Assembly (NCBI GenBank): GCA_036229005.1
Contig: JAZAMN010000050.1
Location: 32,001 to 96,000, forward strand
Origin: Myxococcota bacterium
GTDB lineage: Bacteria; Myxococcota_A; UBA796; CAJQPC01
Direction: 5' to 3'
Length of the DNA stretch: 64,000 nucleotides
The translations under genes were made by a program, and so were the position numbers. The stretch's first letter is position 1, and every line of letters begins with the position of its first letter. This document shows positions 1 through 64,000 of this stretch, in pieces. The notes under the pieces were generated by a model. That model had not been told where the DNA came from. It did not search any database and saw only the letters and a program-made list of their open reading frames with translations.

Positions 1-2
1 GG

Positions 3-3000
3 GGGAGCGCGGCGCTGCCGGGGCCCAACCCTGAGGTCGAGCCTGAGGTGATCGTGAAGGAAGTGGTGAAGGAAGTCATCAAGGAGGTTGAGGTGATCAA
101 GGAGGTCCCTGTCGAGGTGCATGTTCCCGTTGCGGGCTCCGCTCAGGCGGTGCACACGGCTGCTCCGACGATGCACACCTCGGCCCAGGCTCCTGCCGTC
201 GCCGCAGCACCGCTGGACAGCGGCGTGCTCGGTGCGTTCCAGGATGCGCAGCGTCAGACCATGGAGGCGCATGCAAGCTGGCAGAAGGCGATGGCGGACA
301 CGCACATGGCTTTCCTGCAGAGCGTTGAGCAGTCGTTTGCTGGGCTGAACCAGCTCATGGGAGCCGCTCCGGTGCGTGCGGCCGCCCTGGCACCGGTCGC
401 GATGTCCCCGGCGCAGCCGGTGGCCGCTGCACCTCGGCCGATGCCTACGCCTGCACCTGTCCAGGCTCGGATGCCCGAAGCGCAGCCGGTCGCCACACCG
501 GCTCCGAGCGCTGCTCCCCGGCCTCAAGTGTCGAACACCTCGGCCACTCCTCGCCTGGACAACCTGCTCAGCCCAGCGGCGGAGGCCAAGCCTGCTCCTG
601 CGGTGAAGCCTGCAGTGGTGAAGGCTGTTCCCGCTGCTCCTTCCCTTGACCTGGCCGCGCTGCTGCTCAAGGTGGTCGCGGCGAAGACTGGCTACCCCGA
701 GGAGATGCTGTCTTCCGAGATGGACCTGGAGGCGGACCTGGGCGTGGACTCGATCAAGCGGGTGGAGATCCTGAGCGCGATGCGCGAGGAGGCGCCCGAG
801 CTGCCCGAGGTGGACGCCGGTGAGATGTCGGCGCTCCGTACCCTGGGTCAGATCGCGGAGTACATGGGGGCTGCCGCTGGCGCGAGCGTCTCTGCAGCGC
901 CTGCTGCTGCTGCCCTGCCTGCAGGTCTGGACCTGAACGCGCTGCTGCTCAAGGTGGTCGCGGAGAAGACCGGGTACCCCGAGGAGATGCTGTCCTCCGA
1001 GATGGATCTGGAGGCGGACCTGGGCGTGGACTCGATCAAGCGGGTGGAGATCCTGAGCGCGATGCGTGAGGAGGCTCCCGAGCTCCCCGAGGTGGACGCC
1101 GGTGAGATGGCCGCGCTCCGTACCTTGGGGCAGATCGCTGAGTACATGGGGGCTGCCGCTGGTGCGGGCGTCTCCGCAGCGCCTGCTGCTGCTGCTGCCC
1201 TGCCTGCAGGTCTGGACCTGAACGCGCTGCTGCTCAAGGTGGTCGCGGAGAAGACTGGCTACCCCGTCGAGATGCTGTCTTCGGAGATGGACCTGGAGGC
1301 GGACCTGGGCGTGGACTCGATCAAGCGTGTCGAGATCCTGAGCGCGATGCGCGAGGAGGCCCCTGAGCTTCCCGAGGTGGACGCCGGTGAGATGGCCGCG
1401 CTCCGGACCCTGGGTCAGATCGCTGAGTACATGGGGGCTGCTGCTGGTGTCGCCGCTCCCGCTGCTCCGGCGCCCGCAGTGGCGGCTCCTGCCGGTCCGA
1501 GCCTGGACCTGAACGCGCTGCTGATGAAGGTCGTGGCGGAGAAGACCGGGTACCCCGCGGAGATGCTGTCTTCGGGGATGGACCTGGAGGCGGACTTGGG
1601 GATCGACTCCATCAAGCGGGTGGAGATCCTGAGCGCGATGCGCGAGGAGGCTCCTGAGCTTCCCGAGGTGGACGCCGGCGAGATGGCCGCCCTCCGTACC
1701 CTGGGGCAGATCGTGGAGTACATGGGCCAGGCCGGTGGTGGGGCTACGGCTCCCAAGGCAGCTCCTGTGTCCGGCCCGACCGCCGCAGAGGCCGGTGTGT
1801 CCCGCTACGTGTTGGACGCTGAGGAGGCGGAGGCCGCCGGTCTGACGCTGCCTGGCTTGGGCCAGGGGGTCTGGCTGCTTCCGGATGACCAGGGCGTGGC
1901 CGAGGCGCTCGCCGCGGTCCTGTCGAACGCTGGGATTCAGGTCCGGGTGGGAGATTCGCCTGGGAGCGAGAAGGCGCTGGTTGCGCTCAAGGGCCTCAGC
2001 GAGCTGGACGGCGTTGCTGCTGATCAGGCTGCGTTGGAGGTCTTCCGGGCAGCGCGGGCGGTCGCGGGAGACTGCGCGGCCTTCGTGACTGTGCAAGACA
2101 CCGGAGGAGATTTCGGTCTCCGCGGTGCGGGCAACCCCTGGTTGGGCGGCTTCGCGGGGCTGGCCAAGACGGCCGCCCTGGAGTGGCCGGCCGCGGGGGT
2201 GAAGGCCATCGACCTGGAGAAGGGGGGCCGCTCCGCACAGGAGCTGGCCCAGGCCATCGCCGGTGAGCTGCTGGCGGGTGGACCCGAGCGCGAGGTCGGC
2301 CTGCAGGCGGACGGGACGCGGGTTCGCCTGCTCAGCCGTGAGGCAGAGGTGGAAGGCGGTGCTGCGTCGGTCGATGCGGACAGCGTCCTGCTGGTCTCCG
2401 GCGGCGCTCGGGGGGTGACGGCTGCGACGGTCATCGCCCTGGGGCAGGCCACCAAGGCCAGCTTCGTGCTGTTGGGCCGGACCCAGCTCGGGGACGAGCC
2501 TGCGGCGGTCGCTGGGCTCAGCTCCGACGCTGAGATGAAGCGCGCGCTGCTGGTCGCGGCCAAGAACAGCGGGCAGGCCATCACGCCGGCCGAGCTCGGA
2601 AAGACGGTGAAGAAGGTCATGGCCTGGCGCGAGATCCGCGCCACGCTCAAGGCCCTCGAGGCCGCCGGCTCCAAGGCGCGGTACGTGAGCGTGAGCGTGA
2701 CGGACGCTCCGGCGCTGGGAGCGCTGGTTCAGGAGGTCGAGTCCCAGTGGGGCCCGGTCACCGGGGTCATCCACGGTGCTGGCGTGCTCGCCGACAAGGC
2801 GATCGTCGACAAGACCGACGACCAGTTCCAGTTGGTCTACAACACCAAGATCCAGGGCCTCCGGGCGCTGATGGAGGCGACCAAGCAGAGCCCGATCCGT
2901 ACCTGGGTCCAGTTCTCCTCCGTCGCGGCTCGCGCGGGGAACACCGGGCAGTGTGACTACGCGATGGCCAACGAGGTGTTGAACAAGACGGCCGGCCAGA

Positions 3001-4025
3001 TGGCGGCTCAGCATCCCGATTGGACGGTGAAGTCCCTGAACTGGGGCCCCTGGGAGGGGGGCATGGTCACGCCGGCCCTCAAGGCGCGCTTCCAGTCCCT
3101 GGGGGTGCCGCTGATTCCACTGGAGGTGGGCGCTCGGATGCTCGTGGACGAGCTCCAGGGGAGTGCACGCAGCCGCGTGGAGCTGGTCTTGGGCGGTGAG
3201 CCCAAGCCCGAGGCGCTGCTCTCGGAGGGAAATGACGGGGGCGCCGACACCTTCGAGGTCCGTGTCGGCGCCGGATCCCACGCATGGCTGCAGGACCACA
3301 GCATCAAGGAGACCCCGGTCGTTCCGGTCGTGCTCGTCCTGGAGTGGTTCGCTCGGGCCGCGAAGGCCGCCCGTCCGGATCTGCGCCTGGTCGCCTGCGA
3401 GGACCTGCGGGTGCTCAAGGGCATCAACCTGGAGCGCTTCAAGGAGGAGGGCCACGGCTTCCGCATCCAGGTGCGTCAGCTCTCCAACGGCCAGGGCGTC
3501 GTCTTGGGCATGGAGCTGCTCGGTGCCGAGGATCGCCGTCACTACAGCGCACGGGCCGTGATGGCACAGCGCACGGACGCCTTGAGCGCGGCTGACACCC
3601 TCTCCAGTCTTGAAGACTGGAAGGGCGAGGTCTATGGCGATGTGCTCTTCCATGGTCCGGAGCTCCAGGTCATCACCGACCTTGAAGGGGTCTCCGATGA
3701 GGGCCTCGCCGCGCGACTGAGCGGTACGGCGGAGCGAAGCTGGCAGCCGGAGCCCTGGAAGACCGACGTGGCCGCAATGGACGGTGGGCTCCAGATGGCG
3801 CTCCTGTGGGCCAAGCGGATGCTGGGTGGCGCGAGCCTCCCGACCGCGGTCGGTCGCTACGAAGGCACCGGTGAGCTCCCCAGCGGGCCCATCAGCGCTG
3901 TGCTGCGGGGCAAGGTCGTCGGAAGCTCCAAGACCGTGTCGGAGATCGTCTTCACCTCGGAGCAGGGGGAGCCCATCGCCCGCCTCTCCGGCGTCGAGAC
4001 CCACTTGCTGCCCAAGCGGAGCTGA
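3..4025 (+). CDS. pfaA: PUFA synthase subunit Pfa2/PfaA-like, C-terminal part (linker, 4 tandem ACPs, KR, PKS-type DH); 5'-truncated by window edge
   Basis: Frame is open from base 3. Four ACP units contain KTGYP...DLEADLG(V/I)DSIKRVEIL; KR has SGGARGVT and GQCDYAMANEVL; DH has WLQDHSIKETPVVPVV and LFHGP. Confidence 0.9.
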   Translation, partial: GSAALPGPNPEVEPEVIVKEVVKEVIKEVEVIKEVPVEVHVPVAGSAQAVHTAAPTMHTSAQAPAVAAAPLDSGVLGAFQDAQRQTMEAHASWQKAMADTHMAFLQSVEQSFAGLNQLMGAAPVRAAALAPVAMSPAQPVAAAPRPMPTPAPVQARMPEAQPVATPAPSAAPRPQVSNTSATPRLDNLLSPAAEAKPAPAVKPAVVKAVPAAPSLDLAALLLKVVAAKTGYPEEMLSSEMDLEADLGVDSIKRVEILSAMREEAPELPEVDAGEMSALRTLGQIAEYMGAAAGASVSAAPAAAALPAGLDLNALLLKVVAEKTGYPEEMLSSEMDLEADLGVDSIKRVEILSAMREEAPELPEVDAGEMAALRTLGQIAEYMGAAAGAGVSAAPAAAAALPAGLDLNALLLKVVAEKTGYPVEMLSSEMDLEADLGVDSIKRVEILSAMREEAPELPEVDAGEMAALRTLGQIAEYMGAAAGVAAPAAPAPAVAAPAGPSLDLNALLMKVVAEKTGYPAEMLSSGMDLEADLGIDSIKRVEILSAMREEAPELPEVDAGEMAALRTLGQIVEYMGQAGGGATAPKAAPVSGPTAAEAGVSRYVLDAEEAEAAGLTLPGLGQGVWLLPDDQGVAEALAAVLSNAGIQVRVGDSPGSEKALVALKGLSELDGVAADQAALEVFRAARAVAGDCAAFVTVQDTGGDFGLRGAGNPWLGGFAGLAKTAALEWPAAGVKAIDLEKGGRSAQELAQAIAGELLAGGPEREVGLQADGTRVRLLSREAEVEGGAASVDADSVLLVSGGARGVTAATVIALGQATKASFVLLGRTQLGDEPAAVAGLSSDAEMKRALLVAAKNSGQAITPAELGKTVKKVMAWREIRATLKALEAAGSKARYVSVSVTDAPALGALVQEVESQWGPVTGVIHGAGVLADKAIVDKTDDQFQLVYNTKIQGLRALMEATKQSPIRTWVQFSSVAARAGNTGQCDYAMANEVLNKTAGQMAAQHPDWTVKSLNWGPWEGGMVTPALKARFQSLGVPLIPLEVGARMLVDELQGSARSRVELVLGGEPKPEALLSEGNDGGADTFEVRVGAGSHAWLQDHSIKETPVVPVVLVLEWFARAAKAARPDLRLVACEDLRVLKGINLERFKEEGHGFRIQVRQLSNGQGVVLGMELLGAEDRRHYSARAVMAQRTDALSAADTLSSLEDWKGEVYGDVLFHGPELQVITDLEGVSDEGLAARLSGTAERSWQPEPWKTDVAAMDGGLQMALLWAKRMLGGASLPTAVGRYEGTGELPSGPISAVLRGKVVGSSKTVSEIVFTSEQGEPIARLSGVETHLLPKRS
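646..1725 (+). repeat. Four near-identical intragenic tandem repeats (~280-290 nt) encoding ACP domains
   Basis: Units begin near 646, 927, 1212 and 1504 (ctgctgctcaaggtggtcgcgg...gagatcctgagcgcgatgcg...), separated by Ala/Pro linkers. Confidence 0.9.
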
Positions 4026-4028
4026 ACG

Positions 4029-7000
4029 TTGTTCGAGCCCATTGCCATCGTCGGGCGGGCCTGTGTCCTGCCCGGCGCTCTCAGCCCAGAGCAGCTCTGG
4101 GAGAAGGTCCTCGCGGGCCAGGACCTCGTCTCCAACGCCCCCTCCGGGCGCTGGGGGGTGAGCCGGTCCAAGATCCTCTCCAGCCCTCAAGATCCGCAGG
4201 ACCACGCGTGGTCGGATCGGGGGGGCTACGTCGAGGGCTTCGAGCAGGTCTTCGACCCGCAGGGTTTTGAGCTGAGTGCCACCGAGATCGGTGGCCTGGA
4301 CCCGCTGTTCCAGTGGCTCCTGCACACGGGCCGGCAGGCGCTGAGCGAGGTCCGTGGGGCCCCGCGGAGGCGCACCGGCGTGGTGGTGGGCAACCTGGGC
4401 TTCCCCTCGTCCTCCATGAGCCGCTACGCCGAGACTGTGTGGCTCGGCGATGCGCAGGCCCAGGCGCTTGGAATCCCGAAGGTGGACGCTCGGAACCGTT
4501 TCATGTCTGGGTTGCCGGCGCACCTGCTGGCCCAGGCCCTCGGGCTTGGCGGTCCGGCTTTCGCGTTGGATGCGGCCTGCGCGAGCTCGCTCTACGCGCT
4601 CAAGCTGGCCTGCGACCGTCTGCAGGACCGCGAAGCGGATCTGATGTTGGCGGGGGCGGTGAATCGCTCCGACGACCTGTTCATCCACGTGGGCTTCTGC
4701 GCCTTGAGCGCGATGTCCAAGACCGGGCGGAGCAGGCCCTTCCACGCGCAGGCGGACGGGCTCGTCCCGGGTGAGGGGGCTGGAATCCTGGCCCTCAAGC
4801 GGCTCTCGGATGCCCAGCGGGATGGGGACACCATCCACGGTGTGATCCGAGGGGTCGGCCTGAGCAACGACGGGCGGGGCAGGGGACTGCTTGCGCCCTC
4901 CTCGGCAGGTCAGGTCCGGGCGATGGAGTCCGCGTTCACCCAGAGCGGTTGGACTCCGACGGATGTGACGCTGCTGGAGTGTCACGCGACGGGGACCACC
5001 GTCGGGGACGGCACGGAGCTGGACTCCATGTCCCAGGTCTATGCGTCTTGTCAGCAGCTCCCCATCGGCTCGCTCAAGTCGAACATGGGGCACCTGATCA
5101 CGGCCGCTGGCGTGGCTGGCATCATCAAGGTGCTCGAGGCTATGCGCCACGGGCAGCGGCCGCCCACCCTGCATGTGGAGCAGCCCCATCCCAAGCTGTC
5201 GGGCGGACCCTTCCGGCTGCTGACTGCGGCCGAGCCCTGGGACGGGCCTCGCCGTGCGGGCGTCAGCGCTTTCGGGTTCGGCGGCAACAACGCCCACGTC
5301 CTGCTCGAGCAGAGCCCGTCCCAGGCGCCCAGCGCCGAGCCCTCTCCCAGTGGTCCCATCGCGGTCGTGGGGCTGGGGACCCTGGTCGGTGACACCCAGG
5401 GCCTCGCAGGCTTCTCCGAGGCGTTGGAGTCGGGTGTCGTTTCCAGGCGAGGGGAGCAGGTCGCGCTGCCGCTCAAGCGGATGCGCTTTCCTCCCAACGA
5501 CCTCAAGCAGGCCCTCGGTCAGCAGACCGCGCTGCTTGCTGCGGCGGAGGAGGCAGTCCAGGGGCTCACGCTGCCCCCCGAGAAGACCTCGGTCCTGGTG
5601 GGGATGGGGACCGACCCCAACGTGTGTCGCTATGGCGCTCGGTGGCGGTCCGCGGACTGGGCCCCCCAGCTTGGGATGGAGCTCAGTACGCTCCGAGAGG
5701 CCTTCGTGCCGGTGCTCGAGGCGGCTGGTGTGCTGGGGACGATGCCCAACATCCCGGCCAACCGCCTGAACAGCCAGCTCGACCTGGGCGGCCCCAGCAT
5801 GGTGGTCTGCTCCGAGGAGCTCTCGGGTCTGCGTGCCCTGAATCTGGCGGCGCGCGCCCTGCGCAAGGGGGAGACCGACGCTGCGGTGGTCGGCGCCGTG
5901 GACCTGTGCTCTGACCCCGTCCACACCCGCGCAGCTCTCAGCCTGGGCCAGCGAGAGCCAGGGGGAGACGCCGCGGTGGTCGTGGTCCTCAAGCGCCTGG
6001 AGGATGCGCAGGCAGCGGGAGACAAGGTGCTCGCGGTGCTCGATGAGGCCGATGCCCCACCGCTCAGCCCCGATGGCCTCCGACGCCTGGTAGGACACAC
6101 GCACGCAGCCGAGGGCCTGTTGTTGGCCGCGGCCGCCATCCTGGATTGCATGGAGGGCCGCCGCGAGGGCGCCCTCCTGGACCTTGAAGCCCTGGGAGGA
6201 CAGCGCGAGAGCAGCGTGATCCTCTCCGCGGGCACCCAGCCCATCCCCGAGTACCAGCCCGAGGGGCCGCTGCTGCGGCTCCCGCTGCACTTGCCCGAGA
6301 TTCAGCTTCCCAAGGCCGCTGCGGCCATGGAGCCCCAACCGATGTCCGAGTCCGCGCTCTCTCCCTCCGGTGTCCAGACCATGGCGCCGGCGCCCGTCCT
6401 TCCCTCGGTGATGTCCGCCGGGGCGGAGCCTCCGCGCCCCCCTGTGCAGAAGACGGCGGTGCAGAAGGCCGCTGCGCTCCCGCCGGCTGCCCCGATGCCA
6501 CAGCCCATCGCGCCCCAGCAGCCCGTTGTGCCCCAGGTGCAGGCTCCGGTCGGGGGGGCATTCACTCACCCCCAGGCGGCGCAACTGGCTCAGCAGCTCG
6601 CGGCGCAGCAGCGCATGCTCACCCAGGTCCACCAGCAGTTCTTGGCCCAACAGGCCGAGGTCCAGCAGCGCTTCCTGGGGATGCGTCAGCGTGCCCTACA
6701 GACCCTGGTCGGGGCTGCCGGATCTCCGCTGATGCAGGCGGCCCAGGTGGCAGCCCCCACCCAGGCCCAGAGCGTGCCGACCCCCGCGCTCCACGCTCCC
6801 CGGAGCCCCGCGACCCCGAGCGCCCCCGCCGCTCCTCGCGTGCAGGCTCCCGTGCCGAGCCCGGTCGTGGGGCAGGTGGCCAAGGCGGTGAACCCACCCG
6901 CTCCGAAGGCCCAGGTCCCGCTCGCTCCCGTCCCCGCGAAGGCCCCCGCGCCCAAGCCGGCGCCCAAGGCTGCCGCCAAGGCCGAGCCTGCTGGGTTCAA

Positions 7001-10000
7001 GGACCCCAAGCACCCCTGGCGTACCGATCCGATGGCTCCCCCCGTGCCCTTCCGGGCGCGCCCCAAGGCCGAGGAGCTCCCCGGCCTCAAGCTGGACCGG
7101 GACGGGCTCATGGTCCACGCCGGCGGCAAGATCTCCGAGATCTACGGGGAGCAGTTCAAGCCCCAGGACGACTACGTCCGCCAGTGCCGGATGCCGCTGC
7201 CTCCGCTGCTGTTGGCTGACCGCCTGCTGGGCATCGACGCTGAGGCGGGTTCCATGGGGCGGGGCACCCTGTGGACCGAGACCGATGTGACCGAGGACGC
7301 CTGGTACCTGCACCAGGGACGCATGCCCGCGGGCATCATGATCGAGTCCGGTCAGGCCGACCTGATGCTGATCTCCTACCTGGGCATCGACTTGCAGCAC
7401 CAGGGCGACCGCATCTACCGCCTGCTGGGCTGCACCCTGACCTACCACGACTCGCTCCCGCAGCCGGGCGAGACGCTGACCTACGACATCCACGTGGACG
7501 GGCACGCCAAGCACGGCGACAAGCGCCTGTTCTTCTTCCACTACGACTGCCGGGTCGAGGGCAAGCCCCGCCTGACGGTCCGCCAGGGCCAGGCCGGGTT
7601 CTTCACGGACGCCGAGCTGCTGGAGTCCGGCGGCATCCTGTGGACCGCAGAAGAGGGCGAGTGCGTCGAGAACCCGCGCATGGACGAGCCGGACCTGCTC
7701 ACCACCAAGCGCTCGCTGAGCAACGCCGAGCTGGTGGCCTTCTCGGAGGGGCGCACCTCGGACTGCTTCGGGCCCGAGTTCTATCTGTCTGACGCCCACA
7801 CCCGCACCCCCCGCATCAGCGGCGGCAAGATGCTCTACCTGGACGAGGTCACCGACTTTGTCCCCAAGGGCGGCCCCTGGGGGCGTGGCTACCTGCGCGC
7901 GATCGACAAGGTGCACCCCACCCACTGGTTCTTCGAGGGGCACTTCCACAACGACCCCTGCATGCCCGGCAACCTGATGTTCGAGGGCTGCCTGCAGGCC
8001 ATGGCCGTCTACATGGCGGGCCTGGGCTTCACGGTGGATCGCGACGGCTGGCGCTTCGAGCCCGTGCCCGAGGAGCCCTACAAGCTGCTCTGCCGCGGTC
8101 AGGTCGACCCCAGCTCCCAGGAGCTGGTCTACGAGATCTTCGTCGAGGAGATCATCGCCGGCCCCGAGCCCACCATCTACGCAGACATGCTCTGCACGGT
8201 CGACGGCCTCAAGGCCTTCCACTGTCGCCGGATGGGCCTGCGTCTGGTCCCGAGCTGGCCTCTGGACTCCCGCGAGGACATGCCCGCCGACCACGAGGCC
8301 CGCGGGGTGGTCAAGCAGGCCCCCAGCGCCGCGCTGGAGTGGACCGGTGCGCCCCTCAAGAAGTTGGACACGCCCACCGAGCCCTTCCAGTTCGACTACC
8401 GCTCCCTGCTGGCCTGCGCCTGGTCTCGCCCGTCCAAGGCCTTCGGCCCCATGTACGAGACCTTCGACAGCACCCGCCGCGTCGCGCGCCTGCCGGGCCC
8501 GCCCTACCACTTCATGTCCCGGGTGAGCCAGATCGACGGCACCTTGGGCGGCATGTCCATCGGCGACAAGGTGGTCCTGGACTACGACATCCCCGAGAAG
8601 GCCTGGTACTTCTTGGAGAACGGCGCCCCCACCATGCCCTTCTGCGTGCTGCTTGAGGCGGCGCTCCAGCCCTGCGGTTGGCTTGCGAGCTTTGTCGGCT
8701 CCGCGCTGACCGTGGAGAACGACCTGTTCTTCCGGAACCTGGACGGCACCGGTGATCTGAAGGTGGAGCTGCTCCCGACCTGCGGGACCCTGCGCACCGA
8801 GGTCACCATCACCAACATCTCCCAGTCCGCCGGGATGATCATCGAGTCCTTCAAGGTGGACTGCTTCCTGGAGCACGAGGGCGAGCAGGTCCACGTCTAC
8901 GACCTCAAGACCGTGTTCGGCTTCTTCCCCAAGGTCGCCCTGGACAACCAGAAGGGCCTGCCCATCCTGCCCGAGCACAAGGCTGTGTTCGACGCGGAGT
9001 ACGAGGGTGAGGTGGTCGACCTGGACCGCTACAAGCCCGCTGGCGCCCCCCTGGCCCGGCCCTACCTGCGCATGATCGACAAGGTCACCGGTCGCTGGCC
9101 CGAGGGTGGGCAGGCCGGTCTGGGTGCGTGGCGCGCCGAGAAGGCCGTGGACACCAAGGAGTGGTTCTTCAAGGCCCACTTCTTCCAGGACCCCGTCCAG
9201 CCCGGCTCCCTGGGCATCGAGGCCCTGCTCCAGCTCGCCCAGTTCGCCATGCAGGACCTGGGGATGGACGCCGGCATCGAGCAGCCCCGCTTTGAGCCCG
9301 TCGAGCTCGGCCGCCCCATGTCCTGGAAGTACCGCGGCCAGGTTCGCACCTTCAACAAGCTCATCGGCTCCACCATCGAGATCACCGAGAAGGGCACGGA
9401 CGACGCCGGCAACCCCTTCATTGTCTGCAAGGGCAGCCTGTGGGTCGACGGCATGCGGATCTACGAGACCGAGAACATGGGCATGAAGGTCGTCTCCGGC
9501 GCTGCGGTCAAGCAGCCCGGTGGGGTCGGCCCCGCCCAGATGAGCGCCCCCACCCACGACGTGGTGCTGGACCCCGACGGCGAGCACGCCTGGCTGCGGG
9601 ATCACTGCCCCACCTGGACCGTGCCTGCCGCCCCCATGATGTGGATGGTGGACCGCATCGCCCAGGTGGCGTTCGAGGGCGGGGAGGGCCGCCTGGTCCT
9701 GGGCGTCCAGGACGTGGCCGTCAAGCGCTGGCTGGTCGCGGATGCCCCCACCAAGGTCAGCGCCGCGCTCCGCTACGAGAACGACCACATCCACGTCACC
9801 CTGAGTGATGAGGACGGCGTGGTCTGCACCGGCCGCGCCCACATGGGCTGGGAGCCGCTGGCCGGAGAGCACGGCTGGCCTGCGCTGGAGGCCGCCGAGG
9901 TCCCCAGCCCCTACGCCGCCGGCACCCTGTTCCACGGACCGCTGTTCCAGCTCCAGGAGTCCCTGCGCATGGGCGATGGCGGCAGCTCGGCCGTCCTCCG

Positions 10001-11639
10001 GGTGACCGGCGCGATCGGCTCCCACTGGGACGTCGCGCTGCTGGACGCCGCCACCCACGGCATCCCCCACGACGACCTGAGCCGCTGGAGCGCCGAGATC
10101 CCCGAGGGCATGGTCGCGTACCCCGCGTTCATCCCCGAGCTGCGCATCCACGGCGCCACCCCCAAGCCCGGCTCCGAGATCCGCTGCGAGGTCCGCTTTG
10201 ACGGCTTCCACGGCTCCAAGCAGCTCCCCCGCTTCAAGGTGCAGCTCGTCCAGGACGGCGGCTGGGTCTGGTGCTCGTTCACCCTGGTGGAGAGCCTCTT
10301 CCCCAAGGGCCCCCTGGGCAGCTTCGAGCCAGAAGGCCGGCGTCGCTTCCTGCGGGATCGCAAGTTCGTCCCCGGGCTCTCCTTGAGTGAGGGAGGGGTC
10401 CTCAAGGTGGCCGATGTCGATCGGTCCAACTGGCTCCCCGGGACCGTCGAGACCCTCTACGGGACCGCGGATGCAAGCGAGGTCGCCCTGGCCGAGGCCA
10501 TCGCCGCCGAGGTCCAGGTGCACCCCTACCGGGCCGCCGGCGCGCTGCCCCTGAACCCCATCGAGGCCACCCAGGAGGAGCTGGACGACGGCTGGCGCAC
10601 CACCGCCCGCATCGGCCCCCTCAAGCTGGACCCCGTGGTGGAGTTCTGGTCCGGCGTGTTCGACCGGGACCCTTGGCCCGTCGAGGACCTGTACTACGGG
10701 CTCATCCAGCGCTTTGTGCGCCGGGTGGTCACCCCGGAGCCGGAGGCCCTGGAGGCCGTTCAGGGCCGCAGCCTGCTGTACCTGGGCAACCACCAGACCG
10801 GCGTCGAGTCCCTGCTGTTCTCCATCGTGGCCAGCGGGCTCACCGGCGTCCCCACCGTCACCCTGGCCAAGGCGGAGCACCGCCACACCTGGCTGGGCAA
10901 GCTGATCGCCCACAACTTCTCGTACCCCGGGGTCACCGACCCCCGCGTCATCCAGTTCTTTGACCGGGACGACAAGGCCAGCCTGCCCAAGATCATCGGC
11001 GAGCTGGCAGCGGAGATGGCCGGGCCCGGCAAGTCCGTGATGGTCCACGTGGAGGGCACCCGCTCCCTGAACTGCCGCACCCCCGTGCAGAAGATGAGCG
11101 GCGCCTTCATCGACATGGCCCTCAAGGTCAACGCCCCCATCGTGCCCGTGCGCTTTGTGGGCGGTCTGCCCGCGGCGGACCTGGAGGCCCGCGTGGAGTT
11201 CCCCGTCGGCTTGAGCGCCGAGGGTCAGGAGCCCCCCAAGGGCCAGCCCTTCGCTCACGGCCTGGGACAGCAGGACATCTGGCTGGGCGCGCCCATCCTG
11301 CCCGAGGACATCGCGCACCTGCCCTATGGTGAGCGCAAGCGCATCGTGATCGACGCCATCAACGGCCTCGGTCCCGCCAACGCCGCCGAGGCGCCCTTCT
11401 CCGGCGACCTGGAGTTCGGGGAGAAGGTGGAGGCGTGGCGGTCCAGCACCGGCGCGACCCACGAGCACGCCACCTTGCTGCAGGTGCTGCGTGAGGCCGA
11501 GTCGGTCTGCCCCGAGACCCAGGCCATCCTGGACGGTCTGGATGGCTCCGGCTTCCAGAGCGAGGACAGCGAGGCCGGCGCTTGGCTGGCGGAACTGGCC
11601 CGCCGGCTCTACGGCGAGCAGGGTCCCCCAGTGAAGTAG
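4029..11639 (+). CDS. pfa3: Myxobacterial-type PUFA synthase Pfa3 (KS, CLF, FabA-like DH'/DH x2, PKS-type DH, AGPAT)
   Basis: KS: DAACASS, ECHATGT, GHL. CLF: MPNIPANRL..CSEELSG. FabA-like DH: WFFEGHFHNDPCMPG and WFFKAHFFQDPVQPG. PKS-type DH: WLRDHCPTWTVP. Acyltransferase: GNHQTGVE, VEGTRS, PIVPV. TTG start 3 nt after the upstream stop. Confidence 0.88.
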   Translation: MFEPIAIVGRACVLPGALSPEQLWEKVLAGQDLVSNAPSGRWGVSRSKILSSPQDPQDHAWSDRGGYVEGFEQVFDPQGFELSATEIGGLDPLFQWLLHTGRQALSEVRGAPRRRTGVVVGNLGFPSSSMSRYAETVWLGDAQAQALGIPKVDARNRFMSGLPAHLLAQALGLGGPAFALDAACASSLYALKLACDRLQDREADLMLAGAVNRSDDLFIHVGFCALSAMSKTGRSRPFHAQADGLVPGEGAGILALKRLSDAQRDGDTIHGVIRGVGLSNDGRGRGLLAPSSAGQVRAMESAFTQSGWTPTDVTLLECHATGTTVGDGTELDSMSQVYASCQQLPIGSLKSNMGHLITAAGVAGIIKVLEAMRHGQRPPTLHVEQPHPKLSGGPFRLLTAAEPWDGPRRAGVSAFGFGGNNAHVLLEQSPSQAPSAEPSPSGPIAVVGLGTLVGDTQGLAGFSEALESGVVSRRGEQVALPLKRMRFPPNDLKQALGQQTALLAAAEEAVQGLTLPPEKTSVLVGMGTDPNVCRYGARWRSADWAPQLGMELSTLREAFVPVLEAAGVLGTMPNIPANRLNSQLDLGGPSMVVCSEELSGLRALNLAARALRKGETDAAVVGAVDLCSDPVHTRAALSLGQREPGGDAAVVVVLKRLEDAQAAGDKVLAVLDEADAPPLSPDGLRRLVGHTHAAEGLLLAAAAILDCMEGRREGALLDLEALGGQRESSVILSAGTQPIPEYQPEGPLLRLPLHLPEIQLPKAAAAMEPQPMSESALSPSGVQTMAPAPVLPSVMSAGAEPPRPPVQKTAVQKAAALPPAAPMPQPIAPQQPVVPQVQAPVGGAFTHPQAAQLAQQLAAQQRMLTQVHQQFLAQQAEVQQRFLGMRQRALQTLVGAAGSPLMQAAQVAAPTQAQSVPTPALHAPRSPATPSAPAAPRVQAPVPSPVVGQVAKAVNPPAPKAQVPLAPVPAKAPAPKPAPKAAAKAEPAGFKDPKHPWRTDPMAPPVPFRARPKAEELPGLKLDRDGLMVHAGGKISEIYGEQFKPQDDYVRQCRMPLPPLLLADRLLGIDAEAGSMGRGTLWTETDVTEDAWYLHQGRMPAGIMIESGQADLMLISYLGIDLQHQGDRIYRLLGCTLTYHDSLPQPGETLTYDIHVDGHAKHGDKRLFFFHYDCRVEGKPRLTVRQGQAGFFTDAELLESGGILWTAEEGECVENPRMDEPDLLTTKRSLSNAELVAFSEGRTSDCFGPEFYLSDAHTRTPRISGGKMLYLDEVTDFVPKGGPWGRGYLRAIDKVHPTHWFFEGHFHNDPCMPGNLMFEGCLQAMAVYMAGLGFTVDRDGWRFEPVPEEPYKLLCRGQVDPSSQELVYEIFVEEIIAGPEPTIYADMLCTVDGLKAFHCRRMGLRLVPSWPLDSREDMPADHEARGVVKQAPSAALEWTGAPLKKLDTPTEPFQFDYRSLLACAWSRPSKAFGPMYETFDSTRRVARLPGPPYHFMSRVSQIDGTLGGMSIGDKVVLDYDIPEKAWYFLENGAPTMPFCVLLEAALQPCGWLASFVGSALTVENDLFFRNLDGTGDLKVELLPTCGTLRTEVTITNISQSAGMIIESFKVDCFLEHEGEQVHVYDLKTVFGFFPKVALDNQKGLPILPEHKAVFDAEYEGEVVDLDRYKPAGAPLARPYLRMIDKVTGRWPEGGQAGLGAWRAEKAVDTKEWFFKAHFFQDPVQPGSLGIEALLQLAQFAMQDLGMDAGIEQPRFEPVELGRPMSWKYRGQVRTFNKLIGSTIEITEKGTDDAGNPFIVCKGSLWVDGMRIYETENMGMKVVSGAAVKQPGGVGPAQMSAPTHDVVLDPDGEHAWLRDHCPTWTVPAAPMMWMVDRIAQVAFEGGEGRLVLGVQDVAVKRWLVADAPTKVSAALRYENDHIHVTLSDEDGVVCTGRAHMGWEPLAGEHGWPALEAAEVPSPYAAGTLFHGPLFQLQESLRMGDGGSSAVLRVTGAIGSHWDVALLDAATHGIPHDDLSRWSAEIPEGMVAYPAFIPELRIHGATPKPGSEIRCEVRFDGFHGSKQLPRFKVQLVQDGGWVWCSFTLVESLFPKGPLGSFEPEGRRRFLRDRKFVPGLSLSEGGVLKVADVDRSNWLPGTVETLYGTADASEVALAEAIAAEVQVHPYRAAGALPLNPIEATQEELDDGWRTTARIGPLKLDPVVEFWSGVFDRDPWPVEDLYYGLIQRFVRRVVTPEPEALEAVQGRSLLYLGNHQTGVESLLFSIVASGLTGVPTVTLAKAEHRHTWLGKLIAHNFSYPGVTDPRVIQFFDRDDKASLPKIIGELAAEMAGPGKSVMVHVEGTRSLNCRTPVQKMSGAFIDMALKVNAPIVPVRFVGGLPAADLEARVEFPVGLSAEGQEPPKGQPFAHGLGQQDIWLGAPILPEDIAHLPYGERKRIVIDAINGLGPANAAEAPFSGDLEFGEKVEAWRSSTGATHEHATLLQVLREAESVCPETQAILDGLDGSGFQSEDSEAGAWLAELARRLYGEQGPPVK

Positions 11640-11643
11640 CAGG

Positions 11644-11690
11644 CTGCAGAGCAGCAGGTGGCTTTGGATGAGTCGCCTGCTGCGCTGCAG
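11644..11690. terminator. Long hairpin between convergent genes, probable terminator or mRNA 3'-end stabiliser
   Basis: CTGCAGAGCAGCAGGTGGCT-TTGGATG-AGTCGCCTGCTGCGCTGCAG forms a 20-bp stem with one mismatch and two G-U pairs; there is no U tract. Confidence 0.45.
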
Positions 11691-11767
11691 GCATACGTCC
11701 CAGGACATGCGTCCCCCCGGCTTCTCCTCAAGCTAAAGGGGGAGGGGACCAGAAATTGTCCGGGGGA

Positions 11768-12523
11768 TCAGTCGTCGAAGCGACCGTGGCGCCCCGCACC
11801 CTCCGCGAAGCGCGTCGCCCCCAGCCTGGCCTCGTCGATGACACGGAGTCCGCGATCGAACTCGCGGGCCATCGCGTCCGGGAGGTGGGCCATGCGGGTC
11901 GACCACCGATCCGCCCGCAGACAAGCCTGAGGAAAAGCGGCGATCTCCGCCGCAAGTGTGAGGGCCGAGGACAGCGCCTGACCGCTGGGAGCGAGCCGGT
12001 TCACCAAGCCGATCCGGTGGGCCTCTTGCGCATCGACGGGCCGCCCGGTGAGGACGAGGTCCATGGCCCGTGATTCACCGATCAGCCTGGGCAGCCGCAC
12101 CGTCCCTCCGTCGATCAAGGGGACCCCCCAGCGTCGGCAGAACACCCCGAACACGGCATCGTCCGCCGCGACCCGCAGATCCGCCCAGAGCGCCAACTCC
12201 AGGCCGCCAGCGACCGCGTGGCCCTCGATCGCGGCGATGACCGGCTTCTGCGTGCGCAGGCGGGTGGGGCCCATGGGGCCGGGGCCGTCTCGCTCCAGGC
12301 GGTTGGGCGTCCCCTCGGAGAGCGCCTTGAGGTCGGCTCCGGAGCAGAAGGTGCCGCCCTCTCCATGCAGGACCAGGACGTGGACCTCCGGGTCTGCGTC
12401 CGCAGCCTCGACGGCCGCCAACAGCGCGTCTGCCGTGTCCCGGTCCACCGCGTTCCGCCGCTCTGGTCGGCTCAGGTGGATGACCGCCGTCGCCCCGTGT
12501 CGGCTCGTCCAGACAGCGCTCAC
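11768..12523 (-). CDS. Enoyl-CoA hydratase/isomerase (crotonase family)
   Basis: SRPERRNAV, FCSGADLK, KPVIAAIEGHAVAGGLELALWADLR. The GTG start at 12523 overlaps the LysR stop (GTGA); the longer ORF-track N-terminus is spurious. Confidence 0.9.
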   Translation of the reverse strand: MSAVWTSRHGATAVIHLSRPERRNAVDRDTADALLAAVEAADADPEVHVLVLHGEGGTFCSGADLKALSEGTPNRLERDGPGPMGPTRLRTQKPVIAAIEGHAVAGGLELALWADLRVAADDAVFGVFCRRWGVPLIDGGTVRLPRLIGESRAMDLVLTGRPVDAQEAHRIGLVNRLAPSGQALSSALTLAAEIAAFPQACLRADRWSTRMAHLPDAMAREFDRGLRVIDEARLGATRFAEGAGRHGRFDD

Positions 12524-13461
12524 AGCTCGGACTCGCTCAGGCAGGCCCCAGGCTCGGCGATGGACTGCGCGATCTCGGCCAGGCAGCCCCTCAACCAGGC
12601 GTGGGCGGGGTCCTGCTGGAAGCGCTGGTGCCACACCTGCCGGATGGTGAACTGAGGCAACTGCACGGGGGGCTCCAGGAGCTGCAGTCCCAGCGCGGCG
12701 CCGAAGGCGCAGGCCACGCGGGAGGCGAGGGTGAGCACGTGGTCGGTCTGGGCGACCAGCATCGGCGCGACGGAGAAGTGGGGGACGCTCACCGCGACCC
12801 GCCGCTTGAGCCCGCGCTGCGCGAGGACGTGGTCCACGACCCCCTGACCTCGGGCGCGGGGCGCGATCAAGACGTGCGGGTGCCGGGTGTATTGGTCCAG
12901 GCTCAGGCTCCCCTGGATGTCGGGGTGATCCGGACGGACCACACACACAAAGCGGTCGCGGAACAGGCCCTGCTGACGGAAGGAGCCAGGCATGTCCTGG
13001 AAGGCCCCCACGGCCAGGTCGATCTCCCCGGACTCCAGCGCGCTGCCGGGCAGGTCACCCAGGATCCGCACCCGCAGGTCCACCCCGGGCGCCCGCTGGG
13101 CCAGCATCTGCGCCAAGGCTGGCAGCAACACCATCTCCGCGTAGTCGTTGGCGGCCAGCGTGAAGCGCCGCTCCGCCGTGGCCGGGTCAAAGCGCCCGTG
13201 GTCCTCCAGCGCCCGCGACAGGGTGGTCAGGGCGTCGCGCACCGGTCCGGCCAGCTCCAGCGCCCTGGGGGTCGGCACCATCCCGGCCTTGGTGCGCACC
13301 AGCAGCTCATCCCCGATGGCCTTGCGCAGGCGCCGCAGAGCGTTGGACATCGCGGGCTGGGAGAGCCCCACGCGCTGGGCCGCCTTGGTGACCGAGCCCT
13401 CCTCCAGCAGCGCGTCGAAGGCGATCAAGAGGTTCAGGTCGATGGCGTGAAGATTGCTCAC
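12520..13461 (-). CDS. LysR-family transcriptional regulator (NodD/LeuO-like)
   Basis: HTH: DLNLLIAFDALLEEGSVTKAAQRVGLSQPAMSNALRRLR; C-terminal DPAHAWLR. Confidence 0.95.
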   Translation of the reverse strand: MSNLHAIDLNLLIAFDALLEEGSVTKAAQRVGLSQPAMSNALRRLRKAIGDELLVRTKAGMVPTPRALELAGPVRDALTTLSRALEDHGRFDPATAERRFTLAANDYAEMVLLPALAQMLAQRAPGVDLRVRILGDLPGSALESGEIDLAVGAFQDMPGSFRQQGLFRDRFVCVVRPDHPDIQGSLSLDQYTRHPHVLIAPRARGQGVVDHVLAQRGLKRRVAVSVPHFSVAPMLVAQTDHVLTLASRVACAFGAALGLQLLEPPVQLPQFTIRQVWHQRFQQDPAHAWLRGCLAEIAQSIAEPGACLSESEL

Positions 13462-13503
13462 GTGAATCCCCAGACAAGGTGTATTCGCCTGGAGGATATC
13501 CCC

Positions 13504-14838
13504 TCAGTCCATGTACCCCAAGGCCCGCAGCGCCTCGACCATCTCGGGGGTCGCCTCGAAGCTCCGGTGAGGCGGAGCGGTCGCGTCCCAGGCGCGGAGC
13601 TGCGCCACCATCTGCTCGACCCGCTGAGGGTCCTGGACCACGTGCACGCTGGGCTCCCAGGCGTAGAGCTGCGCCTGCCGCCGGTAGGGCGTGACCACGA
13701 GGCTGTAATCCTGGTGGGTGACCGAGCGCTGGAAGGGGAGGTTGTTCCAGCCCTGACCGTTCTCCAGGCTCGCCGGCTGGGTGGCCTCCGCGAAGCTCGG
13801 GGGCGCCTGCCAGCTCCGCTCTCCCCGCAGGATCGCCGAGGTGTCCTCGCCGTCGCCCAGGTCGCTCTCCCAGCCCAAGAGGCCCAGCACGCTGGGCCCG
13901 ACATCCATCAAGCGGATCGGTCGGTGCACCACGCTCGCAGGCAGCGCCAACTCGCCGCTCCCCCAGAAGATCAGCGGCACGTGCACGATCGAAGGGTCCA
14001 CGTCGGGTCCGTGTCCGAAGGGGCTCCCGCCGTCACTTCCCAGGTGCTCGCCGTGGTCTGAGAAGAGGACGATGAGGGCGGACTCCAGGCGCTCGCGCTC
14101 CCGCAGCCCATCGATCAGGGCGCCGATCTGCTGGTCGGTCCACTGGACCTCCGCCTGGTACAGGCACCGGGCCCGAGCGAGGTCATCGGGGCCCAGGCTG
14201 CCCGCGAACTCCGGCCGGGTCATCGCGATGGAGGTCTCGATCCCCGGCTGGATGGGTCCCTGGTAGGGCTCCGGGCAGGCCTGGTCCCGCAGCGCGGTGG
14301 GCGCCGAGTTCCAGGGGTTGTGGGGGTCGTAGTAGTGGACGAACAGGAAGGTCGGCTGGGCCTCGCCCTGCGCGTCGATGTGCCGGAGCGCCGCCTGGGT
14401 GACCTGGTCTGCTCCGACCTCGTGGATGCCGGTCTTGAGCTGCAGCTCGTGGTTGTCGTAGACGCGGAAGCCGCGCGAGAGGCCCATCTCCGGCTGCAGC
14501 GCGGTGCTCCCCACCACAGCGATGGTGTCCCAGCCCTTGGCCGCGAAGCGCTCCTGGAGGAGGGCGAGGCCCCCGGGTACCGGGAAGCCGTTGCGCACCA
14601 CCGTGGACCCGTGGCTCTCGCGCCCGCTGAAGACCCCGGTGTGCGAGGCCAGCGTGGTCGCGCTCTGGGAGAGGCCCCGCTCCACGCGCACGCCCTGGGC
14701 GGCGAGAGCGTCCACGTTCGGGGTGCTGGGCGGTCCCCCGTAGGCCCCCAATGCGTCGGCGCGGGTGGTGTCCATGCTCACGAAGAGCACCAGGGGAGGG
14801 GGGCTCTGACAGGCCAGCCAGGTGGTGATGAGCAGCAT
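13504..14838 (-). CDS. Sulfatase-like / alkaline phosphatase superfamily hydrolase, probable lipoprotein
   Basis: Signal MLLITTWLAC; SMDTTRAD, TPNVDALA, TLASH at the nucleophile position, HYYDPH, SDHGE, HVPLI, LRALGY. Confidence 0.8.
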   Translation of the reverse strand: MLLITTWLACQSPPPLVLFVSMDTTRADALGAYGGPPSTPNVDALAAQGVRVERGLSQSATTLASHTGVFSGRESHGSTVVRNGFPVPGGLALLQERFAAKGWDTIAVVGSTALQPEMGLSRGFRVYDNHELQLKTGIHEVGADQVTQAALRHIDAQGEAQPTFLFVHYYDPHNPWNSAPTALRDQACPEPYQGPIQPGIETSIAMTRPEFAGSLGPDDLARARCLYQAEVQWTDQQIGALIDGLRERERLESALIVLFSDHGEHLGSDGGSPFGHGPDVDPSIVHVPLIFWGSGELALPASVVHRPIRLMDVGPSVLGLLGWESDLGDGEDTSAILRGERSWQAPPSFAEATQPASLENGQGWNNLPFQRSVTHQDYSLVVTPYRRQAQLYAWEPSVHVVQDPQRVEQMVAQLRAWDATAPPHRSFEATPEMVEALRALGYMD

Positions 14839-14859
14839 GCCCAGAGGGTACCCTGGGCC

Positions 14860-16113
14860 ATGTCCTTCGACGCCGTCACCACCGCGGAGCTGCCCTCGCG
14901 GCAGGTCACCACCCTCCACCTCTTTCGCCACGGTCAGGTGGAGACGGGCGGGCTGCGGCTGGCCTACGGACACTCGGATCTGCCCCTCTCCATGCAAGGT
15001 GAGGACCAGCACGCCGCCCTGGAGCGCTTCGCCGCGCGCCTGCCCGCTCCGGACGGGGTGCTCAGCTCGGATCTGCGCCGCTGCATGCACTTGGCCGAGG
15101 GGCTGGGCAGGGTGTCCTCGCTGGCGCCCCGCTGCCATCCGGAGCTCCGTGAGCAGGACATGGGGGAGTGGGAGGGCCAGGCGTGGGGGGCGCTCTCCAG
15201 CCGCTCCTCCCAGGCCATCCACGACTACTGGGACGACTATGTGGGGGCCCGGCCGCCAGGTGGCGAGAGCCTCCGCGATCTGGACGCGCGCGTATGGGAC
15301 TGGTGGCAGGGCATGCAGGACGAGCTGGCCGGCGGGACCTGGTGGGTGGCGGCGCACATCGGCGTGATCCGCGTGCTGCTCTGTCGGCTGATGGGGCACC
15401 CGCTGGACGAGGCCCTGCGCTTCGCACCCGCCCGCGGCTCCCACACCAAGCTCCTGCTCGCCGAGGCCGGCGCGGTCCTGGAGGTCCTGGGAGAGCAGCC
15501 GCTGCCCGTCCCCAAGGCCGAGTCGGGGCCCCTCAAGATCGCCCTGAGCGGTAGCGCGGGGGTGGGAAAGAGCACGCTTGGGCAGGCCCTGTCCAAACGC
15601 CTGGGGGTCCCATTCATCCCGGAGGGCATGCGGGCGCGGCTGGAGGGCGGTCTGCAGCTCCACCGGCTGGATCGAGGGCAGCTCCGGGACCTGATCCACA
15701 GCCTCTGGGACGAGCAGCTCGAAGCGGAGCGGCGCGCCGTCCGGGACCACGGGGGCTTCGTCGCGGATCGGGGGGCGGCGGACTTCGCGGCCTTCTATCT
15801 GCACTACCGCTTCATCGAGGCCCAGGACGGGACCGCCGCGTTCGTCTCCCAGGCGCTCGCCCATGCCCGCGGCTACACCCGGACCGTGGTGCTCCCCTGG
15901 GGCGCGATCCCGCTGCGCTCGGACGGGGTGCGCAGCAGCAATCCCTGGCTACAGCGGCACTTCCAGGCGGTGGTCGAGGGCGTGATCCACCGGGAGGTCC
16001 AGCGCGAGCGGGTCCTCTGGCTCCCCACCGAGCGGCGCTCCCTGCGCGAGCGGGTGGACTGGGTGTCGAGCTGGCTGCCTGCTGGATTCGCGCTCAAGTC
16101 CCGCCCCCGGTGA
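14860..16113 (+). CDS. Histidine phosphatase (CobC/PGM-like) fused to a P-loop NTPase (AAA_28/NadR-kinase-like)
   Basis: Phosphatase: LFRHGQ, SSDLRRC, LREQDMGEWEG, PGGES, AHIGVIR. C-terminal: GSAGVGKST and FVADRG. ATG at 14860. Confidence 0.8.
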   Translation: MSFDAVTTAELPSRQVTTLHLFRHGQVETGGLRLAYGHSDLPLSMQGEDQHAALERFAARLPAPDGVLSSDLRRCMHLAEGLGRVSSLAPRCHPELREQDMGEWEGQAWGALSSRSSQAIHDYWDDYVGARPPGGESLRDLDARVWDWWQGMQDELAGGTWWVAAHIGVIRVLLCRLMGHPLDEALRFAPARGSHTKLLLAEAGAVLEVLGEQPLPVPKAESGPLKIALSGSAGVGKSTLGQALSKRLGVPFIPEGMRARLEGGLQLHRLDRGQLRDLIHSLWDEQLEAERRAVRDHGGFVADRGAADFAAFYLHYRFIEAQDGTAAFVSQALAHARGYTRTVVLPWGAIPLRSDGVRSSNPWLQRHFQAVVEGVIHREVQRERVLWLPTERRSLRERVDWVSSWLPAGFALKSRPR

Positions 16114-16143
16114 CCGATTCGGGGTCCCCGTGGAGAGACCCGA

Positions 16144-18525
16144 ATGCCCCGACTGAGCCTTTGCCTCATCGCCAAGGATGAAGAGGAGATGCTGGAGGAC
16201 TGCCTGCGCTCGGTGCGCGGCGTGGTGGACGAGATCATCGTCTGCGACACCGGCTCCAGCGACGGCACCCGCGAGCTCGCCACACTGCTCGGGGCCCAGG
16301 TCATCGAGCATGTCTGGGAGGAGGACTTCTCGGCGGCCCGGAACGCTGCCCTCACCGCTTCGACCGGTACCCATGTCCTCATCCTGGACGCCGACGAGCG
16401 GCTCACCCCTGGCGCCGGCGAGGTCATCCTGGCGGCGATCCAGGACCCCACGCTGGATCTGGGCATGCTCCCCCTGCACAACGCGGAGCGCCTGGACGCG
16501 CCGGTCGACCAGGTGCTCAGCGGGCTCGCTCGGCGCGGCGACCCGGTGGACCTGCCGCGCCTGTTCCGTCGCACCCCCGACCTGCGCTGGGAGGGGGCCA
16601 TCCACGAGTCGCCGAACACCTGGCTGAGCAGCGCGCCCCGCCGGATCCGGCGCCTGGAGGCGCCCATCCTTCACCTGGGGGCGGTCCCCAGCCTGCGGCA
16701 GGCGCGGGGCAAGCGGGAGCGCAACATCAAGCTGCTCCAGGCGCGCGTGGCGCAGGAGCCGGGCAACCCCCAGGTCTACGCCTACCTGGCCGGAGAGCTG
16801 CTCCACGAGGGGCGGAGAGAGGAGGCCGAGCGGGTGATCGAGGCCGGCTGGGCCGCCGCGGGCAGGCTGGGGGATGGGCCTCGGCCCGTGCTGGTTCAGC
16901 TCGTGACCCTGCGCGCCCACACCTTGCTGGAGCAGGGCCAGGTGACCGAGGCCCTGGCGGCGCTGGGCCAGGCGCGGGAGTGGAGGGTCCAACACCCCAA
17001 CGTGGACCTTCTGGAGGCGCTGGCGCTGCGCCAGCTCGACCCCCCCGCGCGGTCTCGGGCGGCCCAGCTCCTGGAGCGCTGCCTGAACTGGAAGCAGGGC
17101 CTCGCGCAGGAGCCGATCCCCGGCGCTCTGGGCTGGCTCTCGGCTCAGCACCTGGGCGAACTCCGCCTGGAGCTGGGCGAGCTGGACGCGGCCGAGCTGG
17201 CTTTCGGCCGGGCGCTGCAGGAGAAGCCGGATCTGGAGGGGCCTGCCCTTGGAATGGCCGAGCTCGCGCTGCGTCGGGGGGATGCTGCGGCGGCCCTGAG
17301 GCTGGTCGAGCCTTGGCTCCCGCTGGAGAAGCCCGACCCTTGGGTCCTCGCCGCCGCGAGCTGCGCGGCCCTCGGAGAGCCCGGCGACATGCAGGCGCTG
17401 GTCCGTCGCGCCGTGCAGCTCGCGGACAAGGGCTTCGTCGGGCGCCACCGGGCTGACTGGCTCAAGGAGCTGCTGGTCGAGGCGGACCTGTACGCCGGAA
17501 AGCCTCACCCCGGGCCCGGAGTCGTCGGCCGCCTGGGCGCGCTGGCCTCCCGGCTGCCCAACCGGGACGAGCGGGCCATCCACCCCGAGGGCGCCGAGCG
17601 CGTCGCCGTGAACCTGGTCCGGGCCGGCCACCCCGAGCTGCTGGAGCCCTTCTTCGAGCCGCGGGCCGACTCGCTGCTCCCGGGGCTCGCCATGCGCGTC
17701 AAGCTGGCGCTGGCCGAGCAGGGGATCGTCGTCGAAGACGATGGGCAGGCGGAGTTCGTGTTCATCGGAGGCGCGGGCCGCAGCGGCACCACGCTGTTCC
17801 GGGCCATGCTCGGCGCCCACGGCGGCATCCACTGTGGGCCGGAGCTCAAGCTGGTCCCCATCATCTCCGGGCTCCGCGAGCAGTGGGTGCGCACCATGGG
17901 CAAGGACCTGCAGGAGGCCGGCGTCGGAACCGAGGTCCTGGACGAGGCCGTGCGCTCCTTCATCACCGCGCTGCTGCACGGTGGCGCGCCCGAGGGCATG
18001 CGGGTCGCGGAGAAGACCCCCCACAACCTGCTGCACACGGCGCTGCTCGGGCGGCTCTTCCCGCGGGCCCGCTTCATCCACGTGGTCCGAGATGGCCGGG
18101 CGGTCGCGGCCTCTCTGGTCCGGCAGCGCTGGGTCGATCCCGCGACGGGGAAGCCCATCTGGTATTGCCAGGATGTCGAGGGGGCTTCTCGATACTGGGT
18201 CGAGGTCGTCTCCACCATCCGGCATCAGGCGGCGTCCGTACCGGGTCGCTACCTGGAGGTCCGATACGAGGAGCTGGTGCAGTCTCCCGAGGACACCATG
18301 CGCCGGGTGCTCGCGTTCCTGGGGGAGCCCTGGGACGCCGCGGTGCTCGCACACCACGAGGCCGACACCCGCCTGTCCTCGCGTGAGGCCAGCAGCGCTG
18401 CGGTGGCGGGGGCGCTCAGCGATGGCGCTCTGCGCAAGTGGCGTACCCAGCTCTCCGACGCGGACCTCAGCCGCTTCGACCAGCGCACACAGAGCGTGCT
18501 GGCGGAGCTGGGGTACGCGAGCTGA
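16144..18525 (+). CDS. GT2 glycosyltransferase + TPR + sulfotransferase (TPST-like) fusion protein
   Basis: GT2: LSLCLIAKDEE, DTGSSDGT, DFSAARN, LDADE, WEGAIHE. Helical TPR-like middle. Sulfotransferase: FIGGAGRSGTT (5'-PSB), EKTP, VRDGRAV (3'-PB), RYEELV. Confidence 0.88.
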   Translation: MPRLSLCLIAKDEEEMLEDCLRSVRGVVDEIIVCDTGSSDGTRELATLLGAQVIEHVWEEDFSAARNAALTASTGTHVLILDADERLTPGAGEVILAAIQDPTLDLGMLPLHNAERLDAPVDQVLSGLARRGDPVDLPRLFRRTPDLRWEGAIHESPNTWLSSAPRRIRRLEAPILHLGAVPSLRQARGKRERNIKLLQARVAQEPGNPQVYAYLAGELLHEGRREEAERVIEAGWAAAGRLGDGPRPVLVQLVTLRAHTLLEQGQVTEALAALGQAREWRVQHPNVDLLEALALRQLDPPARSRAAQLLERCLNWKQGLAQEPIPGALGWLSAQHLGELRLELGELDAAELAFGRALQEKPDLEGPALGMAELALRRGDAAAALRLVEPWLPLEKPDPWVLAAASCAALGEPGDMQALVRRAVQLADKGFVGRHRADWLKELLVEADLYAGKPHPGPGVVGRLGALASRLPNRDERAIHPEGAERVAVNLVRAGHPELLEPFFEPRADSLLPGLAMRVKLALAEQGIVVEDDGQAEFVFIGGAGRSGTTLFRAMLGAHGGIHCGPELKLVPIISGLREQWVRTMGKDLQEAGVGTEVLDEAVRSFITALLHGGAPEGMRVAEKTPHNLLHTALLGRLFPRARFIHVVRDGRAVAASLVRQRWVDPATGKPIWYCQDVEGASRYWVEVVSTIRHQAASVPGRYLEVRYEELVQSPEDTMRRVLAFLGEPWDAAVLAHHEADTRLSSREASSAAVAGALSDGALRKWRTQLSDADLSRFDQRTQSVLAELGYAS

Positions 18526-18543
18526 GGGACCCGGGCCCCGGGA

Positions 18544-19239
18544 TCACTCCTCGGAGTGGCCGGCGTCAAAGGGGATGACCTCGCCTTGCTTGCGGGGACG
18601 GACCAGCGCGACCCCCAGCAGCAGCGCCAGGGCTCGGTCGTACTCTGCGCCCAGGGCCTGGTTGGCGGAGAACAGCGCCAGGCCGACGCCGACCGGTGCG
18701 GACAGGCGCGCGACCTGCTCGGCGCCCTTGCGCAGTCCCACCAACACGGGGCCGACCTTGGGGATCAAGGGCAGGATGGGCTTGTAGGGAGCGCTCAGGC
18801 GAAGGAGCTGCTTGGACACCCAGCCCGAGCCCGCGGCGGCGCCCGCACCCGCAGCGCCGGTCCACGCGACCCACTGGCTGCGGCGGAGGCGGTTCACGTG
18901 CTTGTCGTCCAGCTCCTCCAGGGCCTCGACGCCCTCGCAGCGGGAGAGCAGCGCCAGGCTGAGGGCGTCCAGGCGCTCCCAGTCGCCCTGATCCGGGTCG
19001 AGCTCGACCTTCAACCGGGAGGCGGTCCGGTCCACGAGCTGCCCGAGGCTGTCGCGCATGGCCAGGACACCGACCGGCGTGTGGGTGCGCCACCAGAGCG
19101 CACGGACCAGCTTGTCGGCCAGCTCGGGGGCCGAGAGATCCGCCTTGGGGCTGATTCCACCGGCCTCCAGGACCTCCCGGAGGGCCGCTGGATCCGCCTG
19201 GGAGAGGCTGTTTCGCACCATCTGAGCGTCGACCTTCAC
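18544..19239 (-). CDS. Hypothetical protein with Gly-zipper/hydrophobic C-terminus (possibly YaaW-like)
   Basis: GTG at 19239 is preceded by AGGAG; GAAGAGAAAG and APVGVGLALF..LGAEYDRALALLLGVALVR. Confidence 0.6.
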   Translation of the reverse strand: MKVDAQMVRNSLSQADPAALREVLEAGGISPKADLSAPELADKLVRALWWRTHTPVGVLAMRDSLGQLVDRTASRLKVELDPDQGDWERLDALSLALLSRCEGVEALEELDDKHVNRLRRSQWVAWTGAAGAGAAAGSGWVSKQLLRLSAPYKPILPLIPKVGPVLVGLRKGAEQVARLSAPVGVGLALFSANQALGAEYDRALALLLGVALVRPRKQGEVIPFDAGHSEE

Positions 19240-19404
19240 ACCTATCTCCTCAAAACCACGGGCCAAGGGAGGTCCTGGCCTCGATTCTACCCGCCAGCGG
19301 CCCCGGATATTTCCCAACATCAAAATGTGGCGCTGGGCCAAAGATGCGCTAATGGTGGGCCGCGGGCCGTTTTTTGGCCCTGAACACCCCATCGTGGAGA
19401 TGCC

Positions 19405-19692
19405 ATGAACAAGAAGGAAATGGCCGCCGCCCTCGCCAAGCGCTCGGGTCTGAGCCAGGTCAAGGCCCTTGAGATCCTCAACGCTGTCTTCGACGCCAGT
19501 GACGGCGTGATCGCAGCCGAGCTCAAGGAAGGCAACAAGGTGACCATCCCCGGCTTCGGTACCTTCGGCGCCAAGATGTCCGCTGCTCGCACGGGCACCA
19601 ACCCCTCTTCCGGCACCAAGATGGAGATCCCCGCCCGCATGCGCGTGCGCTTCACCGCCGGCAAGACCCTCAAGGAGACCGTCGCCGGCTGA
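19405..19692 (+). CDS. hup: HU family DNA-binding protein
   Basis: MNKKEMAAALA, VTIPGFGTF, ARTGTNPSSG, FTAGKTLKE; GGAGA RBS. Confidence 0.95.
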   Translation: MNKKEMAAALAKRSGLSQVKALEILNAVFDASDGVIAAELKEGNKVTIPGFGTFGAKMSAARTGTNPSSGTKMEIPARMRVRFTAGKTLKETVAG

Positions 19693-19716
19693 GCCGACCG
19701 ACGTTCTGTTTGAACT

Positions 19717-19742
19717 GGACCCGGCCTCGGCCGGGTCTTTTT
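19717..19742 (+). terminator. Rho-independent terminator after HU gene
   Basis: GACCCGGC-CTCG-GCCGGGTC followed by TTTTT. Confidence 0.85.
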
Positions 19743-19812
19743 CGTTTGGGCCCGGTGCGACGCTTGCGTGCGAGCCCGCGGCCTCCTAGAGATCCCGAGA
19801 AGGGAGTTCTCC

Positions 19813-20127
19813 GTGAAGCACCGCATCCCCCACGACCTTGGACAAGAGCTGGCCCGCAAGGCCACCCAGCGCGCACTCGAGACCTACCGGGACGAGTTCC
19901 CCGAGGTCGAGCCCGAGGGCCGCTGGCTGTCGCCCGACCGCGCCGAGATCGCCGTGACGCTGGCCGGGAAGCGCCTGCGCGCCAACCTGGATGTCCTCAA
20001 GGACGCGGTGGACATCGACATGGACGTCCCCCTGGTCTTCCGCCCCTTCCGAAAGCAGGCCATCGCGGTCATCGAGAAGGAGATCCTGGTCTGGATCGAG
20101 AAGGCCCGTCGCGGAGAGTTGGACTAA
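19813..20127 (+). CDS. Polyhydroxyalkanoic acid system protein family (PHA_gran_rgn-like)
   Basis: About 104 aa, HRIPHDLGQELAR...VDIDMDVPLVFRPFR; GTG after GGGAG. Confidence 0.6.
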   Translation: MKHRIPHDLGQELARKATQRALETYRDEFPEVEPEGRWLSPDRAEIAVTLAGKRLRANLDVLKDAVDIDMDVPLVFRPFRKQAIAVIEKEILVWIEKARRGELD

Positions 20128-20146
20128 ACTGGCCTTGGAGGCACCG

Positions 20147-20767
20147 ATGTCCCTGCGCTGGACCCCCCTGGCCGCTGCGCCGCTGATGCTCCTGGGCGCC
20201 CTGGTTGCGTGCCAGAGCGACGACCCCTTCATCGAGGACTCGGACACCCAGGTGGAAGAAGAGGGGCCGGACACTGGCTACCTGGAGGTGGGCTGGATCG
20301 GCACCTGGTCCTCGGAGTTCGAGGGGCAGCACACCTTCTACGCCTACGACCGCATGATCGGGGAGCACCTCTGCCTCTTCCGGTGGACCACCACCCCCAT
20401 CCTGGACTCCGAGGGCGTGCTCGCGCTGGGCAGCACCTGCGGGGACGACGGGGACGAGGACTGCGGCTTCGAGTTCGTTCAGGAGGTCGAGTACAGCGAC
20501 GGCACCCTGATGACCGACCCCTACACCGGGGAGGTCACCGACTGCAGCAGCTTCAACCTCAGCGACGGCTCGGCCCTTGGCACGACCCGCAAGTTCGCGT
20601 ACGAGGAGACCCCCGCCAGCAGCCCGGACCGGGGTGTGTTGATGCAGTACTACGACGATCAGGACGACCTGACCCCTGGCTGGTACGAGGTCGCCTACGC
20701 CGACTACAACGCGTCCCTGGACGAGATCACCTACGAGCGGGCCTACGCCTACTATCAGTGGCCCTGA
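20147..20767 (+). CDS. Acidic secreted lipoprotein of unknown function
   Basis: Lipobox LVAC after a hydrophobic stretch; Asp/Glu-rich with 4 further Cys; GGAGG RBS. Confidence 0.7.
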   Translation: MSLRWTPLAAAPLMLLGALVACQSDDPFIEDSDTQVEEEGPDTGYLEVGWIGTWSSEFEGQHTFYAYDRMIGEHLCLFRWTTTPILDSEGVLALGSTCGDDGDEDCGFEFVQEVEYSDGTLMTDPYTGEVTDCSSFNLSDGSALGTTRKFAYEETPASSPDRGVLMQYYDDQDDLTPGWYEVAYADYNASLDEITYERAYAYYQWP

Positions 20768-20788
20768 GCGCCGCGGGGGGGAGGGAGC

Positions 20789-21565
20789 TTGCCCGAGCTG
20801 CCTGAAGTCGAGGTGATGACCCGGAACCTGCGCCGCTGGCTGAACGGCCAGGAGCTGCGTTTGGAACTGGTCGACCCGCGCCTGCTCAAGGGGGAGCCCC
20901 CCCAGGATCCGCAGCGCGTGGTCCAGGTCCATCGCCGGGGAAAGTACAGCTTCATCGAGCGGGAGGCGGACACCTGGGTGCTGCACTTCCGGATGACCGG
21001 AAAGGTCGTCCCGGCCCGGGAGGGGGGAAAGGTGAGGGCCCGTCTGCTGACGGACACCGGGGCCTACCATTTCCTGGATCAGCGCTGCCTGGGGGAGCTC
21101 CATGTCTTGCCCCCTGGCGCCAGCGAGGCCTTTGAGGCCGGCTTGAACCTGGGCCCTGAGCCCTACCCGCAGCGGCAGAGCGGGGCCTGGTGGCGAGAGC
21201 GCCTGTCGGGGCTGCGGGGCGCCATCAAGCCGGCGCTGATGCGGCAGGACCGGGTCGCGGGCCTGGGGAACATCGCCGCGTCGGAGATCTGCTTCCGGGC
21301 CGGGGTGGACCCGCGCCGACCGGTCCCCGATGTCCTCGCTTGGGACGGGATCGCTACAGAGGCGCACGCATTCCTGCACGAAGTGGTGGACCTGGAGGGG
21401 CAGGGGGATGAGATCCAGTACATCAACTCGGACCCGGACGCGCGGAACCCCTTCGCGGTCTATGGGCGCGCCGGAGAGCCCTGCCTGCGCTGCGGGGAGG
21501 GGATTGAGCGCATCGTCCAGAGCGGTCGGTCCAGCTTCTACTGTCCAAGCTGCCAGGAGGGCTGA
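20789..21565 (+). CDS. mutM: Formamidopyrimidine-DNA glycosylase (Fpg/Nei family)
   Basis: MPELPEVE, RRGKY, HFRMTG, H2TH GLGNI, C-terminal zinc finger CLRC...CPSC. Confidence 0.9.
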   Translation: MPELPEVEVMTRNLRRWLNGQELRLELVDPRLLKGEPPQDPQRVVQVHRRGKYSFIEREADTWVLHFRMTGKVVPAREGGKVRARLLTDTGAYHFLDQRCLGELHVLPPGASEAFEAGLNLGPEPYPQRQSGAWWRERLSGLRGAIKPALMRQDRVAGLGNIAASEICFRAGVDPRRPVPDVLAWDGIATEAHAFLHEVVDLEGQGDEIQYINSDPDARNPFAVYGRAGEPCLRCGEGIERIVQSGRSSFYCPSCQEG

Positions 21566-21568
21566 GTG

Positions 21569-23071
21569 ATGCTGTGGACTTGGCTCGCGTTGAGCGCCTC
21601 AGCCCTCGCGGAGCCCACATCCGCGGTGAGCGTCGATGGCTGGACCTGGCCGCAAGGCACGGTACGCACCTTCCACCTGGAGAGCCTGGAGGTGGTCCCG
21701 GGACCCTGGCAGATCCGGCAGCGGGGCGGCCTGCAGTCCGCGCGCACCAACAAGGTCCGCAGCGAGTTTGTGCTCCAGTGCACCCCGGTAGACCAGACCC
21801 CGCGCGCCTGGGAGCTGGAGTGCGAGGTGCTGGACGCCGCTTTCATCGGGACCCCGGTGCTGGCGGAGGACCCCCGAGTGCTGGAGACCGTGCTGGGAAC
21901 CTTCGCGACCCTGGCCGAATCGGGGACCGTCGACATCACCATGGGGCGGGACGGCCGGGTGCTGTCGGTGGACCTGGACGGGCTGAACCAGGAGGACCAG
22001 GCGGACAGGGCGATCGTCGAGTGGATCCGCCTGCGCCTCATCCTGGCGCTGTCTGGGCTGGACGTCGGGCTGCCCCCGGCCGGCGTGGATGGGTGGACCC
22101 AGCGGGACCACCTCTGGGCGATGTCTCCCTACACCTCCGCCATCCGCGGGGGCATCCGCGTGGAGAACAGCCTCCAGGACGAGGCAGGCCTCACGCTGAT
22201 CACCAGCAAGGCCCAGGGGACCCTCTCCCTCAGCAACAGCACGGCCGCGCTGGAGCTCAACGGGCTGTGGAAGCTGCAAGGGGGATCGCAGCTCACGCTG
22301 GACCGGGAACAGGGGGCTGTGGTCTCCGGGAGCTGGGCGCTCGTCGGGCTGCCCACCGCGTCCGCCGGGGTCATCGAAGGGGACCCCTACCTGCTGGGCG
22401 GCAGCATCCGAATGGTCGGGCCGAATGAGCCGGTGCCCACCGCGGGGCCTTCGGGGCTCTGGGGGGACCACTTCGAACCAGGAGAGCCGGAGCGGGCGCT
22501 GGTGGCGCTCCAGGTCGAGCTCGACGACAGCTACGACGAGGCCGGCTTCCGCTCAAGGCCCTACCTGTGGGCGCAGGTCGGCCCCACCTACCACTTCAAG
22601 GACCTGCGCGAGAACCCGCTTGGCGCCGGTGTGACGGTCGGCTTGCGTCTCCCCCTCGCGATCTCGGTCGGTGTGGGCGCTCAGTGGGACCAGGCCGCCC
22701 GCTTCCGCTCCCACACCTGGATCGAAGAGGAGCGGCAGCTCTACGGCGGGCTCTGGTACGAGAGCAACTACCGCATCACGCCGCGGGTGGGGATCGAGGC
22801 TGGTGCCAGCCACCGCAGCTTCTCCGAGCCGGGCTTCCCCGAGGTCTGGATGCCCTTCTTCGCGCTGGACCTGGGCCTGCAGTGGCGCCCATTGCCCAGC
22901 CACTGGCTCAGCATCCACACCCGCGCGCCCATCGAGCTTGGCTACCTGGAGATCACCGACAGCCGCGGGAACGCCTCGTTCGCCGACAAGACCTCCTGGG
23001 TGGTGCAGCTCGCGTGGACCGTGAAGCTGACCGGTCGCAAGGACCAGGAGCCGGTGCCGCGGGGCCACTGA
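21569..23071 (+). CDS. Secreted hypothetical protein, C-terminal region possibly an outer-membrane beta-barrel
   Basis: Signal peptide MLWTWLALSASALA; C-terminal Gly/aromatic amphipathic strands (AGVTVGLRL, LYGGLWYE, LDLGLQWRP). Confidence 0.6.
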   Translation: MLWTWLALSASALAEPTSAVSVDGWTWPQGTVRTFHLESLEVVPGPWQIRQRGGLQSARTNKVRSEFVLQCTPVDQTPRAWELECEVLDAAFIGTPVLAEDPRVLETVLGTFATLAESGTVDITMGRDGRVLSVDLDGLNQEDQADRAIVEWIRLRLILALSGLDVGLPPAGVDGWTQRDHLWAMSPYTSAIRGGIRVENSLQDEAGLTLITSKAQGTLSLSNSTAALELNGLWKLQGGSQLTLDREQGAVVSGSWALVGLPTASAGVIEGDPYLLGGSIRMVGPNEPVPTAGPSGLWGDHFEPGEPERALVALQVELDDSYDEAGFRSRPYLWAQVGPTYHFKDLRENPLGAGVTVGLRLPLAISVGVGAQWDQAARFRSHTWIEEERQLYGGLWYESNYRITPRVGIEAGASHRSFSEPGFPEVWMPFFALDLGLQWRPLPSHWLSIHTRAPIELGYLEITDSRGNASFADKTSWVVQLAWTVKLTGRKDQEPVPRGH

Positions 23072-23091
23072 GTCCAGGGCCGCTGGGTCCT

Positions 23092-24114
23092 TCAGTGCTG
23101 GGCGGCCAGCATCCCGCAGGCGCTGTTGCTCTCTGCGCCCACCGAATACCGCCGCACGATGGGGACCCCCAGGGTGGAGAGCCCGTCCCGGAAGCGCTCC
23201 AGGGCCTCGGCATCCAGCCGGGAGTAGCCGCCCTCGCGGGGGTCGTTCACGTCGATCAGGTTGATGCGCACCGGCGTGTCTCGGATCAGCGCGCGCAGGG
23301 CCTTTAGCTGCTCCGGGGTGTCGTTCACGCCAGCCATCATCACCCAGGCCAGGGTCACCCGGCGCCCCGTTCTGGCGTGGCGCTCGCGCAGCGTGTCCAT
23401 CAGCTCCTGGACCTTCCACTTTCCGGCCACAGGCATCAGCGCCCGCCGCTCCTCCTGCAGGGCCGAGCTGAGGCTCACGATCAGCCGGTAGGGCTGGTCT
23501 TCCTGGGTGTAGCGCCGGATCTGGGGCACCAGACCCACGGTCGAGATGGTGATGGACTTTGCAGGGATGCGGCCGCCATCAGGGGCCGAGAGCCGCTGGG
23601 CTGCGCGGATCACCGCGTCGTAGTTGTGGAAGGGCTCGCCCTGTCCCATGAACACCGCGCCCGTGACCCGCCCGGGGGCCTCGTCCCGGATCTGCAGCCA
23701 GCAGCCCACCATCTCCCAGGCCTCCAGGCTGCGGGTGAGTCCCAGGCGTCCGGTCGCGCAGAAGTCGCAGCGCATCGCGCAGCCCACCTGGGAGCTCAGG
23801 CAGACCGAGAAGTGGCCGGGCTTGGCCAGAGGGATCCGCACCGCCTCCACCACCTGGCCGTCGTGGAGCTCAAAGAGCGTGCGGACGCTCCGGTCCACGG
23901 TGTCCTCGACGGTGCGCAGGACCTTGGGGCGCTCCAGGGAGTAGGTGTCCAGGAGGTGGGCCCGCAGTGTCTTGGACAGGGGGCGCTTCATCCCCTCCAG
24001 ATCCCGATTCCCGTGGGAGATCAGGTGGGAGAGGGCGCGACGGGCCTCGGACAGGGTGCAGCCCACCTCCAGGACGAGTTGCTCGGGGCTTCGATCCAGG
24101 AGCGATGGGCGCAT
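23092..24114 (-). CDS. rlmN: RlmN/Cfr-family radical SAM RNA methyltransferase
   Basis: CLSSQVGCAMRCDFCATG, FMGQGEP, ITISTVG, C-terminal SACGML. Confidence 0.8.
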   Translation of the reverse strand: MRPSLLDRSPEQLVLEVGCTLSEARRALSHLISHGNRDLEGMKRPLSKTLRAHLLDTYSLERPKVLRTVEDTVDRSVRTLFELHDGQVVEAVRIPLAKPGHFSVCLSSQVGCAMRCDFCATGRLGLTRSLEAWEMVGCWLQIRDEAPGRVTGAVFMGQGEPFHNYDAVIRAAQRLSAPDGGRIPAKSITISTVGLVPQIRRYTQEDQPYRLIVSLSSALQEERRALMPVAGKWKVQELMDTLRERHARTGRRVTLAWVMMAGVNDTPEQLKALRALIRDTPVRINLIDVNDPREGGYSRLDAEALERFRDGLSTLGVPIVRRYSVGAESNSACGMLAAQH

Positions 24115-24135
24115 GCGAGGTCTCCAGGGCGCCGG

Positions 24136-24438
24136 CTAACCCGCTGCGCCGTCCACCCAGGCGTCGATCTGTCGGGCCATGCGCAGATCGAGCTCGGAGA
24201 CGCCCCCGGCGTCGTGGGTGTTCAGCAGGATCTCCAGGCGCCCGTAGCAGTTGCTCCACTCCGGATGGTGGTTCATCTTCTCCGCGAGCATCGCGATTCG
24301 GGTCATCAGCGAGAACGCGGCGTAGAAGTCGGGGAGATCGAGATCCCGCTGGATCGCCCGGCCTTGTCGGCAGAGCCGCCAGTGGGGGAGGGTGGCCATC
24401 TCGGCCTGCAGGGCGTCGGGGGGGAGGGCTGCGGGCAT
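24136..24438 (-). CDS. phhB: Pterin-4-alpha-carbinolamine dehydratase
   Basis: AEKMNHHPEWSN, THDAGGVSELD. Confidence 0.92.
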   Translation of the reverse strand: MPAALPPDALQAEMATLPHWRLCRQGRAIQRDLDLPDFYAAFSLMTRIAMLAEKMNHHPEWSNCYGRLEILLNTHDAGGVSELDLRMARQIDAWVDGAAG

Positions 24439-24491
24439 GGGGGCTCCAAGGGGGTCTTGTCTTCTAGCAGGGCGCCGTGCATTGTGGCTGC

Positions 24492-25283
24492 ATGATCGCG
24501 CTGTTGTTGCTCTTGTCCCCGAGCGGGGGCTCGTCCCCGGACCCCGTGACCGTCCACCAGGAGTGGTCGGAGCTACGGCCGGTGCTGGTAGAGCACTCCA
24601 AGAGCACCATCCCGGAGCTGAGCCCCGCGCAGGTCAAGGACCTGGTCCAGGGCAAGCGCCTGGGCATCCGCCTGGAGCAGACGGGGGAGGTCGACGGCGC
24701 GATGGGCGTGGCCTTCATGCCCCTGGACACCGAGGCGGTCTGGATCGGCGGCCTGGACGACAAGCACGCGCAGCTCGCGGCCGGGCTCACGGAGGTCTGG
24801 CTGCCAGGGACGAACCAGGAGCGCAAGATCCTCTACCAACACCTCGACGTGCCGGCCCCCTTCGCGGACCGCCACTGGGTCGTGCACATCCGGAACAACC
24901 AGGCGCTCTTTGGCGCCAGCGAGGGCAGGATGTGGGAGCGGTACTGGGAGCTTGACCCGCGCCCCCTGGAGGAGTGCCTGGCCGAGCTCCCGGAAGAGCC
25001 CGTCTGGTTGGATGGCGAGACGCTGACCACGCCCGTCAACCGGGGGAGCTGGAGCGTGCTGCCCGTCAGCGGTGGCGTTGTGGTCCTGTACGAGGTGCAC
25101 ACCGACATCGGCGGCCCGGTGCCCGAGGAGCTGATGGTCCGCTTCGCGATGATGAGCCTGGAGTCCTTCATGGACAAGCTGCAGGAGCTCGGCGCGCGCG
25201 CCCCCAGCCACTACGCCGAGGACCACTTCATCATCCGGCGGCCGGACCTGAGCCCCATCCAGCCGGGCTCGCTGCAGCAGTAG
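24492..25283 (+). CDS. Secreted START/SRPBCC-like lipid-binding protein
   Basis: Hydrophobic N-terminus; YQHLDVPAPFADRHWV, GSWSVLP, YEVHTDIGGPVP. Confidence 0.65.
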   Translation: MIALLLLLSPSGGSSPDPVTVHQEWSELRPVLVEHSKSTIPELSPAQVKDLVQGKRLGIRLEQTGEVDGAMGVAFMPLDTEAVWIGGLDDKHAQLAAGLTEVWLPGTNQERKILYQHLDVPAPFADRHWVVHIRNNQALFGASEGRMWERYWELDPRPLEECLAELPEEPVWLDGETLTTPVNRGSWSVLPVSGGVVVLYEVHTDIGGPVPEELMVRFAMMSLESFMDKLQELGARAPSHYAEDHFIIRRPDLSPIQPGSLQQ

Positions 25284-25287
25284 GCGC

Positions 25288-26010
25288 TCAGCGCTTGGTG
25301 GCGGTGACCAGCAGAGCGCCCTTGTACTTGTGCGCCCAGAGTCCGGGCTCAACGTCCAGGCTGAAGCCCTGGGCCTCCAACAGCGCCTGCGCGCGGGGGA
25401 GCCGGAAGGTCAGGTAGTACATGTGGAAGGGGGGTGAGCGCACCGCGTTCCGGGCGTGGATGGCGGCGTTGAAGGCCCGCGCGGCCCACACGCGCCAGGA
25501 CAGGTTGTCGGGGGCGCCCGAGGTCACGAAGAGGAAGCGGCCGCCAGGCTTGAGGGCGCGGTGCACCTGTCGGACAAAGCGCTCTTCCTGCTCGCCCTCC
25601 AGGATGTGCCCGAAGGCCCCAAAGCAGGTGACCACGTCGAAGTGGTCCTGGGGGAGCGGGTGCTCCAGCACGTCGCCCTGCTCCAGGGAGAAGCGGGCGT
25701 CTCCAGGGGCGCTCTCCAGGCGCTCGCGTGCCTGCTCCAGCATCCCGGCGCTCAGGTCGACGCCCAGGACCTCCTGGGAGCAGCGCTGCTTGAGGTGGGC
25801 CAGCGCCGCCCCGGTCCCGCAGCAGAGGTCCAGACCCCGGGCCACGCCGCCCGGCGGCCCGATGTGCTCGGCGACCACCTGGAGGATGTCTTCGGGGGTG
25901 CGGAAGGGGGTGAACTCGAACTTGGGCGCCAGCAGGTCGTAGCCGGCGGTGGTCTCGGAGAGGGCCTGCTCTGCGAGCTCGGCGAGGCTGGGGCCATTGG
26001 GATGAAACAT
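25288..26010 (-). CDS. Class I SAM-dependent methyltransferase
   Basis: LDLCCGTG, GVDLSAGML, FDVVTC, LKPGGRF. Confidence 0.9.
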   Translation of the reverse strand: MFHPNGPSLAELAEQALSETTAGYDLLAPKFEFTPFRTPEDILQVVAEHIGPPGGVARGLDLCCGTGAALAHLKQRCSQEVLGVDLSAGMLEQARERLESAPGDARFSLEQGDVLEHPLPQDHFDVVTCFGAFGHILEGEQEERFVRQVHRALKPGGRFLFVTSGAPDNLSWRVWAARAFNAAIHARNAVRSPPFHMYYLTFRLPRAQALLEAQGFSLDVEPGLWAHKYKGALLVTATKR

Positions 26011-26156
26011 GCACAGCTCCTGGGTCTCAGACGGGCTCGGAGGGCAGTCTATTGCGGCGCCGGCAGGAGATGGGGACGGGCGAGATCCCGGGGTGCGTGT
26101 TATGCGGCGAGCCCGGCCACGACGGCCCCAAACGCCCCCACACCCGAGAGAGGTTC

Positions 26157-26693
26157 ATGGCCAAGTTCAGGATGGTTTGCCCCAAGTGCGGCTCCCACAA
26201 CCTGGATCTGGAGCGTGACTACCGCGGCAGCTCCGCGCGTGGTCCGCATCAGGTGCAGCTCCACTGCTTCACCTGCGGCAAGGTCATCTACGGGGAGAAG
26301 GCCGTCCAGGCCGAGTTCGACCGTCAGCGTGAAGAGTGGGAGGCCACCTCGCGCACCCCCGCCCTGGTGGAGCGCAGCCGGCCCAAGCCTGTCCCGCTGG
26401 TCCGCCCCGTGGTCGACGCCGCCCCCGCAGCTCCCGCAAAGTCCGCGCCCGAGCAGGCGCCGGCGCCCGAGTCCAAGGCGACCCCGGTCGCGCCGGCTGA
26501 CGGCAGCACCCCCGAGTGGTGGAGCTGGCCCCACAACGAGATCACGGTGGACCACGCGCCGCAGCCTCCGGGCTGGGAGAAGTGTGCCTGGGAGAGCTGC
26601 CGCAAGGGGCGCCGTCCCCGCAGCAAGTATTGCTCGCGCAACTGCAGCAACAAGAACGCCCGCGCCCGCCACGCCAAGCGGACCAAGGACTAG
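26157..26693 (+). CDS. Protein with N-terminal zinc ribbon and C-terminal CGNR-like zinc finger with basic tail
   Basis: CPKC...CFTC; Pro/Ala linker; CAWESC...KYCSRNCSNKNARARHAKR; GAGAGG RBS before ATG 26157. Confidence 0.7.
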   Translation: MAKFRMVCPKCGSHNLDLERDYRGSSARGPHQVQLHCFTCGKVIYGEKAVQAEFDRQREEWEATSRTPALVERSRPKPVPLVRPVVDAAPAAPAKSAPEQAPAPESKATPVAPADGSTPEWWSWPHNEITVDHAPQPPGWEKCAWESCRKGRRPRSKYCSRNCSNKNARARHAKRTKD

Positions 26694-26727
26694 GCACGCT
26701 CCCCCAGAGTGGGGATGACGAGCTGTG

Positions 26728-26754
26728 AAGGGGCCTCCTGCAAGGGGCCCCTTT
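26728..26754 (+). terminator. Probable intrinsic terminator
   Basis: AAGGGGCCTC-CTGCAA-GGGGCCCCTT followed by T(CCTGTT). Confidence 0.65.
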
Positions 26755-26788
26755 CCTGTTACATTGGACCTCCCAACCCCGGTGTCCA

Positions 26789-28312
26789 ATGACCCTGCTC
26801 CCCTTGCTCGTCGGTGCATCCGCCGCCGCCCCTCTGGACCCGGCCTTCGAGGCTGCGGCGAGCGCACACCAGGTGCCCCCCGAGCTACTGGTTGCGCTGG
26901 CCTTCGAGGCGAGCCACTTCGACGCCCAGGCGGCGAGCGCTTGGGGCGGCTACGGGCTCTACGACTTCCGGGAGGACGAAGAGAGCTTCGGGCCGGGCAT
27001 CGAGCGGGTCTCCATCCTCCTGGGGGCGTCCCCGGACGACATCATCGACAGCCCCGAGCTGCAGATCGAGGGCGCCGCGGCGCTGCTGGCCTGGCACGCA
27101 GAGGCGCAGCTCGGCGCGCTCCCGGACCCGGACGACCTGGAGGCTTGGGCGCCCGCGGTCGTGGCGTTCTCCGGGCGGCAGGAGCCCAACCTGCAGGGGC
27201 TCTTTGTCAGCTACATCTACGAGCTCATCGCGGAGGGCATCTACACCGACAGCGCGCGGCTGACGCCCCATGAGCACGTGCACCCGCAGCAGGCGCTGGC
27301 GGAGCTGGATGCGGTGATGACGCCGCCGCCTGCGACCACGGACTACGCGGGCGCGGTGACCTTCACCCAGGCGCACAGCAGCAACTACAGCGACTACAGC
27401 CGCGGCGCCTCGGACATCAACTACATCATCATCCACACGGTTCAGGGTAGCTACTCCGGGTGCATCTCCTGGTTCGCGAACTCCGCGGCGAACGTCTCGG
27501 CCCACTACGTGGTCCGCAGCTCCGACGGCCAGATCACCCAGACCCTGCTCGAAGAGGACGTCGGCTGGCACGCCGGCAACTGGACCTACAACGAGCAGTC
27601 TGTCGGTATCGAGCACGAGGGCTACGTCGACGACCCGGGCAAGTGGTACACCTCCGCCATGTACGAGGGCTCGGCGCAGCTCACCGCTGACATCGCTCGG
27701 CGCAACGGCATCCCCCTGGACCGCTCCCACGTCATCGCCCACTACGAGGTCCCCAGCGCGACGCACACGGACCCGGGCAGCGGCTGGGACTGGTCGCTCT
27801 ACATGGAGCTGGTTGGCGGTGATGCGCCCGTCGCCAGCGCCGAGATGCTGGGTGTGGTCGCGGACGGGGACATCCACTCGGGGGAGCGCCTCGTTGGCGC
27901 CAAGGTGACCCTGCAGGAGACCGGAGAGACCGTCACCGTGGACTCCGACGGCTACTACCACTTCGAGGGGCTGACGGCCGGCACCTACACGGCCACTGCC
28001 AGCATGGCCGGCTTCACCTCGGGCTCCTGCACCAAGGACGTGGAGACGGGGAGCGGCCAGTGGTGGTGCTCCATCGCGCTGGAGCCCGGAGAGGACCCCC
28101 AGGACACCGGGGAGCCGCAGGACACCGGCGGCGCGGATGACACGGGGCTCGAGCCGCAGGACAGCGGGCTCGTTGCGCCTCCGGGCGGCCCAGGTGTGCT
28201 CGAGGGCATGCCTACGGGGGCTTGCAGCACCCAGGGCTCCAGCGGCGGGCTCGCGGGCGGACTGCTGGGACTCGGCGGTCTGGCCCTGCTCATGCGTCGG
28301 CGTCGTCGCTGA
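26789..28312 (+). CDS. Secreted N-acetylmuramoyl-L-alanine amidase (Amidase_2) with carboxypeptidase-regulatory-like domain and MYXO-CTERM-like anchor
   Basis: IIIHTVQG, SAHYVV, WHAGN..N..SVGIEHEG, HTDPG; GAKVTLQETGETVTVDSDGYYHF; C-terminus GACS...LLGLGGLALLMRRRRR. Confidence 0.88.
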   Translation: MTLLPLLVGASAAAPLDPAFEAAASAHQVPPELLVALAFEASHFDAQAASAWGGYGLYDFREDEESFGPGIERVSILLGASPDDIIDSPELQIEGAAALLAWHAEAQLGALPDPDDLEAWAPAVVAFSGRQEPNLQGLFVSYIYELIAEGIYTDSARLTPHEHVHPQQALAELDAVMTPPPATTDYAGAVTFTQAHSSNYSDYSRGASDINYIIIHTVQGSYSGCISWFANSAANVSAHYVVRSSDGQITQTLLEEDVGWHAGNWTYNEQSVGIEHEGYVDDPGKWYTSAMYEGSAQLTADIARRNGIPLDRSHVIAHYEVPSATHTDPGSGWDWSLYMELVGGDAPVASAEMLGVVADGDIHSGERLVGAKVTLQETGETVTVDSDGYYHFEGLTAGTYTATASMAGFTSGSCTKDVETGSGQWWCSIALEPGEDPQDTGEPQDTGGADDTGLEPQDSGLVAPPGGPGVLEGMPTGACSTQGSSGGLAGGLLGLGGLALLMRRRRR

Positions 28313-28839
28313 TGTGGTTGCTGGTCCTGTCGGCCTGCGCCGGCAAGCGGGAGCCGCAGGTCGAGCCCCCGGTGTCCTCGGGACAGCACGTCAGCGTTGA
28401 GCTGCCAGCCGCCGCCGCAGAGCCCGAGGTGGTGAGGATGCGGGCTGTTCTGGACGCCGCGAACCCCTCCTTCCAGGACTGCTATGCGCAGGCGCTGGCG
28501 CGGGATCCCAGGCTCTTTGGCGAGGTCACGCTGCGGGTCGTGCTGGACGCGCAGGGCGGGGTCTCGGAGTCCTCGGCGGTGCTCTCCACCCTCTCGGATG
28601 CGCAAGCGGTCGCGTGTGTGGAGGGTGTGGTCGCGGATCTGAGCTTCCCGGCACCGAGTCGCACCCCTCTGGCGATGCGGTATCCGGTCGTGTTCACCAG
28701 CTCTGCGACTCCACCCGAGGTCCGCAGGGCGCTGATGCTGAACAATGGCCTGTTGACCCTGGAACAAGAAGAGGCCGCCTTGGAGAAGGCGGCCTCGACG
28801 GGGGAGCCGGTTGAGGGGGACTGGGTCCAGACCTGGTAG
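28312..28839 (+). CDS. Lipoprotein with AgmX/PglI C-terminal (TonB-C-like) domain
   Basis: LVLSAC lipobox; FQDCYAQALARDPRLFGEVTLRVVLDAQGGV...ACV...LSFPAP..YPVVF; ATG overlaps the amidase stop. Confidence 0.8.
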   Translation: MWLLVLSACAGKREPQVEPPVSSGQHVSVELPAAAAEPEVVRMRAVLDAANPSFQDCYAQALARDPRLFGEVTLRVVLDAQGGVSESSAVLSTLSDAQAVACVEGVVADLSFPAPSRTPLAMRYPVVFTSSATPPEVRRALMLNNGLLTLEQEEAALEKAASTGEPVEGDWVQTW

Positions 28840-28866
28840 GGCGAGAGACCCCAGGGGGCGCGGAGC

Positions 28867-29745
<879 letters not shown>

Positions 29746-29780
29746 TGAACGTCTCCTTCGGGTGGCTCGGGTCCATTGAC

Positions 29781-29796
29781 AGCAAGTCGCGTGCCA
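29781..29796 (-). promoter_or_regulatory. Sigma-54 (-24/-12) promoter of the sigma-70 gene
   Basis: Minus strand TGGCACGCGACTTGCT matches the consensus TGGCACG-N4-TTGCW, 35 nt upstream of the ATG. Confidence 0.8.
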
Positions 29797-29937
29797 GGGT
29801 TGGCCCCAGGCGCGCCGCGACGGGCTGTCAATCCCATGTGATGCCTGTTTGGGTCCGATGCTGAGCAGGAGTTGCGACATCCATGTCGTGGTGGTCGTCC
29901 AGCTCGCGGCGGCAGCTTTGGCAGGATCTTGAACGGT

Positions 29938-29954
29938 GTACAAGATTCTTGTAC
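29938..29954. promoter_or_regulatory. Perfect palindrome, candidate enhancer-binding-protein site
   Basis: GTACAAGA-T-TCTTGTAC, about 140 bp upstream of the -24 element. Confidence 0.5.
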
Positions 29955-30030
29955 GGCCCTGGGATCGGATCCCCCGGTCCGGAGTTGAGGCCTTTCTGGG
30001 TCAGACGGTCCTCGCCGGGACCGGGTCTCG

Positions 30031-31095
30031 TCAGAGGGCGTCGACCGCAGCTTGGAGGGCGGTGAAGGGCTCGTCTGCGTCCGCCGTGATCTCCTCGATC
30101 CTGGCGATGAACGCGAGCAGATCGCCGTCCTGCTCCTCCAGGATGGCGGCGAAGAGGGCCTCGTTGGAGTTGTAGGTCTTGAACTGGACCAGGCGCGCGT
30201 TGTTCCACTCGGTCTCGCGGACCATCTTGAGGTAGGCCTCCTGGTTGGTGAGCCCGGCGGCTTCGACCCGGCGCAGGAGCTCGGGGCCCAGCAGATCCTC
30301 CTTTCGGGCGAGCTTCTCGGCGTCGCTGAGGGTGGCGTCCTGGTACACGGCGTCCAGGTCTCCGTAGAGCCCATGGAGCAGGTCCCGGAAGCGGTCGCGG
30401 TCGGCCTGGCGCTGGATGGTAGCGAGCAGCTCGGGGTCGTGGGCGCCGCGGCGCGTCTGGAGGTAGCGCAGGGCGGAGACCTCACCGACGAAGTTGGCGT
30501 AGGACTCGTTGAACTGGACGGAGCCGGGGACCCACAGGGTGGCGTGGGCGAGCTCGTGCAGCACGGTGTCGGCCAGGCGGTAGTCGCTCCAGGCCAGCAT
30601 GTCCGGGAGGATGGGGTCCTTGAACCAGCCCAGGGTCGAGTAGGCGCCGGCAGTGCGCACGTAGGTGTCCAGCCCCTCGGCCTGCAGCTTGTGCTCCAGC
30701 TCGCGCGCGTCCTGTTCGCGGAAGTAGCCCAGGTAGGGGAAGCGGCCGACGACGGGGAACCACCAGGTCTTGGGCGTGAAGGACAGGGGGTCGCAGCCGG
30801 TCACGTTCCAGATCGTGCGCTCCCACTTCCAGGCCAGGGTCTCGTAGTTGTCGGTGGCGGAGAGGCCGATCTCGGCGCCGTAGGCCTTGACGTCGGCGAT
30901 GAGATCCAGGCGCTGGATCTGCGCGGGGCTGAGCACCCCCTGTTCGCGCAGCTCGGACACGGGCTCCCGAGAGGCGAGCAGCTCGGCCTGGTAGTAGCCG
31001 GAGGAGATCAGGTACCCGACCTTGCACCCGGGCACGCAGGCCAGCGCGGCGAGGCCCACCGCGAGCGCGACGATGCGCTTTCCGCGTGTGTTCAT
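30031..31095 (-). CDS. Putative zinc aminopeptidase lipoprotein (Aminopep family)
   Basis: WWFPVVGRFPYLGYF, AYSTLGWFKDP, HELAH...FNESYA; lipoprotein-type signal. Confidence 0.85.
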   Translation of the reverse strand: MNTRGKRIVALAVGLAALACVPGCKVGYLISSGYYQAELLASREPVSELREQGVLSPAQIQRLDLIADVKAYGAEIGLSATDNYETLAWKWERTIWNVTGCDPLSFTPKTWWFPVVGRFPYLGYFREQDARELEHKLQAEGLDTYVRTAGAYSTLGWFKDPILPDMLAWSDYRLADTVLHELAHATLWVPGSVQFNESYANFVGEVSALRYLQTRRGAHDPELLATIQRQADRDRFRDLLHGLYGDLDAVYQDATLSDAEKLARKEDLLGPELLRRVEAAGLTNQEAYLKMVRETEWNNARLVQFKTYNSNEALFAAILEEQDGDLLAFIARIEEITADADEPFTALQAAVDAL

Positions 31096-31182
31096 GTGCG
31101 AAGGTCTCCTGTCTTGTCAGCATGCCCCGAGTTGACGGGGGGCCGGTGGGGGGACACCATCCTTGTGGCAGAAGGAGCGCCT

Positions 31183-31812
31183 TTGTTTGAGCTGTTGCAG
31201 AGTGGTGGCGCCGTCATGGTGGTCATCTTCCTATTCTCCCTGGTGGGGATGGCGGCGTTCTTCGAGAGGCTCTTCGCGCTGCGGCGCGGTCGGGTCGCTC
31301 CGGAGGCGGTCACGGTCGAGGTGAAGGAGCTGGTGACCCAGGGTCGCATCCCCGACGCTCTGACCTTGTGTCGCAAGCAACCGGGTCCGTTGACGCGTGT
31401 CGTCGAGGTCATCCTGATGCAGCCCGACAAGAGCCGCGCCGAGCTCAAGGAGCTGGCGGAGGAGGTCGGGCGCCGGGAGAGCGCGGATCTGGAGCGCTTC
31501 ACGGGGGTCGTGGGGATCGTCGCGAGCGTCGCGCCGCTGCTGGGCCTGCTGGGCACGGTGTGGGGCATGATCCAGACCTTCGATGTCATCCAGACCCAGG
31601 GCATGGGGCAGATCGGCCTGCTGGCCGGGGGCATCTCCACCGCGCTGGTCACGACCTTTGGCGGCCTGAGCGTGGGCATCCCGGCGCTGATCGCCCACCG
31701 CTACCTGCTCTCGCTGGTGGATGACCTCACCCTGGAGCTGGAGGAGGCGGCGCTGTCGATCCTGGATCTGGTGACCTCGCATGCGGGCGAAGGTGCACAG
31801 GAGTCCGAGTGA
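31183..31812 (+). CDS. exbB: MotA/TolQ/ExbB proton channel protein
   Basis: APLLGLLGTVWGMI, LAGGISTALVTTFGGL; TTG start after AGGAG. Confidence 0.9.
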   Translation: MFELLQSGGAVMVVIFLFSLVGMAAFFERLFALRRGRVAPEAVTVEVKELVTQGRIPDALTLCRKQPGPLTRVVEVILMQPDKSRAELKELAEEVGRRESADLERFTGVVGIVASVAPLLGLLGTVWGMIQTFDVIQTQGMGQIGLLAGGISTALVTTFGGLSVGIPALIAHRYLLSLVDDLTLELEEAALSILDLVTSHAGEGAQESE

Positions 31813-32249
31813 ACTTCAAGCGCCAGCGGAGGGACGAGACGCGCGTCGACCTCACCCCCCTCATCGACATCATCTTCCAGCTCGTGCTGTTCTTCATGGT
31901 GTCGACGACCTTCATCACGGCGCCCGGGATCCAGGTGGATCTCCCCCGCAGCTCCGCGCAGCAGATCCTGCAGGACAGCTCGGACATCAACATCTGGATG
32001 GGCAACCAGGGCGAGGTGTTCGTGGACGACCAGCCCGTGGACTGGGAGGCGCTGGATGCACGGCTGCAGACCGCGAGCGCGGACCCGCAGACCCTGGTCA
32101 TCATCAAGGCGGACACGGACGTGGACCACGGTCGGGTGGTGCGGGTGATGGACCTGGCGCGCTCCAAGGGGCTGTCCCGGCTGGCCATCGCGACGGACCC
32201 GGGGACCGGCGGGGGAGGGGAGCCCAGCGGCGGCTCCGACGAGGAATAG
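31809..32249 (+). CDS. exbD: ExbD/TolR biopolymer transport protein
   Basis: LTPLIDIIFQLVLFFMV, IKADTDVDHGRVVRVMD. Confidence 0.92.
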   Translation: MNFKRQRRDETRVDLTPLIDIIFQLVLFFMVSTTFITAPGIQVDLPRSSAQQILQDSSDINIWMGNQGEVFVDDQPVDWEALDARLQTASADPQTLVIIKADTDVDHGRVVRVMDLARSKGLSRLAIATDPGTGGGGEPSGGSDEE

Positions 32250-32271
32250 TCCCTCAGCAAGGATCCGCATC

Positions 32272-32299
32272 TTGACGTGACAAGAGGGCTTGCTACGGT
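32272..32299 (+). promoter_or_regulatory. Sigma-70 promoter (extended -10) of ftsB
   Basis: TTGACG-N16-TACGGT with TG at -15/-14; the GTG start lies 6 nt after the -10. Confidence 0.5.
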
Positions 32300-32305
32300 A
32301 GGGCT

Positions 32306-32620
32306 GTGAAGCCGCCTGCATCCCTCAACTCCACGCTCGTCCGCCGCCTGCTCCTGGGGGCGGTGCCCTTCACTCTGATGGGCGCGGTGGTGTTGATGAC
32401 GATCTTCGGGGATCACGGGCTGGTGCGCCGACACGAGCTCCGCCAGGAGAAGCGGGCCGTGGACGCGCGCACCCAGCAGCTCCAGCGGGAGAACCTGGCG
32501 CTCAAGCGGGAGATCCAGATCCTGGAGCAGGAGCCCATCGGGGCGCGCCGCCTGGCCGCACAGGAGCTGCTGGTCGCGCAGCCTGGCTCCACCATCTACC
32601 GCTTCGAAGAGAGCGAGTAG
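32306..32620 (+). CDS. ftsB: Septum formation initiator FtsB/DivIC family
   Basis: Single TM, IFGDHGL, coiled coil LQRENLALKREIQIL, LAAQELLVAQPGSTIY. Confidence 0.85.
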   Translation: MKPPASLNSTLVRRLLLGAVPFTLMGAVVLMTIFGDHGLVRRHELRQEKRAVDARTQQLQRENLALKREIQILEQEPIGARRLAAQELLVAQPGSTIYRFEESE

Positions 32621-32768
32621 ACGCCAGCCGCGGGGGCGGGAGACAGAGTCCTCACGCCCTGCGAACGCGCCGACGTGGTGGGGACTTACAGCCTTTTCTG
32701 CCAAGTGTTCTTTGCAAACCCTGGACGATTTCCATGGTCGCAAGAGGGAGCCAGAAAAGGAGGCTCCC

Positions 32769-34742
32769 ATGCGCTCGATGACTCTCTTTGTACCGCTCTC
32801 ACTCCTCGCCCTCTCCGCCTGCTCTGAGAACCGCCCCGCCGGCGAGGACATTCCGGCCGCGACCGCGGTGGCGCCGACCGGTGGCCTGGAGTCCCAGGAC
32901 CCGGCGCAGACCCAGGCAGCCGAGGCAGCCCTCCGCGAGGACGCGGGGGCGGCCGGTCCCGAGGCTCCCGCTTCCGAGGCCCCCGCTCTCAAGGACATCG
33001 AGCGGCTGGCAGTGGAGGCGGAGAAGGCCCCCATGGAGCCGGCGGCGCCTGCGCCGGAGATGGATGTGGGCGTCCTGGATGGGCTGGATGCGTCCTCCGA
33101 TCTGGGTGGCTCCGATCTGGGTGGTATCTCCGGGTTGGTCGGGGCGAAGGGCTCCGGGGCGTCCCTGGGCTCGCGGGGCTCCGGGCTGGGGGGCGGGGGC
33201 ACGGCAGAGGGGCTGGGCGGGCTGGGAACCTCCGGACGGGGACGGGGGACCGCGAGCTTCGGGGCGAAGTCCGAGGCGGCCAAGGAGAGCCGCACCGCGG
33301 CGCCCGCAGACCGGGTCGCCCACAACGTGCAGGTGCCCGCTGAGCAGGCCAAGGCGGGTGAGGGCTACAAGAACTACGGCGTGAACGACATGACCCTGGT
33401 CGAGAAGGACCGCTTCTCCACCTTCGCGGTCGACGTGGACACGGCGTCCTACAGCATCACCCGGCGCAAGCTGAACGAGGGGATGCTGCCGCCGCAGGCC
33501 TCGGTGCGGGTCGAAGAGTTCGTGAACGCGTTCGACTACGGCTACCGCGCCCCGGAGCAGGGCTCGGATGCGCCCTTCGCGGTGCACATGGAGGCGGCGC
33601 CGTCTCCCTTTGAGCCCAACCACCACCTGGTGCGGGTGGGCGTGAAGGGCATGGAGGTGACCGACCGGCAGCCCGTGCACCTGACCTTCCTGGTGGACAC
33701 CTCGGGGTCGATGCAGAGCGCCGACAAGCTCTACCTGGCGCAGGACGCGATGATGGAGCTCGTGGAGAACCTGGGCCCCCAGGACACCGTCGCGCTCGCG
33801 ACCTACGCGGGGGACACCCGGCGCGTGCTGGAGCCCACCTCGGCCTCCCGGGCCAGCCGCATCAACTCGGCCATCCGCTCCCTGACCGCTGGGGGCGGGA
33901 CGGCCATGTCCAACGGCATGGAGGTGGCCTACGAAATGGCCAGCGAGTCCTACGTCCACGGCCACGAGAACCGGGTCATCGTGCTCTCGGACGGCGACGC
34001 GAACATCGGGCGCACCAGCCACCAGGAGATCCTGGCGACCGTCCAGCACCACGCCGAGGAGGGCATCACCCTGACCACGGTGGGCCTGGGCATGGGCAAC
34101 TACCAGGACACCATGATGGAGCAGCTCGCGAACAAGGGCGACGGCAACTACTTCTACGTGGACTCGCGCAAGGAGGCCTCGGAGATCTTCGGGGAGAAGC
34201 TCTCCGGCACTCTGGTGACCATCGCCAAGGATGTGAAGATCCAGGTGGAGTTCAACCCCGAGGCGGTCATCGGCTACCGCCTGGTCGGGTACGAGAACCG
34301 CGATGTGGCGGACGTGGACTTCCGGAACGACCGGGTGGACGCCGGTGAGATCGGCTCCGGACACTCCGTGACCGCGCTCTACGACGTGATCCTGGCGGAC
34401 GACGTGGGTGAGGTGGAGCTGGCCACCGTGCGGCTGCGGGCCAAGAAGCCCGGGCCCGACAGCGCCGCGAAGGAGTGGGCGACCGTGTTCTCGCCGGACC
34501 TGCTGCACGCGGAGCTGGGGGACGCCAGCGCGAGCTTCCGACTGTCCGTGGCCGTGGCGTCCTTCGCCGAGCTGCTGCGTGGGAGCCCTTACGCCGCCGA
34601 GCTGCGCTACAGCGACGTGCTGAGTCTGGCCGAGGGGGCGACTCTGCGCGGGGTCGAGGAGCACGCCGAGCTGCTCGGGCTCATCCGCAAGGCGGCCCGG
34701 CTCTCCGGGGACGGCGGAGATCAGGTCCTCGTCACCCGTTGA
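32769..34742 (+). CDS. YfbK-like vWA domain lipoprotein (vWF_A + VWA + DUF3520)
   Basis: LSAC lipobox; STFAVDVDTASY, VRVEEFVNAFDY, MIDAS DTSGSM, LSDGDANIG, IAKDVKIQVEFNP, DAGEIGSGHSVTALY. Confidence 0.9.
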   Translation: MRSMTLFVPLSLLALSACSENRPAGEDIPAATAVAPTGGLESQDPAQTQAAEAALREDAGAAGPEAPASEAPALKDIERLAVEAEKAPMEPAAPAPEMDVGVLDGLDASSDLGGSDLGGISGLVGAKGSGASLGSRGSGLGGGGTAEGLGGLGTSGRGRGTASFGAKSEAAKESRTAAPADRVAHNVQVPAEQAKAGEGYKNYGVNDMTLVEKDRFSTFAVDVDTASYSITRRKLNEGMLPPQASVRVEEFVNAFDYGYRAPEQGSDAPFAVHMEAAPSPFEPNHHLVRVGVKGMEVTDRQPVHLTFLVDTSGSMQSADKLYLAQDAMMELVENLGPQDTVALATYAGDTRRVLEPTSASRASRINSAIRSLTAGGGTAMSNGMEVAYEMASESYVHGHENRVIVLSDGDANIGRTSHQEILATVQHHAEEGITLTTVGLGMGNYQDTMMEQLANKGDGNYFYVDSRKEASEIFGEKLSGTLVTIAKDVKIQVEFNPEAVIGYRLVGYENRDVADVDFRNDRVDAGEIGSGHSVTALYDVILADDVGEVELATVRLRAKKPGPDSAAKEWATVFSPDLLHAELGDASASFRLSVAVASFAELLRGSPYAAELRYSDVLSLAEGATLRGVEEHAELLGLIRKAARLSGDGGDQVLVTR

Positions 34743-34787
34743 CGGCAGGGGCCACCTGCTGGGATAGGTTTTCCCCAGGAGGTGGCC

Positions 34788-35045
34788 ATGCCCCGCGAGC
34801 AACTCAAGAAGGAGCTCTCCGCCCTGCACCAGGAGATGGAGAAGCTGGACGGAATCACCGATGACCGGCGCCAGCAGATCGAGGACGTCGCGCGCGCGGT
34901 CGGCGCGGTCAGCAACGGCGCGCAGCCCGGAGAGGCCCTGGTGGCCGAGATCGAGGAGCGGGTGATGGTGTTCGACAACGAGCACCCGCAGCTCTCCGCG
35001 GTGCTGCGCCGCCTGGTCTCCGCGCTGTCGGCCATCGGGGCCTGA
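34788..35045 (+). CDS. Small DUF4404-like protein
   Basis: LKKELSALHQEM...FDNEHPQLSAVLRRLVSALSAIG; AGGAGG RBS. Confidence 0.7.
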   Translation: MPREQLKKELSALHQEMEKLDGITDDRRQQIEDVARAVGAVSNGAQPGEALVAEIEERVMVFDNEHPQLSAVLRRLVSALSAIGA

Positions 35046-35054
35046 GAAAAAGTA

Positions 35055-35093
35055 CCTGAACGGATTGACAGGTGAACGGGGTTCCAGTACAAG
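35055..35093 (+). promoter_or_regulatory. lexA promoter with two tandem LexA-box-like sites
   Basis: TTGACA (35065-35070)-N17-TACAAG. The minus-strand sites CTGTCAATCCGTTCAGG and CTGGAACCCCGTTCACC resemble the Myxococcus LexA box CTRHAMRYBYGTTCAGS. Confidence 0.7.
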
Positions 35094-35120
35094 AAATGCA
35101 GCTTGGAACTGGAGGCCCAC

Positions 35121-35756
35121 GTGGAAGACCTTTCGCCCCGTCAGCAGGAGATCATGGAGTACGTCTCGGCGTGCTTCGACCAGCGCGGCATCGCGCCGTC
35201 GTACCGGGAGATCGGGGACGCGCTGGGCATCCGCTCCACCAACGGCGTCGCTGACCACGTCAAGGCGCTGATCCGCAAGGGCTACCTGGAGCGCGTCGGT
35301 GGCGCCGGGCGGGCGCGCAGTCTGCGCATGACCACCAAGGCCAAGGGCAACCTGCACGAAGAGGCGACGGTCGGTCTCCCGTTGCTGGGCCGGGTGGCCG
35401 CGGGCTCTCCGACCCTGGCGGTGGAAGATGCGGAGGAGATCGTGCGCGTGGACCGCAGCCTGGTGCCCGCTGGCAAGGCCTGCTTTGGCCTCCGGGTGCA
35501 CGGCGAGTCCATGATCGAGGACGGCATCCTGGACGGTGACATCGTGATCGTCCAGAAGCAGCCGGAGCTCCGCAACGGTCAGACCGGCGTGGTGATGGTG
35601 GACGGAGACGTCACGGTCAAGCGGGTCTACAAGGAGAAGGGCCTGCTGCGGCTGGTCCCGGCGAACTCCAGCATGGAGGACATCCTGGTGGATCCCGGCC
35701 TGAACCCCGAGGTCGTCGGGAAGGTCATCGCCCTGATCCGGCCCAACATCTACTGA
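35121..35756 (+). CDS. lexA: LexA repressor
   Basis: PSYREIG, LIRKGYL, cleavage site VAAG, catalytic GESM and VTVKR; GTG after GGAGG. Confidence 0.95.
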   Translation: MEDLSPRQQEIMEYVSACFDQRGIAPSYREIGDALGIRSTNGVADHVKALIRKGYLERVGGAGRARSLRMTTKAKGNLHEEATVGLPLLGRVAAGSPTLAVEDAEEIVRVDRSLVPAGKACFGLRVHGESMIEDGILDGDIVIVQKQPELRNGQTGVVMVDGDVTVKRVYKEKGLLRLVPANSSMEDILVDPGLNPEVVGKVIALIRPNIY

Positions 35757-35854
35757 GCCCCGGGCCTGGGCATCGCGCGGTCGGGTGTGGTGCTGGCAGG
35801 CATCTGGTGGGGGGCACTCCAGAGGCGGGAAGCGGCGGGCGGTAGACTCCCCAG

Positions 35855-37336
35855 ATGGAGCCTGCGCCCATTCCAGAACTCTCCTTGGAGCCCCGGCCGG
35901 CCGCGGGTCGTGGGCTGTTGGCGGAGCTCGCGGTGACGATGGGCTTGGGGGCGCTCGCGGTCGTCCTCCTCAACACCACGCTCTTCTGGCTGCTCGGACA
36001 GCAGCTGGAGCTGGAGCGCCGCGAGGAGCTGACCCGGGCATCGGCCACCGCGCTGGCCGCCCAGCTCGAGTTGGAGGGGAGCGTGGACCGGCAGGCCGCC
36101 ATGCTCCAGGCCTTCAACCAACAGGGACTGCAGCTACAGGAGCTTTGGCTCTACCGCCCGCAAGGGACGGACATCGTGGTGCTGGGCATGCCGCCTGGGG
36201 CACCGGACGAGGGGCTCAAGCAGGCCCTCAACATGGGGAGGGAACATGTGCGCGCTGCGCGGGGGGAGTCGGTGACCGTCACGGTGCCCGTGGGCATGGC
36301 CTCCGGCCAGGGGGCGCTGCGCGTCCAGGTCCGCAACGACGGGCACGGCCTGGTCTCGCCGGGGCTCGGGCTGGTCCTGAGCTTCTCGGTGGGGACGGGG
36401 CTGGCGCTCGCGCTGGGAGGCTTCGTGGTGGTGCGCCGGCGACTGCTCGCCCCTGTCCAGGCCCTCACGCGGGCCACGGAGCGCATCGCGGGGGGAGACT
36501 TCGGGCACACGACCCAGCTCCGGGCGGTGCGGGAGCTGGGCGACATGGCGGGCGCGCTGAACGTGATGTCGGTGTCCCTGGCGGCCTACCGCAGCCGGAC
36601 CCGGGAGCAGGTCGCCGATCTGGAGCAGGCCAACGCTGAGCTCAAGTCCGCGCAGGAGGAGCTGATCCGTGCTGCTCGGCTGGCGAGCGTGGGTGGGCTG
36701 GCCGCGGGCATCGCGCACGAGGTGGGCAACCCCCTGGCGGCGGTGGTCGGCTACACGGAGCTGCTGCTGGATGGGGTGGGGGACGCACAGGTCGAGCGGG
36801 ACCTGCTCTTGCGCACGCAGAAGGAGCTCGGGCGCATCCACGCCATCATCCGCCAACTATTGGACTACGCGCGGCCGACCCCGGGCCGGCGGGTCGAGCG
36901 GAGCGCGGTGGAGTGCATTCAGGACGCGCTGGCGACCGTGCAGCCCCTCCCTCGCTTTGCCGGGGTGTCTCTACGGAGTCGGGTGGAGCCCAGCCTGCCC
37001 GGCTTGGTGGAGGAGGAAGGGCGACTGCACCAGGTCCTCCTCAACCTGCTCCTGAACGCGCGGGATGCGATGGGAGGAGAAGGGACCGTGGTGCTGTACG
37101 CCAAGGCCCACCCCCTGGGGCTGGAGTTCGGCTGCCAGGACAGCGGACCCGGTTTCCCCGGCGAGGTCATCGGCAGGGTCTTCGAGCCCTTCGTGAGTAC
37201 CAAAGAGGCTGGCAAGGGCACCGGGCTTGGGCTTGCGACCTGCCAGCGCATCGTGGAGATGGCTGGAGGAGAGATCCAGGCCAGGAACCTGCCGCAGGGC
37301 GGCGCCGAGGTGAGCTTCACGTGGCCCGGCGCCTGA
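35855..37336 (+). CDS. Membrane sensor histidine kinase (HAMP-HisKA-HATPase)
   Basis: Two TMs; AGIAHEVGNPL, QVLLNLLLNARDA, DSGPG, FEPFVSTK, GTGLGL. Confidence 0.92.
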   Translation: MEPAPIPELSLEPRPAAGRGLLAELAVTMGLGALAVVLLNTTLFWLLGQQLELERREELTRASATALAAQLELEGSVDRQAAMLQAFNQQGLQLQELWLYRPQGTDIVVLGMPPGAPDEGLKQALNMGREHVRAARGESVTVTVPVGMASGQGALRVQVRNDGHGLVSPGLGLVLSFSVGTGLALALGGFVVVRRRLLAPVQALTRATERIAGGDFGHTTQLRAVRELGDMAGALNVMSVSLAAYRSRTREQVADLEQANAELKSAQEELIRAARLASVGGLAAGIAHEVGNPLAAVVGYTELLLDGVGDAQVERDLLLRTQKELGRIHAIIRQLLDYARPTPGRRVERSAVECIQDALATVQPLPRFAGVSLRSRVEPSLPGLVEEEGRLHQVLLNLLLNARDAMGGEGTVVLYAKAHPLGLEFGCQDSGPGFPGEVIGRVFEPFVSTKEAGKGTGLGLATCQRIVEMAGGEIQARNLPQGGAEVSFTWPGA

Positions 37337-38697
37337 ACATCTGGGCCACGTTGGTGGTGCTGCTCGCGCTGGGGCTTCGTCTCTGGCGTGCAGCGCTGCG
37401 CTGGGACGAGATCGCGCTGGCCTATGCGGCCTACATCCAGCCGGTGGTGGAGCAGGGCTGGGGCTTCGTGGGGCTGCACCCGCCGCTCTATGCCTGGATC
37501 CTGGAGCTGCTGGACAAGGCGTGGGGGGCGCCGGCGGCCTGGCTGATCTGGGGAGCGGTCTGCAGCACCGGAGCGGTAGCGCTGTTGGCCTACCGGGTGC
37601 ACCCGCTGCCGGCCCTGGTGTTGGCCCTTGATCCCTTCCAACTCGCCTACGCGGCCGAAGTGAACAACTACCCGCTGCTCTGCTTCGCGGTCGCGTGGAT
37701 CGTGGTGGCCCGGCACCGGCTGGAGCAGGGCGGGCACTGGGTGTGGCTGGTGCTCGCGGGCCTGGTTGCGAGCTGGACGCATCTGCTGGGCGGGTGGATC
37801 GCGGGGATCGCGTGGCTCACCCTGGGCCCGCGCCGCTGGCGCCTGGTGCTGCTGGGACTGGGGACGCTCTTGGTTGGAGCGCTGCCTTTCTGGGGGCCGG
37901 TGACCGCGCTGATGGGGCTGGAGACCACGCGCTCACAGGGTGGACTGGAGCTGCGCACCCTCTGGGAGCGGCTCTGGCCGGTCGCGGGGCCCACTGTGGG
38001 GCTGTTCGTGGTGGCGCTGGGGGCGCTGCGCCGCTGGGAGGGCCAGCTCTTCGCGGGCTGCCTTTTGGGGCTGGTGCTGGCGCTGGTCGGGGGCGCGGCG
38101 GCGTCCCATCAGCTTCCCTACTGGGTGGTGCTCGGTGCCCCCGCTGCGGTGGCTGTCTGGCGGGTGCTGCCTTGGGCGACGGTGCTCCTTGCCGGGGTGG
38201 GGGCCATGCAGACGCTCCCTGGAGAGCTGGAGCGCACCCAGCGGCTCCGGGCGGATCTCGCGCGGACGCGGGCGATCGACGTGGCCCTGCGCAGCGTCCC
38301 GCCGGACTGGCCCCTCTGGCTGGTCTCGCCCGCCTGGCTCACGGACGATGACAAGACCGCCACCAGCGATGTGCTCTGGCGCTTCTCGCCCTTCCGGCCC
38401 ATGCCGGCGGTGACCAACCTGCACGACTACGTCGATCCCCGGGCCGGCCAGCCGCGGCGGATGCAGGGGCGCATCGTCCACACCAGCGTCAACCTGGAGA
38501 CCCTGGTGGTGCACCCGGTGATCCGGCAGCACCTGGAGCGCTACGGGGGTGTGGGCATCGTGCTCTACGACCACGGCTACGCGAACGACTACCCGGGGAT
38601 GGTGAAGTCCGCGCTGCGGCCCTTCGACCCCACCTGCACCTGGATCGGAGACGACGTCGGCATCGGCCAGGACCTCTTCTGCGAGGTGCGGCGATGA
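37321..38697 (+). CDS. Polytopic membrane protein, GT-C (PMT/ArnT-like) glycosyltransferase
   Basis: First-loop WDE, LHPPLY, YAAEVNNY, many TMs; GTG at 37321 after GAGGTG. Confidence 0.65.
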   Translation: MARRLNIWATLVVLLALGLRLWRAALRWDEIALAYAAYIQPVVEQGWGFVGLHPPLYAWILELLDKAWGAPAAWLIWGAVCSTGAVALLAYRVHPLPALVLALDPFQLAYAAEVNNYPLLCFAVAWIVVARHRLEQGGHWVWLVLAGLVASWTHLLGGWIAGIAWLTLGPRRWRLVLLGLGTLLVGALPFWGPVTALMGLETTRSQGGLELRTLWERLWPVAGPTVGLFVVALGALRRWEGQLFAGCLLGLVLALVGGAAASHQLPYWVVLGAPAAVAVWRVLPWATVLLAGVGAMQTLPGELERTQRLRADLARTRAIDVALRSVPPDWPLWLVSPAWLTDDDKTATSDVLWRFSPFRPMPAVTNLHDYVDPRAGQPRRMQGRIVHTSVNLETLVVHPVIRQHLERYGGVGIVLYDHGYANDYPGMVKSALRPFDPTCTWIGDDVGIGQDLFCEVRR

Positions 38698-40154
38698 GCC
38701 CCGACTGGCTGGCCGGCTGGCCGCTGCTGCCCCTGTCCGGGATGCTGCTCGGGGGGCTCTGGCGGCAGCGGGCGCTGATCCGGGACGGGCGCTTCTGGGC
38801 GGTGGTGGGGCTCGCGCTCCTGGTGTCCGCTGTGGTGATGCCCCTGGGGCGGCACATCTTCGACGGGCACGAGGCCGAGTATCTGGACATCGCGCTGGGA
38901 AGGCAGCCCCTGGACGGGGGCAACACCTACCGGCTGCCGGCGATGCAGTGGCTCTACCGGGGCCTGGGGACCGTGCTGCCCTTCCCATGGGCCCTGCAGG
39001 GCTTCGTGCTCCTGTGCACGGCGCTGGGTGTGGGGGCCGCCAGCTCCACCGCTGCGCGGCTGGTCTCCGCTCGGGTGGGGTGGGCGACGGGGATCACCTT
39101 GGCGCTGTGGGGGAACCTCGCCGCCTGGTCCAGCTCGATCTACAACGTGGCGTTGCCCTGGGCGCTGGGGAGTGTGGCGCTGTGGGGGCTCTCCCTGGTC
39201 CTGGACCCGGAGGAGGACGCGCTCGGGGGAGCCCTGGTCGCTGGGGGCGCGGCCGGGCTGGCGGTCTGCTTCCGTGTCGAGGCCCTGCTGCTCGCGCCGG
39301 TGGGGGGGCTGCTGCTGTTGACCCACGGGTGTCCTCGCTGGCGCCACTGGGGGTTGCCCCTGTTTGTGGGGCTGGGCATCGCGGGGGTGAGCACCTGGGT
39401 GCTGCTGTCCGCGGGGCTGGCCCCGGGCAGCGGCGAGCGGCCCTTGAGCCTCTACAACAACATGGCCTTGTTCATCTACTTCGAGCCCTTCCAGCGCCCG
39501 TGGGTGCTGCCCGGTGTCCTGGTGGGCCTGGGGATCGGGCTCTGGGAGCGCTGGCGTGTCTACCTCCCGCTGGCCCTGGGCGTGGTGCTGCTCCACTGCG
39601 TGATGGCCAGCTTCAACGACTACGCCACCCGGCACGTTTTGAACGCGGGGCTGGCCCTGAGCATGTGCCTCGGCGCCCTCTCGCTGCGGCGCTGGGCCTG
39701 GCCTCTCTTGTTGGTGGCTGGGGTGGGCCTGCTCGTCTCGCTGGGGGATTTGCGCCACCGTTTCTATGCGGAGGAGGAGCTGCTCGCGCAGGAGCTGGAT
39801 CCACACCTCCCGGTCATCGGAGTGGACGAACTGGACCCTGGCTGCGCCCTCATCTGCGAGGACACGCGGGTGGTGCCGGAGGGGGAGCAGCGCTCGCATT
39901 TCAACCTCTTGGACCCGCAGCAGGTGCGCCAGATGAACGACCAGCAGGGCTGCGTGCTCTGGCTCTACGGGGTGCAGGACCATCGGTGGTCCTCCCGGGC
40001 CGTGCGGGACCGCGCGCTGCGCATCGAGCGGCTCTACGAGACGGAGCCGGTGGCCGTGGTGATGGAACCAGAAGGCGGCTACGTTGCTCTGGTGATGCGT
40101 GTGGGTCAGCGCAACAAGTGGCCGCGGGCAACCCCGGTGCGCAAGATCCCTTGA
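38694..40154 (+). CDS. Polytopic membrane protein, probable GT-C fold
   Basis: About 11 TMs, acidic first-loop motif FDGHEAEY, soluble C-terminal domain; overlaps the upstream stop (ATGA). Confidence 0.55.
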   Translation: MSPDWLAGWPLLPLSGMLLGGLWRQRALIRDGRFWAVVGLALLVSAVVMPLGRHIFDGHEAEYLDIALGRQPLDGGNTYRLPAMQWLYRGLGTVLPFPWALQGFVLLCTALGVGAASSTAARLVSARVGWATGITLALWGNLAAWSSSIYNVALPWALGSVALWGLSLVLDPEEDALGGALVAGGAAGLAVCFRVEALLLAPVGGLLLLTHGCPRWRHWGLPLFVGLGIAGVSTWVLLSAGLAPGSGERPLSLYNNMALFIYFEPFQRPWVLPGVLVGLGIGLWERWRVYLPLALGVVLLHCVMASFNDYATRHVLNAGLALSMCLGALSLRRWAWPLLLVAGVGLLVSLGDLRHRFYAEEELLAQELDPHLPVIGVDELDPGCALICEDTRVVPEGEQRSHFNLLDPQQVRQMNDQQGCVLWLYGVQDHRWSSRAVRDRALRIERLYETEPVAVVMEPEGGYVALVMRVGQRNKWPRATPVRKIP

Positions 40155-40166
40155 GTCCAGAGGCAG

Positions 40167-43127
40167 ATGTCGGACCCGACTCACATCCTTGAAGCTCTGC
40201 GGGCGCTCTCTCGGCGAGAGCGGCTCTTTGTGGCTGCGCGCGTGGGGCTCGCTTTGCTGGCGGCGCTGCTCCTGCTCTGGCTGGGGGCGATGGGAGCTGC
40301 CGCGGCTGGGCTCTCGCGCTGGGTGACCCGGTTCGCGCTGCTGATTCCTTTGCTGAGCGGGGTCGGGTTGGCCGCGGCCCTGCTGCTACGGCGCTGGCGG
40401 CTCGCCGGCGATGTGGTGCACCAGGCCCAGGCGGTCGAGGCGGTGAGGCCCCAACTCCGGGGATTGATCACGCCCCTGGCCGAGCACCCCCTGGGGCCCG
40501 AGCCCGGGCAGAGCGCGTCCATCTTCGGGCTGCTGGTCGAGAACGTCCAACAGGGCCTGCGGCAGGTCTCTGTGCGGGCCGTCCACCCGCCAAGGCTGGG
40601 GCTCCCCATCGGCGGTCTGGCGCTCGCGCTGCTGGCCTTCGTGGTCGGTGCGGTGCTCTCGCCGCTGAGCCCGGCGCAGACCCTGGCGTGGCTGGCTGGC
40701 GGTCGCGTTCAGTGGCTGGCGGAGCAGGATCTGGACGCCCTGCAGGACGCCCAGAAGGTCCGGGTTGGCGATCTGTCGCTGCGCTACGAGTACCCGGCCT
40801 ACACCCGGCTCCCTCCGCTGGAGGTGCCCAACGCCAGCGGCGAGATCCACGGTCCGCCGGGGACGCGGGTGCAGATCTCAGCGCGCACCGACGAGCGCTA
40901 CGACAGCGTGCTGGTGCAGTCCTACGATCTGCCGCCCCAGGAGGCGGTACTCACGGACCGCAGCTTCCAGGGGGAGCTGGTGATCCTGGAGGACGGGAGC
41001 TGGCGGGCGGTGTTCCAGCGGGGCGCGGAGGTGCAGAGCACTCGGGAGTTCGCCATCGTCTCCGAGTCCGATGACGCGCCCGTGGTCGAGCTGCTGGCCG
41101 AGGGCCGCGGGATCGAGGTGGAGCTGGATGACCCCATCGTGGTGGAGTGGAGCGCGCGGGACGACTTCGGCATCAGCCAGGTCTACCTGGAGGGCAACAA
41201 GCGTCAGTTGGAGCTGCTCGCGGCCCCAGTGGGGGAGCCCGCCGAGCTCAAGGACCGCGTCGAGACGACCGCCAAGGAGCTGGGGCTGCGGCCCGGTTCG
41301 GAGACCGCCCTGCGCGTGGTCGCCGTGGACAACGACGGCGTCGCCCTCCAGAAAGCCGGCTACAGCCGGGTCTTCATGGTCCGGGTCAAGGGGGAGGGGC
41401 AGCAGGAGCAGCGGCAGCAGGTGGCCTACCGCAAGGAACTGCGGGACGCCCTGGTGCAGGTGCTGGGCCCCTACAAGCGGGACCCCCGGACCTTGGCGTC
41501 TGACCGCGCGGAGCTCGGGAGCTGGGCCCGCGAGGCCTCCGAGCGCTTCGGCCCCCTCAACACCTTGGTCGCCACCCGCTGGGAGGGCGACGACCTGCGC
41601 ACCCTGGAGGGCCGCATCATCGAGGAGGTCCAGTACGAGGGCCAGGAGCTGCTGCGCTTCGCCATGGAGCTGTCCGTGGGCGAGGGGCCGCTCGACCCTC
41701 AGGACCTGGAGTCGGTGCATGCCCGCCACGAGGGGCTGATGGCGGTGATGGAGACCTACGTGCTCATGCTGGACCGCATCGTGCGCTACCAGGGCATGGG
41801 GCTGCTCAAGGAGCAGGTCCAGCAGATGGAGCGGACGGCCTTCCAGGCGGCGACCGCGGCGGAGCTGGCAGACGCCGAGGGGCTGACCGCGAGCCGGGAG
41901 GCCCTCAGCGCGCAGGTGACCGAGCTCAAGGAGCTCGCGCTGGAGGTTGACAACGGCACCGTGGCCGGCATGGTCCACCAGACCACCGGGGACCTGGAGC
42001 AGCTCCTGGAGGCCGCGGAGCGGGCGCAGTCCGCGGGGGACCTGGAGCGGGCAGGGGAGCTGATGGAGTGGGCGCAGCAGGAGCTCGAGCGCTTGCGGCG
42101 CAACCTCGAGAGCTGGCAGCAGGCCCTCCAGGAGATGAACGAGGGCGAGAGCGAGGCGCTGCGCAAGCTGATCGAGGAGCTGGAGCGCATCGAGGCTGAG
42201 GAGCGCGCCCTGCTGTCCGAGACCCAGGGGCTGCGCGCCGCTCAGGGCGTGGATGACGCGGACTGGAGCGCAACCTGGGACGAGCTGGCCAAGCTGGCGG
42301 CCTCCGCCAGGAGGCGGGCGGAGCAGGCCAAGGCGCAGACCAAGAACGCGAGCGGGCATGAGCAGCGCTCCCTGGATGCGGCGATCCAGGCCGCCATTCG
42401 GCTGGAGGAGGCCATCGCGGCGCGGGATGTGCGGGGGGCTCAGGTAGCCTCGGCGGCGGCCCGCAGGCAGCTCCAGGACGCCGGCATGTCCATGCGCTTC
42501 TACCAGCGGCCGCAGTCGCGGGTCAGCAGCCTGGAGACCGCCTCGGAGGAGGCCTGGGAGGTGCGCCTGCGCCTGGACGCCCTGGACCGGCGCACCCAGC
42601 AGGGCAACCCTGGCCTGGCCAAGGCGCTGGGCCAGAAGGTGGCCACCCAGGACGGACTGCGGGAGGACACCGAGAAGACCCAGCCCGTCGCGGCGGAGCT
42701 GGCCGGCAAGCTGCCCGGTGGGGCCCCCGGGCTCGAAGAGAACCTGGACGCGGCGGTCCGGGAGATGGCCAAGGCCGAGGACGCGCTGGTGGAGGGCCTG
42801 CCCCTGGCCGCGGAGGGCGCCGAGGAGGCCGCGGCCGACCGGATCCGCCTGGCTCTGGAGTCCCTGCAGCAGTCCGCTGCGGCCAGCGCGCAGACGGGCG
42901 CCGAGATGGGGGGAAGCTCCGAGGGGCAGGGCGGAGAGCCCGACGGCAGCGGCTCCGGGGAGGCCTTCGGTGGGGAGCCCAACCCCATCATGGAGCTGCC
43001 AGAGCCCGAGCGGGATGTGGACATCGCCCGCTACCGGCGGGAGCTGATGCAGGGCATGGAGGGGGACGTCCCCGACGAGTACGAGGCGCTCAAGCGGAGG
43101 TACTATGAAGAGCTCGTCCGCCAGTAG
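40167..43127 (+). CDS. DUF4175-like membrane-anchored coiled-coil protein
   Basis: Three N-terminal TMs, YPAYT, ARDDFGI, AVDNDG, long coiled coil, C-terminal VPDEYEALKRRYYEEL. Confidence 0.75.
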   Translation: MSDPTHILEALRALSRRERLFVAARVGLALLAALLLLWLGAMGAAAAGLSRWVTRFALLIPLLSGVGLAAALLLRRWRLAGDVVHQAQAVEAVRPQLRGLITPLAEHPLGPEPGQSASIFGLLVENVQQGLRQVSVRAVHPPRLGLPIGGLALALLAFVVGAVLSPLSPAQTLAWLAGGRVQWLAEQDLDALQDAQKVRVGDLSLRYEYPAYTRLPPLEVPNASGEIHGPPGTRVQISARTDERYDSVLVQSYDLPPQEAVLTDRSFQGELVILEDGSWRAVFQRGAEVQSTREFAIVSESDDAPVVELLAEGRGIEVELDDPIVVEWSARDDFGISQVYLEGNKRQLELLAAPVGEPAELKDRVETTAKELGLRPGSETALRVVAVDNDGVALQKAGYSRVFMVRVKGEGQQEQRQQVAYRKELRDALVQVLGPYKRDPRTLASDRAELGSWAREASERFGPLNTLVATRWEGDDLRTLEGRIIEEVQYEGQELLRFAMELSVGEGPLDPQDLESVHARHEGLMAVMETYVLMLDRIVRYQGMGLLKEQVQQMERTAFQAATAAELADAEGLTASREALSAQVTELKELALEVDNGTVAGMVHQTTGDLEQLLEAAERAQSAGDLERAGELMEWAQQELERLRRNLESWQQALQEMNEGESEALRKLIEELERIEAEERALLSETQGLRAAQGVDDADWSATWDELAKLAASARRRAEQAKAQTKNASGHEQRSLDAAIQAAIRLEEAIAARDVRGAQVASAAARRQLQDAGMSMRFYQRPQSRVSSLETASEEAWEVRLRLDALDRRTQQGNPGLAKALGQKVATQDGLREDTEKTQPVAAELAGKLPGGAPGLEENLDAAVREMAKAEDALVEGLPLAAEGAEEAAADRIRLALESLQQSAAASAQTGAEMGGSSEGQGGEPDGSGSGEAFGGEPNPIMELPEPERDVDIARYRRELMQGMEGDVPDEYEALKRRYYEELVRQ

Positions 43128-44904
43128 GGGGCTGCTGCGCGCTCTGGCCCTCGCCCTGCTCTTTGCGGGCGGTGGGGTCGCCCGCGCAGCGGATCTGGAG
43201 AGGGGATTCCAGTGCCTCGCCTGGACCGACCTGCCCTGCGCGGTGGAGGAGGCCAAGGGGGCTGACGGTACAGTGACCGGCACCCTGCTGCAGGCCCGCG
43301 TCGCCTTCCACCAAGGAGACTTCGAGCAGGCCGTGGCGCTCTCGGGGAGCGTGCTGGATCGCGCTGCCGAGGTGGACCTGGAGGCGGTGGACCCCGTTGT
43401 CCCACCGCGCATCGGCTTGGATCTGGAGAGCCTCTCGGGTGGCCGCCTCGCGCGCTACCGCAGCATCGGGGTGGAGATCCCGCAGGCCGGCGGCGACGAG
43501 CCCCCCAAGGTCACCCTCCAGCAGGACCGCAGCCCCGAGGAGGACTTCGAGCTGCTGCGCGCCTGGATGGAGGAGCAGCACGGGCTCTATCTGGCGTCCC
43601 TGGAGTCGTCGGATGGGCTTGTGGTCACGCAGTACGGCCCGGTCGAGGTCCTGCACCACCCCGGCATCGAGCGCATCCTGGTGCTCCAGGCGGCCGAGGC
43701 CATCACGCTGGCCCGCGAGCGCATCGCCCCGCTGTTGGGAGGCCCCGTCCCCGGGACCGTGCGGGTGGAGATCTACCCGGATCGCTCGGACTTCATCGCT
43801 GCGACGGGCATGCCCGCGGGCTCGGTGAACACCACGGGGGTCGTCGCGATCTCCAAGTGGAACCGGCTGTTGCTGCTCTCGCCGCGGGCGCTGGGGGACG
43901 GCTACGGCTGGCGCGACACGCTGGTCCACGAGTGGATCCACATGGTGGTCAGCTACCACGCCAAGGACCGCGCCCCGATCTGGCTCCAGGAGGGCCTGGC
44001 CAAGGGCACGGAGATGCTCTGGCGGCAGGACGGGTTCTCGCTGGAGATCTCCAAGCAGTCGCTGCTCGCGGGGGCCCTCAAGACCGACCAATGGGTGACC
44101 TTCGAGCAGATGCACCCGTCCATGGCCTACCTGCCCTCCGCGGAGATGGCGGGGCTGGCCTACGCCGAGGTCGCGACCATGGTCGAATACCTGCAGCTCC
44201 AGACCGACCGGCAGGTACTCACGCGGGTCATCGCGCGGGTGCGCAAGGGGGAGGACGCCCAGGACGCGGTCGCGAACGAGGCCAACGGCGGCGACTTTCA
44301 GGCCTTCTGGGAGGGCTGGAAGGGGTGGCTGCGCACCCTGGACCTGGTCGGCGAGAAGGTCGCGCTGAGCGCCGTCGGGGAGCACATGGAGGGTGCGCCG
44401 GACGCCATCGGCGGCGAGGGCTCCGAGGACGTGGGCTACGACCCCGTGCTCTCGCGGCGCAAGGACCTGGCCAACCGGGCCCGCCTGGGCGAACTCATGG
44501 CCGAGCAGGGGGACCACGCCGCCGCCATCCTGTACTTCCAGGAGGCCATGCCCGAGGGAGAGCCCGCCAGCCCCGCTGTGGTCGCCTCGCTCGCCGAGAG
44601 CCTGATCGTCCTGGAGCGGGAGCAGGAGGCGCTGGATCTCTTGCGTGAGAACCTCCGGTACTACCCCGAAGAATCCCGGACCCAGACACTCGCTGGCGAT
44701 CTGTTGTCCAAGCGAGGACAGACTGAGCAGGCCCTGGCGGCCTACGAGGCTGCGGCCGAAGTGAACCCCTTTGACGTCCACGTGCAGCGCTCCCTGATGG
44801 GCCTGTACAAGCAGAGCGGAGCGCGGGAGGACGCCGCGGCGACCGCGCTGGTGCTGGACATCCTGACCTACCGAGAGCTGGATTCCAGCGTGGAGAGCCG
44901 TTGA
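43105..44904 (+). CDS. Secreted gluzincin (Peptidase MA-like) metallopeptidase with TPR repeats
   Basis: Signal peptide; TLVHEWIH...PIWLQEGLA, LAYAE; C-terminal TPRs. Confidence 0.8.
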   Translation: MKSSSASRGLLRALALALLFAGGGVARAADLERGFQCLAWTDLPCAVEEAKGADGTVTGTLLQARVAFHQGDFEQAVALSGSVLDRAAEVDLEAVDPVVPPRIGLDLESLSGGRLARYRSIGVEIPQAGGDEPPKVTLQQDRSPEEDFELLRAWMEEQHGLYLASLESSDGLVVTQYGPVEVLHHPGIERILVLQAAEAITLARERIAPLLGGPVPGTVRVEIYPDRSDFIAATGMPAGSVNTTGVVAISKWNRLLLLSPRALGDGYGWRDTLVHEWIHMVVSYHAKDRAPIWLQEGLAKGTEMLWRQDGFSLEISKQSLLAGALKTDQWVTFEQMHPSMAYLPSAEMAGLAYAEVATMVEYLQLQTDRQVLTRVIARVRKGEDAQDAVANEANGGDFQAFWEGWKGWLRTLDLVGEKVALSAVGEHMEGAPDAIGGEGSEDVGYDPVLSRRKDLANRARLGELMAEQGDHAAAILYFQEAMPEGEPASPAVVASLAESLIVLEREQEALDLLRENLRYYPEESRTQTLAGDLLSKRGQTEQALAAYEAAAEVNPFDVHVQRSLMGLYKQSGAREDAAATALVLDILTYRELDSSVESR

Positions 44905-45926
44905 TGGAGAGCGCACCTTTGAGCCCCGGGGCCATGGACGACGCGCAGGTGCTGGCCGAGATCAAGGCCACCCGCGAGCGCCTGCTGGAGCAGATCGGCA
45001 AGGTCGTCGTGGGGCAGCAGCGCGTGGTGGAGCTGATGCTGACGGCGCTGTTCGCGCAGGGCCACTGCCTGTTCGTGGGCGTGCCCGGCCTGGCCAAGAC
45101 CCTGCTGGTGTCCACGACCGCGCAGGCGCTGGGGCTGGAGTTCAACCGCATCCAGTTCACCCCGGACCTGATGCCGGCGGACATCACGGGCACCGAGATC
45201 CTGGAGGAGGACCGCAGCACCGGGCAGCGCAAGATGCGCTTTCTGCAGGGCCCCGTGTTCACGAACCTGCTGCTGGCCGACGAGATCAACCGAACCCCGC
45301 CCAAGACCCAGGCCGCGCTGCTGCAGGCCATGCAGGAGCGCGTGGTCAGCGTCGGCGGGCGGCACCTGCCGCTGGAGGCGCCCTTCCAGGTCTTCGCCAC
45401 CCAGAACCCCATCGAGCAGGAGGGCACCTACCCCCTGCCCGAGGCCCAGCTCGACCGCTTCATGCTGAGCATCCACGTGGGCTACCCCACGGAGGAGGAG
45501 GAGCGCGAGATCGTGCGCCGGACCACGATGGGGGCCATGGCGAGCGTCCAGGCCGTGGTCTCCCAGACCCTGCTGCTGCGCATGCAGGAGGTGGTGCGGA
45601 AGGTGGAGGTCGGCTCGCCGGTGATCGATGCGGCCGTGCGTCTGGCGCGCGCCACCCGCCCCGGACCCGAGGCGCCTGCCGCCACCCGCCAGTGGGTGCA
45701 GTGGGGGGCGGGGCCGCGGGCCAGCCAGTACCTCGTGCTCGGCGCGAAGGCCTGGGCCGCCATGCAGCGGGGCGCAGGTCCAGAGGGTGGGGCCGCCCGG
45801 GTCGAAGACCTCAAGGCCGTCGCGGAGGCCGTGCTGCAGCACCGCGTGCTCCTGAACTTCCAGGCCGAGGCCGCCGGCGTGAAGCCCGCCAAGGTCATCT
45901 CCGAGCTGGTGAGCGAGCTGCTGTGA
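44904..45926 (+). CDS. moxR: MoxR-family AAA+ ATPase
   Basis: GVPGLAKT, RIQFTPDLMPADITG, LLADEINRTPPKTQAALL, ATQNPIEQEGTYPLPEAQLDRF. Confidence 0.95.
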   Translation: MESAPLSPGAMDDAQVLAEIKATRERLLEQIGKVVVGQQRVVELMLTALFAQGHCLFVGVPGLAKTLLVSTTAQALGLEFNRIQFTPDLMPADITGTEILEEDRSTGQRKMRFLQGPVFTNLLLADEINRTPPKTQAALLQAMQERVVSVGGRHLPLEAPFQVFATQNPIEQEGTYPLPEAQLDRFMLSIHVGYPTEEEEREIVRRTTMGAMASVQAVVSQTLLLRMQEVVRKVEVGSPVIDAAVRLARATRPGPEAPAATRQWVQWGAGPRASQYLVLGAKAWAAMQRGAGPEGGAARVEDLKAVAEAVLQHRVLLNFQAEAAGVKPAKVISELVSELL

Positions 45927-46927
45927 GCCCCAGCGCCGACCAAAGCGCCGTGCTCTGGGACGCAGAGACCCTCGCCCGGATCCGGACCCTGCAGCTCGTC
46001 GCCCGCCAGACGGTGGACGGCCTGCTGCTGGGTGACCATCGCAGCCGGCGGGTTGGCGCCAGCGTGGAGTTCGCGGACTACCAGACCTACCAGCCCGGAG
46101 ACGACCTGCGGCACCTGGACTGGAAGGTCCTGGGGCGCAGCGACCGCCTGGTCACGCGCCGTTACCAGCTCGAGACCGAGTGGCCTTGCATGATCGTGCT
46201 GGACGCCTCCGGGGACCTCTCCACCGGCGGGGGGCAGGGGCCTCGGCAGCGCCGCTGGCTCTCGCGTCTGTTCGGCAACGAGCAGCCCAAGCCCCGGCCG
46301 GAGCTCGACGGCACCAAGTTCGGGTTCTCCGTGAAGCTCGCCGCGAGCCTCGCGTGGGCGATGGTGCGGCGGAACGAGCCCGTGGGGCTCTGCGTGCTGG
46401 GCGGGGAGACCCAGGGCGACCGCCTGCTGCTCCCCAAGCAGGGGCGGAGCCAGCTCGCGCGCATCGTGGGCACCCTGGCCGACCTCCGGCCCGCGGGGGA
46501 GGCCGATCTGGCGGAGGGCCTCGCCGCGGTGGGGCCTCGGATACGCAGCCGCTCCCTGGTGGCCTTGGTCTCGGACTTCATGGAGGAGCCCGGGGACTGG
46601 GGCCCCTCGCTCCTCGCTCTCGCCAAGAGGCGCTGTGATCTGGCGGCCTTCCACGTGGTGGATCGGCAGGAGATGGAGCTGGACTTTGACCAGCCCGCCC
46701 TCTTCTTCTCCCCGGAGGGCGGTGAGCCCCTGCAGATCGACCCCCAAGGGGCGCAGCGGGAGTTCGCCGAGGTCCGGGACGCCTGGCTGCTCGAGGTCGA
46801 GCGGAGCCTGCGGGGTCACCGCGCGCGCTACTACCCCTGCCTGACCGAGCGCGGCCTCGACGCCCCGCTGCGCGCCCTCTTCCAGGGCAACCCGGGCCAG
46901 CCCTTGAGCCTGGAGCGGCCCGCGTGA
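45923..46927 (+). CDS. DUF58 domain protein
   Basis: EFADYQTYQPGDDLRHLDWK, LDASG, VSDF; GTG overlaps the moxR stop. Confidence 0.9.
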   Translation: MSPSADQSAVLWDAETLARIRTLQLVARQTVDGLLLGDHRSRRVGASVEFADYQTYQPGDDLRHLDWKVLGRSDRLVTRRYQLETEWPCMIVLDASGDLSTGGGQGPRQRRWLSRLFGNEQPKPRPELDGTKFGFSVKLAASLAWAMVRRNEPVGLCVLGGETQGDRLLLPKQGRSQLARIVGTLADLRPAGEADLAEGLAAVGPRIRSRSLVALVSDFMEEPGDWGPSLLALAKRRCDLAAFHVVDRQEMELDFDQPALFFSPEGGEPLQIDPQGAQREFAEVRDAWLLEVERSLRGHRARYYPCLTERGLDAPLRALFQGNPGQPLSLERPA

Positions 46928-48978
46928 GCTTCGCCTTCGCCGCCCCCCTCGCGCTGCTCCTTGGCGCGCTGATCGCGGGCCCCATCCTGGCGCACCTCAG
47001 CCAGCGCAGACCGGAGCAGCGGCAGGCCTTCGGGGCCATGCTCCTGCTGCGTAGGCTGGTCAAGCGCCTTGAGAAGCGCCGGCGGATCCGGGAGCTGCTC
47101 CTGCTCCTGCTGAGGGTGCTGGCGGTGCTCGCGATGGTCCTGGCGGTGGCGCGCCCCGAGCTGAGGGTGCCCGGCGCGTCTCCGGTGTTCGGGGGCAAGG
47201 GGCCGGTGGTGCTGGTGCTGGACGACTCCATGTCCATGGCCCAGACCAGCGGAGGCCGTACGCTGATGGCGCGGGCCCGGAAGGACGCCCTGGATGTGCT
47301 GGGCGACCTGCCACCGGGGACGCCGGTGGGGCTGGTGACCTTGGGCGGAAGGGCCCAGTCCCTGAGCGCCGAGATGAGCACCGACCACGCCCAGATCCGC
47401 GCCGCCATCGAGGCCACGGACGCCGGCTATGGGCGCACCGATCTGGTGGGCGGGCTGCACCAGGCCCGGGCGCTTCTGGGAGGCCTCCCTGGTGAGGTCC
47501 TCGTGTTCACGGATCAGGCGGGTCCCGGGGTCGTGGAGGCCTCCCAGGTGGAGATCCAGGCGCTGGTGGACCGGGGGAGCGCTGTCATCCCGCGCGTGGT
47601 GCAGGCAAAGCCGCCGGTCAACGTGGTGCCCCTCTCCGCGACCTACGGAGATGGCTTGGAGGGCGGCTCGGTCCGTGTCGAGCTCGCCAACTTCGGGCCC
47701 GAGGAGGTCGAGGTCCCGGTCACCCTGGAGCTTCCAGACCGCTCTGAGATCACGGCCTTCACCACCGTGCCGGCAGAGGGGCGCACCAGCGAGGTCTTCA
47801 CGGTGCCGCTCACCGTCCCTGGGGGCGTCGCTGCCGTGCAGGTGGATGATCCTGGGCTGGCGCTGGACGACCGGCGCTCCTTCCACCTGCCGCGGGTCGG
47901 GGCTTCGCGGGTGCTCGTCGTGGACGGCGATCCCGGCCGCACCCCCTTCGAGTCGGAGGTCTACTTCCTGGAGCGCGCCCTGGCCCCTTGGGGCGGGGTG
48001 TCCGGAGGCCTGGTGCCCGAGGTCGTGTCCCCTGCTGGCCTGCGCCGCCTGGAGCAGGACACCCACCAGGTCGTGTTCCTGGCCAACGTCGAGGACGTCG
48101 GGCCCTTCGCCGGTACCCTCCAGGAGTTCGTGCAGGAGGGCGGCTCCGTCGTGATCTCCGTGGGCAAGAACGTCAGCGCCCAGCGCTACAACCAGACCCT
48201 CTCCGGCCTGCTCCCCGCGCCTCTGCGCAAGCCCGTGGACCTTGCCCAGGCTGACGGCGTGCGTCTGCAGACCCCCGACACCAGCCTGCCCCTCTTCGCG
48301 CCCTTCGCCCGGGGCGGGGCCGCTGGTTTCACGCAGATGCGGGCCTTCCGGGTGTTCACCCTGGAGCCCTTCCAGGAGAGCGACACGCTGCGCGTGCTCC
48401 TGCGCTGGGAGGACGGCAACCCCGCGCTGGTCGAGCGCCGAGTGGGGCAGGGCAGGGTGCTGCTCTGGACCACCAGCATCGACTACGACGACAACTGGTC
48501 CCACGCCGCGGTGGAGGCCGTGTTCATGCCCTTCATCCAGCGGCTGGTGCGCACCCTGGGCGCCAGCGGGGAGGGCGTCGCGCTGCGGGCCGAGGGCTTC
48601 GTGGACGAGCCCATCCAGTTGGAGCTGCCCCCGGGCGCGCTGGAGCCCCAGGTCACTGGACCGGACGGTCAGCGGGTGGAGAGTCGCCTGCAGCGGGGGG
48701 CCCAGACCCTGCTGTCCTTCACGCCCACCCTGCCGGGCGCCCACGAGATCGGCCAGCCGGAGCAGCCCCCCATCGCCCAGGTGGCGGTCAACGTGGCCCC
48801 CGAGGAGTCCGACGTGCGCGTGAGCGGCAGCATCGCCGAGGTGGAGCGCCAGGCCGACCCCGAGTTGCTCACCCGCTCCATCGTGCTGGGGCCATGGATG
48901 CTGTGGCTCGCGTTCGCAGCCCTGCTGGGCCAGGCCGCCCTCTCCGCCCGCCCCCAAGCCGATCTGGAGGACGCATGA
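46924..48978 (+). CDS. BatA N-terminal + vWA domain membrane protein
   Basis: PILAHL...LLLLLRVLAVLAMVLAVARP, MIDAS DDSMSM, C-terminal EESD plus TM. Confidence 0.85.
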   Translation: MSFAFAAPLALLLGALIAGPILAHLSQRRPEQRQAFGAMLLLRRLVKRLEKRRRIRELLLLLLRVLAVLAMVLAVARPELRVPGASPVFGGKGPVVLVLDDSMSMAQTSGGRTLMARARKDALDVLGDLPPGTPVGLVTLGGRAQSLSAEMSTDHAQIRAAIEATDAGYGRTDLVGGLHQARALLGGLPGEVLVFTDQAGPGVVEASQVEIQALVDRGSAVIPRVVQAKPPVNVVPLSATYGDGLEGGSVRVELANFGPEEVEVPVTLELPDRSEITAFTTVPAEGRTSEVFTVPLTVPGGVAAVQVDDPGLALDDRRSFHLPRVGASRVLVVDGDPGRTPFESEVYFLERALAPWGGVSGGLVPEVVSPAGLRRLEQDTHQVVFLANVEDVGPFAGTLQEFVQEGGSVVISVGKNVSAQRYNQTLSGLLPAPLRKPVDLAQADGVRLQTPDTSLPLFAPFARGGAAGFTQMRAFRVFTLEPFQESDTLRVLLRWEDGNPALVERRVGQGRVLLWTTSIDYDDNWSHAAVEAVFMPFIQRLVRTLGASGEGVALRAEGFVDEPIQLELPPGALEPQVTGPDGQRVESRLQRGAQTLLSFTPTLPGAHEIGQPEQPPIAQVAVNVAPEESDVRVSGSIAEVERQADPELLTRSIVLGPWMLWLAFAALLGQAALSARPQADLEDA

Positions 48979-49733
48979 GCCGCCCCAGCCGCCGCCACTT
49001 CCTGCTCCGCGCCGGCGCCGTGGTCGGGGCCACCCTGGTCCTGCCCGGGGCGGCCTTCGCCCTGGGGGATGTGAGCCAGGTCGACGTGGTCGAGCTCCAG
49101 CTCCCCAAGGGCACTCTGTCCCGCCCGGGCGCATGGCGCACCATGCTCTACGAGGTCTCCCGCAGCACGTCTGTGGTCACCCAGCCCGACCAGGTCGTCC
49201 AGAGCAGCCCCGGGGACCTCGCGCTCTTCGAGCACCCCTTCGCCGTGCTCACCGGGGATGGCGCCTTCGACCCCCTGCCGGAGACCGAGCTCGAGCAGCT
49301 CAAGCGCTACCTGACCTACGGCGGCTTCCTCTACATCGACGACACGACCGGCGTGGAGGACTCCGAGTTCTCCCGCTCCGTGCGCCGCCTGCTCAAGCGC
49401 ATGTTCCCGACCCGGCCGCTGCAGCAGCTCGAGCGCAGCCACTCGCTGTACCGGGCCTTCTTCTTGATCGACCGGCCCGTCGGCCGCGTGCTGGGCCCCG
49501 GCTACCTGGAGGGCATCAAGCTGGGCTCCATCTTCCCTGTGGTCTTTGGGCAGATCGACCTCTCCGGCGCCCTGGAGCGCACCGAGAGCGGCCAGTCCCT
49601 GCGCCCCGTGCCCGAGCGCCAGCGCCGCGAGGCCGTGAAGCTGGCCGTCAACCTGGTGCTCTACGCGCTGACCTCCAACTACAAGCAGGATCAGGCCCAC
49701 GTGAAGCAGCTCCTGGAGGACAACCGCCTATGA
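48975..49733 (+). CDS. DUF4159 domain protein with Tat signal
   Basis: SRRHFL twin-arginine motif; LKRYLTYGGFLYIDD, AVNLVLYALT. Confidence 0.85.
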   Translation: MSRPSRRHFLLRAGAVVGATLVLPGAAFALGDVSQVDVVELQLPKGTLSRPGAWRTMLYEVSRSTSVVTQPDQVVQSSPGDLALFEHPFAVLTGDGAFDPLPETELEQLKRYLTYGGFLYIDDTTGVEDSEFSRSVRRLLKRMFPTRPLQQLERSHSLYRAFFLIDRPVGRVLGPGYLEGIKLGSIFPVVFGQIDLSGALERTESGQSLRPVPERQRREAVKLAVNLVLYALTSNYKQDQAHVKQLLEDNRL

Positions 49734-51988
49734 TCCAGTGGCTGTTGGGCGGTCCCCTGAGCACCCAGGGGCATCTGGAGCTGTCGGCCTCCACGCCGGA
49801 GCTGGTGGGCATCAGCGTGGGACTGGCGGCGGTGCTCGTGCTCGCCGGGATCTCCGGGCGCAAGGGCCGCGGCACCCCCCTCTGGGAGCTGCTCTCGCTG
49901 GCCGCCGGGCTGCTCGCGGTCGGGATGGCCATGGCGCGCCCGACCTGGGTGGAGAGCGCCGGGCGCACCGAGCCCGGGGTGCTCGCCATCCTGATCGACG
50001 ACTCCCACTCCATGTCCGTTCTGGAGGACGGACAGCCCCGCTCGTCCCAGGTCCAGGCGGCTCTGGACGCCGCGCGGGTGGGCCGCGCCGAGGTCTACAC
50101 CTTCGGCAGTCAGCTCGGGGTGGGGGAGCTCACCAGCTACCAGCAGGCCGGCACGGATCTCGGGGGCGCGCTGCGGGCGCTCCAGGACCGCTACGCCGGC
50201 GAGCGGCTGGCCGGGATCGTCGTCATCACGGACGGCCTGGATCGCGGAGGCCTGCGCCAGAGCGTGATGAGCACCCAGAGTCCGCGCCCGGTTGACCTCG
50301 CTGGGCCCCTGACCGTCTACCAGGTGGGGGACGCCCAGGAGCTCAATGATCTGGCCGTCGTTGAGATCGACTCCGGCGGCTATGCCTTCCAGGACGCCCC
50401 CTTCACGATCAGCGGGGCCATCCAGGGGGCGGGCTACGCGGGCCGCTCGGTCCCGGTGATCCTGCTGGAGGATGGCCAGGAGCAGGGCGCGCAGATGGTC
50501 ACCCTGGACGCCCAGGGCCAGGCCCAGGTCAGCTTCGAGCTGGAGCGCGAGCGCCCCGGCCGCCACATCTACGAGCTCAAGGTCCCTCTCTGGGAGGGCG
50601 ACGCCGTCCCCGGCAACAACAGCCTGCCGGTCGCGGTCAACGTGGTGCGCGACAAGATCCGCGTGCTGCAGGTCTGCGGCGGCCCCAGCTTCGACGAGAA
50701 GTTCCTGCGCCTCTTCCTCAAGCAGGACCCCGCGGTCGACCTCGTGTCCTTCTTCATCCTGCGCACCCCGGACGACGTGAACGCGTCGGAGTACCGCAGC
50801 CAGGAGCTCTCCCTCATCGAGTTCCCCTACATCACGCTCTTCACCCGCGCGGACCGCGACGGAGAGCTGGACAGCTTCGACCTCGTCGTCTTCCAGGACT
50901 TCGACTACGCGCCCTACTTCGCCCGGGAGCAGGCCGATCTGCTGGGGGAGATCGCCGACTACGTGCGCGATGGCGGGGCCTTCGTGATGCTCGGCGGGGA
51001 GCGCAGCTTCGACAAGGGCGCCTACGACGGGACCCCCCTGGAGGACATCCTCCCGGTGGAGCTGGGGCTGGACCCAGAGGACTCCACGGACCTCGAACGC
51101 TTTCAGCCCACCCTCACCCCAGAAGGGCAGCAGCACCCGGTCACCCGCTTGTTGGGCCAGAGCGAGGACAACAGCCTGCTCTGGCAGCGCCTGCCCCCAC
51201 TGGACGGCTTGAACCTCTCTGCCGGGCTCGCGCCCGACTCCGCCGCGCTGCTCGTACACCCCACCCAGACCACCGCCGCCGGAGACCCCATGCCCGTGCT
51301 GGCCGTGCGCGAGGTGGGCGAGGGCCGCAGCATGGCCCTGATGGGCGACTCCTCCTGGCGCTGGGTCATGTCGGAGGCCGCCGCCGGCAACGGCAACCAG
51401 GCCTACCTGCGCTTCTGGAAGAACAGCATGCGCTGGCTGATGCAGGACCGGGATGGTCAGCGCGTCCGGGTCGACGCCACCCGCGACAACCTGGGCATCG
51501 GCGAGCCCGTCAGGCTGGTCGCCCGCGTCCGCGACGTCGGCTTCGAGGCCATGGAGGGCATCCCCGTCCGCGGCACCCTCCAGGGACCCGGCGGGATGCA
51601 GAGCTTCGAGGCCACCACCAACGCCGCCGGAGAGGCCGTCATCGAACTGGAGACCTCGGGGTCGGGGAGCTTCACCGTGCAGGTGGAGGCGGGCAAGGAG
51701 TCCCAGGTGGTGGGCCGCGACAGCACGTCCTTCGCCGTGTCCGCTCGGGACCCCGAGCTCGATGAGATCCTGCCGGACAGCGCCTTCCTCCAGGCCTTCG
51801 CTGCGCTGCAGCAGGGCCGCTACTACGGACCGGGGGAGCTCGGCGCGCCCTTGCTGGATCCCGAGGCCGGCCGCGTGGTCGACGAACAGAAGCAGACCCC
51901 CCTGTGGAGCGCGCCCATCCTGGCCCTGCTGGCCGGACTCGGGCTCGGTGGGAGCTGGCTGCTGAGGCGTCGCCGCGGGCTGCGCTGA
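49730..51988 (+). CDS. Membrane protein with vWA-like and GATase1-like domains
   Basis: Two N-terminal TMs, DDSHSM, ITDG, VSFFILRT, LSLIEFP, GGAFVMLGGERSF, GEGRSMALMGDSSWRW, C-terminal TM + RRRRG. Confidence 0.85.
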   Translation: MIQWLLGGPLSTQGHLELSASTPELVGISVGLAAVLVLAGISGRKGRGTPLWELLSLAAGLLAVGMAMARPTWVESAGRTEPGVLAILIDDSHSMSVLEDGQPRSSQVQAALDAARVGRAEVYTFGSQLGVGELTSYQQAGTDLGGALRALQDRYAGERLAGIVVITDGLDRGGLRQSVMSTQSPRPVDLAGPLTVYQVGDAQELNDLAVVEIDSGGYAFQDAPFTISGAIQGAGYAGRSVPVILLEDGQEQGAQMVTLDAQGQAQVSFELERERPGRHIYELKVPLWEGDAVPGNNSLPVAVNVVRDKIRVLQVCGGPSFDEKFLRLFLKQDPAVDLVSFFILRTPDDVNASEYRSQELSLIEFPYITLFTRADRDGELDSFDLVVFQDFDYAPYFAREQADLLGEIADYVRDGGAFVMLGGERSFDKGAYDGTPLEDILPVELGLDPEDSTDLERFQPTLTPEGQQHPVTRLLGQSEDNSLLWQRLPPLDGLNLSAGLAPDSAALLVHPTQTTAAGDPMPVLAVREVGEGRSMALMGDSSWRWVMSEAAAGNGNQAYLRFWKNSMRWLMQDRDGQRVRVDATRDNLGIGEPVRLVARVRDVGFEAMEGIPVRGTLQGPGGMQSFEATTNAAGEAVIELETSGSGSFTVQVEAGKESQVVGRDSTSFAVSARDPELDEILPDSAFLQAFAALQQGRYYGPGELGAPLLDPEAGRVVDEQKQTPLWSAPILALLAGLGLGGSWLLRRRRGLR

Positions 51989-52028
51989 ACGCCCTTCACT
52001 GTGGTAGAACACCGGCAGGAGGGTCGAA

Positions 52029-52289
52029 ATGGCCGACTACCAGTGTCCAGAGTGTGGAGCGAGCGTCAGCCGTCAGAGCGCGGGGCCTGCAGCCCGGGCT
52101 TTCGGCGCGGCCGGCATGTTGATCGGGGCGGCCTTCGCGGACTTCGAGTGCCCGGAGCACGGCGTCATCACCCGCGGTCAGTTCCCGCCCGAGGTGCAGA
52201 GCAAGATGCGCAGGGGCTCGATGGGGCTCGTGGCCGGCGCGGTGGTGTTGTTCATTGTGGTCATCGCGCTGCTCATCGCCCTGAACTGA
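52029..52289 (+). CDS. Small zinc-ribbon membrane protein
   Basis: CPEC...CPEH, C-terminal TM; GGAGGG RBS. Confidence 0.7.
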   Translation: MADYQCPECGASVSRQSAGPAARAFGAAGMLIGAAFADFECPEHGVITRGQFPPEVQSKMRRGSMGLVAGAVVLFIVVIALLIALN

Positions 52290-52413
52290 GGGGCTTGGGG
52301 GTGGTCGGGCCTGCTGGGCCCACCGCCCAAACGCGTGCGCGCCGGTCACTCCCTGGAGAGGCCGGCGCGCAAGCGAGGACAGGCGACCTGCGAGCAGGCC
52401 GCTGGGGGTGGGC

Positions 52414-52641
52414 TCAGTGGTGAGCCGGCTCCACGGTGCCCTTGTTCGAGGTCAGCAGCGCGACCACGAAGGTCACCAGGGGGACCACGACCACGAGGCC
52501 CCAGTACACGGCGGGGAACATGCCGCTGTCGTGGTGCTCGGCGCCGGCGGCCTCGTGGCCACCCTCAGCGCTGGCCAGAGCCACGGAGGGGAGGACGACA
52601 GCGGCAGCGGAGGCCAGGAAGGGGAGGGTCTTGCGGATCAT
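52414..52641 (-). CDS. Small His-rich exported/membrane protein
   Basis: Signal peptide ending ALA, GGHEAAGAEHH, one TM, C-terminal HH; GAGGA RBS. Confidence 0.65.
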   Translation of the reverse strand: MIRKTLPFLASAAAVVLPSVALASAEGGHEAAGAEHHDSGMFPAVYWGLVVVVPLVTFVVALLTSNKGTVEPAHH

Positions 52642-52740
52642 GAGGGTCCTCACGGATCGAAGGCTTGGGCGGGCGCAGGCCCGCCGCATCAGGTCGGCGC
52701 AGAGTAGCGCATTGAGGGGGCCGGGGCCACAGCGGGGACC

Positions 52741-54789
52741 CTAGGCCACGTCGAAGCGGTCGAACACCATGGAGAAGCCACCGCGCCCACGGGTCATGGA
52801 GCGGATGGTCGTGGTGTAGCCCAGCAGCTTGTCCAGGGGGCAGTCGCACTTGATCGTGCTGGGCTCGCCGGGATCGGTCTCCTGGATCATCGCACCGCGG
52901 GCCTGCAGATCGCCGAGCACGGCGCCCAGGTTCTCGCTGGGGACGACCACCTCGGTCTTCATGATGGGCCGGAGCACCTGGCCGCCGCCCTTCACCATCG
53001 CGTTGCGCACGGCCTCGGCCACCGCGACGCGGATCGCCTGGGGGGTGGAGATCTCACCAAAGACCTCGATGGCGTCGACCTGGACGCGCACGTCCTGGAG
53101 CGTGGAGCCCTGCACGGGGCCCGCGATGCTCGCGTCCTTGGCGCCAGCGGTGACCGCCTCGGCCAGGGTGGGGGAGAGCTGGGTGGCGGTGCCGGTGACC
53201 TTGACGTTGGAGGTGTCGACCTCGATGCCGGCGCCGCGCTCGCGGGGAGACACGGTGGCGGAGGCCCAGGCCTTCATCTCGATGGTCTTGGTCTCCTGCT
53301 CGATGACCCGGTGGAACAGGGCCTCAGCGCTGCCCTTTCCGCCGATGGTCTCCCGCATGACCACGTCCGGCTTGCCGGCGCGCACCTTGACCCCGGCCTC
53401 GCGCTTGATGCGCTCGAAGTAGATCTGCAGGTGCAGCTCGCCCATGCCGCGGAGCACGCGCTGGCCGGTCTCCTTGTCCTCCTCCAGGCGGAGGGTGGGG
53501 TCCTCGGCGACCAGCTTGTTGAGGGTCTCCATGAGCTTGGCCTCGTCCTTGGCGGACTCGGGCTCGATGGCCAGGCCCAGCACGGGCTCGCGGGCCTCGA
53601 TGCGCTCCAGGAGGACGGGGTGGTCCTGGGCGCAGAGGGTGTCGCCGGTGCTGGCCTTCTTGAGGCCGGCGATGGCGATGATCTGCCCGGCGACGGCCTT
53701 GTCGATGCGCTTGGCCTTGTCGGCGTCGATGTCGAACACGCGGGCCACGCGCTCGGTCTGCACGCCGCCCTCGCCGTCCGGGATGGCCACAATGTCGCCG
53801 GGGCTCAGGGTCCCGCGGTACACGCGGCAGAACATCCGGCGGCGGCCGTCAAAGTGCTGGACCTTGAAGACCAGAGCCGCCATGGGACCGTTCTCGTCCA
53901 TCTCGACGATCTCTTCGTTGCCGTCGGCGTCCACGGCGGTGGAGGGGGGGCCCTCACCGGGGGCGGGGAGCACCTTGATCACGCCGTCCAGCAGGGGCTG
54001 CACGCCCTGGTACTTGAGGGCGGAGCCGCCAAAGCAGGGGAAGGCCTTGCCGCTGAGGCAGGCCTTGCGCAGGGCGGCCCAGAGCTGCTCGGGGGGGATG
54101 GGCTCGTCCATGAGCACCAGCTCCTCGAGCTCCTCGTCGAACTCGGCGGCGCCCAGCAGCATGGTCTCGCGCAGGTCGGCCAGGGACTCCCAGGTGTCGT
54201 CGTCCACCCGCTCGGTGTGCACGGTCTCGCCCATCTCACCCTCGAAGGTGTAGGCGATGCGCTCGACCAGGTTCACCACCTTCTTCTCGTCGGGCAGGGG
54301 CACGCAGACGGGGAGTGGCTCGCCGCCCAGCTTGGTGCGGATGGTCTCCAGGCTGCGGCGGAAGTCCGAGCCGGGGCGGTCCATCTTGTTCACGAAGAAG
54401 CAGGCGGGGACCTGGTACTTGGAGCGCTGACGCCACACCGTCTCGGTCTGGGGCTCCACGCCGCGCACGCCGTCCATGACGACCACGCAGCCGTCCAGCA
54501 CGCGCATGGAGCGCTCGACCTCGATCGTGAAGTCCACGTGTCCGGGGGTGTCGACGATCTGGATCAGGTGATCCGCCCAGTCGGCCTTGGTCACGGCGGC
54601 CATGATGGTGATGCCGTGCTCCTGCTCCTCCGGGATGTAGTCGGTGTGCGCCTCACCATCGTGCACTTCGCCGATCTTGCGGAGCGCGCCGGTGTAATAG
54701 AGGATGCGCTCGGTGAGGGTGGTCTTCCCGGCGTCCACGTGAGCGGCGATGCCGATGTTTCGAACCCTGCTGAGGTCGTTCTGGGCCAT
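52741..54789 (-). CDS. fusA: Elongation factor G paralog (EF-G2-like)
   Basis: AHVDAGKTT, HGITI, DTPGHVDF, NKMD, GMGELHL, IRSMTRGRG; stand-alone, not in an rpsL-rpsG operon. Confidence 0.9.
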   Translation of the reverse strand: MAQNDLSRVRNIGIAAHVDAGKTTLTERILYYTGALRKIGEVHDGEAHTDYIPEEQEHGITIMAAVTKADWADHLIQIVDTPGHVDFTIEVERSMRVLDGCVVVMDGVRGVEPQTETVWRQRSKYQVPACFFVNKMDRPGSDFRRSLETIRTKLGGEPLPVCVPLPDEKKVVNLVERIAYTFEGEMGETVHTERVDDDTWESLADLRETMLLGAAEFDEELEELVLMDEPIPPEQLWAALRKACLSGKAFPCFGGSALKYQGVQPLLDGVIKVLPAPGEGPPSTAVDADGNEEIVEMDENGPMAALVFKVQHFDGRRRMFCRVYRGTLSPGDIVAIPDGEGGVQTERVARVFDIDADKAKRIDKAVAGQIIAIAGLKKASTGDTLCAQDHPVLLERIEAREPVLGLAIEPESAKDEAKLMETLNKLVAEDPTLRLEEDKETGQRVLRGMGELHLQIYFERIKREAGVKVRAGKPDVVMRETIGGKGSAEALFHRVIEQETKTIEMKAWASATVSPRERGAGIEVDTSNVKVTGTATQLSPTLAEAVTAGAKDASIAGPVQGSTLQDVRVQVDAIEVFGEISTPQAIRVAVAEAVRNAMVKGGGQVLRPIMKTEVVVPSENLGAVLGDLQARGAMIQETDPGEPSTIKCDCPLDKLLGYTTTIRSMTRGRGGFSMVFDRFDVA

Positions 54790-54937
54790 GGTGTCCTCGC
54801 TGGCGGGCGGTCCTATCGCAGTGTGTGGGGGCCAGCACGTCTATGCACGGTGAGCCACCTCGCTCATGTGACACCTGGGAAACCCACCTCGACAGGGCCG
54901 CGCTGACCCCGTACCAAGGCGGGAACCCGAGGTGAAC

Positions 54938-56025
54938 ATGGGCGGCATCCTGCTTCTGGAAGACGGACGCTCTTTTGAGGGGGAGGCGTTCGGCGCCACC
55001 ACCTCCCTGGTCGGGGAGATCGTGTTCAACACGGCCATGACCGGGTACCAAGAGGTCCTCACCGACCCCAGCTACCGCGAGCAGATCGTCGCCATGACGA
55101 CGCCGCACATCGGCAACTATGGGGTGAACGACGAAGACGTCGAGTCCGGCCGCGTGCAGGTCTCCGGCTTCATCGCGCGCAGCTTCTCCAAGCGCTGGTC
55201 GAACCACCGCGCGGAGGGCGGTCTGGACCACTACCTGCGCAAGGCGGGGGTCCCCGGACTCCACGGCGTCGACACGCGCGCGCTGGTGCGGCACATCCGC
55301 GAGAAGGGGGCCATGAAGGCCGTGATCTCGACGGACGGCAAGCCCTTGGCCCAACTCCAGGAGCTGATGGACGCCTGGCCAGGGATGGAGGGACGCGCGC
55401 TCGCCTACGAGGTCAGTGTGTCCGAGTCCTACGTCTACAACGACCCCGAGGCGCCCACCCTGCGGGTCTCGGTGCTGGACGGCGGCTGCAAGACCAACAT
55501 CCTGCGCAAGTTCGCGGAGGCTGGCGCCCGCGTCGAGGTCTTCCCGGCCACCACCAAGGCCGAGGTGCTGCGCAAGGACGCCGACTGCGTGTTCCTGAGC
55601 AACGGCCCCGGCGACCCCGCGGCGCTCCCCGAGATGTACGCCGAGGTCTCCAAGCTGGTCGGCGAGCTGCCGCTGCTGGGCATCTGCCTGGGCCATCAGC
55701 TCCTGGCCCTGGCCCTGGGCGCCAAGACCTACAAGCTGCCCTTCGGGCACCGCGGCGGCAACCACCCGGTCAAGGACCTGGTCACCGGCAAGGTGGAGAT
55801 CACCTCGCAGAACCACGGCTTCTGCGTGGATGAGGAGAGCCTGCTCGCGACGGGGGCGGAGGTGAGCCACCTCAACCTCAACGACAAGACGGTCGCTGGC
55901 TTCGTCCACCCCGGAAAGCGGGTCATGGGCATCCAGTACCACCCCGAGGCCGCGCCCGGCCCCCACGACGCCCAGCACCTGCTGGTGGAACGCTTCATCC
56001 GTTTCGGCAAGACCGGAGAGCTCTG

Positions 56026-56026
<1 letters not shown>
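54938..56026 (+). CDS. carA: Carbamoyl-phosphate synthase small subunit
   Basis: [41 protein letters not shown]. Confidence 0.97.
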
Positions 56027-59195
<3,169 letters not shown>

Positions 59196-59199
<4 letters not shown>

Positions 59200-59837
59200 G
59201 TCGGGAGCTGCAGGGCTCACCGCCTGGCCCGGGACGCACCCTCTTTGTCGGGGACGTCCACGGCTGCAGCGAGGAGCTCTCGGCGCTCATCGAGCTCGCC
59301 CGAGCGGACCGCGTGTTCCTGTGTGGGGATCTCTTCACCAAGGGGCCAGACCCGCTGGGGGTCTGGGCCCTGATCCGCCAGCATGACCTCGCCTGCGTCA
59401 AGGGCAACCACGATGACCACGTGGCCACCAAGCCCACGAAGTTTGGCCACTGGTTGACGCCTGAGATCCAGTCCTTCCTCTCCCGGCTCCCCCTGACCCG
59501 GCGCGTGGGCCGTTGCATCCTGGTTCACGCCGGCATCCACCCCATCAAGGGGCTGGCCGGGACCACCCGCCGCATCGCGCTCTACCAGCGCCGCTTCCCC
59601 GACGACAAGGACCCCGCCAACCCCTTCTGGTACGACGCGGGCTGGCAGGGGCCGGAGTGCGTGGTGTTCGGTCACGACGCCATGCGCGGGCTGGTCCGGC
59701 GCGAGAAGGGCGGCGTCCCCATCGCCATCGGTCTGGACACGGGCTGTGTCTACGGCGGCAAGCTGTCGGGCTGGCTGATGGAGGAGGACCGGGTGCTGCA
59801 GGTGCCGGCGCGGCGGGTGTACAAGCCGGTGGGGTAG
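59196..59837 (+). CDS. Calcineurin-like metallophosphoesterase (ApaH/PrpA-like); probable CTG start
   Basis: [41 protein letters not shown] lies upstream of the first GTG (59313); an in-frame CTG at 59196 follows AGGAG. Confidence 0.8.
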
Positions 59838-60866
59838 TCAGGGGGCGTCCCAACACTTGAGTGTCCTGTCTGGACCGACCTCAGGGAGGCCGGTTCGGAA
59901 CACCGCCAGCGGCCGGGAGAGATCCAGGGTCCATGCAGGTGGGGGCGGAGTCGGAGACTCCAGGACGATGGGCCCCTCGGCCCTTGCGCCCCCTGCCAGT
60001 TGGTGGTTGGGGGCCCCGAGTGCGGCGAGCTGGTCCAGATACTGCACCTGGGTCCCATGGGGGACGTCCGAGGTCGGGGCCACAAAGATGCAGCTTGGCG
60101 TCCTGGGCAGGAGGCTGCGGCTGGCTTCCTCCAGGAACTCCGGGGCTTCGACGGTGGTCCTATCCCCGCCATAGCCGTGACCTTCGTGCAGTGTCGCCGA
60201 CGCACTGGTGAGCTCCAGCCAGGCGGCGCCTCGGCCTGGGAGCGGAGGGATCGGCGGGGTGGGCTTGGGGTCGTCCACCAGGTAGGCGAAGGTGGAGACC
60301 CCCGCAGTGCCGATGCTGTAGATCGCCCGCTGGAGCATGACAGACGGCACGGCCTCGTCCACGACCAGGAGCGCGGTTGCAGGGGGGCGCTCCTCAGCCT
60401 CGGGAGACACCCCCAGCATCTCGCTCCAGCGGGCGTATTGCTGGTGTGTGGCGTCGTGGAGTCGCACCAGCAGCGGGCCCTTGGTCTCATCCTTCGCGAG
60501 GCGGAGCCCCTCATGGAACTCCAACACATCCTCCCCATTCAGCCGCATCCCCCCCACGTGGATCTCCAGCACCAGCGGCTGCACCACGCCCCGCTCCAGC
60601 ATGTCGGCGGGGTGTGAGCTCATCTGACAGACCTGCCAGCTCCGCAGGCACTTGAGGTCCTCCTCCGTCGGCTCGGTCGGGCCGGGCCAGAAGAGCTCCT
60701 CGACGTTCAGGGTGCTCGCGTTCTCCGCCGCAGGCAGTCGCGCCGTGAAGGTCAGCGCCGAGTCCGACTGCGCCGACTGTGTCGTCTCGCTGGGCGGCGT
60801 CTCCTCCGTCGGCTCCAGCGCGGGCGTCCCCCCAAACCACAGGCTCCCCAACATCATCCCCAGCAT
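59838..60866 (-). CDS. Hypothetical exported protein with two ExbD/TolR-like periplasmic segments
   Basis: Hydrophobic N-terminus; LLVVDEAVPSVMLQRAIYSIGTAG and IFVAPTSDVPHGTQVQYLDQLAALG. Confidence 0.5.
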   Translation of the reverse strand: MLGMMLGSLWFGGTPALEPTEETPPSETTQSAQSDSALTFTARLPAAENASTLNVEELFWPGPTEPTEEDLKCLRSWQVCQMSSHPADMLERGVVQPLVLEIHVGGMRLNGEDVLEFHEGLRLAKDETKGPLLVRLHDATHQQYARWSEMLGVSPEAEERPPATALLVVDEAVPSVMLQRAIYSIGTAGVSTFAYLVDDPKPTPPIPPLPGRGAAWLELTSASATLHEGHGYGGDRTTVEAPEFLEEASRSLLPRTPSCIFVAPTSDVPHGTQVQYLDQLAALGAPNHQLAGGARAEGPIVLESPTPPPPAWTLDLSRPLAVFRTGLPEVGPDRTLKCWDAP

Positions 60867-60985
60867 GCGATCTCCCAGCTCACGAGCAGTCTACAGCCCG
60901 CTGCGATCCGGATCATGTGGCTCATCGGAGTCCTCCAAGGCCAGCATGTCGGTCGGGGATGGGGACGGTGCGCGGATCTGAGGGA

Positions 60986-63900
60986 TCAGCTCAGCTCGCG
61001 CAGCAGCTCCAGGGCCACGCGGGCGTAGGGGCGGTTGCCGATGTCCGCGGCGCGGGAGCGCAGGCTGCGGAGGCGCTTGATGGCCTCGTCGTGCTCGCCG
61101 TGGGCCATCAGGTAGCGGGCGTCGAACTCCAGCACGCCCAGGAAGAGCTCCACCCAGGTGCTGGAGAGGGCGCGGGCGCAGCGGTTGCCCCAGTCGTGGA
61201 CCTCGTCCGGGAAGAGCACGCCCTCCAGCAGCAAGCCGTAGAGCTCGAGCTCCTCCAGGCCCTCGGCGCGGGCGATCTGCAGGCCCTGCTGCAGGAGCAC
61301 GGTGGCGGTGGGGCGGCTGCCGTCGTCCAGGTGGATGCGGGCGACCTCCATGCGGCCCAGGGCGCCGGAGTAGCCGCGGGTGGGGAGGGTGGTGGCCTCG
61401 ACGGTGGCGGCCTCGATGTCCCCCTGGGCGCGCAGCCAGCGCAGGTTGGCCAGGCGCCATCCCCAGGAGCTCCGCTGAGCACCCACGCGCTCGGTCGCCT
61501 TGCGGGACATGATGGGGTCACCGGTCTGTACTCCCAGATCGAGCTCCACCGTCGCGGCCAGGGGCTCCAGTCGAGCCAGCTTGAGCTTTCGGGCGACGGC
61601 GAGGCCATCGGTGAGCCAACGCTCGGCGATCGCGGGCTCTCCCCGGCCGATCGCGAGGGCCGCGAGCTGCAGGGAGGTGGTCGCGGCCCCCGCCAGGTCG
61701 GAGTTGCGGACGTAGAGCTCGCGGGCGCTGGCCAGCATGTCCTCGCTGGCGCGCCGCCGTCCCGACCGCATCCAGGCCACCCCGAGGTTCCGGAGGTGCC
61801 AGGCCTCAGCCCCAGCGTGCTCCAGCCGCCTCGCCGCCCGGAGACCGGCTCGGGAGCGCTGCGCCAGTCCAGTCAGCTCGCCCTGGACGAGCAGGGACTC
61901 CACGCAGGCAGCCTCGGCCTCCACCCGGAGCAGGGGGGCGGTGTCGGCGAGCTCCCCGGCGGCCTCGGCGCACCAGCGGGCCTTGTCCCAGGCGCCCACC
62001 TCCATCCAGGCCTGGGCGCAGCAGAGCCAGAGGGCGGCGGCGGCCTCGGGGTGGTCGAGCTGGGCGGCGCGGGCGGTGTCGTGAGCGAGGGAGAGGGCCT
62101 CGTTGGGCAGGCCGTTGCGCAGGTGAAGCTCGGCCTGGAGCAGGGTGCTCAGGTGGAGCTGCTCGGCGTTGATCGCGCGGGCGCGGGCGGCGTCCACGAG
62201 GTCCTGGCGGGGGCGCTCGGCGTCGGTGCGGGCGGCGACCCGGGCCCGGGAGAACGCCAGGTCGAAGCGGAAGCGCCGGTAGGTCTCGGAGTTGCGGTCC
62301 TGCTTGAGGGTGTCCAGGACCAGCAGGAGCTGGCGGGCCTGGGTGTAGCGACCCAGGCGCTGGGCGGCGTCGGCGCCCCGAACGCAGGCCTCCCAGGCTT
62401 TGGGGCTGCCGGCGGCGAGGCGGTGGTGCGCGATCTCGATCCAGCGGTTCCGGGAGCGGCCCTCGGTCTCCCAGGCGTGGGCGAGGTCCCGGTGGGCGGC
62501 GGCGGCGTCCTGCAGGGCGGCGTTGGTGGCGGTCTGGAAGTTGCCCTCGGGGAGGCGGAGCTTGCCCACAAGGGTCTCCACCACAAAGCCCTTGGAGATG
62601 AAGGGGCCGGCGTCGCCCAGCCAGGCCTCCAGGACGTCGCGGGGGAGGGGGCGGCGGGCAACGGCCAGGGGCGCGGCTTGGGGGGGCAGCTCGTAGAAGG
62701 GCTCGGCGCGGAGCTCGGCCAGAGCGCGCAGCGCGGCCTGGGTGGCCTGGAGCGGGGTGGCGGCGCCGGGGGAGACGCCAGGGGCGCCCTCGGGGAGCAG
62801 GCTGGCGCAGAGGGCCTTGGTCTCGCGGGGGGGCAGGGGGGCCATGCGCAGGATCTGGCCCTGCTCCAGCCCCTCGACGTGCTCCAGCATCCGCTCGGCG
62901 CGTGCGCCCATGCGGCGGGGATCGGCCAAGGCGAGCAGGTGGATGCGGGGGTCTCCGCGGCGCAGCAGGCGGCGCAGGAACTTGGAGCTGAGGGGGTCCA
63001 GGTGGTGGGCGTCGTGGAGCACCAGCACCAAGGGGGTGTGGGCGGCGGCGCGGGCGAAGCTGCCCAGGGCGGCCTGGAGGACATCGCGCTCACTGGCCTC
63101 GCCGGCGGGACGATCCGACAACATGTGCAGGGGGAGGTGTGGCCAGAGTTGCAGCAAGGCGCCGCTGCCATCACCGACCAGCTCTTCCCTCCAGGGGGTC
63201 TTGTTGGGGGCGGAGAGGAGCTGGGAGAGCCACATGCCCAGGGGGTGACCGGGGGCCTCCGGCAGGCAGCGTCCGACCAGGGTGCGGGTGCCGCGCAGGA
63301 GGGCTCTGCGGCAGGCCTGCTCCTGGAGGCGGCGCTTGCCACTCCCGGCGTCGCCCAGGAGCACGGAGATGCGGGCGCTCTTGCCCTGCAGGGCGGTCTC
63401 CAGGAGCTGGAGCTCGACGCGGCGGCCGGCGAACACGGGGGGATTGGGCCACTCGGCGGGGCTGGAGCCGTCCAGGCAGCCGCGCAGGAGCTCGGCGAGG
63501 GCCCGGGCGGTGGGGCGCGCGCTGGGGTCGAAGCGCAGGCAGTGGTCGATGACGGTGCTCAGGTCCCGGGGGCAGCGGGGATCGACGCTCGCGGCGGGGG
63601 GGACGCGCTGGAGGACCTGTCGGGCGAGCCAGCCGGCGGCCTGCTTGGGGCGCTCGCGCCTGCCGACGAGCCCCTCGTAGAGCATCAGGCCCAGAGCGAA
63701 GACGTCCGCCGCGCCGGTCACGGGCAGGCCACCGATGGCCTCGGGGCTCATGAAGGAGGGGGTCCCGACGAGCCCGCCGGAGCCGGTGAGCGACTCGGAG
63801 ACGGCCCACCACTGGACCACGCCGAAGTCCAGGATGCGGACCTCGCCGCTGTCGGTGACCATCACGTTGGAGGGCTTGAGGTCGCGGTGGACGAACCCGG

Positions 63901-64000
63901 CCTGGTGCATGGACGCCAGGGCGTCGGCGAGCTGGGTGCCGGCCTCGCAGGCGCGGAGGGTGCGCTCGGCCATGGACGCGGCGCTCTGGATGTAGCGGCG
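60986..64000 (-). CDS. Ser/Thr protein kinase + AAA_16-type ATPase + TPR protein; 5'-truncated by window edge
   Basis: HRDLKPSNV, DFG, GTPSFMSPE; FAGRRVEL, GDAGSGK, LVLVLHDAHHLD; helical C-terminus. The frame is open to base 64000 and the kinase N-lobe is missing. Confidence 0.88.
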   Translation of the reverse strand, partial: RRYIQSAASMAERTLRACEAGTQLADALASMHQAGFVHRDLKPSNVMVTDSGEVRILDFGVVQWWAVSESLTGSGGLVGTPSFMSPEAIGGLPVTGAADVFALGLMLYEGLVGRRERPKQAAGWLARQVLQRVPPAASVDPRCPRDLSTVIDHCLRFDPSARPTARALAELLRGCLDGSSPAEWPNPPVFAGRRVELQLLETALQGKSARISVLLGDAGSGKRRLQEQACRRALLRGTRTLVGRCLPEAPGHPLGMWLSQLLSAPNKTPWREELVGDGSGALLQLWPHLPLHMLSDRPAGEASERDVLQAALGSFARAAAHTPLVLVLHDAHHLDPLSSKFLRRLLRRGDPRIHLLALADPRRMGARAERMLEHVEGLEQGQILRMAPLPPRETKALCASLLPEGAPGVSPGAATPLQATQAALRALAELRAEPFYELPPQAAPLAVARRPLPRDVLEAWLGDAGPFISKGFVVETLVGKLRLPEGNFQTATNAALQDAAAAHRDLAHAWETEGRSRNRWIEIAHHRLAAGSPKAWEACVRGADAAQRLGRYTQARQLLLVLDTLKQDRNSETYRRFRFDLAFSRARVAARTDAERPRQDLVDAARARAINAEQLHLSTLLQAELHLRNGLPNEALSLAHDTARAAQLDHPEAAAALWLCCAQAWMEVGAWDKARWCAEAAGELADTAPLLRVEAEAACVESLLVQGELTGLAQRSRAGLRAARRLEHAGAEAWHLRNLGVAWMRSGRRRASEDMLASARELYVRNSDLAGAATTSLQLAALAIGRGEPAIAERWLTDGLAVARKLKLARLEPLAATVELDLGVQTGDPIMSRKATERVGAQRSSWGWRLANLRWLRAQGDIEAATVEATTLPTRGYSGALGRMEVARIHLDDGSRPTATVLLQQGLQIARAEGLEELELYGLLLEGVLFPDEVHDWGNRCARALSSTWVELFLGVLEFDARYLMAHGEHDEAIKRLRSLRSRAADIGNRPYARVALELLRELS

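Follow-up and report, generated by a model that had tools for sequence, protein, structure and literature searches.

Both parts of the protein described here have characterised relatives. In the available portions of the respective reports, GmaR moves GlcNAc onto flagellin (PMC9638930), FlmG binds flagellin through its TPRs (PMC7591256), and in Clostridium the combination of GT2 plus TPR was taken as a predictor of flagellin glycosyltransferases (PMC13317340). In the tyrosylprotein sulfotransferases (TPST), the alpha2-alpha4 helices are the dimer helices (PMC5562738, PMC10951654), and the peptide contacts of TPST1 are R102, R106, W114, R123, T199 and R285 (PMC5562738).

The gene P0001 was found at positions 16144-18525 on the forward strand of the window (the whole 64,000-nucleotide stretch of a Myxococcota contig that was analysed) as an open frame of 793 aa starting from ATG, with a GC3 of 0.91. 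A long reverse-strand ORF overlapping the gene was rejected as a shadow of the forward frame. The Pfam scan showed GT2 at residues 5-104, TPRs at approximately 328-426 and Sulfotransfer_3 in the C-terminal part at 539-731 (E 7.9e-37), and the AlphaFold model (mean pLDDT 93.4, pTM 0.83) showed helical repeats at approximately residues 182-450. The fusion of a GT2-TPR protein to a TPST-like domain proposed by the first-pass annotation was found intact, and every C-terminal motif that it quoted was present. All features of the gene are on the forward strand. The GT-A (GT2) glycosyltransferase domain of GmaR/SunS type covers residues 1-204 (16144-16755; PF00535, E 9e-18) and contains the motifs DTGSSD (residue 35), LDADE (81), GAIHES (151) and LHLG (176). 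TPR helical repeats were identified at approximately residues 186-430 (16699-17433; Pfam TPR_19 and others, and the model), followed by a helical linker at approximately residues 434-530 (17443-17733; model) which was gapped in the alignment in several family members (P0010, P0012, P0017, P0022, P0026 and others). The TPST-like PAPS-dependent sulfotransferase domain occupies residues 533-793 (17740-18522; Pfam, PDB match and Foldseek). The maximum 19-residue Kyte-Doolittle value was 1.15 (0.85 at the N-terminus) and no hydrophobic stretch was present, which is consistent with the claimed absence of a signal peptide.

The best PDB sequence match of the GT2-TPR part was Listeria GmaR (22ao, E 3.8e-25 over residues 2-204) and SunS matched with E 6e-14, and the top Foldseek matches of the full model were SunS/ThuS. 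P0001 has the GmaR-type architecture, in which a GT2 domain containing DxD and HE motifs precedes the TPRs. P0001 scored 57.7 bits with TIGR04195 (SunS family) and did not reach the cut-off of 350. The best solved relatives are GmaR and then SunS/ThuS, which supports the earlier proposal of two enzymes fused in one cytoplasmic protein, with a GT2-TPR part of the protein-glycosylating type. The TPR region is likely a substrate-binding arm, a role drawn from the available account of FlmG (PMC7591256). In GT2-TPR paralogs a methyltransferase, an extra GT2 or no domain was found, replacing or beside the sulfotransferase, as would be expected if glycan-tailoring domains were exchangeable.

The P0001 family, with presence defined as a match to P0001 at E ≤1e-40, occurs almost only in flagellin-bearing genomes among the 182 genomes sampled from the class. 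A flagellin-family match was present in 75 of the 77 genomes with the family compared with 61 of the 105 without it. Family-stratified draws gave 60.9 expected against the 75 observed, a value reached in 0 of 200,000 draws; the p values are overstated since kin genomes are not independent, and the count lumps full fusions, GT2-TPR paralogs and sulfotransferase-only genes. In families f1, f5 and f2, the gene was present in 17/17, 15/16 and 6/7 flagellin-positive genomes and in 0/5, 0/6 and 0/3 flagellin-negative genomes, respectively. Flagellin and FlhA were not found in G689 (91% complete), which has only a sulfotransferase-only relic with broken PAPS motifs, or in G047 (89% complete, 940 contigs), where an intact GT2-TPR gene is present. 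The genome of P0001 itself has flagellar genes (flhA, fliA, flgFGHIKL, two fliC, fliD and flgBC) and genes for PAPS synthesis (cysD/cysNC and APS kinase); a FliC of 276 aa is encoded on C3.

Flagellar structural genes were found at 5 of the 107 fetched loci (4 genes, 4 genomes). In G691 a full fusion immediately precedes fliC-fliD-fliS in the same orientation, and in G677 a GT2-TPR gene comes immediately after fliC; family genes are located 5.4 kb from fliE in G706 and approximately 3 kb from flgB in G700. The other 102 loci, including that of P0001, were away from flagellar genes; in its own genome P0001 is encoded on C50, and the flagellar genes are clustered on C3. Random own-genome windows searched with the structural-gene queries gave a mean of 0.65 and P(≥4) = 0.005. 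The unfiltered null gave a mean of 3.85 and P = 0.54, which was high because the FliA and FlgJ queries match many other places in this genome; the strict structural-gene filter was set after this null had been seen, and the observed matches included none of the FliA/FlgJ kind. The flagellar link is firmer for the glycosyltransferase than for the sulfotransferase, since only two of the four linked genes have an intact sulfotransferase (G691 and G706), the gene of G677 being GT2-TPR only and the sulfotransferase of G700 decayed. Around the P0001 orthologs no conserved operon was found except same-genus synteny, and flagellar genes were nearby in 0 of the 12 top matches for more distant TPST-like sulfotransferases of another order. 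GT2-TPR-sulfotransferase genes are also present in the cultured species Halobacillus salinus and Salinibacillus kushneri; for the genomic context of these fusions, a metagenome scan gave just two weak TPR matches. A phage origin was rejected, as the viral scan gave one distant match (31% identity). Overall, the co-occurrence, the gene neighbourhood and the GmaR match point to flagellin as the likely substrate. When residues 1-530 and the own-genome flagellin were modelled as a complex, the score was 0.07 with a mark of 0.32, which is evidence neither way.

A different setting was found in G298, where the operon partners of three full fusions encode small beta-rich and lectin-fold proteins instead of flagellar ones. 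These copies are translationally coupled and lie between Ser/Thr-rich ORFs of 110-136 aa and ConA-like, phage-CBM-like ORFs of 262/264 aa, and in G090 a related small ORF precedes the enzyme gene by approximately 2.4 kb. Together with the orphan position of most copies, these cassettes would fit a general modifier that glycosylates and sulfates non-flagellar proteins such as those of G298, a reading that we consider improbable. Neither of the cassette families (A3 and A4) was found in the genome of P0001, and they were present in 16 and 5 of the 182 genomes, respectively, compared with 77 for the enzyme family; two more G298 cassettes and the remaining A3/A4 loci have no such enzyme gene. The cassette proteins were rejected as the general substrate on this absence and on their patchy distribution in the class.

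Comparison of residues 533-793 with solved structures showed tick TPST (8w5z, E 1e-39), human TPST1 (E 1.6e-36) and TPST2 (E 6e-34) as the best matches, followed by the sulfotransferases 4gox (E 7e-13) and CurM (4gbm, E 2.6e-12), and the Foldseek TM scores by target were 0.85 for TPST1 and 0.67 for CurM. Animal TPSTs are thus the best solved relatives of this region, and the match extends past the PAPS motifs, as had been claimed, since the TPST alignment takes in the LQEAGV..EVLDEAVRSF helices. The domain appears to be the closest bacterial look-alike of animal TPST found here, the reciprocal TPST search covering proteins of 794 aa or longer. An ESM Atlas search with the domain returned generic Sulfotransfer_3 clusters only. 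The TPST-equivalent fold and the PAPS and catalytic residues are present in P0001. R546 (TPST1 R79) is in the 5'-PSB loop GGAGRSGTT (17767-17793), and the catalytic base E567 (E100) is found at 17842-17982 with the alpha2-alpha4 helices and their W581, L589, A592 and G593, which TPST has as well. K624 (K159) and the 3'-PB motif RDGRAVAAS with R649 and S657 were aligned at 18010-18114, and S750 (S286) is in the EASS motif (18385-18396), with A749 in place of R285. W114, A127 and G128 of TPST1, in the alpha2-alpha4 helices, are kept in 37, 33 and 37 of the 41 family rows, the helices are also seen in the model, and the TPST dimer-helix signature appears to be shared by the P0001 domain. The retention of the catalytic Arg, Glu and Lys was confirmed, but its value as a sign of Tyr specificity was not: these residues were found in 113/113, 113/113 and 112/113 generic TPR-sulfotransferases, and since the catalytic set Arg/Glu/Lys/Ser also occurs in generic bacterial sulfotransferases, it is not diagnostic.

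The sulfotransferase domain was grouped with TPST in all trees (support 95/83, 94/89 and 98/91), and grouping with the generic sulfotransferases was not seen in them. The TPST rows fall together in a clade of their own (100/100) on a long stem, with the P0001 family outside, as sister or paraphyletic base, and the generic (GMPRSG-type) TPR-Sulfotransfer_3 proteins form a separate 100/100 clade to which the P0001 family does not belong. Three alternatives were left unrejected by AU tests: TPST joined to the generic clade (p 0.107), TPST outside the two nearer prokaryotic groups (p 0.053) and monophyly of the P0001 family (p 0.4). The trees, which were built without the RaxST and SslST sequences, show neither a donor nor a direction.

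A wider prokaryotic group of related sulfotransferases has fusions with GSCFA, polysaccharide pyruvyl transferase, GT9 and FkbM domains, and the own-genome paralog on C24 adjoins glycosyltransferase-like genes as read from sequence. Both would suit a sulfotransferase acting on a lipid, polysaccharide or small molecule, with the fusion reflecting a pathway for glycans or glycolipids in which proteins have no part. However, the GT2 domain is of the GmaR/SunS protein-acceptor type, a polysaccharide cluster was not seen around the inspected orthologs and the presence of the gene tracks flagellin, and we regard such an acceptor as quite unlikely.

Among the peptide contacts of TPST1, W114 alone is kept in P0001. 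R102 is replaced by K569, with Lys at this position in 37 of the 41 family rows, R106 by I573 and R285 by A749, while T199 is without an aligned counterpart and R123 corresponds to K587 or D588 depending on the alignment, with mostly P or A there in the family. TPST T101 and D160 are likewise not kept. The basic cleft and strand for acidic Tyr peptides (R102, R106, R123, T199, R285) was not found in P0001, nor was a type II membrane anchor as in the Golgi-lumen TPST, the N-terminus being the GT2 domain. In addition, G545 stands where TPST has a Pro before R79, a residue which we take to have a role in the Tyr pocket. On the flagellin side, the variable segment, presumably surface-exposed from general flagellin structure, has 24% Ser/Thr, and Tyr was present there in 4 of the 35 sequences and in neither of the two canonical flagellins of the P0001 genome.

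These observations bear on a reading in which GT2-TPR glycosylates flagellin and the sulfotransferase is a true Tyr (or Ser/Thr) protein sulfotransferase on flagellin or another flagellar protein. The domain does group with TPST, and its nearest characterised relatives act on Tyr rather than on sugars. Both W114 and the turn at A127-G128 are kept, the position of R102 is still basic, and R285 is variable even among eukaryotic TPST-like rows (Arg in 7/16). RaxST and SslST, in the available part of PMC11143521, are bacterial enzymes that sulfate peptides and whose peptide-binding parts differ. The flagellins compared here also have a Tyr in acidic context (DDEERTY), but this 'ERxY' Tyr is conserved in 16/18 rows without the family and in 12/12 with it, and was therefore unlinked to the enzyme and rejected as its sulfation site. 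Considering also the TPST residues that are not kept and the few Tyr in the variable segment, direct protein sulfation is unlikely. The suggestion of one enzyme that both glycosylates and sulfates, on Tyr or on the added sugar, held for the type of fusion; with flagellin as the likely substrate, the added sugar is favoured and Tyr sulfation by P0001 is less likely.

The reading placed first, with the chances about evenly balanced, is that P0001 carries out O-glycosylation of flagellin and sulfation of that same sugar; the enzymatic steps, substrate, sugar and sulfate acceptor are what we infer. The enzyme would act in the cytoplasm before flagellin export, with the TPR arm holding flagellin monomers, the GT2 domain putting a sugar on flagellin Ser/Thr and the TPST-like domain passing the sulfate of PAPS to the flagellin-bound sugar. 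That the sulfotransferase is a non-essential or decaying appendage of a protein working only as a flagellin glycosyltransferase is very improbable. Although 8 of the 35 full-length fusions failed the three-motif test for an intact sulfotransferase and 42 family ORFs uncut by the locus end were GT2-TPR only, the other 27 fusions passed, the PAPS-binding and catalytic residues of P0001 are all intact, and the sulfotransferase was the best-conserved part (70% to that of P0004 compared with 63% over the full length).

A broader reading, tentative and somewhat doubtful, is that the lineage sulfates its flagellin glycan by one fused enzyme and that eukaryotic TPST has its bacterial sister or source in this sulfotransferase family. 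Animal Tyr sulfation would then go back to an enzyme that modified flagellin in bacteria, likely myxobacteria, and that lost GT2-TPR, gained a membrane anchor and evolved the basic cleft for acidic Tyr peptides. A myxobacterial origin is argued for other eukaryotic pathways, e.g. plasmalogens, in the available part of PMC13012113. In a literature search that covered few of the subscription journals, no paper was found naming a myxobacterial source of TPST or, judged by title and abstract, describing sulfated bacterial flagellin made by such an enzyme. If the flagellin reading of P0001 is right, the surface chemistry of bacterial flagella would include a sulfated glycan, the product of a single polypeptide suited to expression alongside flagellin in a laboratory strain. 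The P0001 family would also provide a defined bacterial neighbour against which ideas on how TPST arose can be tested, and comparison with a soluble, TPST-like domain whose acceptor pocket differs would reveal the residues that turn a hydroxyl into a tyrosine sulfotransferase.

Compared with known systems, RaxST (Xanthomonas) and SslST (lanthipeptide) are bacterial PAPS-dependent peptide sulfotransferases described in the available parts of the reports as TPST-modelled or structurally near (PMC6637879, PMC11143521); likened to P0001 by description only, they differ in being stand-alone and in peptide clusters, and no raxX-raxAB-like neighbours were noticed on inspection of the family loci. The generic TPR-Sulfotransfer_3 proteins have the Pfam family and catalytic residues of P0001 but form a separate clade, with the L..AG helix turn gapped in 113/113 and a mean identity to TPST of 25% compared with 34% for the P0001 family. 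SunS and ThuS, the glycocin S-glycosyltransferases (7msn, 7msk), share the GT2-TPR fold (sequence E ~1e-13), whereas a conserved precursor peptide or exporter was not seen beside the inspected P0001 orthologs. FlmG of Caulobacter crescentus is likewise a soluble flagellin O-glycosyltransferase with a flagellin-binding TPR region in the available text (PMC7591256), but has a GT-B fold, N-terminal TPRs, pseudaminic acid transfer and no sulfotransferase. TPST1, TPST2 and tick TPST (5wrj, 3ap1, 8w5z), by sequence and trees the nearest characterised relatives of the sulfotransferase domain, share its fold, the R/E/K/S residues and alpha2-alpha4 with W114 and A127-G128; they are membrane-anchored, whereas P0001 is a cytoplasmic GT2-TPR fusion that lacks most of the peptide contacts. 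GmaR of Listeria monocytogenes, a flagellin GlcNAc transferase, has the same N-terminal GT2 followed by TPRs, but its C-terminus is an anti-repressor where P0001 has the sulfotransferase, and the P0001 family gene is usually outside the flagellar cluster. As with GmaR, the family is tied to flagellin, and the genome of P0001 has both flagellin and the flagellar apparatus.

The fusion gene (16144-18525, +) was an intact open frame of 793 aa, in which Pfam placed a GT2 glycosyltransferase at residues 5-104, followed by TPRs and a Sulfotransfer_3 domain at 539-731. No hydrophobic segment was found in the 793-aa protein. The AlphaFold model, with a 28-row alignment as input, had a pLDDT of 93.4 and a pTM of 0.83. 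Against the PDB, the sulfotransferase (ST) domain had its best hits with tick and human tyrosylprotein sulfotransferases (TPSTs; E 1e-39 to 8e-34) and other sulfotransferases followed from 7e-13, and the GT2-TPR part matched GmaR best (E 3.8e-25), then SunS (6e-14). Foldseek with the full model ranked ThuS/SunS and TPST1/2 jointly at the top. The fusion is real, and the first-pass annotation had described it accurately as a GT2-TPR glycosyltransferase joined to a TPST-like domain.

On the same strand, a histidine-phosphatase/AAA_28 fusion of 417 aa (14860-16113, +) preceded the fusion gene by 30 bp; this neighbour was not seen beside orthologs at the loci inspected. A sulfatase gene (13504-14838, -) was located 1.3 kb upstream, and sulfatase-like ORFs also occurred near a few orthologs (loci L015 and L083). 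The 2536-aa polyketide-synthase-like protein at 4029-11639 (+) is presumably a PUFA-synthase subunit.

An HMMER search without filters over 1.84 billion representatives produced 32,750 ST relatives at E<=0.001; about 20 GT2-TPR-ST builds were among the best 150 of these, together with 18 TPST-like proteins of eukaryotes and a wider prokaryotic group. Searching with the ST domain gave matches at E<=1e-35 in 16/401 genomes of the phylum, of which 15 belong to the own order and one lies elsewhere in the class; the full protein matched 77/182 genomes of the class at a cut-off of E<=1e-40. The 107 fetched loci held 111 family ORFs: 35 full fusions, 56 GT2-TPR genes, of which 14 were truncated at the end of the locus, 9 TPR-ST genes, 10 ST-only genes and one truncated GT piece. 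The ST was intact by a three-motif test in 27 of the 35 full fusions; that the ST is idle is very improbable. Two relatives carried the JGI annotation 'protein-tyrosine sulfotransferase'. The own genome had one TPR-ST paralog (431 aa; L001:7592-8920, -, contig C24) with an ST 49% identical. In this paralog, as in TPST, the catalytic Arg is still preceded by Pro, and the neighbouring genes were glycosyltransferase-like. Elsewhere, GT2-TPR paralogs had added GT2 domains or an N-terminal methyltransferase (L038, L039, L040 and L052), and related STs of halophilic Bacillota (Halobacillus salinus, Salinibacillus kushneri, Salibacterium and Tuberibacillus) had GT2-TPR, GSCFA or pyruvyl-transferase domains as fusion partners (P0057, P0082, P0047 and P0051).

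A profile built from the 18 TPST-like proteins of eukaryotes was run against proteins of 794-2265 aa, with 7,990 candidates scored. Only eukaryotic proteins containing TPST and a single actinobacterial ST with four domains ranked above three GT2-TPR-ST family proteins, which scored 236-253 bits; generic TPR-STs (a separate clade) had a whole-protein maximum of about 210 bits, mostly 110-160. Per domain, the family reached 245 bits compared to at most 197 for the wider prokaryotic group. FastTree grouped the family with TPST at 0.998 on 270 domains, which were left of 420 extracted after reduction at 70% identity. IQ-TREE under LG+C20+F+G4, with rows chosen and groups named after the FastTree result and sampling centred on the query, joined them at 95/83 on 76 rows (where the bootstrap had not settled completely and one row of the wider group fell inside), 94/89 on 43 rows and 98/91 on 39 rows with the generic outgroup left out. 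AU tests did not reject alternatives to this grouping (p 0.107; p 0.053), nor monophyly of the family (p 0.4), and the trees had TPST on a long stem and lacked RaxST, SslST and CurM. A sister relationship of the family ST to TPST is favoured but not proven, and the trees do not give the direction of transfer. Two TPST-like proteins, unnamed or from EukProt, that have hydrophobic segments at the N-terminus (P0159 and P0066) were placed inside the TPST clade, a hint that TPST of the animal type may extend beyond animals.

In the TPST1 numbering and contacts of PMC5562738 (catalysis and dimer helices are also treated in PMC10951654), R79, E100, K159 and the 3'-PB Arg/Ser were conserved in all groups, the 113 generic TPR-STs among them. 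The catalytic Arg, Glu and Lys were retained, as first noticed, but they are no mark of Tyr specificity because all groups keep them. Among 16 TPST and 41 family rows, W114 (11/16 vs 37/41), A127 (14/16 vs 33/41) and G128 (16/16 vs 37/41) were common mainly to TPST and the family; they sit in helices forming the TPST dimer (PMC5562738, PMC10951654). TPST features absent from the family were T101, R106, R123, D160, T199-I200 (gap) and R285, and R102 was replaced by Lys; R123 and R285 of TPST1 bind the acidic residue at -1 (PMC5562738). Judged from the alignment, the absence of these peptide contacts weakens Tyr as acceptor without excluding it, since R285 also varied among eukaryotic TPST-like rows (Arg in 7/16). 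Direct Tyr or Ser/Thr sulfation of protein by the ST is considered unlikely.

GmaR is described as the flagellin GlcNAc transferase of Listeria (PMC9638930), and flagellin is bound by the TPRs of FlmG (PMC7591256). The own genome had a flagellar cluster with two short flagellins on contig C3, and cysD and cysNC were located about 14 kb from the cluster end (L207:13849-16712, -), with APS kinase separate. Among 182 genomes of the class, a flagellin-family match was present in 75/77 genomes with the family compared to 61/105 without, a count that pools all domain forms and includes non-independent kin genomes. Stratified within taxonomic families, the expectation was 60.9 against the observed 75, and 0/200,000 draws reached 75. 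Three taxonomic families each showed the co-occurrence (17/17 vs 0/5, 15/16 vs 0/6 and 6/7 vs 0/3); it was not significant in the remaining testable ones. Neither flagellin nor FlhA was found in the exceptions, G689 with a decayed ST-only relic whose PAPS motifs are broken (L204:6784-7374) and G047 (89% complete) with an intact GT2-TPR gene.

Flagellar structural genes were present in 5/107 loci (four genes); in G691 a full fusion lay immediately upstream of fliC-fliD-fliS, and in G677 fliC was immediately followed by a GT2-TPR gene. The null from the own genome was 0.65 (P 0.005) with structural queries, a filter chosen after the unfiltered outcome, and 3.85 (P 0.54) with FliA and FlgJ kept, both of which match many other places. 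No flagellar genes were found near the family gene at 102/107 loci, the window included. A reading in which the sulfate goes to a non-protein acceptor is improbable. The variable flagellin segment was 24% Ser/Thr, and Tyr occurred there in 4/35 flagellins. The Tyr of the flagellin 'ERxY' motif was rejected as an enzyme-linked site; it is conserved but does not track the enzyme. Other flagellin-like proteins of the own genome were two tandem 396/398-aa proteins whose N-terminus resembles that of a lipoprotein and whose flagellin-like helical domains are duplicated (L209, C47:80200-82700), and a 392-aa protein (L208, C59:77300-78850) with a large insert that resembles a vWA domain.

Overall, the most likely reading, given about an even chance, is flagellin O-glycosylation and sulfation of the added sugar by one fusion. 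The TPRs would hold the flagellin monomer, the GT2 would put a sugar onto its Ser/Thr, and the ST would move sulfate from PAPS to this sugar via R546, E567, K624 and S750. The data establish the domain anatomy and the genomic associations, from which every step of this scheme is inferred.

Cassettes of tandem 110-136-aa beta-rich ORFs and 262/264-aa ORFs were repeated in G298 (L079-L081, L160, L161) and G676 (L162, L163). Three of the five G298 cassettes included a GT2-TPR-ST gene, and these full fusions were in coupled operons, with the small ORFs on one side and the 262/264-aa ORFs on the other. The 262/264-aa ORFs had the fold of lectins of the ConA type and of carbohydrate-binding modules from phages (best Z 16.7, rmsd 2.9, 184 aligned) and resembled Uroviricota proteins by Atlas features (0.93; recognition weak). 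The own genome yielded no member of either cassette family. The G298 copies may have been co-opted for a different substrate; non-flagellar protein substrates in general, such as these cassette proteins, are unlikely. In addition, members of the 110-136-aa family occur singly ahead of large ORFs in other genomes, and a 262-aa lectin-fold member had a tail-end position in a prophage-like region (L164:8400-20000, G015:C188; gene identities read from sequence).

RaxST and SslST are named in the literature as bacterial peptide sulfotransferases, and TPST-annotated bacterial sequences are mentioned in a plant survey (PMC12506393). By title and abstract start, no published GT2-TPR-ST fusion, enzymatic flagellin sulfation or myxobacterial TPST source was found. 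The fusion is not a member of SunS, with a score under the cut-off, nor of TPST, being without an anchor, outside the TPST clade and lacking the peptide cleft. Its likeness to GmaR is in the N-terminal part and that to TPST in the C-terminal part.
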